NCBI GenBank assembly: GCA_942493095.1
Contig: OW818675.1
Location: 180,001 to 212,000 of the forward strand
Direction of reading: 5' to 3'
From: Candidatus Electronema halotolerans
GTDB taxonomy: Bacteria; Desulfobacterota; Desulfobulbia; Desulfobulbales; Desulfobulbaceae
Length of the DNA: 32,000 nucleotides
Shown: positions 1-32,000 of the stretch, one piece after another
Layout of the letters: each line of letters begins with the position of its first letter
How positions within the stretch are numbered: the stretch's first letter is position 1
Notes under the pieces: model-generated
What the model was told of the DNA's origin: nothing
Database searches by the model: none
The model's input: only the letters and a program-made list of their open reading frames with translations
Translations under genes and position numbers: made by a program

Positions 1-50
1 CTGCCCCTACGGCGGGCGGCAGAAAAGAAAAAGGATGACCGGAGTTCAAT

Positions 51-1730
51 ATGAAAAGAAATGCTGTTGTCCGGCTGGCTGTGCTGGTGCTGCTTGGAGC
101 TGTGGCAGTGACGGCGGCTGTCAGCGGAACCCTCAAGGCCGGACAGGGGAAAATAGTTTTTCTGCCCTTCAGAGTCAGCACTGAAGAACCGCAGGAGCAT
201 CTTCGGGCCGGGCTGACCAGCATTTTAGCCAGCCGCCTCAGTGAGCGCAGCGGGCTGGAGGCTGTCTATGGGGCGGATAAAACCGGCAAGCTGGAAGCCA
301 TGCTCCAGAACGGCCAGCCGCAGGAGGCAAAAAAAATCCTCCACAATTTGCAGGGCAGTCAGCTTGTCCTTGGCAGCTTGGAGCAGCAGGGCCGCAGCTA
401 CACCCTTTTTGTTCAGGTGTTGGGCGGCAGCCGGACAGCACCTGCCTCTTTCACCCGCATTGTCAGTTCGTTGGACAAAGTCATTCCGGTTCTAGATGAT
501 CTGGCGGCTGAGATTGCCGCCGCAGTCTTCCACGCCAAGCCAGCAGTGGCCGCACCTCCTGCGGCAGAGCAGGAGGATATGGACGGCTTTCAGACCGCGC
601 ACCCGGACAAAATCTGGCGGGATGAGCTACAGCAGGCCGCAGCTTCTGTCGTCCCAGCTTCTGCGGAAGAAACCGGGCTGTTTCGGGTCTTGTCCTCTCG
701 GAGCAGCAGCGAGCTGTCCTCCTCGTTCCGGGCTATGGACGCAGGCGATGCGGACGGTGACGGCAGCGCAGAGTTTGTCTTATTGGAACAGGGGCGGCTG
801 CTCCTGCTCCGGGCTGGCAATAATGATCACTTCCGAATTCTTGCCCAATATCCGCTGCCCGGCCATCTTGGTCTGCATGCAGTGCAGTTAGCTGATTTGG
901 ATGGCAATGGCCGACAGGAAATCTACATCTCGGCCAGCAGCGGCGGCAGCCCCTCCTCGTTGGTGCTGGAATGGAACGGGGCGCAGTTCCATTCTCTGAA
1001 CTGGCAGGTGCCGTATTATCTCCGTCCGGGAAAGGATGCGGTAGGCAGGCCGGTGCTGCTCGGTCAGGCAGGCGGCAGCATCTATCGGCTTGTCCGCAGT
1101 CAGGACGGCAGACTGAACCGGGCCGAGGAACTTGCTGTGCCCGCAGGCTTTGGCCTCTATGATTTCATCCGCACCGATTTAAATCAGGACGGCAGACTGG
1201 AATTTGTCGGCCTGACCGAAGAAAATAAGATGCTGGTCTTGGATGAGAACGGCAGGCCGTTGTGGCAGAGCGAGGACATCTACGGAGCCAGCCGCAATGC
1301 TCTCGGCACCTTGGCCAGCAGGCGGCAGGCTGATCTTGACCGGCCTTATGATGAACGCCAGCGCACCTATCTGCATACCCGCATCATTGCCCAAGACCTG
1401 ACTGGCGACGGCAAGCCGGAGATTGTCATCAGCCGCAACCAAGTGACCAATGTCAGATTCTTCAAGCAGCTTCGTTATTTTGATGGCTCGTCCATTGTCG
1501 CTCTGAGCTGGGACGGCAGCCGGATGAACCGGCTCTGGGAAACCGCGCAAAATCCCGGCTACATTGTTGACTGCCAAGTGCGCAGCAATCCAGCCCAGCC
1601 GGGCCGCTTCCGTCTCTTCTGGGTGGAAAGTGACGACACCGGCAATCCTATGTATTTCTGGGCCAGAGAAAAGTCTGTGCTGAAAATGGAGGACTTGGCC
1701 CCGGCTGCCGCATCAGCGGGCAAACGATGA
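51..1730 (+). CDS. Secreted FG-GAP/VCBS-repeat protein (integrin-alpha-like beta-propeller)
   Basis: 559-aa ORF with ATG at 51. Signal-like N-terminus (LAVLVLLGAVAVTAAVSG). Four recurring FG-GAP Ca-binding-type loops: DADGDGSAEF, DLDGNGRQEIY, DLNQDGRLEF, DLTGDGKPEIV. Confidence 0.8.
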   Translation: MKRNAVVRLAVLVLLGAVAVTAAVSGTLKAGQGKIVFLPFRVSTEEPQEHLRAGLTSILASRLSERSGLEAVYGADKTGKLEAMLQNGQPQEAKKILHNLQGSQLVLGSLEQQGRSYTLFVQVLGGSRTAPASFTRIVSSLDKVIPVLDDLAAEIAAAVFHAKPAVAAPPAAEQEDMDGFQTAHPDKIWRDELQQAAASVVPASAEETGLFRVLSSRSSSELSSSFRAMDAGDADGDGSAEFVLLEQGRLLLLRAGNNDHFRILAQYPLPGHLGLHAVQLADLDGNGRQEIYISASSGGSPSSLVLEWNGAQFHSLNWQVPYYLRPGKDAVGRPVLLGQAGGSIYRLVRSQDGRLNRAEELAVPAGFGLYDFIRTDLNQDGRLEFVGLTEENKMLVLDENGRPLWQSEDIYGASRNALGTLASRRQADLDRPYDERQRTYLHTRIIAQDLTGDGKPEIVISRNQVTNVRFFKQLRYFDGSSIVALSWDGSRMNRLWETAQNPGYIVDCQVRSNPAQPGRFRLFWVESDDTGNPMYFWAREKSVLKMEDLAPAAASAGKR

Positions 1731-2203
1731 GCTTGGACAAGCTGCTTGAGTTTGGCTGCAATCCTGAGGTGCTGGCTGGAATTGCCTGCGCGTTCATGGC
1801 CATGCTGTGGCTTTTTATCGGCAGAAACCGGCAGCGCGGCCCAGCAGCCGCAGACCGTCTGGACGCAGTGCAGGTGATTTTTCTTCTCAGCCTGCTGGCC
1901 TTGCTTGCGCTGGCGGTGCTGATGTGGCATGACCGCGCCATTTCCATGCCGCTGCTCGGCAGCCTGCTGGGAAGCATCATCACTGGTCTGCCGCTCTTGC
2001 GGTCTGCGGGGAAAGAAAATGATCTCAGTACGCAGGGCAATCAATGCCCGTCTGTCCGCAGTGGTGGCAAGGTGAAAATCAACTATGGCGGCAGGCCGTC
2101 CGACGGGAAAAAAGCAGGCACCGGGTGGCGGACGCTCACTCAGGGAGAGCAAAGCCCGGCGGTTGAGGCGAAGAAGGATGTGGAGATCAGGTACAAGAAA
2201 TAA
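1727..2203 (+). CDS. Small membrane protein (about 3 TM helices, hydrophilic Lys/Gly-rich tail), hypothetical
   Basis: 158-aa ORF. Its ATG overlaps the upstream stop in ATGA (1727-1730), suggesting translational coupling. Hydrophobic segments IACAFMAMLWLFI, VIFLLSLLALLALAVLMW and LLGSLLGSIITGLPLL. No recognisable family. Confidence 0.5.
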   Translation: MSLDKLLEFGCNPEVLAGIACAFMAMLWLFIGRNRQRGPAAADRLDAVQVIFLLSLLALLALAVLMWHDRAISMPLLGSLLGSIITGLPLLRSAGKENDLSTQGNQCPSVRSGGKVKINYGGRPSDGKKAGTGWRTLTQGEQSPAVEAKKDVEIRYKK

Positions 2204-2283
2204 GGCAGTTGACTGTTTCATGCCTTGGTTGAATGGCGGCGGAAATCGCTCTCTTTCTTTGCAGCGATAAAGGAGAAAAGAAA

Positions 2284-2541
2284 ATGCCCACTGTGCTTCT
2301 GCTGTCCGGCTGGCGGCTCTTTTTTTATGCAGGCGAAGGCAATGAGCCAATTCATATTCACTGCCGGAAGGGTGACATGGAGTGCAAATACTGGCTGCAC
2401 CCTGAAGAGTTTGAAATTTCAGAGGCCTACATGTACAATATGAGCAAGGTGGCCAAGCGGGAGATCAGGAAAATCATCTTTGACCACTTTGAGTATATTG
2501 AAAACTCTTGGAAGGATTTTAAGGAGAAGAGACAGGCATGA
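2284..2541 (+). CDS. DUF4160 family protein
   Basis: Start moved to the internal ATG at 2284 (MPTV...), preceded by AGGAG. The pattern MPTVLLLSGWRLFFYAGEGNEPIHIHCRKGDMECKYWL matches the DUF4160 N-terminal signature (MPT..., HxPxHxH-type motif). Confidence 0.72.
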   Translation: MPTVLLLSGWRLFFYAGEGNEPIHIHCRKGDMECKYWLHPEEFEISEAYMYNMSKVAKREIRKIIFDHFEYIENSWKDFKEKRQA

Positions 2542-2801
2542 AGAAACTTCATGAAATAGGACTGATTGAGTTTTCAGATAAATTGCTTAAAATTGAGATT
2601 GATGGCAAATTGGACGTGTTCCGTTTGGAGGATTTTTCACCTTTGCTGGCAAACGCCTCAGAACTGGAGCGGATGACCTATGAAGTGTCTCCGTTCGGCT
2701 ACGGCATTCATTGGCCACTTTTAGATGAGGACATCTCCATTGATAGCCTGCTGGGCATTGTTCATCATCCTGAGCGGCAGCCTGCTGAAGCAGGAGGATA
2801 G
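2538..2801 (+). CDS. DUF2442 family protein
   Basis: 87-aa ORF with a 4-nt ATGA overlap on the DUF4160 gene. The segment YEVSPFGYGIHWPLLDEDISIDSLL is typical of DUF2442. DUF4160/DUF2442 is a recurrent two-gene pair. Confidence 0.72.
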   Translation: MKKLHEIGLIEFSDKLLKIEIDGKLDVFRLEDFSPLLANASELERMTYEVSPFGYGIHWPLLDEDISIDSLLGIVHHPERQPAEAGG

Positions 2802-2846
2802 ACGGAATGCTGCGGTGAATGCTCTGAAAGGAAAAAAACGAACGAC

Positions 2847-4439
2847 ATGCAGATGACAACGGGCGATCAATCGCCGGTCATTAAGGCGGGCGGCAATGTT
2901 TCGGTAAGCTACGGCTTGGATGAGGAGCGTGTCAAAGCCATGCTGGAGCAGCAGCAAGAGGAGCTGTTCAGGAAGCTGCGGGAGTCCGGCTTTGCGGCGG
3001 ATGACGGCGAACGCCGCCTGCTGGAGCAGCAGTTGCAGGCGGTTTCGGCGAAACTGGCTGACATCGAGCGGAGTTACAACGAAGAACTGGCCCGGCGCAA
3101 GGCGGCAGACAAAGTGCTTGCCCAATTGCGCGGCCAGCTTCCTGAAGCCCAGATTGAGCAGGCGCAGGCCAGTCTGCGGCAGGGCGACACAGCGGCGGCC
3201 CGGCAGGTTTTCCATGCAGTGGCTGACAAAGCAGGCGCGGCGGTCGCGCTGGCCGCTTTCCAGCTTGGACAGATGGCTGAAGGGGATTTGGAATATACCG
3301 AGGCCATGCGGCAGTATAAAAAGGCGGCTGCGCTGGAGGAGGACAATCCTGAGTATCTGCTTGCCGCTGGGAAAATGGCCCGCAAATTGGCGCAGTACAG
3401 GCAGGCGCAGGAATGGCTGGAGCATCTGCTGGAGATCAGGGAGGCGGAAGGGGAGAGCGCGGAGCTTGGCAGCGTTCTGCATGAGCTGGCGTTGCTGCAC
3501 AGGAATCAGGGAAAATATGAGGATGCTGAACCGCTGCATCTGCAGGCGGTTACGGTCAAAGAGAAATTTCTTGGCAAAGAGCATCCTGATGTGGCCGAGG
3601 CGTTGAATGATTTGGCTGTGTTGTACCGTCGTGAAGGGAAATATAAGGAAGCGGAGCCGCTGTATTTACGTGCGCTGGCGGTGAAGGAGAAGGTGTTCGG
3701 TGAGGATCATCCGAGCGTGGCGCAGACGTTGAATGATCTGGCGTTGTTTTATAGAAATCAAGACTGTTTTGCTGATGTTGAGTCTCTGTATCGTCGTGCT
3801 TTTGAAATTAGAGAGAAATACCTTGGAAAAGATCATTTTGATGTTGCAGAAAGTTTAAATAACCTTGCTGTGTTATATAAAGATCATGAAAAATATTTTG
3901 AGGCCGAATCGCTGCATCTGCGCTCAATTGCTATCAAAGAAAGAGTTTTAGGGAAAGATCATCCTTCTATAGCAAACAGTTTATGCAATCTTGCTTTTTT
4001 ATACAGACAGCAAGATAGATACACAGAAGCGGAGCCGTTGTATTTACGCTCTCTTGCTATCAGAGAACAGTCCTTTGGTAAAGAGCATCCTGATGTAGCT
4101 ATAAGTTTGAATAACATTGCAGGTCTTTACCGCAAGCAAGGTAGATACGCAGAGGCTAAACCTTTGCTCCAGCGCGCTCTTGAAATTCGTGAAAACAAAC
4201 TCGGCAAATATCATCCTGACGTGTCAAAGATTTTGCGCACAATGGCTAAACTCTACCGCGACCAAGGCAGATACGCGGAAGCGGAGCCGTTGTTTCAACG
4301 CGCCCTATCCATTATGAAGGAAAAATGTCCTGCCGGGCATTCACGCATTGCCGCCTGCCAGAAGGAATATGACGAAATGAAGGAGAAGATGGCGGAGCGG
4401 GAGCAAGCCGCAATATGGCACGAGGAAGACAATGTTTAA
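2847..4439 (+). CDS. Tetratricopeptide-repeat protein (kinesin-light-chain-type 42-aa TPR units) with N-terminal coiled coil
   Basis: 530-aa ORF. About seven consecutive units of the form LxxLAxLYRxQGxYxEAEPLYxRALxIxEKxLGxxHPDVAxxLNN, giving a 126-bp DNA periodicity over roughly 3470-4320. No NTPase or enzymatic domain seen. Confidence 0.85.
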   Translation: MQMTTGDQSPVIKAGGNVSVSYGLDEERVKAMLEQQQEELFRKLRESGFAADDGERRLLEQQLQAVSAKLADIERSYNEELARRKAADKVLAQLRGQLPEAQIEQAQASLRQGDTAAARQVFHAVADKAGAAVALAAFQLGQMAEGDLEYTEAMRQYKKAAALEEDNPEYLLAAGKMARKLAQYRQAQEWLEHLLEIREAEGESAELGSVLHELALLHRNQGKYEDAEPLHLQAVTVKEKFLGKEHPDVAEALNDLAVLYRREGKYKEAEPLYLRALAVKEKVFGEDHPSVAQTLNDLALFYRNQDCFADVESLYRRAFEIREKYLGKDHFDVAESLNNLAVLYKDHEKYFEAESLHLRSIAIKERVLGKDHPSIANSLCNLAFLYRQQDRYTEAEPLYLRSLAIREQSFGKEHPDVAISLNNIAGLYRKQGRYAEAKPLLQRALEIRENKLGKYHPDVSKILRTMAKLYRDQGRYAEAEPLFQRALSIMKEKCPAGHSRIAACQKEYDEMKEKMAEREQAAIWHEEDNV

Positions 4440-4505
4440 TCTGCAATTGCATATCAGGCCAAAAAACGAACAGCAATCATTTAAACTTTTGACGGACATA
4501 TCTAA

Positions 4506-6155
4506 ATGAACGGTGCTGAACTTTTAGTGCGCTGCTTGGAAAACGAGGGCGTTGAATATATCTTCGGCATTCCGGGTGAGGAGAACCTTGCCTTTCTTGA
4601 AGCTTTGCGCAGCTCCTCAATCAAATTGATTTTGACCCGGCACGAGCAGGCCGCTGGTTTCATGGCCGCGACCTATGGCCGCCTGACCGGCAGGCCCGGT
4701 GTCTGCCTTGCCACCTTGGGACCGGGAGCGACCAATTTTGTCACCAGCACGGCCTACGCCTTTCTCGGCGGCATGCCCTGCCTCTTCATCACCGGCCAGA
4801 AGCCGATCAAAACCTCCAAGCAGGGCCGCTTCCAGATCATCAATGTGGTTTCGATGATGGCTCCAATCACCAAAATGACCCGGCAGATTGTCAGCGCGGA
4901 CTCCATTGCCGCCCTGACCCGCGAAGCCTTCCGCACTGCTGTGCAGGAAAAGGCCGGGCCAGTGCATCTGGAACTGCCCGAAGACATTGCCGCTGATCCG
5001 GTCTCAGAATCTGCCAAGCCTTTTCCGGTCTCAGACATTCCCGCGCCCTTGGCCTCAGAAAAAACACTGGGCCAAGTGGCGGCAATTATCAGCCAAGCCA
5101 AGAATCCGCTCCTGCTCATTGCTGCTGCCGCCAATCGGCATCAAACCGGCCCAGCCTTGGAACAGTTCATTGAGCGGACCGGCATTCACTTCTTTTCCAC
5201 CCAGATGGGCAAGGGCACGGCGGATGAATTCCATCCCCGCTGCCTCGGCACTGCTGCCCTGTCTGATCACGACTACCTGCACTGCGCCATTGCCAAGGCG
5301 GACGTGATCATCAATGTCGGTCATGATGTGGTCGAAAAACCGCCTTTTTTCATGCGCCGGGACGGCGTGGTGGTCATCCACATCAATTACTTCAGCGCAG
5401 TCTTTGACGAGGTCTATTTCCCACAGCATGAGGTGATCGGCGACATTGCCGACTCGGTCGAGCGGCTGGCCGAGTTGATTGAACCTGATTCATTAGCCGG
5501 AAACGGCTATTTCAACCTGCTGAAAAAAGAGATAGATAAAAACGTCTATCAGCGGAACCTGCCTTTGGCCTTCCCCTACACCCCGCAGCAGCTCACCAAG
5601 GTCCTGCGCGAGCTGCTCGGCAAGGACACCATCCTGTCCTTGGACAACGGGATGTACAAAATCTGGTTTGCCCGCAACTACCGCTCCACTGATTCCCGTT
5701 CCGTGCTCTTGGACAATGCGCTGGCAACGATGGGTGCGGGTCTGCCGGTTGCCATTGCCGCTAAAATGCTTTTCCCGGAACGCAAGGTGGTGGCGGTCTG
5801 CGGCGACGGCGGCTTCATGATGAACTCGCAGGAGCTGGAAACTGCCATTCGTCTGAAACTCGATTTGACCATCCTCCTGCTCCGCGATGACGGTTTGGGC
5901 ATGATCAAGTGGAAGCAGGCAGGCATGGGCCTGCCGGATTTCGGTTTGGATTTCAGCAACCCGGATTTTGTCAAATATGCGGAAAGCTATGGGGCGCAGG
6001 GCTGGCGGGTCTCAGCAAAACACCAGCTTGCGGAAATCCTGCCGCACTGCTTGGCCAGCAAAGGAGTCCACCTGATTGAGCTGCCAGTTGATTATGCGGA
6101 AAACGAGTCGGTGCTGATTGAGGAGCTGCGCCGCAAAACCTGCCTGATTGGTTGA
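4506..6155 (+). CDS. Thiamine-diphosphate-dependent enzyme, acetolactate synthase large-subunit family (AlsS/IlvB-like)
   Basis: 549-aa ORF. N-terminal GAELLVRCLENEGVEYIFGIPGEENL...TRHEQAAGFMAATYGRLTGRPGVCLATLGPGATN. C-terminal ThDP-binding motif GDGGFMMNSQELETA. Confidence 0.9.
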   Translation: MNGAELLVRCLENEGVEYIFGIPGEENLAFLEALRSSSIKLILTRHEQAAGFMAATYGRLTGRPGVCLATLGPGATNFVTSTAYAFLGGMPCLFITGQKPIKTSKQGRFQIINVVSMMAPITKMTRQIVSADSIAALTREAFRTAVQEKAGPVHLELPEDIAADPVSESAKPFPVSDIPAPLASEKTLGQVAAIISQAKNPLLLIAAAANRHQTGPALEQFIERTGIHFFSTQMGKGTADEFHPRCLGTAALSDHDYLHCAIAKADVIINVGHDVVEKPPFFMRRDGVVVIHINYFSAVFDEVYFPQHEVIGDIADSVERLAELIEPDSLAGNGYFNLLKKEIDKNVYQRNLPLAFPYTPQQLTKVLRELLGKDTILSLDNGMYKIWFARNYRSTDSRSVLLDNALATMGAGLPVAIAAKMLFPERKVVAVCGDGGFMMNSQELETAIRLKLDLTILLLRDDGLGMIKWKQAGMGLPDFGLDFSNPDFVKYAESYGAQGWRVSAKHQLAEILPHCLASKGVHLIELPVDYAENESVLIEELRRKTCLIG

Positions 6156-6835
6156 TGCCTGTTTTCCGCCTGCCCAAGGAGATTGTCTTTCCAGCCCCGG
6201 ACTTGGCCGAGCCGGACGGACTGCTGGCAGTGGGCGGTGACCTTTCGCCAGCCCGGCTTTTGGCGGCCTATCAGCAGGGCATTTTTCCGTGGTATTCTGG
6301 CAAGGAACCAATTCTCTGGTGGTCACCCGCGCCGCGCTTGGTTCTGCGGCCAGAGGAATTTCATCTGCCCAAACGGCTGGCCCGCACCATCCGCCAGCAG
6401 GTTTTTCAGGTCTGTGCGGACACGGCCTTTGCCGAGGTGATCACAGCCTGCGCTGTGGTGCGGGCGGAAACCGGCACGTGGATCACCCAAGAAATGGAGC
6501 AAGCTTATATCCGCCTGCACGAGCTTGGTTTTGCTCATTCGATTGAATGCCGCTTTGAGGGCCAATTAGTCGGCGGCCTCTACGGTCTCTGCTTGGACAA
6601 GATGTTTTTCGGCGAATCCATGTTCAGCCGCAAAACCGATGCCTCCAAGGTTGCTTTGGCCGCCTTGGTCAGCCATGCCCGGCAAATAGGCATTCAAGCA
6701 ATTGACTGCCAGATGACTACTGCGCATCTGCTCCGTTTTGGCAGCCGGGAGCTGAACCGGCAGGACTTTTCCGAGCTGCTCGACCGTCTCATCCGGCGCA
6801 TTGAGCCGCAGGAATACTGGCGGCTGGCAGGCTGA
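6155..6835 (+). CDS. aat: Leucyl/phenylalanyl-tRNA--protein transferase
   Basis: Collinear with E. coli Aat: GLLAVGGDLSPARLLAAYQQGIFPWYS..PILWWSP, GTWIT..M..AY..LHELG.AHSIE, GESMFS. The ATG at 6155 overlaps the upstream TGA (TGATG). The track start at 6152 is a TTG one codon upstream. Confidence 0.9.
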   Translation: MPVFRLPKEIVFPAPDLAEPDGLLAVGGDLSPARLLAAYQQGIFPWYSGKEPILWWSPAPRLVLRPEEFHLPKRLARTIRQQVFQVCADTAFAEVITACAVVRAETGTWITQEMEQAYIRLHELGFAHSIECRFEGQLVGGLYGLCLDKMFFGESMFSRKTDASKVALAALVSHARQIGIQAIDCQMTTAHLLRFGSRELNRQDFSELLDRLIRRIEPQEYWRLAG

Positions 6836-6975
6836 AAGCAATTTTTTTTGCAAAAAAGCCATTGTACCGACCGCCATTTTCTGATAATTTCTTTAGGTTG
6901 GTTTCGTCTGATGGAGGTTGACTTTTCGCCGTCGGAACCGCAATCAGCCAACAACTATAGATAACAGCTTGAACA

Positions 6976-8661
6976 ATGTCCCTCTCATCCGCCGCTGTCC
7001 GAAATCTGCTGCTTCTGGGCCTGGCTGCGCCGCTGCTGCTGAACGGCTGCCTGCCTTCAGGCCGCACTGAACGGCAGCTTCATCCTGACAGCAGGCAGGA
7101 TTCCAGACAACCTGAGGTTGAGCTGCCTGCCCCGCCGCCTGCGCCCCAGAAACCAGCCATCAGCCGGAAAGAGCAGGCTGCTTATGAAAAACAGGTGCTG
7201 GAGCCTGCCTTGGCCACCATCAATGGCCGCGTCACCTCCTATGAGCAGAAGCTCCAAGACTGGCAGAAGCTGGGCAGCAGTCAGGAGACGCTGCGGCTCT
7301 CTCCTGCTGAAATTGAGCAGCTCATTGTCTGCCGCAACACGGTTGCTGGTCTGCTCGAAGACTACAAAGGCCTTCAGGAGCAGTTGCTGCAAACAAAGTC
7401 GATTGAGGCTTCCCGCGAGCTGCTCTTCACCTCCTTGCAGGAATTCAAAGGCAATGACCTTGTCTATTTGGAAGGGGACTGTCCCAAGCTGTTTGAGGAC
7501 TTCAATTCTCCTGCCAGACAAAGAGCGGCAGCAGAAGCTGCTCCGCCTGAACAAACCGCAGTTGAGCCGCTTCCGGCAGCGCAGGATGACAGCAGTTCTG
7601 AGGCTGTGCAGAAGGAAGACCTTGGCGGGCAGTACAAGCATGATCTGGCCCTGCTGCGGGCAGGACAGCGGCAGAAAGCCCGCCGTCTTTTCACAGAACT
7701 TCTTGCCAAGGCGCGGCAGCAGGAAAATCAGAAGCTGGCAGTCAAGGTGCTGGCAATGCTTGCTGATCTCGACTTTGCCTCCCGCGATTATGCTGCGGCC
7801 CGCTTGAAATATGAGGAGCTGCGCCGGACAGACAGTTCTTCAGACCGGTACGGCAGACAGCTTGCCGCCTTGGCCGCTTCGGTCACCAAGCGGGATGAGC
7901 TGGATGCCTATGCTGATCTGCTGCTCAACTGCCTGACCTACAATCCTGATGAAGACGGCTTCACGGTTGTCCAGCAGGCAGCCGAGTTCATGCGCCTGTT
8001 CCCGGATTCGCTTCTGATGGAGGATGCGGACCGCCTGTCGCAGCAGATCAGCAAAGAGGCTGAACAATGGTTTGCGGACCTGCTGCAAAAAACAGAGCAG
8101 TGGCGGGCGGCTGGAAAAGAGCAGGCAGCAGCGGGGCGGCTGGAGCAGGTGCCCTTGGATATTCTGCCTTTGGACAAGCAGGAGCTGCTCCGGCAGAAAA
8201 AAGAGGAGCTGCTCGCTGCAATTAAGCCCGCAACAGCCGAGGATGCCTCTTTTGCCCCGGATCATGCAATGCAGGAGGCGGTGCCCGCGCCGCTGCCTGA
8301 CCCGGATGATGCCTTGCAGGACTTGTGGGACAAGGGTATGCTGGTGCTGCAGCAGGGCAAGTATGATGAGGCGGTCAGTCTGTTTTCCAAACTGTCTGGA
8401 ACCTCCTTTGCAGTCAAAGCTGAAGCCAAAATTGAAGAGGCGGAACGTCTTGCTGCTGAGGAGCTGCGCAAAAAGGCGGCAGAACTCTTCCAGGAGGCTG
8501 ACAGCGCGACAGAGCCTGCGGTCAAACAGGCCCTGCTGCGCTCCTCAAAAAAGCTGCTGGAGGATATTCTGCGGAAATATCCCCATTCAGGCATGGAGGA
8601 CAAGGTGCGGCGGAATCTCAACAGCGTGGATAAGGAGCTGGCGCAGACCGGCAAAGGATAG
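6976..8661 (+). CDS. Lipoprotein with helical/TPR-like C-terminal region, hypothetical
   Basis: 561-aa ORF. Signal peptide with lipobox-like LLLNGC. Gln/Glu/Ala-rich helical body. The C-terminus (QQGKYDEAVSLFSKL...ILRKYPHSG) resembles YbgF-type TPR. Confidence 0.65.
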   Translation: MSLSSAAVRNLLLLGLAAPLLLNGCLPSGRTERQLHPDSRQDSRQPEVELPAPPPAPQKPAISRKEQAAYEKQVLEPALATINGRVTSYEQKLQDWQKLGSSQETLRLSPAEIEQLIVCRNTVAGLLEDYKGLQEQLLQTKSIEASRELLFTSLQEFKGNDLVYLEGDCPKLFEDFNSPARQRAAAEAAPPEQTAVEPLPAAQDDSSSEAVQKEDLGGQYKHDLALLRAGQRQKARRLFTELLAKARQQENQKLAVKVLAMLADLDFASRDYAAARLKYEELRRTDSSSDRYGRQLAALAASVTKRDELDAYADLLLNCLTYNPDEDGFTVVQQAAEFMRLFPDSLLMEDADRLSQQISKEAEQWFADLLQKTEQWRAAGKEQAAAGRLEQVPLDILPLDKQELLRQKKEELLAAIKPATAEDASFAPDHAMQEAVPAPLPDPDDALQDLWDKGMLVLQQGKYDEAVSLFSKLSGTSFAVKAEAKIEEAERLAAEELRKKAAELFQEADSATEPAVKQALLRSSKKLLEDILRKYPHSGMEDKVRRNLNSVDKELAQTGKG

Positions 8662-8712
8662 TCAGCCAAGACGTGAACAAAAACAGGTTAAATTAACAGG
8701 AGCTGGAGGAGA

Positions 8713-9756
8713 ATGAAAATCACCAAAAATTTTATCATTGCAGCAGTTGTGGTTCTGGCTCTGATCGCGGGAACTTGGGGCCAGAATCAGGCGAATCACC
8801 GCAAGGAACTTGCCAAGGAGAACACCGCGCTTCAGGCCGAGCTGAAAAAGGCGGATGATGATGTCAAACAAGCTGCTGAACTGCGGGCTGAACTGGAGCG
8901 GCAGAAAGACGAGCTGCAGCAGATGCGGAGCCGTTTCAACAAGGCCCAGCAGAAGCTGGATGAGCTGGACAAGGAAAAACAGGCTCTTGCAGAGAAAGCA
9001 GCCGCTCAGGACAAGGCTGTCAAAGCCCTTGAGGCGGAAAAGGAAAATCTGCTCAAAGCGGCTGAGGCCATGAAGCATTCCTCAGCAGCGGCCACAGCCC
9101 AGCAGCTTGCGGCGGCGCAGAAAAAAATGGATGCGTTGCAAAAAATGTGCGCTCAGGAAAAATCAGGGCTGAGGCAGCAGATGAGCGAGCAGGAAGCTGC
9201 CTTGAAAGCGCAGATGGCCAAGGAGCAGGCGGCAATAAAAAACCAGATGGCGCAAAAAGAGGCAGCCTTGCAGAAGCAGATGGCCCAGCAGGAAGCGGCC
9301 TTGCAGAAGCAGATTGCCGAGCAGAAGGCGACGCTGAAGGAGCAGGAGCAGAAGCTGACTTCCGCAGCTCAGATCATCCAAAACGAGCAGAAACAGCTCA
9401 AGAGCTGCCAGGGAGAGCTGGGTGAGGTGCGGCCTGCCTTGGAAAAAACGCAGCGCGAGCTGAAAGACTTGGAGGCTGCCAGCCAGCAGCTGGAAGAGGA
9501 GCGCGACAAAATCCTTGCTGATGCGGACACCCTGCGGGCGCAGGTCATTGGCTTGGAAAAAATGGTTGAGGAGCGGAACACGGCTCTTGATCAGACCGGC
9601 AAGGAGCTGGAACGCTGCAATATCAACAACAATGTCCTGATTTCGCAGATTTCGCAGCTGGGCGGCGTGCAGCAAGGCGGTTTTGAGCTGCAAAGGAAGA
9701 CAAAGCAGGACATGCCGCTGCCGGAGCAGAGAAAAGTGCCGGTTCAGAAGCAGTAA
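8713..9756 (+). CDS. Membrane-anchored coiled-coil protein with 11-residue tandem repeats
   Basis: 347-aa ORF with GGAGGAG upstream of the ATG. One N-terminal TM helix (FIIAAVVVLALIAG). Almost entirely Glu/Gln/Lys/Ala heptad-like sequence. Tandem QMAKEQAAIKN / QMAQKEAALQK / QMAQQEAALQK / QIAEQKATLKE. Confidence 0.75.
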   Translation: MKITKNFIIAAVVVLALIAGTWGQNQANHRKELAKENTALQAELKKADDDVKQAAELRAELERQKDELQQMRSRFNKAQQKLDELDKEKQALAEKAAAQDKAVKALEAEKENLLKAAEAMKHSSAAATAQQLAAAQKKMDALQKMCAQEKSGLRQQMSEQEAALKAQMAKEQAAIKNQMAQKEAALQKQMAQQEAALQKQIAEQKATLKEQEQKLTSAAQIIQNEQKQLKSCQGELGEVRPALEKTQRELKDLEAASQQLEEERDKILADADTLRAQVIGLEKMVEERNTALDQTGKELERCNINNNVLISQISQLGGVQQGGFELQRKTKQDMPLPEQRKVPVQKQ

Positions 9757-9780
9757 TTGCGGTGCGGCTGGGGTTCTTTG

Positions 9781-9817
9781 AGGCTCAGGACAATGCTGTC
9801 TTGAGCCTTGTCTTTTG
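9781..9817 (+). terminator. Putative rho-independent terminator after the coiled-coil gene
   Basis: AGGCTCAGGAC-AATGCT-GTCTTGAGCCT hairpin (11 bp including one G:U) followed by TGTCTTTTGCT. Confidence 0.5.
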
Positions 9818-9861
9818 CTCGTCTGTAATGCTCTCAAGCCGTTGGAGGCGTTGCGCAGCCC

Positions 9862-10383
9862 ATGCCTGACTGGCTTCATTCCCTGTATGCAGCCACCTTT
9901 GCCAATGTCCATTGCTGGGCTTTTCTGGCAGCCATGCCGTTCATAGTCGCCGGATTTGCCGGCATCGTCTTTCCAGCCCTGCCCGGCACCATTCTGATTG
10001 CGGGCGGTTTTCTCGTCTATGGCCTGATCACCGGCTTTGACAGCCTGTCAGTGTGGTTCTTTGTCGGCCAAGGCGTGCTGATTGCTCTTGGCTATGCCGT
10101 GGATTTTCTCGCCACAGCGTGGGGCGTGCGAAAGTTTGGCGGCTCCAAGGCCGCAGCCTGGGGCGCGGCAATAGGTTCACTGTTAGTCTTTGTCATTGGC
10201 CCGATTGGCATTCTGCTCGGCCCGCTGCTCGGCGCAATTGTCGGCGAGCTGCTCATGGGCGAGCAGGTCAAGCAGGCTTTGCATTCCGGCATAGGCTCGT
10301 TTCTCGGCTTTATCGGCGGCGTAGTGGCCAAGATGCTGCTTGCCGGAATCATGGTCGCGTGGTTTATCTTCGAGATATACTGA
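9862..10383 (+). CDS. DUF456 family membrane protein
   Basis: 173-aa ORF with four hydrophobic segments. The motif [18 protein letters not shown]...[26 protein letters not shown] is characteristic of DUF456. Confidence 0.78.
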
Positions 10384-10394
10384 TTTCAGAAAAA

Positions 10395-10772
10395 ATGCTT
10401 GAACTCAATTTCACCAAAGGAACAGACGGCCTGCTGCCTGCCATTGCCCAGGATGCAGTCAGCGGAGAAGTGCTGATGCTGGCTTATATCAATGAGGAAT
10501 CGTGGCGGAAAACCTTGGCGACCGGCAAGGCGCATTACTGGAGCCGCTCGCGCAGCAAGCTCTGGCTCAAGGGCGAATCCTCCGGCCATATACAGCTTGT
10601 AAAAGAAATTCTGGTGGACTGCGATTTGGATACGGTAGTATTCAAGGTGGAGCAGCTTGGCGGCGCAGCCTGCCATACTGGTCATCGGAGCTGCTTTTAC
10701 CGCAAGGTGCAGGGCGAGGAACTGGAAGTCCAAGGCAAGCCGGTTTTTGATCCGGCCAAGGTTTATGGCTGA
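10395..10772 (+). CDS. hisI: Phosphoribosyl-AMP cyclohydrolase (monofunctional HisI)
   Basis: Internal ATG at 10395 (MLELNF...). Segments GLLPAIAQD...[31 protein letters not shown] and [28 protein letters not shown] match the HisI signature. The long N-terminal extension in the track ORF overlaps the DUF456 gene and is discarded. Confidence 0.9.
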
Positions 10773-10787
10773 TCGGCAAAAAGAACT

Positions 10788-11279
10788 ATGAGGCCGGATC
10801 ATCTGAATTTGATTTTACTCTTCCTGCTGCTGCTCGTTGCCGTTTGTGCGGTTTGGAAGTTCCATCCCTCATACAGCGAACTGCGTTCCAAGTGGAAACG
10901 GCAGATTGGATTAGGTGCGGCAGGCTTCTTCTTGTGGATTTTTCTTTTTTTGCCTTCAGTCATAACCTATTGCGGCAACAAGCAGCCAATAGTTCATGCG
11001 ACAGTAGGAGTATTTGCTGCGGCCAGTGTTTTCTTTGGTGTAAGATATGGCATCCGTCGTATTCTATCAGTTATTGCAGTGACGATTTTGGCGGGAATAT
11101 CGCTAAGTCATTACTTTTCTTTGGTGGAAAGTGGTGACTTCATCGGCACAACTGATATGAGCAGTTTTGACAACCACAACGAAGAAGAGAAATACTGCTC
11201 GGCTGAAGAGCTTTGGCATACGCCAATCACGCGATTGTATCGGCTGCATTGCAAAAGATTGGTGACGAACGAAAAATGA
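10788..11279 (+). CDS. Hypothetical membrane protein (4 TM)
   Basis: 163-aa ORF with ATG at 10788. Four hydrophobic helices and no recognisable family. Confidence 0.5.
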   Translation: MRPDHLNLILLFLLLLVAVCAVWKFHPSYSELRSKWKRQIGLGAAGFFLWIFLFLPSVITYCGNKQPIVHATVGVFAAASVFFGVRYGIRRILSVIAVTILAGISLSHYFSLVESGDFIGTTDMSSFDNHNEEEKYCSAEELWHTPITRLYRLHCKRLVTNEK

Positions 11280-11428
11280 TGGCTCTCCGATAATTTCCGG
11301 GGTTGTAATTCCAGTGCTTTTGGTGGTGTGAAGGACTTACCGGAATGCACGAGCTGACCTTTGTCAATGAGAGCAATTTTATCGCTCACCTTGAAACGAT
11401 GGTAAAAAATTAAGAAGTAGTTTACCTC

Positions 11429-13894
11429 ATGCAAAAAACTCTCATCATCGCTGAAAAGCCCAGCGTTGCCGCTGACATCGTCAAGGCTCTGCCTGGCAAA
11501 TTTGATCGGCAGAAGACCCATTTTGAAGGCGACAACTACATTGTTTCCTACGCCATTGGCCATTTGGTTTCCATCGGCTTTCCTGAAGAAATCGACCCAG
11601 CTCTGCAAAAATGGGCCTTGGACAACCTGCCTATTCTGCCGGAGATATTCCCCCTGACCGTCCTGCCAGACAGCAAGACCCAGTACAACGCCCTGAGCAA
11701 GCTGCTCAAGCGCAAGGACGTGGAGATGGTGATCAACGCCTGCGACGCGGGCCGCGAAGGCGAACTGATCTTCAAATACATCTTCAGGCAGGTTTTTTCC
11801 AAGCCGCCCAAGGGTAAAATCATCCGCCGCCTCTGGCTCCAGTCCATGACCTTGGATGCGATCAAGGACGGCCTGCGCCATCTGCGCGAAGATCAGGAAA
11901 TGGTGCCGCTCGAACATGCCGCCCTGTGCCGCTCCGAGGCGGACTGGCTGATCGGCATCAACGCCACCCGCGCCCTGACCTGCTACAACTCACGCCACGG
12001 CGGCTTCCGCAAAACCCCCTGCGGCAGGGTGCAGACCCCGACACTGTCGCTCTTAGTCAAGCGCGAGGAGGAGCGGCGGGCCTTTGTGCCCAAGGATTAC
12101 TGGGAGCTGCATGCCCAGTTTGCCTGCGGCCCGGTCAGCTATCAGGGCGTGTGGATTGATCCCTCGTTCAAGAAAGATCAGGATGACCCGGAGGGCAATA
12201 AAAAGCGAATCTGGAAGGAGGAGCAGGCTGCCGAGATTGCTGCAAAATGCGCAGGAAAAACTGCCAAGGTTGAGGAGGAAAGCAAAAAGGTCAGCCAAGC
12301 TCCGACCAAGCTCTATGACCTGACCACCTTGCAGCGCGAGGCCAACTCCCGCTTTGGTTTTTCGGCGAAAAACACCCTCAGCTTGGCCCAGAGCCTGTAT
12401 GAGCACCACAAGCTGATCACCTATCCTCGCACGGAAAGCTCCTGCCTGCCGGAAGATTATCTGCCGCAGGTGAAAGAGGTGCTGGCCCGGCAGCAGAACT
12501 GGCAGCATGGCCGTTTTGCCGCCCAAGCCTTGGAGCAAGGCTGGCCGGATGAAAATGCCAAGAACAAGCGGCTCTTCAATAATAAGAAGATCAGCGACCA
12601 CTTTGCCCTGATTCCCACGGTCAATCTGCCCGACAATCTGAACGAGGCCGAGCTGAAGGTCTATCAGATGATTGTGCAGCGGTTTATTGCGATGTTCTTT
12701 CCAGCGGCAATCTTTGATCAAACCCGCCGTTTGTCCGTGGTTGCGGGCGAGACCTTTCTCACGGAAGGCAAGATTTTGGTTGAGCCGGGCTGGAAGGCGG
12801 TCTATGGGGCAACGACCGGAACTGGTGATGCCAAGACGTTGGAGGCGCTGCCTGCGAAAACAGCGGTTGTCTGCGCTGAGATTGAGCAGAAAAAGCTGGA
12901 GACCAAGCCGTCGCCCCGCTACTCTGAGGCGACCCTGCTTTCCGCAATGGAGCACTCTGGCAAGTTGGTTGAGGACGAGGAGCTGGCTGAGGCGATGAAG
13001 GAACGCGGTCTTGGCACGCCAGCCACCCGGGCCGCGATTATTGAAAAACTGCTTTCGGAAAAGTATGTGGTCCGCGAGCAGAAAGAGCTGGTGCCGACCG
13101 GCAAGGCCTTTGAGCTGATTGCTCTCTTGGCGGCGCAGAAGATCGAGGTGCTGGCCTCGCCGGAACTGACCGGTGAATGGGAGTTTAAACTTTCTCAGAT
13201 TCTCAAGGGCAAGATAACCCGCGAGCAGTTCATGCGGGAGATTCGTCAGCAGACTGCCACTATTGTTGAAAAAGTCAAGGCAGGCGGCCCGCCCCGCCAA
13301 GAGGCTTCCTTCTCACCCGTGGATGGGCAGCGCTTTTTTGAGACCACCACGGCCTATGAATCCGAAGACCGCAGCTTGATGATTCGCAAGATTCTGGGCG
13401 GGCGGATTATGGCAGAGGAGGAGATTGTCCGCCTGATCAAGGGCGAGACGGTCGGGCCATACACGGACTTCCGCTCCAAGAAGGGCAAGCCGTTCACTGC
13501 CTCAGTGCTGATCAAAGACTCCAAGATCTCGTTTCAGTTTGCTGATTCAACCGACGGTCTGGACTTGGAGGCGATCAAGGAGCAGGAGCCGCTCGGCATC
13601 TCGCCGGTTGATCAGACTAAGGTTTATGAAGCGCCAATGGCGTATATGTCCGAATCCGCCTTGGCAGGCGACCAGAAAAAAGGGCTGCGCATTGGCAAGA
13701 TCATCTTGGAGCGGCCCATCAGCCGGGAGCATGTTTGTCAGCTACTCAGAGACGGCAAGACCGAGCTGATCACTGGCTTTATTTCCAAGCGCAAGCGGCC
13801 TTTTGATGCCTACCTGCTCTTGGACGGCAAGGGCAAGGTGAGCTTTGAATTTCCGCCGCGCAAAGGCAGAAGCAAGGGCAATGACAACGAATGA
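11429..13894 (+). CDS. topB: DNA topoisomerase III
   Basis: 821-aa ORF. TOPRIM start LIIAEKPSVAADI. Motifs GHL...W....LPILPE, acidic cluster NACDAGREGELIF, LITYPRTES active-site tyrosine region, GLGTPATRA. Confidence 0.92.
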   Translation: MQKTLIIAEKPSVAADIVKALPGKFDRQKTHFEGDNYIVSYAIGHLVSIGFPEEIDPALQKWALDNLPILPEIFPLTVLPDSKTQYNALSKLLKRKDVEMVINACDAGREGELIFKYIFRQVFSKPPKGKIIRRLWLQSMTLDAIKDGLRHLREDQEMVPLEHAALCRSEADWLIGINATRALTCYNSRHGGFRKTPCGRVQTPTLSLLVKREEERRAFVPKDYWELHAQFACGPVSYQGVWIDPSFKKDQDDPEGNKKRIWKEEQAAEIAAKCAGKTAKVEEESKKVSQAPTKLYDLTTLQREANSRFGFSAKNTLSLAQSLYEHHKLITYPRTESSCLPEDYLPQVKEVLARQQNWQHGRFAAQALEQGWPDENAKNKRLFNNKKISDHFALIPTVNLPDNLNEAELKVYQMIVQRFIAMFFPAAIFDQTRRLSVVAGETFLTEGKILVEPGWKAVYGATTGTGDAKTLEALPAKTAVVCAEIEQKKLETKPSPRYSEATLLSAMEHSGKLVEDEELAEAMKERGLGTPATRAAIIEKLLSEKYVVREQKELVPTGKAFELIALLAAQKIEVLASPELTGEWEFKLSQILKGKITREQFMREIRQQTATIVEKVKAGGPPRQEASFSPVDGQRFFETTTAYESEDRSLMIRKILGGRIMAEEEIVRLIKGETVGPYTDFRSKKGKPFTASVLIKDSKISFQFADSTDGLDLEAIKEQEPLGISPVDQTKVYEAPMAYMSESALAGDQKKGLRIGKIILERPISREHVCQLLRDGKTELITGFISKRKRPFDAYLLLDGKGKVSFEFPPRKGRSKGNDNE

Positions 13895-13903
13895 CCTGCC
13901 GCA

Positions 13904-14077
13904 TCAGTCGTAAATGATGCAGTTGTGCTGTTCGAGCAGCTTTTCCGTTTCCCGGTCCAGTTCTGCGGCCAGTTCGTGAATCCGGTGCTCTCTGCCGCAA
14001 TGCTCGCAGCAGAGGCGGACCTGCTTGCACCGTCTGACTATCTTCAATTTGTTATGGCCGCATTGTCTGCACTGCAT
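13904..14077 (-). CDS. Small 4-Cys zinc-ribbon protein, hypothetical
   Basis: 57 aa from the ATG at 14077 (MQCRQCGH...CCEHCGREH). AGGAGG lies 6 nt upstream, overlapping the end of the Nudix-pyrE gene. The track start at 14092 is a TTG. Confidence 0.5.
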   Translation of the reverse strand: MQCRQCGHNKLKIVRRCKQVRLCCEHCGREHRIHELAAELDRETEKLLEQHNCIIYD

Positions 14078-14088
14078 ATTGCGCCTCC

Positions 14089-15075
14089 TCAAGCAAGCAG
14101 TTGGCTGCGGGTGAAGACCGCATGAAGCGGGCAGCCGACTGCGGCCAAGGCTTCAGCCCCGCCTTCTTCGCGGTCAACCACGGTTGCGGCCAAAGCCACC
14201 TTGAAGCCCGCCTGCTCCACCCGCTCAATCACTTTGATCAACGTGCCGCCGGTGGTGACCACATCCTCCAGCAGGACCACCGCGCAGCCGGGCTGAAGGT
14301 TGTTCTGGCCCTCCAGACAGTTGCCTGTGCCGTGCCCCTTGGCCTCCTTGCGGACAATGAAAGCCGGAATCGGGCTGCCTGCCAGATGGCTGACAATCGA
14401 GACTGCTGTCACCAAGGGGTCTGCGCCAAGCGTCATGCCGCCCACGCCGCCGACCGGCTGCGATGCCTGCCGGATCAGCTCAAAGAGCAGCCTGCCGCAA
14501 AGATAGCCGCCTTCGGCATCCAAGGTGGTCTGCTTGCCGTCAATATAGAAATCAGAGGTTTTGCCGGAACTGAGGGTGAAGGTGCCGGTGCGGCAGGATT
14601 TTGCCAGCAGCAGTTCCTTGAGCCGCTGCCGTTCGTCAGCCATGCCGCCATTGACGACAATCCGCTGCTTGGGTGGCAGGAGCTGCAGCTCGGCAGCGCG
14701 GGCCACGTTCTGGAAAATATCCGGCAGCAGGGCGGCAGCCTCGGAAACCGGCACCCAGCGCCGTTCCCGGTCAGTCTCCCACACAGCCGTTTCACCGCAG
14801 ACTGTGGCTAAATAAAAGGTGTAGCGGATAATTCTGCCGTTTTCCGCCGCCGCCTCTGATTCGGCCAGTTTTGCGCCAAGATTGACGCAGTAGCCTGACT
14901 CTTCCACGCATTCCCGCGCCGCCGCCTCTTTGACAGATTCCTCCGGCTCCACGCCGCCGACCGGAAAGACCCAACCGCCTTTGTTTTTGCGGGAACTGAC
15001 CAAGAGCACCAGCGGCTCCTTGCCTTGCTCGTACTGACAGACCACCGCCCCGGCCTTTTCTTTCACAGATTGCAT
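14089..15075 (-). CDS. pyrE: Nudix hydrolase - orotate phosphoribosyltransferase fusion protein
   Basis: 328 aa. The N-terminal part carries a perfect Nudix box G-x5-E-x7-REUxEExGU (GGVEPEESVKEAAARECVEESGY). The C-terminal part is OPRT-like (FTLSSGKTSDFYIDGK, PRPP loop VVLLEDVVTTGGT). Confidence 0.85.
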   Translation of the reverse strand: MQSVKEKAGAVVCQYEQGKEPLVLLVSSRKNKGGWVFPVGGVEPEESVKEAAARECVEESGYCVNLGAKLAESEAAAENGRIIRYTFYLATVCGETAVWETDRERRWVPVSEAAALLPDIFQNVARAAELQLLPPKQRIVVNGGMADERQRLKELLLAKSCRTGTFTLSSGKTSDFYIDGKQTTLDAEGGYLCGRLLFELIRQASQPVGGVGGMTLGADPLVTAVSIVSHLAGSPIPAFIVRKEAKGHGTGNCLEGQNNLQPGCAVVLLEDVVTTGGTLIKVIERVEQAGFKVALAATVVDREEGGAEALAAVGCPLHAVFTRSQLLA

Positions 15076-15385
15076 GGCTGCTCCTTGTCCTGCGCGGACT
15101 TGCTTGTCCGGCGAATTATTTTGTTCATAGCCGCCCCGCTCAATGCAATGATGCCGCTTTGAGCAGGCAAAGTGAATTCCTGTCCTGTCTTGTCGGCAAG
15201 GGCAGGGCGCATGGCATCAGGGATGGACAACGGAAACGTGCTGGAGAGTTTTGCCTGAAGCATGATTGCACCTTTTCTCCATCGTGCGTTGTTGAAGTCC
15301 GCCGCAGGGCTGGCAAACGGCTGGAATGAAGGAAGCTGCGGCAGGATGAGGCGAGAAGATCAGATCGGACAGCGGAAATCCACTA

Positions 15386-15473
15386 TGGTGCCGGAGGTCG
15401 GAATCGAACCGACATGGGCGCAAGGCCCGCTGGATTTTGAGTCCAGTGCGTCTACCAGTTTCACCACTCCGGC
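15386..15473 (-). tRNA. tRNA-Leu (anticodon CAA), class II with long variable arm, CCA encoded
   Basis: The reverse complement reads GCCGGAGTGGTGAAACTGGTAGACGCACTGGACTCAAAATCCAGCGGGCCTTGCGCCCATGTCGGTTCGATTCCGACCTCCGGCACCA. It has a 7-bp acceptor stem, anticodon loop CT-CAA-AA, a T-arm GGTTCGATTCC and a terminal CCA. Confidence 0.9.
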
Positions 15474-15555
15474 ACAAGGACACCATTCAGCTTAATCTAC
15501 CCATAATCCCCTCTGCTGTCAAGCGGATTGAAGGCACTTTCAACCCTCTTTTCGC

Positions 15556-16632
15556 CTACGCTGTCCTCACATCCAGCACATCGACCAGCCTGCCGCTGTA
15601 GCTGTTGCGGATCAACTCCCAGAGGGCGGCGTAATCATTGACCGTAATGTTCAGGCTGCTGACAGGCGAACCTGTAAAACCGGGCAGGGTGAAATCGCCG
15701 TTCTGCGTCACCAGCACTTCTGCGCCTGCCGCCCCGCCTTCCTGCATATCGAGCAATGAGAAGAGCAGCCGCTCTTCAGCCACATCTTGCAGCACCTGAA
15801 TGCGCAGCTTCGTGTCTGCGCTGACCGTGCCGCCGGTCACGCTCACATTGGGACTGGCCGCGCTGCCGGTGAGAACGCCGACTTCGGGCGGATTAGGATG
15901 GCCGAAATTCGTCAGGACCAAGGGTGTGCGCAGCCGCCTGCGGTAGGTGCCGGTGCGCAGGGTGCCGTGCTCGGTGTAGCGCATGGAGACCGACAGCGTG
16001 TATTCGTTGTTCCACGGGTCGTCTTGGGCCGGAACAGTCGGAATCAGGATGATGCTGGTGTTGGAAATCGGCCCGAACTGGCTCTGCACCACCCTGCCGC
16101 TGCGGGTGCCGCTGATCACGCATTCGCCGTTGCCCTGCTGCGGCTCAAAGCCGAGATTATCGCCGCTTATCTCAATGACATCAGCACTGACAAGCACATC
16201 GTTGAGCTGCAAGGTGGTGTCTTCGATTTGCTTGATCATGGGCAGCTTTTCGGTCATGTCTTCCCGTTCCAACTGGCCCTGCTGCTGAATCCCTTTCTCA
16301 AAGTTCGCGGTCGCCCGAATCTGCACATGCAGGCAGTCCTCAATCGGCGGCGGCTGGTCGTCTGGACTGTCCAAGCGGCCTGTGAGGGAAATGCTGAAGA
16401 TCAGGCCATCGTCCAAGGTGATGTGCTTGCCCTCAATCAAAGCCTTCTGAATTGTCTGGAGAAACGCGCTGATTGAGGACTTGGCCAAATCCTGGGTCAG
16501 GGCCGGGTTGACCTCGGCCATGCCTGCGGCGACATCGTCCGTGCCGAGGTGGTCGCTGGGAATGAAGCGCATTCTGTAGGACTGGGGCACGGTCAGGGCA
16601 TTGACTTCAGGTTTCCAATGAATTGCAGGCAT
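15556..16632 (-). CDS. HU-like (HU_HIG-type) DNA-binding domain protein with DUF4469-like Ig-fold region
   Basis: 358 aa from the internal ATG at 16632, with GGAGAA 6 nt upstream. The N-terminal approx 100 aa resemble Bacteroides-type HU-like domains (LAKSSISAFLQTIQKALIEGKHITLDDGLIFSISLTG). The middle part (IEISGDNLGF...SIILIPTVP) resembles DUF4469. The track extension to 16827 runs into the repeat array and is rejected. Confidence 0.6.
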   Translation of the reverse strand: MPAIHWKPEVNALTVPQSYRMRFIPSDHLGTDDVAAGMAEVNPALTQDLAKSSISAFLQTIQKALIEGKHITLDDGLIFSISLTGRLDSPDDQPPPIEDCLHVQIRATANFEKGIQQQGQLEREDMTEKLPMIKQIEDTTLQLNDVLVSADVIEISGDNLGFEPQQGNGECVISGTRSGRVVQSQFGPISNTSIILIPTVPAQDDPWNNEYTLSVSMRYTEHGTLRTGTYRRRLRTPLVLTNFGHPNPPEVGVLTGSAASPNVSVTGGTVSADTKLRIQVLQDVAEERLLFSLLDMQEGGAAGAEVLVTQNGDFTLPGFTGSPVSSLNITVNDYAALWELIRNSYSGRLVDVLDVRTA

Positions 16633-16780
16633 GGCGGTTCTCCGAGGCTGAGAAGGTGAGGAGTGAAAAGAACGGTGATTCCCGAAAACTACCTTAAAAA
16701 GCTGCGGCTCTGCTGTCAAGCATTTTTTTTGCCCTGCCGGACGGCTCTTGCCCTGAAGAAGGCAGGCGGCTGATCTGGTA

Positions 16781-16937
16781 AAAAGTACTGCCGTTCTTTT
16801 TCCAAAACAACGAGCGGTGTTTTTCAAAACTACGGGCGGTGTTTTTTAAAACTACGCTCGGTGTTTTCTAAAACTACGCTCGGTGTTTGCTCTGAACTAC
16901 GGGCGGTGTTTTTCAAAACTACGCTCGTTACATTTTT
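16781..16937. repeat. Array of about seven head-to-tail 20-24-bp direct repeats, consensus CAAAACTACGSKCGGTGTTTTT
   Basis: Units begin at about 16781 (degenerate), 16803, 16825, 16848, 16870, 16894 and 16914. Each has a GC core flanked by A4-5 and T4-6 tracts. The array is intergenic, between the DUF1566 gene stop and the HU-like gene start. Confidence 0.85.
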
Positions 16938-16957
16938 CCGGGTACGGGCGATGACCA

Positions 16958-16979
16958 GGACAGGCACAGGGGCCTGTCC
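16958..16979 (-). terminator. GC-rich hairpin immediately after the DUF1566 stop codon (no U-tract)
   Basis: GGACAGGC-ACAGGG-GCCTGTCC, an 8-bp perfect stem abutting the TAG at 16980-16982. No T-run follows on the minus strand, so terminator function is uncertain. Confidence 0.3.
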
Positions 16980-18230
16980 CTACCGTCCGTCGCGCACCAA
17001 CCGGACCGCACTGTTGCTGCTGCGGTCGTCGATGAAGGAAACGCCGTTGCCGAAACTGACGCTAACCGCGCCGTCCAAGTGCGAGTTAAACACATACGGC
17101 GAACCGGACCAAACAACGGATGCCTTAGTATTCGGAAAAGCCTGTTGATTGATCGTCGGTTCTTCCGACCCATCGTTACACCAACCGCTCTCTTTGTTCA
17201 CCCCCTTGCTGCAATACACCAAGGTTTTCAGTTCATCAATGGTCGGCATCCGCCAGTCAGTATGGTCTGCGTATTCAACATTCTTGAAATGCTTCACCGC
17301 CTCATTCCATGTGTAATACTTCAGCTCGCCCTTTTCGCAGTTCACGCCGGACAAACCTTCTGAGCAGCGTTTCCATATCAAACCGGTTTTCGTGTCAGTG
17401 ACTGTGCCATCGCCATGATAAATATATTGCCCGATTGCTCTGTCTTGCTGTGGCATTTTCTCAGCATTAGGCAGGGGCTGTAGCTTTGGAACTGTCTGCC
17501 GGGACACTGATCCGCCGCGCACCAACCGGACCGCGTTGCCGTCGCTGCGATTGCCGCGAGCGTCGAGACCGGAATAGCCGTGGCCGAAATTGACGAGCCA
17601 CGCATAGGCCGTGCTGTTCGCATCCGGCGACCCGGACCAGTACCACTCCCAAGTATTCGGAAAAGCCTGCTGGTTGATGGTTGGACGTTCCGACTCATCG
17701 TTGCATTCGCCGTCATCTTTGTCTTTCACTCCCTTGCTGCAATGCACCAAGGTTTTCAGTTCATCAATGGTGGGCAGCCGCCAATCAGCATAGCCTGCGT
17801 ATTCAACATTCTTGAAACGCTGCACCGCATCGTCCCATTTATAACTTACCACCTTACCATCTTCGCAGTTATCACCGGATAAACCATCTGAGCATCGTTT
17901 CCACATCAATCCGGTTTTGGTGTCGGTGACTGTACCATCGCCATGATCAATATATTGCCCGATTGTTGTGACTTTTGGTTCTTCGCTGCTGTCAGCAGGC
18001 ATCGATTCCTGCTCCGGCTGGACAATGACAGCAGGAGGTTTTGATGAGGCGGAATTCTTTCCACCGCTATGATGTGCGCCGAACATATACAGTCCCACGC
18101 CTGCTGCCGAACAAAACAAACCGGCAAAAATGAAAAGCAGCAGTTTCGATCTTGGAGGCTGGGGAGGAACCTGCATCTCCTGTTTGCGTTTTTCCTTCGC
18201 ATCTCTGCCATTCTTGGTAAGGATAATCAT
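16980..18230 (-). CDS. Single-pass membrane protein with two tandem DUF1566 (Lcl C-terminal, C-type-lectin-like) ectodomains
   Basis: 416 aa. Basic cytoplasmic tail, TM helix LLLFIFAGLFCSAAGVGLYMF, then a Ser/Pro linker. Two copies of DGTVTDTKTGLxWKRCSxGLSG...W..AV..FKNVEYAG..DWRxPTIDELKTLV...INQQAFPNT...WSGSP...AVRLVR. ATGA overlap with the caspase stop, and AGGAGG lies inside the caspase 3' end. Confidence 0.85.
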   Translation of the reverse strand: MIILTKNGRDAKEKRKQEMQVPPQPPRSKLLLFIFAGLFCSAAGVGLYMFGAHHSGGKNSASSKPPAVIVQPEQESMPADSSEEPKVTTIGQYIDHGDGTVTDTKTGLMWKRCSDGLSGDNCEDGKVVSYKWDDAVQRFKNVEYAGYADWRLPTIDELKTLVHCSKGVKDKDDGECNDESERPTINQQAFPNTWEWYWSGSPDANSTAYAWLVNFGHGYSGLDARGNRSDGNAVRLVRGGSVSRQTVPKLQPLPNAEKMPQQDRAIGQYIYHGDGTVTDTKTGLIWKRCSEGLSGVNCEKGELKYYTWNEAVKHFKNVEYADHTDWRMPTIDELKTLVYCSKGVNKESGWCNDGSEEPTINQQAFPNTKASVVWSGSPYVFNSHLDGAVSVSFGNGVSFIDDRSSNSAVRLVRDGR

Positions 18231-18943
18231 CCTGCCCCTCCTATCATTGATGTCTCCCAGTTCATCGGCACCTGCGCGCCTTCAGCCTGGACTTTCTCAT
18301 GGACGTATTCGTACAGCTCATTCACCGAGATAAGGTCGTCCTCATCTCTGTCCGCTTCGCCGCTGCGGATGCCCTCCAGCAGATGCTTGGTGAACAGGCC
18401 GTTCGAGTCCCCTTCCTTCTCCACCGCTGTCTGAAACGCAGTCGAGGCGGTCATGATGAAGGTGCCCTGCCCGCCGGACATGAGCTGAAGCTGGTCATCC
18501 ACCCCGCCTTTGACAAACTCCGCCCCTGCCGCGCCGCTGTAGCAGCAGTCAAGAATGAGAATCCTCTTCCGTGTGTCGGAAAGATCAAAATACGTTTTGA
18601 TGACTGCCGCAGGAATAGAGGTGGCCTCAAGAGACGAAAAGACCGTGTTGCTGGCAGCAAGACAGAGATGCCCCAAGCGGTTCAGCTTGCCGTGCCCGGA
18701 GTAATAGACCAGCACCAAGTCATCTTGGGCTGCGGCAGAGAGAATGCTGTTCAGCTTGGGCAGGATTTCGTAGCTGGGCCTGTTCTTGAAGACAACAACC
18801 TCGGCGAACAGCCCAAAGTCCGGCGAGACCAGCAGCTCGTGGAGCGCGTCAACGTCGTTCTCCGGGCAGCGCAGTTCATTCAAGCCCGGCTCTTCCGGGA
18901 ACTTGCTGGCAGCTATGAGGATGGCGTAGCGTTTTCCGGCCAT
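18227..18943 (-). CDS. Caspase-fold cysteine peptidase (peptidase C14 / metacaspase-like), cytoplasmic
   Basis: 238 aa. RYAILIAASKF start. Catalytic His context LVYYSGHGKL and catalytic Cys context ILILDCCYSGAAG. No signal peptide. Confidence 0.88.
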   Translation of the reverse strand: MAGKRYAILIAASKFPEEPGLNELRCPENDVDALHELLVSPDFGLFAEVVVFKNRPSYEILPKLNSILSAAAQDDLVLVYYSGHGKLNRLGHLCLAASNTVFSSLEATSIPAAVIKTYFDLSDTRKRILILDCCYSGAAGAEFVKGGVDDQLQLMSGGQGTFIMTASTAFQTAVEKEGDSNGLFTKHLLEGIRSGEADRDEDDLISVNELYEYVHEKVQAEGAQVPMNWETSMIGGAG

Positions 18944-19133
18944 TTCGTTACGGTAGGGGCGTAGGGGCGAAAGATTTTTCGCCCTTTGTTGAGCGCGTCA
19001 ACGTCGTTCTCCGGGCAGCGCAGCTCGGTCAAGCCCGGCTCTTCCGGGAACTTGCTGGCAGCTATGAGGATGGCGTAGCGTTTTCCGGCCATTTCGTTAC
19101 GGTAGGGGCGTAGGGGCGAAAGATTTTTCGCCC
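18842..19133. repeat. 143-bp direct duplication (18842-18984 and 18991-19133, 6-bp spacer, 140/143 identical)
   Basis: Base-by-base comparison at offset 149 bp. The only mismatches are 18875/19024, 18878/19027 and 18879/19028. The unit is the first 102 nt of the caspase CDS plus 41 nt of leader including a hairpin. Confidence 0.95.
18913..19092 (-). pseudogene. Duplicated caspase 5' fragment forming a 59-codon upstream ORF
   Basis: The ATG at 19092 opens MAGKRYAILIAASKFPEEPGLTELRCPENDVDAL (34 codons; one N-to-T change relative to the real gene). It then reads out of frame across the leader copy and the true caspase ATG (18943) to a TAG at 18913-18915. Confidence 0.6.
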
Positions 19134-19137
19134 CTAC
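19110..19137 (-). promoter_or_regulatory. Perfect 12-bp stem hairpin overlapping the EACC1 stop codon
   Basis: GTAGGGGCGAAA-GATT-TTTCGCCCCTAC contains the TAG at 19134-19136. No U-run follows. A shorter 8-bp version (GGGCGAAA/TTTCGCCC, 18965-18984) sits in the other repeat copy just upstream of the real caspase ATG. Confidence 0.5.
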
Positions 19138-19496
19138 CGTTCAATGCAAAGCTGCTGCACCTTCTGAAGCGTTTGCTCAATCTGAGCCGCACTGAAATGC
19201 TCGGCCTTGATCTTCAGCTTGTTGCCGTCCGCCCTCTCAATCTCAAAGCGCAAAGTCGGCTTGCGCTCAACGTAGGATTTCAACACTTGCAGCAAGGCTA
19301 CCACTGTGCCGGAACCCAGCGCAGCAAGCAGTATATCGCCAATGACACCGCCTCTGCTGCCAAGTCCGCCCGCTGTTTCAACCTGCCTTGCCGTCAGATC
19401 AGTTTCCTGACTGATGTCAAGCCGCAGCCTGCCTGTCAGCTCGGCAATGTCCTCAGCAGACAGGCTGCTGTCGTAAAGGGAAAGTGTCGCGTCCAT
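19134..19496 (-). CDS. EACC1-like small protein (effector-associated constant component 1)
   Basis: 120 aa from the internal ATG at 19496, with AGGAGG upstream. Layout: acidic N-terminal segment, Gly-rich hydrophobic helix GGVIGDILLAALGSGTVVALLQVL, basic junction, then RFEIERADGNKLKIKAEHFSAAQIEQTLQKV. This is the pattern I recall for EACC1 proteins (..LGSG....L......R....V..ER.DG.K..I.G.S.EE...L). Confidence 0.72.
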   Translation of the reverse strand: MDATLSLYDSSLSAEDIAELTGRLRLDISQETDLTARQVETAGGLGSRGGVIGDILLAALGSGTVVALLQVLKSYVERKPTLRFEIERADGNKLKIKAEHFSAAQIEQTLQKVQQLCIER

Positions 19497-19735
19497 GAGA
19501 ACCGCCTCCTTGAAAAAAGTCCTATTGCTTGGCGCAGAGCTGCAAAATACCATCATGCCTGCGGAGATAACAAGGAGTTTTTTCCTGAGAACGCTGCCCT
19601 GCCGATCTTCTGCCGCAATCCGCCTCCTCAGCCTTCCTGTGTACAACAGGCGGAAGAACGTGCTATACTCTATTATGCTTGCAGTGCATCCGCCCATCTC
19701 TTGCTGATCAAAAGAACAACCGCTGGAGTTTCACC

Positions 19736-21412
19736 ATGCTGACAGCAACACAGTTGTACCAGAACCGATTCACCCTTTTTCAACCTTTCCTGCACAGCAT
19801 CCGCAACCGCTTCTTCCGGGGCCAGCATATTTCCCTGCGCACGGCAGCAGTGCTCGGCTTTGGCGCAGTGCTGTTCATTGCCCTCTATTTTGTCAGCTTG
19901 CGGGTGATCGGCTATTTCCACAGCCAGAGCGAGCTGGGCATCATCCTCAGCCTGAAGATCTTTCAGATGGCCTGGATGATCATGTTCGCCATGCTGATTT
20001 TCTCGTGCATGGTCTCGGCAGTCTCTTCGCTCTACCTGTCCTCGGACAACGAAATCCTCTGCACCGCCCCAGTCCGGGAGGAGCAGCTGTTCCAGATGCG
20101 CTTCATCACCTCCTTCCTCTACACCTCGTGGATGATGCTCATCTTTTCCCTGCCGATCTTCGGGGCCTACGGCACAATCTTCAAGAGCGGCTGGGCGTAT
20201 CATGCGCTCATGGCCTTGTCCGTTCTCAGCACGGCCCTGACTGCCAGCGGCATCGGTTTGGGCGCGACCATTCTTTTAGTCCGGCTCTTTCCAGCCAAGC
20301 AGACCAAAGATATTACCGTCTATCTCTCCCTGCTCTTCGGCATTCTGCTGTATTTAGTCATCCGCCTGCTCAAGCCGGAAGACTTGGCAGACCCGGAAAA
20401 GTTCCCGGATTTTGTTGATTATCTCTCCAGCTTGCAGGCGCCCGGCTCGGCCCTGCTGCCGCCGTCCTGGGCCAATCAGCTGCTTGGCGGCTACTTGCAG
20501 GATCAGAGCATTGACTGGCTGACTGTCGGCCTGCTGCTGCTCACCCCACTGATTATGTATTGGGCCGGAGAATGGCTGATGGCCCGGTTCTTTTATGACG
20601 GCTTCAGCAAGGCGCAAGAATCCTTTGGCGGCCATCTGACCTTTGGCGGCAGCGCATATCATCCCTCGCCCCTGCGCCGCATCTTCCACAAAGAAGCCAC
20701 TCTCTTTCTCCGCGATTCAGTCGAATGGTCGCAGCTCTTTCTCATTGGCGCGATAATAGTAATTCATATCTACAACTTAAAGTTGCTGCCCATTGAACGA
20801 GCACCTATACCGACTGAATTCATGACCAATTTAATCGCCTTTGGCAACCTCGGTGTAGCAGGATTTATTGCCACCTCCTTGGCCGCCCGCTTTGTCTATC
20901 CCTGCATCGGCGCAGAAGGCCCGGCCTTTGCCGCTGTCCGCTCTTCACCTCTGCCGCTGCCCAAGTATTTGTTGTGCAAATATCTGTTCTACTGCATTCC
21001 TTTTACCGGCATCACCTTGTTCCTGATCATCGCTTCCAATGCCATGCTGCGAATCAGCGGGCCAATGTGGTGGGTTTCCATCGGAGTCAGTTTGGTAATC
21101 ACGTGGAGCGCGGTGGGACTGGCCCTCGGCTTCGGGGCGATGTATGCGGACTTCAAGATTGAAAGCAGGACAGCGGTGCAAGGCAGTTTCGGCATGATGC
21201 TCTTCATGTTTGTCTGCCTATCAATGGAGCTGGCTATGCTGATCATCGGCTTCTGGGGCAATTTCCGCCTGCTCCGCTTCTGGCTGCGCGGCCATGCCCT
21301 TGATCCGCTCGGCCTGCTGCTTTCAGTCGGAGCCTTGGCCCTGATCGTCCTGATCGGTGCGGCAGCTTCGTTCTTCTGTCTGCAAAAGGGATTGAAAACG
21401 CTGGAGGAGTAA
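19736..21412 (+). CDS. Polytopic membrane protein (12 or more TM), possibly putative-ABC-exporter-type permease
   Basis: 558 aa from the ATG at 19736, with GGAG upstream. Hydrophobic helices throughout. The family assignment is only an impression. No ATPase gene is adjacent. Confidence 0.7.
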   Translation: MLTATQLYQNRFTLFQPFLHSIRNRFFRGQHISLRTAAVLGFGAVLFIALYFVSLRVIGYFHSQSELGIILSLKIFQMAWMIMFAMLIFSCMVSAVSSLYLSSDNEILCTAPVREEQLFQMRFITSFLYTSWMMLIFSLPIFGAYGTIFKSGWAYHALMALSVLSTALTASGIGLGATILLVRLFPAKQTKDITVYLSLLFGILLYLVIRLLKPEDLADPEKFPDFVDYLSSLQAPGSALLPPSWANQLLGGYLQDQSIDWLTVGLLLLTPLIMYWAGEWLMARFFYDGFSKAQESFGGHLTFGGSAYHPSPLRRIFHKEATLFLRDSVEWSQLFLIGAIIVIHIYNLKLLPIERAPIPTEFMTNLIAFGNLGVAGFIATSLAARFVYPCIGAEGPAFAAVRSSPLPLPKYLLCKYLFYCIPFTGITLFLIIASNAMLRISGPMWWVSIGVSLVITWSAVGLALGFGAMYADFKIESRTAVQGSFGMMLFMFVCLSMELAMLIIGFWGNFRLLRFWLRGHALDPLGLLLSVGALALIVLIGAAASFFCLQKGLKTLEE

Positions 21413-21426
21413 GCCAGAAAAAGCAA

Positions 21427-21448
21427 GCCCGGAGCAATTGCTCCGGGC
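21427..21448. terminator. Palindromic hairpin between the convergent permease and glmS genes
   Basis: GCCCGGAGCAATTGCTCCGGGC is a perfect palindrome. On the minus strand it is followed by TTGCTTTTTCTGG, so it best fits a glmS terminator and may act in both directions. Confidence 0.6.
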
Positions 21449-21453
21449 GGCCT

Positions 21454-23292
<1,839 letters not shown>

Positions 23293-23323
23293 AATAATTC
23301 CTTTACAGAGCCTGTAGGAAATA

Positions 23324-24055
23324 TCACGACATGTTGCCGACATTCATCGTCGTGATATTTTGGATAAGAAAATTATTTGACTTTAATCTCTTTGGCAGGG
23401 CATTCGCAGCGAGGAAGGCCATAATCAACAAAAAGGCCACGAGATTCACTTTCAGCACATTGACCAGATAATTTTTCTTTGATTTGGATAAGCCTGCTAT
23501 GATCAACTCCTCCCATAAGGTGGTCAGGCCGATGCTGATGACCAGAGCAGTCAAGACATACAAGTACTTTAATATCCAATATGCCGTCAAAGAGCTGTCT
23601 ATTTGTGACTGCGCAGCCCCAAAGAGAATGAAGGTCATAAAATACAAGATTACGATTGTAGCTGCTACACCTTGCTTGTTCAATGCTGAATGATTTTCAA
23701 TCTGAAGAAAATCGATCAATCTTCCAGCAGGACGAAGTGAGATTAAATAAATAACAGGCAGGAAGAATAACATTGAGGTTGGCACCGAAGCACCCAGAAT
23801 AAGGACAAATCCTATTAATGAACTGACGATGTTGGCGACCACGACAAAGAGGATGGATTTAAGAGCAGGAATTGACCTTTCAAGCCATGCAAAACCAATT
23901 GCTTTCAGGAAGACAATACCAAAAAGCGAATAAAAAGGTGCTCCGAAAAGCATGATCAAAGGGATGACCGGTTCGCAGGCAAATGCGGACTTAGGGAATA
24001 AAAGAGCTGCGGCGAAGATAAAAGCTGCCATATCAGCATATCGTGTTTTTTTCAT
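23324..24055 (-). CDS. Hypothetical polytopic membrane protein (about 6-7 TM), AT-rich gene
   Basis: 243-aa ORF with ATG at 24055. Continuous hydrophobic helices and no recognisable family. Visibly lower GC than the flanking glmS. Confidence 0.55.
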   Translation of the reverse strand: MKKTRYADMAAFIFAAALLFPKSAFACEPVIPLIMLFGAPFYSLFGIVFLKAIGFAWLERSIPALKSILFVVVANIVSSLIGFVLILGASVPTSMLFFLPVIYLISLRPAGRLIDFLQIENHSALNKQGVAATIVILYFMTFILFGAAQSQIDSSLTAYWILKYLYVLTALVISIGLTTLWEELIIAGLSKSKKNYLVNVLKVNLVAFLLIMAFLAANALPKRLKSNNFLIQNITTMNVGNMS

Positions 24056-24118
24056 GGCTCCAGCCCGTTTCCTCAGTTCAGGTTTTGACGCGCTTCAGTG
24101 TCAAGTCCGCATGATGGA

Positions 24119-24910
24119 TCAATTGTCTCCTTCAGTGCCCAGCACCATCGTCCAATAGTACTGATACCTATGCACGCCCGGATCATTTTGTTTCAAATAC
24201 ACAGCCAGTCCGATGTGGGTGTATTCGGCCCGCAGCATGTTCCAGCGATGTCCTGCGCTCTGCATCCACGATCTGATCGCGCCTTCAGCAGTGGCGTGGC
24301 CAGCACTGATATTCTCGCCAGCTCCCCAATGCCATCCGGCAGCGGCAGCGCGGGACGAAGGCGATGAGCCATCCTGTCCCCGATGATCAAAGAAGTCTAA
24401 TTCCGCCATGTTCCGCGAATGAATCAAGGCTGCTGTGCTGAGTCGGTCATCCAATATCAGCGCGGGAACGCGGTCCGGATCCGCTGGAGCACCTTCCGGT
24501 TTTGGCTCCCGCGTGGAAACATCCGTGCGCCGCTCGTTGGTCAAGGCAAAGGCTTGGTTGATCAGAGCCTTGCCTTGGCTTTCGTCAAGGTCGCCATAAG
24601 AAAGATCAGCAGGAATCTCCAGTGGAGCAGCTTCCTTCAAGGTTGCAGAAACCTGAATATTTTCATTAGGCGGCTCCACCACGGCAAAGACAATTGTGAT
24701 GCCGCTGCGCAGCACCTGCCAGACCGCAGAGGAGGCATCGCTGCTGACAGGATACGGGCCTCGGTAGCGGCCTGCGTCAAAGTCGGCTTTTGGCATGATG
24801 GTCATAAAGCCCAAGGTGCCGCCGCTCCACTCCAATTTGATTTTATCACCGGGTTTTGCCTCAAATTCTTGGAACAGTGCATAGGTTGATCCCCAGTTCA
24901 AGCGTTCCAT
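24119..24910 (-). CDS. CAP/SCP/PR-1-like domain protein with an N-terminal beta-rich domain
   Basis: 263 aa with a strong AGAGGAGAAA RBS. The C-terminal part LSTAALIHSRNMAELDFFDHRGQDGSSPSSRAAAAGW..GENISAGHATAEGAIRSWMQSAGHRWNML...YTHIGLAV matches the CAP-domain signature. No signal peptide seen. Confidence 0.78.
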   Translation of the reverse strand: MERLNWGSTYALFQEFEAKPGDKIKLEWSGGTLGFMTIMPKADFDAGRYRGPYPVSSDASSAVWQVLRSGITIVFAVVEPPNENIQVSATLKEAAPLEIPADLSYGDLDESQGKALINQAFALTNERRTDVSTREPKPEGAPADPDRVPALILDDRLSTAALIHSRNMAELDFFDHRGQDGSSPSSRAAAAGWHWGAGENISAGHATAEGAIRSWMQSAGHRWNMLRAEYTHIGLAVYLKQNDPGVHRYQYYWTMVLGTEGDN

Positions 24911-24953
24911 TTTCTCCTCTTGTTTTTTCTGGCAAGTTATATTGGGAAGGCTA

Positions 24954-25508
24954 TCAATTCAACCTGATAGCCTTCCCACCGCCGCCGAGATTCTGACCAT
25001 CTGGACTTTTATACACTCCTCCCCCAGAAAAAGTAGTGATGATCGAATCAGAACCGTTAAGACCAGTTCCATTTTCGCATATCATCTTTTTGACAGTTTG
25101 TGTTCCATCATATACTCGTTGTGTCTTTCCACCGCCGCCGAGATTTTGACCATCTGGACTGAAATAAATACCAGCACCACTGAATGCTGTAACAACACCT
25201 CCACGACAAGGGGTCATTGCTTTGACAGTTTGAGTTCCCTTGTAAACTTTATAAGTTCTTCCACCGCCACCGAGATTTTGACCATCTGGACTTCTATATA
25301 TTCCTCCTCCGCTAAATGCTGTAATTATTTCGCCGTTATAATCTATTAGTGCCAGAGCTTGTTGGGTTCCTTGATAAACAAGAACAGGGTTGCTGCCATT
25401 GTTTGGATAATACAAGATATTTCCATTGGATTGCGGTTTATATGTCCCTGCAAAGAGATTCTCGGTGAACAGTAGCATAGCACTAAAAAGAATAACTATT
25501 TTCTTCAT
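24954..25508 (-). CDS. Secreted repeat protein with 44-51-aa blade-like repeats, each ending in the motif SPDGQNLGGGG
   Basis: 184 aa. GGAGG RBS 24 bp after the gatA stop. Signal peptide MKKIVILFSAMLLFTENLFA. Three repeats of VYxGTQ...(I/V)(I/V)T(A/T)FSG(G/A)G(I/V)YxSPDGQNLGGGG. DNA-level repeats CCACCGCC(G/A)CCGAGATT(C/T)TGACCATCTGGACT at 24976, 25129 and 25261. Confidence 0.75.
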   Translation of the reverse strand: MKKIVILFSAMLLFTENLFAGTYKPQSNGNILYYPNNGSNPVLVYQGTQQALALIDYNGEIITAFSGGGIYRSPDGQNLGGGGRTYKVYKGTQTVKAMTPCRGGVVTAFSGAGIYFSPDGQNLGGGGKTQRVYDGTQTVKKMICENGTGLNGSDSIITTFSGGGVYKSPDGQNLGGGGKAIRLN

Positions 25509-25532
25509 TTGATCCTCCCTTGTTGTTTTATT

Positions 25533-26993
25533 TTACAGTTTTGGTGTTTTCCCCTTCACCCCCGCCCGCTGCTCCAGATTCCACGCAGCCCGTAACAACA
25601 TTTCCTCATTGAAATGCGTGGCCTGCATCTGCATTCCTATCGGCAGGCCCTCGGCGGAGAAGCCGCAGGGCACAGAGATGCCGGGTATTCCGGCCAGATT
25701 GGCGGAGATGGTCAGAATATCTGAGAGATACAAGGCGAGTGGATTATCCGCCTTCTGGCCGAGCGGCCAAGACGGGGTCGGCGTGACCGGCGAAACTAAG
25801 AGGTCGCACTGACTGAAGGCCTTGGCAAAATCCTCGCGGATCAGGGTCCGTACCTGCGAGGCTTTCTTGTAATAGGCATCATAATAGCCAGCAGATAACG
25901 CATACGTGCCGATCAAAATGCGCCGTTTGACCTCATCGCCAAAGCCCTGCGAACGGGTCTGGCGGTACATGTCGATCAGGCTGTCCGCCTCCGCCCGTCT
26001 GCCGTAGCGCACCCCGTCATAGCGGGCCAAATTGGAACTGGCCTCTGCCGGAGCAATCAGATAATAAACGGCCACGCAATATTCAGTGTGCGGCAGCGAG
26101 ACATCAACTAATTCCGCTCCGGCCTCGCGCAGCATGTCAATTCCAGCCCGGACAGAGCGGTCAACATCAGGATGCAGCCCCTCGCCAAAATACTCGCAAG
26201 GAATGCCGACCCGGATGCCTTTCATGCCGTCCTGCAAGGCCGCGCTGTAATTAGGCACGTCCTGCTTGGCTGAGGTGGAATCTCGCTGATCATGCCCGGC
26301 AATGGCCTGCATCATCAGGGCGCAGTCGGCCACGTCCTTGGTCAGCGGCCCGACCTGATCCAGTGAGGAGGCAAAGGCCACCAGTCCGTAGCGCGAAACG
26401 CGGCCATAAGTGGGCTTCATGCCGACCACGCCGCAAAGCGAGGCGGGCTGCCGGATGGAACCGCCGGTGTCTGAACCAAGCGAGGCCAAGCATTCGCCTG
26501 CCGCCACCGAGGCTGCCGAACCGCCGCTGGAGCCTCCGGCCACATAGCCAAGTTTCCACGGATTCTGCGGAATTTTATCCTTATAGGCGCAGTTCTCGTT
26601 GGTGGAACCCATAGCAAACTCGTCCATGCTGACCTTGCCGAGCAGGACTGCGTCCTCTGCCAGCAGCTTTTCCACCACAGTTGCGTTGTAGGGCGGAACA
26701 AAGCCTTCCAGCATTTTCGAGCCGCAGGTGGTGGGCATGGTCGCTGTGCAGAGCACGTCCTTGATGGACAAAGGCAGGCCGCAGAGCATTCCGCCTTGGC
26801 CTTGGGCCAGCTTTTTATCCGCCTGCTCTGCCGCCGCCATTGCCTGATCAGGGTGGAGGCTCAGGTAAGCCCTGACCGTGCCTTCCACCTGCTCAATCCG
26901 GGTCAGCAGTGATTCAGCAAGGGCCACAGCCGTGATTTCCCGCGCCGCCAGCTTCTCCTGCGCCTGCCGCAGGGTGAGTGTATGCAAATCCAT
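25533..26993 (-). CDS. gatA: Asp-tRNA(Asn)/Glu-tRNA(Gln) amidotransferase subunit A
   Basis: 486 aa from the ATG at 26993. Amidase signature GGSSGGSAASVAAGE...GSDTGGSIRQPASLCGVVGMKPTYGRVSRYGLVAFASSLDQVGP. Collinear with B. subtilis GatA. Confidence 0.95.
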   Translation of the reverse strand: MDLHTLTLRQAQEKLAAREITAVALAESLLTRIEQVEGTVRAYLSLHPDQAMAAAEQADKKLAQGQGGMLCGLPLSIKDVLCTATMPTTCGSKMLEGFVPPYNATVVEKLLAEDAVLLGKVSMDEFAMGSTNENCAYKDKIPQNPWKLGYVAGGSSGGSAASVAAGECLASLGSDTGGSIRQPASLCGVVGMKPTYGRVSRYGLVAFASSLDQVGPLTKDVADCALMMQAIAGHDQRDSTSAKQDVPNYSAALQDGMKGIRVGIPCEYFGEGLHPDVDRSVRAGIDMLREAGAELVDVSLPHTEYCVAVYYLIAPAEASSNLARYDGVRYGRRAEADSLIDMYRQTRSQGFGDEVKRRILIGTYALSAGYYDAYYKKASQVRTLIREDFAKAFSQCDLLVSPVTPTPSWPLGQKADNPLALYLSDILTISANLAGIPGISVPCGFSAEGLPIGMQMQATHFNEEMLLRAAWNLEQRAGVKGKTPKL

Positions 26994-27047
26994 TTTCGGT
27001 AACAGCCTGAAGGTTATTTTGCGCAAACAAGCTCTTGCGAGTTGGAA

Positions 27048-27416
27048 TCAGCCGCAGCCGCCAAGCCCGCAGCTTTTGGCCGGAGCGGCCTGCTTGTCAT
27101 CTGCTGAGGGAAGAGGCAGGATATAGCCGCGATGCGCCTTGATCCGCACATTGTCGGTGATTTCCAAGGTGACAGCAGAATCGGTCAGGCCGGTGATGGT
27201 GCCATGCACACCGCCAGCAGTCATCACTTTGTCGCCTTTCTTCAGATTATTGAGGAAATTCTGCTGTTCCTGCGCCTTTTTCTGCTGCGGGCGGATGAGC
27301 AGGAAATAGAAGACCACAAAAATCAGGATAAGGGGGACAAACTGGCCAAAGGCGGCAAAACCGCCGCCTGCTGCCGGGGCGGCTGCGCTGCCTTGGGCGA
27401 AAGCAATTCCGAGCAT
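27048..27416 (-). CDS. yajC: Preprotein translocase subunit YajC with a C-terminal Cys/Gly extension
   Basis: 122 aa. LILIFVVFYFLLIRPQQKKAQEQQNFLNNLKKGDKVMTAGGVHGTI matches YajC. The tail ends in KSCGLGGCG. Confidence 0.85.
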   Translation of the reverse strand: MLGIAFAQGSAAAPAAGGGFAAFGQFVPLILIFVVFYFLLIRPQQKKAQEQQNFLNNLKKGDKVMTAGGVHGTITGLTDSAVTLEITDNVRIKAHRGYILPLPSADDKQAAPAKSCGLGGCG

Positions 27417-27451
27417 GAAATTCTCCGTAAGATTATTGAAAGCTGTGCAAT

Positions 27452-28414
27452 TCAGTCAGCGGCTGCAATATGGGCCGCATAATATGCAGCACCAAACAGG
27501 CCGATGCGTTCATCTTGAAGCAAAGCAACTGAGATATGGGCAAGCACGTCTTTTGCGGTGCTCGAACCTTGCATAAATTCCTTTCTGAAAGCATCATTGT
27601 CAACCAAGAAAGGATTTTTCATGGCCACGCCGCCGGAAATGAAAAGCCGTCCGCCTGCTGCCAGCGTGGTGAGGACGTAATTTCTGCAATCTCTGGCGTA
27701 AAATTTGGCAAACCAATGCGTTGTTTCTGAAGCAGGATCAATTTCTGCTGCAACCTCGCTCGGTTCCATTCTATTTCCGGTGAGAAATTGATGCAGCATA
27801 GTTAATCCTCTGCCGGAAACTACATCATCACCAACTGGATTTGCTATGCCGGTTTGTTGAACAATGAAAGCCCGGTATCGCTGTTCAAAGTCATCTGCCG
27901 TAAAAGGAAATGGAATCTGGCCGGATTCAGAAGGAATATGCACATAAGCAGATGTGCTGATTTTCTTCAAAGTGCCGTGGCCAAGTCCTGTTCCCGCGCC
28001 GACAATGGCAATATCATCCTGCGTCTGTTCGGTGCTGATGATCGGCAAAGCGTTTGCTGTTGCCTCAGTCAGGCAGCCGTAAGCCTGTGCGGTGAAATCG
28101 TTGACGAAAGAAATCTCTGTGTCAGGATAAAGTTTCTTCAGCCGTGCTCTGTTAATCTTCCATTTTATATTTGGAAATGAAAGCAAATTTTCGGAAGTGA
28201 CCGGCCCTGGTACGGCAAAGACACAGTTCCTGCATTTATTCACATCATAGCGACTATCTTTTTCTTGTATATGGGAAAGCAGATGTTCAAAAGAGTCAAA
28301 GCTGTTGGTCTGCTTCCGCCGCTCATCTTCGAGCGTGAATTTATCTCCGCTGTGAGAAAACAGAGTAAATCTGCTATTTGTTCCGCCTACATCACCAATT
28401 AAGAACATATTCAT
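27452..28414 (-). CDS. glk: Glucokinase (Glk family)
   Basis: 320 aa from the ATG at 28414. LIGDVGGTNSRF ATP-binding start, INDF-type VNDFTAQAY, GAGTGLG, GGVAMKN. The start could instead be 28408. Confidence 0.82.
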   Translation of the reverse strand: MNMFLIGDVGGTNSRFTLFSHSGDKFTLEDERRKQTNSFDSFEHLLSHIQEKDSRYDVNKCRNCVFAVPGPVTSENLLSFPNIKWKINRARLKKLYPDTEISFVNDFTAQAYGCLTEATANALPIISTEQTQDDIAIVGAGTGLGHGTLKKISTSAYVHIPSESGQIPFPFTADDFEQRYRAFIVQQTGIANPVGDDVVSGRGLTMLHQFLTGNRMEPSEVAAEIDPASETTHWFAKFYARDCRNYVLTTLAAGGRLFISGGVAMKNPFLVDNDAFRKEFMQGSSTAKDVLAHISVALLQDERIGLFGAAYYAAHIAAAD

Positions 28415-28431
28415 TTCATTTTTTTGCCATG

Positions 28432-29688
<1,257 letters not shown>

Positions 29689-29702
29689 TCAACAAAGGCT
29701 GT

Positions 29703-30101
29703 TCACAGGCACCAGCCGCCTGCGCAGACCTCCTTGCTTTCCACGGAGCCGCCGCAGCTTTGGTAACAGTGATGGTATTCTGTTCCGCACCGTGAAATAT
29801 TGGGAGCAGAGCAGGGCATGGCGCTGGCGGCATAGCAATTGGTCGCGCCAGAGGCAATGCAGCGCTCAAATTCCAGCCGCACCATCCGGTTGTGATGCTC
29901 GCAGTTCTTCTGCTGGAGGTACTCATTGTCAATGCACTGCTTTCTGTCCCGCTCGCATTTCATGACGCACATCTGACCTTCCGGGCTTGTCGGAGGATGC
30001 AGCACATATTCTGTCTGCGCATACCTGCCGCAGCCGCTCAGAGCCAGCATGATGCCAGCTGCCGCCGCCAGACTCCAAAAATGACCTTTATTGATCTTCA
30101 T
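29703..30101 (-). CDS. Cysteine-rich lipoprotein, hypothetical
   Basis: 132 aa from the ATG at 30101, with GGAGG upstream. Lipobox LALSGC. Twelve further Cys residues in the mature part. Confidence 0.62.
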   Translation of the reverse strand: MKINKGHFWSLAAAAGIMLALSGCGRYAQTEYVLHPPTSPEGQMCVMKCERDRKQCIDNEYLQQKNCEHHNRMVRLEFERCIASGATNCYAASAMPCSAPNISRCGTEYHHCYQSCGGSVESKEVCAGGWCL

Positions 30102-30161
30102 CTTCTCGTTCCTCCATTGCGTTGTGTTGTGGAACTGTGCCATGCGGCACAGGCGTTGTGG

Positions 30162-30635
30162 TCACAGATGTTTTTTGACCAAATCGTAAAGACAGCCGCT
30201 GGTTTCCTCAACCACCCGCACGCAGTGCTGGCGGCGGCTGTTCGGGTCAGTGCGGAACTGCCGCACGGCTTCATTGTCCTGCCAGTCAACCTTGGCAATA
30301 TCAGCGCAGTTGATGCTGCCATATTCCGCCGTAATTCTGGCGAATTCCTTGAGCATCTCCTCTCCGATCCGGTTCATCTGCCGATGATTCATTCCTTTGG
30401 GTGTGGTCTTGCCCAAAGCGAAACCAATGGTTGCCAAGGCTCCGGTGAGCGCGCCGCAGACTTGGCTGCTGCCAACCATGCCGGAGGCGAACGGTGCCAT
30501 TGCGGCGATGAGTTCCTGCGGCGGCGGCTCCTCCCGGAACAGTCCGGCGCAAGCGCACAGCACGGCCTGGCTGCAATGAAATCCGTCTGCAAACAGTGCT
30601 GCGGCTTTGGCTGCTGTGTCCTTCCGTCCTTCCAT
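30162..30635 (-). CDS. C_GCAxxG_C_C family (putative redox-active) protein
   Basis: 157 aa from the ATG at 30635, with AAGGAGAA upstream. Ordered Cys motifs FHCSQAV, VCGALTGA, INCADI and RQHCVRVV fit the C-GCAxxG-C-C pattern. Confidence 0.78.
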   Translation of the reverse strand: MEGRKDTAAKAAALFADGFHCSQAVLCACAGLFREEPPPQELIAAMAPFASGMVGSSQVCGALTGALATIGFALGKTTPKGMNHRQMNRIGEEMLKEFARITAEYGSINCADIAKVDWQDNEAVRQFRTDPNSRRQHCVRVVEETSGCLYDLVKKHL

Positions 30636-30765
30636 CTTATTTCTCCTTGCACCCAAGTTGAATTTATTATACCATGCGTTCCGTGTGAAATCCAAAAAAG
30701 AAGTTGCAGGCAGCCTTGCGGCATGATACCGGGAGGAGAAAGTTCCTGCAAGCCTGATTCCTGCC

Positions 30766-31010
30766 ATGCCGAGCTTGGCGGATGCAGGCAAACTCTGGCT
30801 CTTTGGTTCTGTCGCTGAAAGGCGGAGTTTTCCTTTTTTAAGAAGCTGGAACTGCATGGCGACTGCTGCCGCGCCCTGAAACGCAGCGATGTGGATTTAG
30901 TTGCGCTCAATCAGACCCGCAATCAGGCTGTGCTGGATGATTTTTATCTCCGCACCCTTCATGCGGCAATTGATTTCAGGGAGCAGCGGCGCAGAATAAT
31001 GGGCGTATGA
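30766..31010 (+). pseudogene. Decayed MNT-type nucleotidyltransferase antitoxin remnant
   Basis: One frame gives MPSLADAGKLWLFGSVAERR... and stops at 30877-30879. A second frame, with no start codon, gives ...KKLELHGDCCRALKRSDVDLVALNQTRNQAVLDD... and ends in a TGA that overlaps the HepT ATG (ATGA at 31007-31010). The GS motif and the C-terminal DVDLV motif are in different frames, and the catalytic DxD segment between them is missing. Confidence 0.45.
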
Positions 31011-31258
31011 ATGAGAGAACGCATTCGGCGGATTCCTGCATCAATCTTGCGGAAATGCTGATCAATCAACAAGAGCTGCGCCCGCCGCAATCCTATCATG
31101 AGGTGTTTGACATCCTCGGAGAGGCAGGCGTGCTGGATGCTGAATTTGCGTATTCCTTTGCCAAGATTGCCGGATTTCGCAACTTTCTTGCTCACGACTA
31201 CGAGACAGTTGATGCTGAGGTGATCTGTCAGCAGGTGCTGCGGCAGGCCGGGGTGTGA
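31007..31258 (+). CDS. HepT/DUF86-family RNase toxin, N-terminally short (83 aa), catalytic motif intact
   Basis: SCINLAEMLINQQELRPPQSYHEVFDILGEAGVLDAEFAYSFAKIAGFRNFLAHDYETVD aligns with the HepT core and includes the Rx4HxY motif (RNFLAHDY). It lacks the approx 45 N-terminal residues of typical HepT proteins. Confidence 0.6.
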   Translation: MNERTHSADSCINLAEMLINQQELRPPQSYHEVFDILGEAGVLDAEFAYSFAKIAGFRNFLAHDYETVDAEVICQQVLRQAGV

Positions 31259-31399
31259 GAAAAAACGGGATGCGGCAAAAAAAAACTTGCGTTCTGGCAG
31301 ATTGCAATATACGATACTTCCCTTGCTCGTCAGCTCTTCATTTCGCAAACTTTTGCTGCATTCGCCTTGGCCGGAGCGGTGCGAGTGTCATATCACAAA

Positions 31400-31714
31400 A
31401 TGAGGGCCATGCGGCTGCTTGACTCCCAAATTGCCAGCATCAGAACCATAGTCCCTCAGTATGCCGGGAAGGGCTGCCGGGTTTATCTGTTTGGTTCCCG
31501 TCTTGATGATGCGGCGCGAGGCGGTGATGTTGATCTGTTGATCGAAACGCCTCAGCAGCTGCCTCTGATGCAGCGTGTCCGTATGAAAATGGCGATAGAA
31601 GCGGCACTTGGTCTGCCAGTTGATCTGGTTGTGCGGGAGGAAAACCAAACTCCGACGGCGTTTCAGCGGCTTGCGAAATTGCGTTCAACACTGCTCATGG
31701 ACGAAGGCGCATGA
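31400..31714 (+). CDS. MNT-type nucleotidyltransferase (type VII TA antitoxin, MntA-like)
   Basis: VYLFGSRLDDAARGGDVDLLIE (GS...DxD) plus the second motif GLPVDLVV. The start is ambiguous: ATG at 31400 or 31409, while the track start at 31367 is a TTG. Confidence 0.78.
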   Translation: MRAMRLLDSQIASIRTIVPQYAGKGCRVYLFGSRLDDAARGGDVDLLIETPQQLPLMQRVRMKMAIEAALGLPVDLVVREENQTPTAFQRLAKLRSTLLMDEGA

Positions 31715-32000
31715 TGAAGACCTTGACAGATGAATACCGCAGCCATCTGGCCGAAATGCTGGCCGCAGTTGAGCGGTGCGTGTATTTTCTTGACGGCTCC
31801 TGCGCACGGATAAGCTGGCCGCTGACAGGAGATGTGCTGGCAGGGCGCAAGAAGGAAGTGGAATTGTTCATGGCTCTTTCCGCTGTCAATGAACGATTTG
31901 CGAAATTGCAGGACACGCTGGGGGCGGCAATGCGTCATGCCGCCCTGCTGGCCGGTGAATCTTCGGACACCTTTATTCGGGTTCTGTCCCATTTCGAGAA
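31711..32000 (+). CDS. Partial ORF coupled to the MNT gene, probable HepT-like toxin partner (3' end outside the window)
   Basis: ATGA overlap with the MNT stop (31711-31714). Open frame to the window end: MMKTLTDEYRSHLAEMLAAVERCVYFL...LSAVNERFAKLQDTLGAAMRHAALLAGE... Not in the ORF track because no stop is reached. The family call rests on position and helical character only. Confidence 0.5.
   Translation, partial: MMKTLTDEYRSHLAEMLAAVERCVYFLDGSCARISWPLTGDVLAGRKKEVELFMALSAVNERFAKLQDTLGAAMRHAALLAGESSDTFIRVLSHFE

What the first reader, a model, noticed from the sequence alone, without database searches (positions are those of the whole stretch)
16980..19496. EACC1 - caspase - membrane-anchored double DUF1566 operon with no NTPase: candidate undescribed conflict / programmed-death module
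Seen in the sequence: three co-directional minus-strand genes.
(1) A 120-aa protein whose layout matches EACC1: acidic N-terminal segment, Gly-rich hydrophobic helix GDILLAALGSGTVVALLQVL, then RFEIERADGNKLKIKAEHFSAAQIEQ.
(2) A 238-aa cytoplasmic caspase-fold peptidase with an intact His/Cys dyad (YYSGHG, LDCCYSG).
(3) A 416-aa single-pass membrane protein with two C-type-lectin-like DUF1566 domains predicted to face the periplasm.
The caspase stop and the DUF1566 start overlap in ATGA, and an AGGAGG lies inside the caspase 3' end, so these two genes appear translationally coupled.

Established knowledge: EACC1 was defined as a small invariant partner of caspase, trypsin and other effectors in NTP-dependent conflict systems (Kaur, Burroughs, Iyer and Aravind, eLife 2020). 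Those systems normally also encode a STAND or other NTPase with TPR/WD40 sensor repeats.

Inference: no NTPase is present in this operon or its flanks, which are the HU-like gene on one side and a divergent permease on the other. The lectin-like ectodomain protein occupies the position where a sensor would be expected. That suggests an envelope-sensing input coupled to an intracellular caspase executioner. I do not know of this three-gene combination being described, and I cannot verify that here.
Basis: partly seen in the sequence, partly recalled or inferred. Interest (0 to 1): 0.86.

Follow-up and report, generated by a model that had tools for sequence, protein, structure and literature searches.

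The report
Frameshift-split EACC1–caspase–DUF1566 suicide module
This is a cable-bacterium copy of an already described two-gene cell-suicide/defence module (a small pore-forming protein, EACC1, plus the caspase that activates it), in which the caspase and its lectin-like sensor, normally one protein, have been separated by a frameshift; it is a family member, not a new kind of system.

Summary
The three ORFs and their domains are real: EACC1, an EACC1-associated-type caspase, and a single-pass membrane protein with two DUF1566/Lcl_C domains. No NTPase lies in the 32 kb window.

The "three-gene, NTPase-less, undescribed" reading does not hold.
- Kaur et al. 2020 define the EACC1 system as two genes: EACC1 plus a caspase with about 50 alternative C-terminal modules. 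STAND NTPases are only one option.
- In relatives the caspase and DUF1566 form one polypeptide. Thirty such EACC1-type fusions were found, 14 with an internal TM helix, and two are in this same genome.
- The window's DUF1566 ORF starts with MIILTKNGRDAKEKRKQEM, which is an internal segment of the fused proteins. An indel at 18252-18259 split the gene, and the ATGA overlap is a by-product.
A 99%-identical independent scaffold lacks it.

Likely mechanism, inferred from Evans et al. 2025: the sensor activates the caspase, the caspase cleaves EACC1, and a membrane pore forms. Here the sensor is uncoupled, so this copy may be impaired.

The DUF1566 domains carry DGR-type variable-region footprints, but no template repeat or reverse transcriptase is in the window.

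Verdict: new member of a known kind, modest interest.

The parts
19134..19496 (-). EACC1 gene (120 aa). By homology it is a latent pore-forming effector. It has an N-terminal alpha+beta domain, a flexible loop at aa 41-50, and a Gly/Ser-rich hydrophobic helix (VIGDILLAALGSGTVVALL). C-terminal strands and a helix follow.
   Evidence: PF19953 at E=1.4e-8, above the cut-off. There are 65 homologues, mostly from cable bacteria. Alignment A4. AF2 model with pLDDT 74. Hydropathy.
19505..19511 (-). Shine-Dalgarno AAGGAGG for EACC1, 8 nt upstream of the ATG at 19496.
   Evidence: Sequence. It is conserved in L057 and L058.
19113..19134 (-). GC-rich hairpin GGGGCGAAAAATCTTTCGCCCC (9-bp stem, 4-nt loop). 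It starts at the last base of the EACC1 stop codon and has no U-tract. It may be an attenuator or mRNA-stability element between the effector and protease genes (inference).
   Evidence: 0 matches expected by chance. It is conserved after the EACC1 stop in the independent scaffolds L057 and L058. It is absent from L001 and L002, where EACC1 and the caspase abut or overlap.
18988..19133 (-). Upstream unit of a 149-nt tandem duplication. It holds the hairpin, the leader and the first 33 codons of the caspase gene in the 'LTEL' variant.
   Evidence: 2.0 copies, 97% identity. It is absent from the 99%-identical scaffold L057, which has a single copy. The LTEL variant matches paralogue P0276 from the same genome.
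18913..19092 (-). 59-aa ORF created by the duplication. It has the caspase N-terminus MAGKRYAILIAASKFPEEPGLTELRCPENDVDALN followed by out-of-frame read-through. It ends 30 nt inside the real caspase ORF.
18839..18984 (-). Downstream unit of the tandem duplication. It holds the second hairpin (18964-18985), the leader and the true caspase 5' end.
18227..18943 (-). Caspase-fold peptidase ORF (238 aa) of the EACC1-associated type, with the His84 / Cys133-Cys134 dyad. It has no SD of its own. Its last 9 residues (ETSMIGGAG) are out-of-frame relative to homologues.
   Evidence: PF00656 at E=8e-21. NF047832 at 172.5 bits against a cut-off of 140. Alignment A2. The closest PDB relatives are the MALT1 paracaspase structures.
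18252..18259 (-). Frameshift site (TGGGAGAC) that splits the ancestral caspase-sensor gene. Relative to L001 (TGG GAC ATC AAT) the window has an extra GA. Equally, it could be a 1-nt loss from TGG GGA GAC.
   Evidence: DNA comparison. Fused homologues read ...PMKWGLQTKGSMIIAKSGR... across this point. In the AF2 model of fused homologue P0002 the site lies in the first strand of a terminal beta-hairpin, E227-234 and E238-241.
18237..18242 (-). AGGAGG 6 nt upstream of the DUF1566-ORF ATG. Together with the ATGA stop/start overlap (18227-18230) it would permit re-initiation.
   Evidence: Homologues have AAGGGCAGG or AAGGGGAAG at this position.
16980..18230 (-). ORF of 416 aa. It holds the remnant of the caspase C-terminal strand and basic tail (MIILTKNGRDAKEKRKQEM), one TM helix and two DUF1566/Lcl_C (C-type-lectin-like) domains. 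It is the detached sensor half of the caspase gene.
   Evidence: PF07603 at E=6.6e-61 in 2 stretches. Homology of the N-terminus and TM to internal parts of the fused protein P0210. Topology.
18081..18143 (-). TM helix (aa 30-50, LLLFIFAGLFCSAAGVGLYMF). It is homologous to the internal TM of fused P0210 (KLLLLILAAVSCVAAGTGWYF).
17517..17936 (-). DUF1566 domain 1. It includes a DGR-type variable-region-like segment at 17535-17624, followed by the conserved GCGGTCCGGTTGGTGCGCG.
16989..17408 (-). DUF1566 domain 2. It includes a variable-region-like segment at 17010-17096 and the same conserved 19-mer.

Best explanation
The locus is one of several copies of the EACC1-caspase two-gene suicide/defence module in Candidatus Electronema halotolerans, a multicellular cable bacterium.

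Normal layout, shown in relatives:
- Gene 1 encodes EACC1.
- Gene 2 encodes a single protein. It has an N-terminal EACC1-type caspase, usually a ~75-aa helical linker, and with or without a TM helix, followed by one or more C-terminal DUF1566 (C-type-lectin-like) ligand-binding domains.

Mechanism, inferred from experiments on a Ktedonobacter homologue:
1. Ligand binding by the sensor activates the caspase, probably by induced proximity.
2. The caspase cuts EACC1 between its autoinhibitory N-domain and its hydrophobic C-terminal part.
3. The C-terminal fragment oligomerises into a membrane pore and kills the cell.
4. In a filament, this would sacrifice the infected or damaged cell.

What differs in this copy (shown in the sequence):
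- Gene 2 has lost the helical linker.
- Gene 2 is broken by an indel at 18252-18259. The caspase (238 aa) and the TM-2xDUF1566 sensor (416 aa, periplasm-facing) are now separate ORFs that overlap in ATGA.
- A 149-nt tandem duplication of the hairpin plus the caspase 5' end sits between EACC1 and the caspase.

Inference: the sensor is covalently uncoupled from the protease. This copy is most likely impaired or decaying. A non-covalent split version cannot be excluded.
For: Family identity:
- Searches give the EACC1, EACC1-associated caspase and Lcl_C assignments.

One ancestral gene:
- L055 has EACC1 followed by an intact 530-aa caspase-linker-TM-DUF1566 protein.
- P0210 is 92.5% identical in the caspase and has a homologous TM. 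P0262 is an intact linker-less caspase-TM-DUF1566 protein.
- DNA comparison places the indel.
- The AF2 model of P0002 has pLDDT 85. It shows that the DUF1566 ORF's first residues correspond to the last strand of a beta-hairpin at the end of the caspase fold.

Abundance:
- 62 of the 120 best DUF1566 relatives carry a caspase domain.
- 30 of those are EACC1-type, and 14 of the 30 have an internal TM.
- Intact paralogues occur in the same genome. P0223 (GCAAIG_12085) is adjacent by locus tag to EACC1 P0129 (GCAAIG_12090), and P0276 is a second.

No NTPase in any inspected operon:
-.

Definition and mechanism from the literature:
- PMC7159879 section 33.
- bioRxiv 10.1101/2025.11.14.688446.

Other support:
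- The duplication is absent from L057.
- Other genes in the window match their Pfam models end to end. Local assembly quality is therefore good and the frameshift is probably real.
Against: - The genome is a Nanopore R9.4.1 assembly with only one round of Illumina polishing. The single indel next to a G-run, and possibly the duplication, could be assembly errors. The gene would then be intact.
- Both half-ORFs are full length. The downstream half has a perfect AGGAGG and an ATGA overlap. Standalone ~235-aa caspases followed by a separate C-type-lectin gene occur in an Illumina-assembled lineage on 4 contigs (L003-L005). A working split form is therefore plausible.
- Cleavage of this EACC1 by this caspase is untested.
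- This EACC1 lacks the 'KGD' Asp seen in 20 of 27 homologues. That Asp is the likely equivalent of the mapped Asp49 site.
- The ligand of the DUF1566 domains is unknown.
Confidence: 0.75

Rival explanations
1. The split is adaptive. This would be a working three-component system. The free caspase, the membrane sensor and EACC1 would act together. The sensor's cytoplasmic tail (MIILTKNG...) would dock onto the caspase by beta-strand complementation. Translational coupling through ATGA would fix the stoichiometry.
For: - AGGAGG lies 6 nt before the ATG, with the ATGA overlap. The window has an extra codon here that creates the perfect SD, compared with homologues.
- The tail corresponds to the last strand of a terminal hairpin of the caspase fold.
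- An independent lineage has a separate 235-aa caspase followed by a CLec gene.
Against: - The ATG and TGA are by-products of the ancestral ATG ATT read one frame off.
- All 30 EACC1-type caspase-DUF1566 relatives recovered are fused.
- Other cable-bacterial copies are broken at different places. L001 has a 10-nt deletion after the catalytic Cys, L002 has at least 3 frameshifts and L006 has one. That pattern looks like decay, not design.
- No second genome with this exact split was found.
Confidence: 0.2
2. Assembly artefact. The true genome carries an intact fused caspase-TM-2xDUF1566 gene and no duplication. The locus would then be an ordinary two-gene EACC1 system.
For: - The assembly is R9.4.1 Nanopore with a single Illumina Racon round, from a metagenome.
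- The indel is next to a GGG run.
- L057, a 99%-identical Illumina scaffold, lacks the duplication.
- Paralogues in the same genome could confuse assembly or polishing.
Against: - The other roughly 20 genes scanned in the window match their Pfam models end to end, with no other frameshift.
- The two duplicated units differ by 4 substitutions, 3 of them clustered as a block, rather than by random errors.
- Relative to L001 the difference is a 2-nt insertion, which is not a typical homopolymer error.
Confidence: 0.15
3. The DUF1566 protein is an unrelated envelope adhesin or surface protein that merely lies downstream. Only EACC1 and the caspase would form the system.
For: Many DUF1566 proteins are stand-alone surface proteins or are fused to LRR, RCC1, SH3 or Ig-like modules.
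Against: - Its first 19 residues and its TM are homologous to internal segments of fused caspase-DUF1566 proteins.
- Adjacency or fusion with an EACC1-type caspase recurs in L001, L002, L055 and 30 database proteins.
Confidence: 0.03

Closest known systems
EACC1-caspase two-gene conflict system ('System 4' of Kaur, Burroughs, Iyer & Aravind, eLife 2020; PMC7159879)
   Same: - A 5' EACC1 gene with the conserved small-residue TM helix.
- A 3' caspase of the EACC1-associated type.
- A variable sensor or effector module C-terminal to the caspase, here with a TM helix and an extracellular ligand-binding domain. This parallels the TM + PBP examples.
- The host has a multicellular habit.
   Different: - The C-terminal module is DUF1566/Lcl_C, in two copies. 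It is not named in the held text of the paper.
- In this copy the module is detached from the caspase by a frameshift.
- A hairpin and a 149-nt duplication separate EACC1 from the caspase. In most relatives the two genes overlap.
Ktedonobacter racemifer EACC1-KrAvs12 (Evans et al., bioRxiv 10.1101/2025.11.14.688446)
   Same: [quoted passage not shown]
- The expected logic of sensor, then protease, then EACC1 cleavage, then membrane pore.
- The AF2 model of the window's EACC1 shows the same alpha+beta N-domain, flexible loop, hydrophobic helix and C-terminal strands.
   Different: - The sensor there is a cytoplasmic STAND ATPase (Avs12) that recognises phage tail connectors. Here it is an ATPase-free, periplasm-facing C-type-lectin-like module.
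- The mapped Asp49-type site ('KGD') is deleted in the window's EACC1.
DGR-diversified C-type-lectin targets: DUF1566 'category d / CLec2' of Wu et al. 2018 (PMC5758913), and EACC1-caspase-FGE-sulfatase systems next to a DGR reverse transcriptase (L006)
   Same: - Both DUF1566 domains have a conserved scaffold, then a ~30-codon hypervariable stretch that is 86% NNY codons, then the conserved end GCGGTCCGGTTGGTGCGCG.
- That 19-mer is identical to the VR/TR end of a bona fide DGR in a gammaproteobacterium (L031 TR with L030 and L038 VRs).
- A sister cable-bacterial locus couples EACC1-caspase-CLec to HRDC plus a DGR-type RT.
   Different: - No template repeat and no reverse transcriptase occur in the 32 kb window.
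- The two variable segments differ by indels, so they cannot share one template.
- The rest of the genome could not be searched.
Bacterial gasdermin-protease and other protease-activated pore systems
   Same: A neighbouring protease removes an autoinhibitory part of a small protein, which then forms membrane pores.
   Different: There is no sequence or fold relationship. EACC1 is about 120 aa with a single hydrophobic helix.

Membership tests
EACC1 two-gene system (Kaur 2020 System 4) | The 5' gene encodes an EACC1 domain (PF19953) | tested here: met
   E=1.4e-8, 35.1 bits against a cut-off of 23.6, covering model positions 6-105 of 107.
EACC1 two-gene system (Kaur 2020 System 4) | [quoted passage not shown] | tested here: met
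   VIGDILLAALGSGTVVALL has mean hydropathy 2.09. G49, G53 and A59 are invariant in 27 homologues. The AF2 model shows strands 3-8, 35-38, 83-88 and 93-96 and helices 14-31, 62-78 and 103-118, at pLDDT 74.
EACC1 two-gene system (Kaur 2020 System 4) | The next co-directional gene begins with a caspase-superfamily peptidase of the EACC1-associated type with an intact dyad | tested here: met
   NF047832 at 172.5 bits against a cut-off of 140. H84, C133 and C134 are invariant. The gene is 190 nt downstream of EACC1 on the same strand.
EACC1 two-gene system (Kaur 2020 System 4) | [quoted passage not shown] | tested here: not met
   In the window the module (TM + 2xDUF1566) is a separate ORF that overlaps by 4 nt. 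Homology shows it was fused and was split by an indel at 18252-18259. The feature is met in paralogues and orthologues.
EACC1 two-gene system (Kaur 2020 System 4) | The caspase cleaves EACC1 and the C-terminal fragment forms a membrane pore (Evans et al. 2025) | not testable with these tools
   This needs biochemistry. One point to note: the loop Asp ('KGD') present in 20 of 27 homologues is missing here.
NTP-dependent conflict systems with a STAND/AAA+ NTPase and repeat sensor | An NTPase (STAND, MoxR, GTPase) is encoded in or next to the operon | tested here: not met
   No NTPase domain occurs in the three proteins, the flanks or any large ORF of the window. None occurs in the operons of L001-L006 or L051-L056. 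A MoxR 2 kb upstream in L055 belongs to a Bat-type MoxR/DUF58/VWA cluster.
Peptidase C14 (caspase fold) | Caspase/hemoglobinase fold with a His-Cys catalytic dyad | tested here: met
   PF00656 at E=8e-21. A profile hits MALT1 at E=5e-9. The model of homologue P0002 matches MALT1 structures at Foldseek E=1e-11.
Lcl_C / DUF1566 (C-type-lectin-like) | Match to PF07603 over the whole domain | tested here: met
   E=6.6e-61 in two stretches, the best at aa 99-238 covering model positions 1-117 of 117. There is no solved structure by sequence.
DGR (diversity-generating retroelement) target gene | A variable region at the 3' end of a CLec domain whose differences from a cognate template repeat fall at template adenines | tested here: inconclusive
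   The footprint is VR-like: 51 of 59 codons are NNY against 174 of 357 elsewhere, p=3e-8. This is partly an amino-acid-composition effect. The 19-mer end is shared with a true DGR. No template repeat was found in the window.
DGR (diversity-generating retroelement) target gene | A DGR-type reverse transcriptase (IGxxxSQ motif), with or without Avd/HRDC, in the neighbourhood or genome | tested here: not met
   There is none in the 32 kb window. The sister locus L006 has HRDC plus an RT with the motif IGNLISQ.

The most novel reading that the evidence does not exclude
Cable bacteria have expanded a repertoire of caspase-DUF1566 receptors. Some are cytoplasmic and coupled to EACC1, some are membrane-spanning with periplasmic sensors, and some are fully secreted. 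Their lectin-like binding sites carry DGR-type hypervariable regions. Under this reading they form a diversified, partly periplasm-monitoring immune or self-surveillance system. It would trigger pore-mediated suicide of single cells in the filament, and it would be the genetic basis of the empty 'ghost cells' seen in cable-bacterium filaments. The split copy in this window would then be a functional two-subunit variant, or a snapshot of the rapid birth and death of such receptors.
Probability: 0.15. Interest if true: 0.7.

Novelty: new member of a known kind. Interest (0 to 1): 0.3.

Why it matters
For defence-system biology this adds little that is new in kind. It shows the EACC1-caspase module using an ATPase-free, periplasm-facing lectin-like sensor, and it shows how fast such loci are rearranged: frameshift, linker loss and a tandem duplication in one copy.

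The more useful point is organismal. Cable bacteria are multicellular filaments that share a periplasm. Their caspase genes are explicitly described as being of unknown function, in a paper that asks whether deliberate cell death exists in them (PMC12163305). Tying many of those caspases to a pore-forming effector that has been validated experimentally in a homologous system gives a concrete, testable route to programmed single-cell death in these filaments.

Tried and rejected
1. Look-up of the source genome around the locus. The caspase, P0001 and P0129 are not in the gene-position index. The paralogous loci and any DGR in this genome could therefore not be read.
2. Template-repeat search. 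BLAST of both variable-region-like segments against the window found only each other. A genome-collection scan for the 19-mer did not include the source genome.
3. Metagenome scan with the DUF1566 ORF, to find a same-species contig across the frameshift. None was confirmed.
4. Programmed frameshifting. The region where both frames are open holds no X XXY YYZ slippery heptamer. A +1 shift at GGA-TGA would enter the wrong frame (read). Rejected.
5. PADLOC gave only a weak generic 'caspase' hit and no system model.
6. Rfam found nothing in 15000-20000 except the tRNA. The hairpin and the 22-nt repeats are not known RNA families.
7. Terminator and promoter scans gave no more hits than shuffled sequence.
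8. The NNY codon test for a DGR footprint is significant, but it is partly circular because Asn, Asp, Tyr, His and Phe have only NNY codons. I do not count it as proof.
9. Counting NCBIfam caspase_w_EACC1 matches at E<=1e-10 did not separate the two caspase types, since 61 of 62 matched. I used BLAST identity to the window's caspase instead.
10. The 'HU-like' neighbour had no family hit.

Full report
SOURCE AND OBSERVATION

The window comes from Candidatus Electronema halotolerans, a cable bacterium of the Desulfobulbaceae. The caspase and the DUF1566 protein are 100% identical to GCAAIG_00900 and GCAAIG_00895 on a 3.2 Mb contig.

- The 120-aa ORF (19134-19496) passes Pfam's EACC1 threshold at E=1.4e-8. 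It has a good Shine-Dalgarno sequence.
- The 238-aa ORF (18227-18943) is a Peptidase_C14 domain at E=8e-21.
- That ORF also passes NCBI's curated model 'caspase, EACC1-associated type' at 172.5 bits against a cut-off of 140. His84 and Cys133/134 are invariant among homologues.
- The 416-aa ORF (16980-18230) has two Lcl_C/DUF1566 domains at E=6.6e-61.
- That ORF has one strongly hydrophobic segment, a basic N-tail and an acidic stretch after the TM helix. This fits a cytoplasmic N-terminus and periplasmic lectin-like domains.

The ATGA overlap and the AGGAGG are present. No NTPase is encoded anywhere in the 32 kb. The 'HU-like' label for the neighbour could not be confirmed.

THE CASPASE AND THE DUF1566 PROTEIN ARE ONE GENE, SPLIT

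Homologues of the caspase include proteins that run straight from the caspase into DUF1566. These are P0050, P0092 (92% identical), P0100, P0103 and P0119. In them the caspase ends ...EGAQ(V/E)PMKWGLQTKGSMIIAKSGRxAKEKRRQE... and then continues.

The window's caspase ORF stops after ...EGAQVPMNW + ETSMIGGAG. The DUF1566 ORF begins MIILTKNGRDAKEKRKQEM. That N-terminus is therefore an internal segment of the fused proteins.

At the DNA level the window reads TGG GAG ACA TCA ATG ATA GGA GGG GCA GGA TGA. Electronema sp. V4 reads TGG GAC ATC AAT GCC AAG GGC AGG ATG ATC. An indel at 18252-18259 shifts the frame. It is either an extra GA or a 1-nt loss from TGG GGA GAC. The shifted frame then meets TGA inside the ancestral ATG ATT. 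The ATGA 'coupling signal' is thus a by-product of the frameshift.

An AlphaFold2 model of the fused homologue P0002 has mean pLDDT 85. It places the break in the first strand of a beta-hairpin (E227-234, E238-241) that ends the caspase fold. The second strand (MIIA) is now the N-terminus of the sensor ORF.

The closest intact relative is P0210, 92.5% identical in the caspase. It has caspase, then a ~75-aa helical linker, then a TM helix (PPKSKLLLLILAAVSCVAAGTGWYF), then DUF1566. The window's PPRSKLLLFIFAGLFCSAAGVGLYMF is the same TM helix, so the window has also lost the linker. Linker-less fusions such as P0262 exist intact. Loss of the linker alone therefore does not imply inactivity.

HOW COMMON THE ARCHITECTURE IS, AND THE NTPase QUESTION

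Of the 120 best relatives of the DUF1566 ORF, 62 carry caspase plus DUF1566.
- By identity to the window's caspase, 30 are EACC1-type (at least 60% identical). Fourteen of these have an internal TM helix and 16 have none.
- The other 32 are a different, signal-peptide-bearing caspase family, about 22% identical. It includes the closest double-DUF1566 proteins.

Nearly all named sources are Electrothrix, Electronema or Desulfobulbus. NCBI already names one such fusion 'caspase, EACC1-associated type' (P0250).

The same genome holds intact fused paralogues.
- P0223 (GCAAIG_12085) sits next to EACC1 P0129 (GCAAIG_12090), by locus-tag order.
- P0276 (GCAAIG_12930) is a second one.

Neighbourhoods read directly:

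| Locus | Organism or source | Layout |
|---|---|---|
| L055 | Electronema sp. V4 | EACC1 + intact 530-aa caspase-linker-TM-DUF1566 |
| L051-L054 | Electrothrix communis and others | EACC1 + caspase-FGE-sulfatase, 547-589 aa |
| L056 | Electronema sp. JM | The same pair, beside a restriction-modification system and a PIN gene |
| L006 | GCA_024449855.1 | EACC1 + caspase-FGE-sulfatase; a second, frameshifted caspase / TM-FGE-sulfatase; then HRDC and a reverse transcriptase with the DGR hallmark IGNLISQ |
| L003-L005 | GCA_003704795.1 and others | EACC1 + a 235-aa caspase + a separate FGE-sulfatase protein |
| L001 | Electronema sp. V4 | EACC1 + caspase-DUF1566 broken by a 10-nt deletion just after the catalytic Cys |
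| L002 | Electrothrix gigas | At least three frameshifts |

None of these operons contains an NTPase.

This agrees with the literature. Kaur et al. define the EACC1 system as a membrane-associated two-gene system with about 50 alternative C-terminal modules. Those include TM helices with extracellular ligand-binding domains, and STAND NTPases are only one option (PMC7159879 section 33).

Between EACC1 and the caspase lies a GC-rich hairpin (GGGGCGAAAAATCTTTCGCCCC). It starts at the EACC1 stop codon. A 149-nt unit is present twice in tandem at 97% identity, at 18839-18984 and 18988-19133. The unit holds the hairpin, the leader and the first 33 caspase codons.

The upstream partial copy opens a 59-aa ORF that runs over the true caspase start. 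Its LTEL variant matches paralogue P0276, whereas the full gene has LNEL.

An independent, 99%-identical Illumina scaffold (L057) has the hairpin but only one unit. L058 also keeps the hairpin. In more distant relatives EACC1 and the caspase abut or overlap, with no hairpin.

The hairpin is therefore a conserved feature of this subclade. It may set the effector-to-protease ratio, which is an inference. The duplication is private to this assembly.

IS THE FRAMESHIFT REAL?

The genome was assembled from R9.4.1 Nanopore reads, polished with Racon and Medaka and then with one Illumina Racon round. Residual indels are therefore possible.

Against an artefact:
- The other genes scanned in the window match their Pfam models end to end.
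- The difference from L001 is 2 nt, not a homopolymer length change.
- The duplicated units differ by clustered substitutions.

I put the chance of an artefact at about 15%. I could not find a same-species contig across the site.

MECHANISM

Shown elsewhere: for a Ktedonobacter EACC1-caspase-Avs12 system, the triggered caspase cuts EACC1 at a putative Asp49. Only the C-terminal fragment is toxic, and cleaved EACC1 permeabilises liposomes (bioRxiv 10.1101/2025.11.14.688446).

Shown here: the window's EACC1 has the family's layout in an AF2 model with pLDDT 74.
- N-terminal strands and a helix.
- A low-confidence loop at aa 41-50.
- A hydrophobic helix.
- Two C-terminal strands and a helix.

Inferred, in four steps:
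1. The DUF1566 domains bind a ligand. In this copy that happens in the periplasm. In the 16 TM-less relatives it happens in the cytoplasm.
2. Binding activates the caspase.
3. The caspase cleaves EACC1.
4. A pore forms and kills the cell.

In the window the covalent link between sensor and protease is broken. This EACC1 and its two closest relatives also lack the 'KGD' Asp present in 20 of 27 homologues at the expected position. Together with the independent disruptions in L001, L002 and L006, I favour an impaired or decaying copy. A working split form remains possible. Its support is the AGGAGG, the possibility of strand complementation, and the naturally separate caspase and CLec genes of L003-L005.

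DGR LINK

Each DUF1566 domain has a conserved scaffold, then a ~30-codon divergent stretch, then an identical GCGGTCCGGTTGGTGCGCG. The scaffold is 84% identical at the DNA level between the two domains. In the divergent stretches 51 of 59 codons are NNY, against 174 of 357 elsewhere (p=3e-8). This test is partly confounded by amino-acid composition.

A scan of species-representative genomes for the 19-mer found, among others, a gammaproteobacterium with a textbook DGR.
- L031 carries an Asn-rich template (NSNNAWNVNFDNGNDNWNNRNNNN) next to an Avd-like gene.
- Three DUF1566 variable regions (L030, L038) differ from that template only at its adenines.

DUF1566 is a recognised class of DGR target (PMC5758913). 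The window's domains therefore belong to the DGR-diversifiable CLec2 type.

However, no template repeat or reverse transcriptase is in the window. The two segments differ by indels. Current diversification is unproven.

COMPARISON AND NOVELTY

By the membership test the locus is an EACC1 two-gene system. It meets every sequence-level criterion except 'variable module fused to the caspase'. That criterion fails only because of the frameshift, and it is met by paralogues and orthologues.

The locus is not an NTP-dependent STAND system. The DUF1566 sensor is not mentioned in the held text of Kaur et al. or Evans et al.. A search of the paper library for DUF1566 together with caspase gave nothing relevant. 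The sensor choice is therefore a modest descriptive addition.

I rate the locus a new member of a known kind. The organismal angle is the most interesting part. A cable-bacteria paper on 'ghost cells' states that caspase-domain genes are present but of unknown function, and asks whether deliberate cell death exists (PMC12163305). The expanded caspase-DUF1566 family linked to a pore-forming effector gives that question a concrete hypothesis.

Noticed in passing
window 16798-16927: An array of about 5.7 tandem 22-nt repeats (consensus TTTTCCAAAACTACGCGCGGTG; 0 expected by chance). It lies between the DUF1566 stop and the likely start (about 16629) of the next minus-strand gene, a 357-aa protein with no family hit. 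It may be a repeated operator or iteron-like site. It matches no Rfam family.
   Followed up: partly
window 14089-23343; L002 1703-10606: The EACC1 locus sits in a variable stretch between glmS and a NUDIX / phosphoribosyltransferase gene, next to tRNA-Leu(CAA) at 15386-15473. Electrothrix gigas has an EACC1-caspase-DUF1566 locus in a region that also holds glmS and NUDIX/PRT genes. This may be a shared hotspot.
   Followed up: no
L001 9203-11008; L002 9622-11507; L006 6001-8114: In three other cable-bacterial assemblies the caspase-lectin gene next to EACC1 is disrupted at different positions. L001 has a 10-nt deletion right after the catalytic Cys, L002 has at least 3 frameshifts and L006 has one frameshift. 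EACC1 stays intact in all three. This could be recurrent inactivation of the protease/sensor gene, or it could reflect assembly quality.
   Followed up: partly
L031 1040-1190 and 1816-2172; L030 100-250; L038 1580-2165: A textbook DGR in Gammaproteobacteria bacterium CCP3-SC15AN1. It has an Asn-rich template repeat beside an Avd-like gene. Three DUF1566 variable regions differ from the template only at its adenines. Two of them are the tandem domains of one 794-aa surface protein.
   Followed up: partly
P0190-P0193, P0208, L014 6191-7720: Cable bacteria also encode a second family. Signal-peptide-bearing (secreted or periplasmic) caspase-like proteins are fused to one or two DUF1566 domains. 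The same DUF1566 type is also fused to LRR, RCC1 and SH3 modules (P0211, P0194, P0196). The domain looks like a shared, shuffled sensor cassette in this clade.
   Followed up: partly
window 19134-19496 (aa 46-54): The window's EACC1 and its two closest relatives (P0121, P0122) have a 2-residue deletion. It removes the Asp of the 'KGD' motif, which is present in 20 of 27 homologues just before the hydrophobic helix. This is the position expected for the protease cleavage site.
   Followed up: partly
P0050, P0092, P0100, P0103, P0223, P0276: Sixteen of the 30 EACC1-type caspase-DUF1566 fusions have no TM helix. Their DUF1566 domain should therefore be cytoplasmic, yet the four cysteines per domain that suggest disulfides are conserved in them too.
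   Followed up: no
window 2847-4439: A 530-aa protein made almost entirely of TPR_12/TPR_10 repeats, a type often attached to STAND NTPases, but with no NTPase domain. It lies 13 kb from the EACC1 locus and no link to it is evident.
   Followed up: no
L055 4909-13097: In Electronema sp. V4 the intact EACC1 + caspase-DUF1566 pair lies inside what looks like a MoxR / DUF58 / BatA-VWA cluster. The MoxR gene is upstream and the DUF58 and VWA genes are downstream. This could be an insertion into that operon or a coincidence.
   Followed up: no

Follow-up and report, generated by a model that had tools for sequence, protein, structure and literature searches.

The question raised by this locus is why a caspase-like gene of the cable bacterium Candidatus Electronema halotolerans is preceded, at its junction with an EACC1 gene, by a second copy of its own beginning. 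Two head-to-tail copies lie on the minus strand at this junction, and they could be either a device acting on translation of the protease or the debris of a local rearrangement; the evidence indicates that the duplication most likely left a harmless gene fragment, and not a purpose-built translational switch. Coordinates refer to the window, namely the whole 32,000-nt stretch of DNA that was analysed, and the genes concerned are the following:

19134-19496, minus strand: EACC1 gene, 120 aa from MDATL..., Pfam PF19953 at 33.8 bits (cut-off 23.6)
18227-18943, minus strand: ORF of a caspase-like cysteine protease, 238 aa, Pfam PF00656 at 75.2 bits
18249-18259, minus strand: 1-nt frameshift site, TGGGAGACATC, which splits the protease ORF from the downstream ORF
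16980-18230, minus strand: ORF with TM and two Lcl_C/DUF1566 domains, Pfam PF07603 at 204 bits in 2 stretches

Members of the EACC1 family are described as pro-toxins, pore-formers that are activated by the protease and are lethal (bioRxiv 10.1101/2025.11.14.688446). The EACC1 gene of the window has an AAGGAGG Shine-Dalgarno (SD) sequence upstream, and its protein has 60-67% identity with the four orthologues to which it was aligned. As for the protease, SGHG is found from residue 82 and DCCYSG from residue 132, so that both catalytic motifs are present; P0001, from Ca. Electronema halotolerans, has the same protein sequence (100% identity). The TM-2xLcl_C ORF has its own AGGAGG, its ATG overlaps the caspase stop (ATGA), and to judge from the relatives it once formed the C-terminal, sensing part of the protease gene: protease and sensor form one ORF in P0002, P0050, P0092 and P0100, and at the frameshift site the relatives are uninterrupted (PMKWD..KG(R/S)MIIAKSG). 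The frameshift is a second lesion at the locus, besides the duplication. The orthologue of Electronema sp. V4 is likewise frameshifted, also in a second assembly obtained from a public run (Logan, L002), which means that real decay happens in this gene family. Caspase paralogues in the clade look mosaic; P0018, for instance, equals the window protein over long stretches and is diverged elsewhere. A relative, L004, carries HRDC and RVT_1, and in one relative a reverse transcriptase is adjacent.

Regarding the duplication, the preliminary description had reported direct repeats at 18842-18984 and 18991-19133 with 140/143 identical positions, and these were confirmed; TRF assigned to the repeat a period of 149, 2.0 copies, 97% matches and a score of 563. 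The six bases between the copies, which had been read as a TTTGTT spacer, are AACAAA on the coding strand and correspond to caspase codons 35-36 (Asn-Lys; AAT GAG or AAG AAG in relatives), so that the unit is 149 nt instead of 143 and the fragment comprises 36 caspase codons. The arrangement is as follows:

18985-19133, minus strand: tandem unit 1, 149 nt, with palindrome body, 41-nt SD-less spacer, ATG at 19092 and caspase codons 1-36 (...DALNK)
18836-18984, minus strand: tandem unit 2, 149 nt, with truncated palindrome, the leader of unit 1 again, the true caspase ATG at 18943 and codons 1-36
18913-19092, minus strand: 59-codon ORF, with 36 caspase codons and 23 out-of-frame codons, crossing palindrome copy 2 and the true ATG
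18974-19001, minus strand: sigma-70-like hexamers, TTGACG-16-AAAAAT, spanning the duplication junction; a consensus match only, at 9/12 positions
19110-19137, minus strand: complete 28-nt GTAG-tagged REP-like palindrome, GTAGGGGCGAAA-AATC-TTTCGCCCCTAC, whose TAG at 19134-19136 is the EACC1 stop
19102-19117, minus strand: 8-nt micro-duplication, GCCCCTAC twice, at the 3' arm of the palindrome

The upstream hairpin proved to be as first described, with the EACC1 stop held in a perfect 12-bp stem (GTAGGGGCGAAA/TTTCGCCCCTAC) that closes a 4-nt loop; its folding energy is -24 to -27 kcal/mol (z = -3.7 to -5.5), and its GTAG lies at 19134-19137 on the coding strand, with CTAC at the opposite end of the palindrome. 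Because GCCCCTAC is itself doubled, an alternative and near-isoenergetic stem also exists, ACGGTAGGGGCG/CGCCCCTACCGT, with 12 bp and an 18-nt loop. A hairpin does occur in each copy, as had been stated, but the two are not equivalent: the second (18961-18984) is a truncated version with an 8-bp stem and a weaker fold (about -14 to -17 kcal/mol). Copy 2 is devoid of GTAG and of one G, so that the junction is not a clean microhomology join. The GCCCCTAC doubling is found in copy 2 as well (18953-18968) and, being present in both copies, is older than the 149-nt duplication. Intrinsic terminators were ruled out as the identity of these hairpins, the T-run being absent, and an Rfam search of 16.5-20 kb at a permissive threshold gave chance-level matches only.

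To judge from its occurrence elsewhere, the hairpin is a generic GTAG-tagged REP-like element, not one specific to the caspase. Cores of the GTAGGGGCGAAA-N4-TTTCGCCCCTAC type were found at no fewer than 120 genome loci, from many phyla, and the palindrome is also present in 13 viral-contig stretches, with multiple copies per genome in other MAGs or viral contigs; one copy was found in Ca. Electronema aureum, Electronema sp. V4 has a variant, and within the 32-kb window the palindrome occurs at one locus only. Full GTA...TAC ends accompany 60 of 131 core matches; over these 131, G-3, T-2 and A-1 on one side and T+1, A+2 and C+3 on the other are conserved, and the positions further out are random. 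Sequence conservation ends sharply at the 28-nt boundary, with flanks that are unrelated between loci. Hairpins headed by GTAGGGGC are related to this palindrome. An all-against-all BLAST of the ORFs from 120 palindrome-bearing loci revealed no neighbouring gene common to the palindromes, hence no cis-linked transposase; RAYTs act in trans. The ORFs located between paired palindromes, assessed by motif or by eye, appear to encode a membrane protein in L037, a Fic-like protein in L038 and a toxin-antitoxin-like pair in L159, none of them RAYT-like. A search with the palindrome string matched only unrelated primers, and the exact sequence was found neither in the searchable literature nor in the supplements of the 2013 REP survey (PMC3733652).

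The palindrome was also encountered inside tandem arrays, in L034 (period 259), L116 (period 215) and L017 (spacing 180); the array ends in L034 and L116 are not at the palindrome, and micro-reiterations of an arm are present at other palindrome loci too. Since palindromes in this sample exceed the chance expectation inside arrays only to a suggestive degree (2 arrays versus about 0.7 palindromes expected), the link between palindrome and reiteration rests on the published survey, in which GTAG REPs give TAG stops to adjacent ORFs, are reiterated in tandem with flanking DNA and form clusters whose size differs between strains (PMC3733652). Against such a reiteration, head-tail (HT) REP dimers are reportedly under-represented in the majority of genomes.

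The comparison with 19 related EACC1-caspase junctions places the palindrome in an evolutionary frame. About 11 of them are tightly coupled, with the genes 1 nt apart or overlapping, and 8 have unrelated insertions. A TGA-N-ATG junction occurs in L001 (Electronema sp. V4), L003 and L131, and the genes overlap in L126, L127, L130, L134, L141 and L144. With orthologues of these two types, the spacer of the window locus has to be an insertion; the ancestral coupled junction, AAGGACTGAgATG, has the SD inside the end of EACC1 and a 1-nt spacing. The closest relative, L137 (78% over 54 aa, N-terminal), has a short GTAG-type hairpin, GTAAGGG-CTTA-CCCCTAC, and a homologous leader, ...CCCCTACAGTGAACGAAATGG, in single copy. 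The duplication, which had been thought of as possibly conserved or variable in relatives, is absent from all 19 junctions, the sequences compared being at most 78% identical, and a tandem repeat at the junction was seen in none of 27 related loci. Exact-protein look-ups in the assembly index (caspase, EACC1 and 59-aa ORF) gave no match, and neither did the leader when searched as a 49-mer in genome contigs and as a 24-mer in JGI metagenomes.

The junction insertions of the relatives are of at least four unrelated kinds; besides GTAG REPs, they comprise an HTH gene and two further elements that are palindromic. Starting from this variety, the EACC1/protease boundary could be regarded as a recurrent, selected target of coupling-breaking structured insertions that keep protease levels down, with the REP and the decoy duplication as an extra layer of throttling and not a scar; such a scenario has a low probability.

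The history that probably applies consists of a REP insertion followed by a REP-associated local duplication, which produced the 59-codon gene fragment. It builds on the anatomy of the repeat, on the insertion visible relative to the orthologues, on the generic character of the palindrome and on the absence of the duplication in relatives. In this lineage, the 28-nt GTAG-tagged REP-like palindrome would have inserted exactly at the gene junction, turning the coupled AAGGACTGAgATG arrangement into a 41-nt structured, SD-less spacer and donating the EACC1 TAG stop; then, the right arm of the palindrome would have undergone micro-duplication (GCCCCTAC x2); finally, a head-to-tail reiteration would have copied the palindrome and the 125 nt of flank next to it, namely the rest of the spacer and caspase codons 1-36, the period being 149 nt and the GTAG foot of the hairpin marking one of the breakpoints. 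The expected end product is a non-functional 5' gene fragment, whose 59-codon ORF is out of frame and overlaps the real caspase start. Misalignment or recombination associated with the hairpin or the REP may have driven the duplication, and its effect was presumably neutral or, at most, a mild drop in caspase translation, the larger change in expression being the loss of translational coupling that would have come with the REP insertion. Among the earlier readings of the locus, that of a recent slippage-type scar comes closest to the evidence.

The divergence between the copies adds a complication to this history. The three differences first counted hold over 143 nt, but the full 149-nt copies differ by six substitutions, at unit positions 106, 107, 110, 144, 147 and 149, with no indels and an overall identity of 96-98%. 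All six fall within the final 44 nt of the unit and none in its first 105 nt (Fisher p = 5e-4); at four of the six differing nucleotides (ACC, GAG, AAC), it is the fragment copy, and not the functional gene, that agrees with relatives such as L126. This clustering, taken with the match of the fragment to relatives, does not fit a simple scenario of recent duplication in situ with random drift afterwards, and it suggests either that the 5' part underwent gene conversion or that a slightly diverged allele was the source. If the latter, the fragment would not be an in-situ copy of the present gene but a leftover piece of a slightly different allele or paralogue, which illegitimate recombination attached at the REP; besides the position of the differences, this agrees with the Thr23 and Asn35 of the fragment and its ACC GAG codon pair, as in L126 (Asn23 and His35 in the full-length gene), and with the mosaic look of clade paralogues such as P0018. 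However, the leader, which is non-coding, and the 8-nt micro-duplication both lie within the identical 105 nt, the pattern is explained equally well by gene conversion following duplication in situ, and the donor allele, which would carry ...GLTELRCPENDVDALNK..., was not found; a mosaic origin is rather unlikely. A diversity-generating retroelement was also considered, on account of the A-rich mismatches and of the CLec-type sensor, and was ruled out; no RVT match was obtained among the 23 window ORFs scanned, no TR/VR-like repeat was detected in the window, and the mismatches between units are not adenine-specific to one copy.

The same substitutions bear on the quality of the assembly. The genome is a circular metagenome-assembled contig from the BRK sample (Sereika et al. 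2023, PMC10030654), based on R9.4.1 reads and polished once in Racon with Illumina data, and the duplication could be an artefact of this Nanopore R9.4.1/Flye/Racon/Medaka assembly, given the read type and the single polishing round, the adjoining 1-nt frameshift, which could be a residual error, and the fact that no independent assembly of the locus was found. An artefact is nonetheless improbable: every long read spans a 149-nt tandem repeat, the six substitutions come without indels and have codon-coherent states that match relatives, unlike those of a spurious duplication, the other window genes match their Pfam profiles end to end, and the V4 frameshift was seen in a second assembly (Logan, L002).

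Concerning the 59-codon ORF, the succession of hairpin, short ORF, hairpin and caspase had been correctly recognized, as had the passage of the ORF at 18913-19092 over the hairpin and the true ATG, while its caspase part counts 36 codons and not the 34 proposed. The start-to-start offset of the two ATGs is 149 nt, so the upstream one is out of frame with the caspase; the encoded peptide is the caspase N-terminus followed by out-of-frame read-through, and the stop lies 30 nt inside the caspase ORF (18227-18943). The leader is weak, as noted from the beginning: no SD occurs within 22 nt 5' of the fragment ATG, whose leader matches that of the main caspase exactly. The promoter-like hexamers of the region are not more numerous than in the shuffled expectation. 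By its composition the ORF is a 5' gene fragment, for which a role as a decoy ORF could be envisaged.

Ribosomes engaged at this decoy start might occlude or bypass the caspase start and keep the protease low relative to EACC1, as a translational safety catch. The geometry required is real, as the ORF ends 30 nt inside the caspase; throttling is plausible for a protease that activates a lethal pore-former, low expression might be advantageous for one that is split from its sensor domains, and uncoupling could be favoured, considering that structured insertions recur at 8 of 19 junctions in relatives. It should be noted, however, that no relative conserves the arrangement (0/19 junctions), that the hairpin is a generic REP-like element, and that the decoy and the real start share the same SD-less leader, and therefore the decoy should initiate no better than the gene it would occlude. 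Moreover, the predicted accessibility of the true caspase start is alike with and without the extra unit (0.60 in the observed two-copy arrangement, 0.58 in a single-copy model), and two copies that are 96-98% identical have had no time for visible selection. The safety catch is thus unlikely; the device proposed at first, gating caspase translation, finds no comparative support in the 19 junctions or in the single copy of L137, nor in the accessibility values, and a uORF gate for the caspase is possible but unsupported.

The repeat had also been viewed as a copy-number switch, in which 149-nt units expand or contract by slippage or recombination and toggle the caspase in a phase-variable manner. 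Near-identical direct repeats of 149 nt can indeed be gained or lost through RecA-dependent or slipped-strand events, and REP clusters vary in size between strains (PMC3733652), but at any copy number the true start has an unchanged stretch of 41 nt in front of it and an unchanged frame: each unit brings its own leader and ATG, hence copy number cannot turn the caspase ORF on or off. Only two copies are present and the SNP rate of the MAG is below 0.1%; the switch is very improbable.

At face value, an insertion of a REP followed by a local duplication makes the locus a case of operon remodelling by REP-type palindromes: through a single insertion a coupled stop/start junction was lost and a stop codon gained, and the duplication seeded in this way gave rise to a gene fragment. 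For annotation, the caspase start is the downstream ATG, and the ORF of 59 codons is not to be listed as a gene; the understanding of bacterial caspase systems is unchanged. Two by-products emerged, namely that sequences related to cable bacteria vary to an unusual degree at the EACC1/protease junction, and that one 28-nt GTAG palindrome is common to many phyla almost verbatim; either could bear on the restraint of toxic protease-effector modules or on the spread of REP-like elements.

Among known systems, the locus resembles the EACC1-caspase modules (Kaur et al. 2020, PMC7159879; Evans et al. 2025, bioRxiv 10.1101/2025.11.14.688446) in having EACC1 directly upstream of a caspase-like cysteine protease. 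The C-terminal sensor domains are Lcl_C/DUF1566 here and FGE-sulfatase in relatives. It differs in that its genes are uncoupled by the REP and the gene fragment and its protease is split from the sensor by a frameshift.

In bacterial control by uORFs or leader peptides, an upstream or overlapping ORF occludes a downstream start. The short ORF of the window likewise begins upstream and ends out of frame inside the main ORF; in contrast, it is a verbatim copy of the 5' end of the gene itself, and it has no SD, conserved peptide or conservation across orthologues.

A further likeness is with GTAG-tagged REPs and BIMEs (Di Nocera, De Gregorio & Rocco 2013, PMC3733652): a 28-nt palindrome with GTAG/CTAC ends, the supply of a TAG stop to a flanking ORF, tandem reiteration together with a segment of flanking DNA, and dispersal with unrelated flanks in several copies per genome in other organisms. 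Unlike known GTAG REPs, the element here is symmetric, with GTAG on both strands, and its host copy number is known from one locus in the 32-kb window; REP families are mostly reported per species or genus, whereas the identical 28-mer spans many phyla. Finally, the E. coli malE-malF intercistronic REP reportedly brings about differential mRNA stability within its operon, a finding ascribed to Newbury and colleagues in 1987. There, too, a stable REP hairpin lies between cistrons whose products are needed in unequal amounts, and by analogy the hairpin of the window would protect the EACC1 message and uncouple the protease cistron; the mal REPs, unlike this locus, involve no copying of part of the downstream gene.

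The locus comprises three ORFs, which were assigned by Pfam as follows:

19134-19697, minus strand, EACC1 (PF19953); its homologues begin at MDATL, corresponding to 19496
18227-18943, minus strand, caspase (Peptidase_C14)
16980-18230, minus strand, protein with two Lcl_C/DUF1566 domains

According to a 2025 preprint (bioRxiv 10.1101/2025.11.14.688446), EACC1 forms pores and is made as an autoinhibited pro-toxin, which the adjacent caspase-like protease activates by cleavage; the protease of these modules usually carries fused sensor domains.

Regarding the repeats between EACC1 and the caspase, 18842-18984 and 18991-19133 (minus strand) are identical at 140 of 143 positions, as the preliminary description had it, and Tandem Repeats Finder returned a single array at 18842-19133 (period 149, 2.0 copies, 97% matches, score 563). 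The six bases formerly taken as a spacer are part of the gene: alignment with relatives shows that AACAAA is an in-frame pair of caspase codons, Asn-Lys, at the position of AAT GAG in Electronema sp. V4 (L001) and in the JGI contig L003, AAT GCG in the related locus L126, and AAG AAG in L137. Since AACAAA continues the caspase reading frame, the repeat unit is 149 nt long (copy 1, upstream, 18985-19133; copy 2, downstream, 18836-18984), and 36 caspase codons are kept in the fragment, the 59-codon ORF at 18913-19092; this ORF and the 238-aa caspase ORF are both present as described. The distance between the decoy ATG of the fragment and the true caspase ATG is 149 nt, so that the two starts are in different frames. 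Sigma-70-like hexamers (TTGACG-16-AAAAAT, 18974-19001, minus strand) arise at the duplication junction, just 5′ of the true caspase leader; they are a consensus match only, the number of such sites being not above the shuffled expectation.

The hairpin of copy 1 has the perfect 12-bp stem first noticed (GTAGGGGCGAAA/TTTCGCCCCTAC, 4-nt loop, 19110-19137), and it does contain the TAG stop of EACC1 (19134-19136); that of copy 2 lacks GTAG plus one G, and its stem is only 8 bp. In both copies, the 3′ arm of the palindrome has GCCCCTAC twice, so that copy 1 can also fold into another 12-bp stem, with a loop of 18 nt and similar energy. No T-run occurs 3′ of either hairpin.

As for the relatives, a single nucleotide (AAGGACTGAgATG) separates the caspase ATG from the EACC1 stop in Electronema sp. 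V4, L003 and L131, with an AAGGA Shine-Dalgarno (SD) within the end of EACC1, and the two genes overlap in L126, L127/L135, L130, L134, L141 and L144. The junction in the window reads CATTGAACGGTAG, after which come the palindrome and a spacer of 41 nt that has no SD; relative to these loci, the hairpin is an insertion. Among the relatives, L137 is nearest in the N-terminal part of the caspase (78% over 54 aa); here a short hairpin of the GTAG type (GTAAGGG-CTTA-CCCCTAC) and a homologous leader, CCCCTACAGTGAACGAAATGG, occur in a single copy only, which indicates that the insertion is older than the duplication. Insertions were found at 8 of 19 related junctions, each placed at the EACC1 stop or directly behind it, and of at least four unrelated kinds:

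L133, L136 and L139 junctions, 99-nt palindromic element
L138, L143 and L145 junctions, a different palindromic element, 97-151 nt
L137 junction, GTAG hairpin
L132 junction, 311-nt insertion encoding an HTH_3 protein (99-aa ORF)

The EACC1-caspase junction is thus an insertion hot spot, and it may be, more broadly, that loss of coupling between EACC1 and the protease is tolerated, or even favoured.

The duplication had been proposed to gate caspase translation. Its conservation was not found: at the 19 related junctions, neither a second copy of the caspase 5′ end nor any tandem repeat is present, and among the sequences available the duplication is private to the Ca. Electronema halotolerans genome. 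A throttle acting through the decoy ORF is possible and without support, and we consider it unlikely: besides the lack of duplication at those junctions, the leader sequence 5′ of the decoy ATG is that of the true ATG and likewise has no SD (an AGGAGG precedes EACC1 as well as the downstream TM-Lcl_C ORF), and the region around the true start is predicted to be unpaired with a probability of 0.58 for a single-copy model, against 0.60 once the unit is duplicated. The only conceivable effect, a possible one, is occlusion by ribosomes initiating weakly on the fragment. The proposed switching of caspase expression through copy number is extremely improbable, because every unit has its own leader and ATG, so that with any number of units the true start remains in the same frame and context.

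The outcome at this locus is probably a gene fragment, not a dedicated regulator. In the most likely history, a REP would have inserted at the coupled EACC1-caspase junction, an 8-nt micro-duplication of the right arm of the palindrome would have followed, and the REP plus 125 nt of flanking DNA would then have been reiterated in tandem with the 149-nt period. Finally, the 5′ part may have been homogenised, or the fragment may derive from a slightly different allele. The copies differ at six of 149 nt (unit positions 106, 107, 110, 144, 147 and 149), with no difference in the first 105 nt (Fisher p = 5e-4); Thr23 and Asn35 of the fragment are the residues of the relatives, the full-length gene has Asn23 and His35, and the ACC GAG codon pair of the fragment is that of L126. 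A mosaic allele origin, which is a variant of this same reading, is unlikely.

The genome is a circular metagenome-assembled genome obtained from Nanopore R9.4.1 reads with Flye and polished with Racon, Medaka and one Illumina Racon round, with a SNP rate <0.1%; that the duplication is an assembly artefact is very unlikely. In the relatives P0002, P0050, P0092 and P0100, PMKWD..KG(R/S)MIIAKSG runs continuously into a linker and sensor domain. The same read-through in the window requires a 1-nt shift at TGGGAGACATC (18249-18259), which separates the protease from its TM-2xLcl_C part; the latter ORF has AGGAGG upstream and an ATG overlapping the caspase stop (ATGA). This split may reflect genuine decay of the gene, a functional division or an error left over from Nanopore sequencing; the other genes of the window fit their Pfam models end to end, so that indel errors are not widespread within it. 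The Electronema sp. V4 orthologue (L001, 6001-7439) has a frameshift at a different site, inside the caspase domain (P0053, 160 aa, and P0100, 335 aa), with the truncated product also present in a second assembly, built from a public sequencing run (Logan, L002), and frameshifts occur in L125, L126 and L145 as well.

The Lcl_C domains of the sensor ORF are an internal duplication (17197-17446 and 17725-17974, 84% identity over 250 nt, 528 nt apart). In relatives, FGE-sulfatase (C-type-lectin fold) domains replace Lcl_C (L003 5699-6571, L004 3704-9751, L127 4738-5526); in L004, HRDC and RVT_1 genes adjoin two caspase-FGE-sulfatase genes, an arrangement resembling a diversity-generating retroelement cassette. 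The window ORFs scanned included no reverse transcriptase. Between the Lcl_C ORF and the minus-strand ORF that follows it (15556-16827, 423 aa, no Pfam match) there is a 22-bp tandem array (16798-16927, ~5.7 copies, consensus TTTTCCAAAACTACGCGCGGTG), and L003 has a 41/82-bp array at 3920-4212, just 5′ of its EACC1 gene.

Within the 32-kb window, the palindrome occurs only at the EACC1-caspase locus. A scan of genome contigs matched its core, GGGGCGAAA-N4-TTTCGCCCC, in at least 120 genome stretches, and among the matches listed 60 of 131 have the full GTA...TAC ends. The 28-nt palindrome GTAGGGGCGAAA-N4-TTTCGCCCCTAC is found with hardly any change in many phyla, and viral contigs have it too (L005-L124, L148-L160; 13 viral-contig stretches). 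In the core matches, the loop is nearly always AATT, AATC or GATT, and conservation stops sharply at the 28-nt boundary, the flanks being unrelated. The hosts listed are Binatia, Desulfobacterota, Cyanobacteria, Bacteroidota, Chloroflexota, Planctomycetota, Omnitrophota and Gammaproteobacteria; they include isolates, several genomes have multiple copies, and Ca. Electronema aureum has one. No gene was common to the neighbourhoods of the palindrome loci compared. Tandem arrays in L034 (period 259), L116 (period 215) and L017 (spacing 180) include the palindrome, and micro-reiteration of its arms is seen repeatedly; in the sample examined, its enrichment within such arrays is only suggestive. 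Paired palindromes whose conservation extends into the flanks enclose a Fic-like gene (L038, 94-1385) and a toxin-antitoxin-like pair in the viral contig L159 (3503-4331), both gene assignments being by motif or eye and not by Pfam, and in L158 (6136-6226) the left arm is reiterated four times, 21 nt each.

The exact palindrome string was found neither in the searchable literature nor in the supplements of the 2013 REP survey (PMC3733652), and its identity across phyla is out of the ordinary for a REP family. According to this survey, REPs end in GTAG, a motif cleaved by a RAYT, GTAG REPs often supply the TAG stop of the flanking ORF, and they occur tandemly reiterated along with adjacent DNA. 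The features of the palindrome, known in Ca. E. halotolerans from one locus within the 32-kb window, match those of the GTAG-tagged REP super-family.
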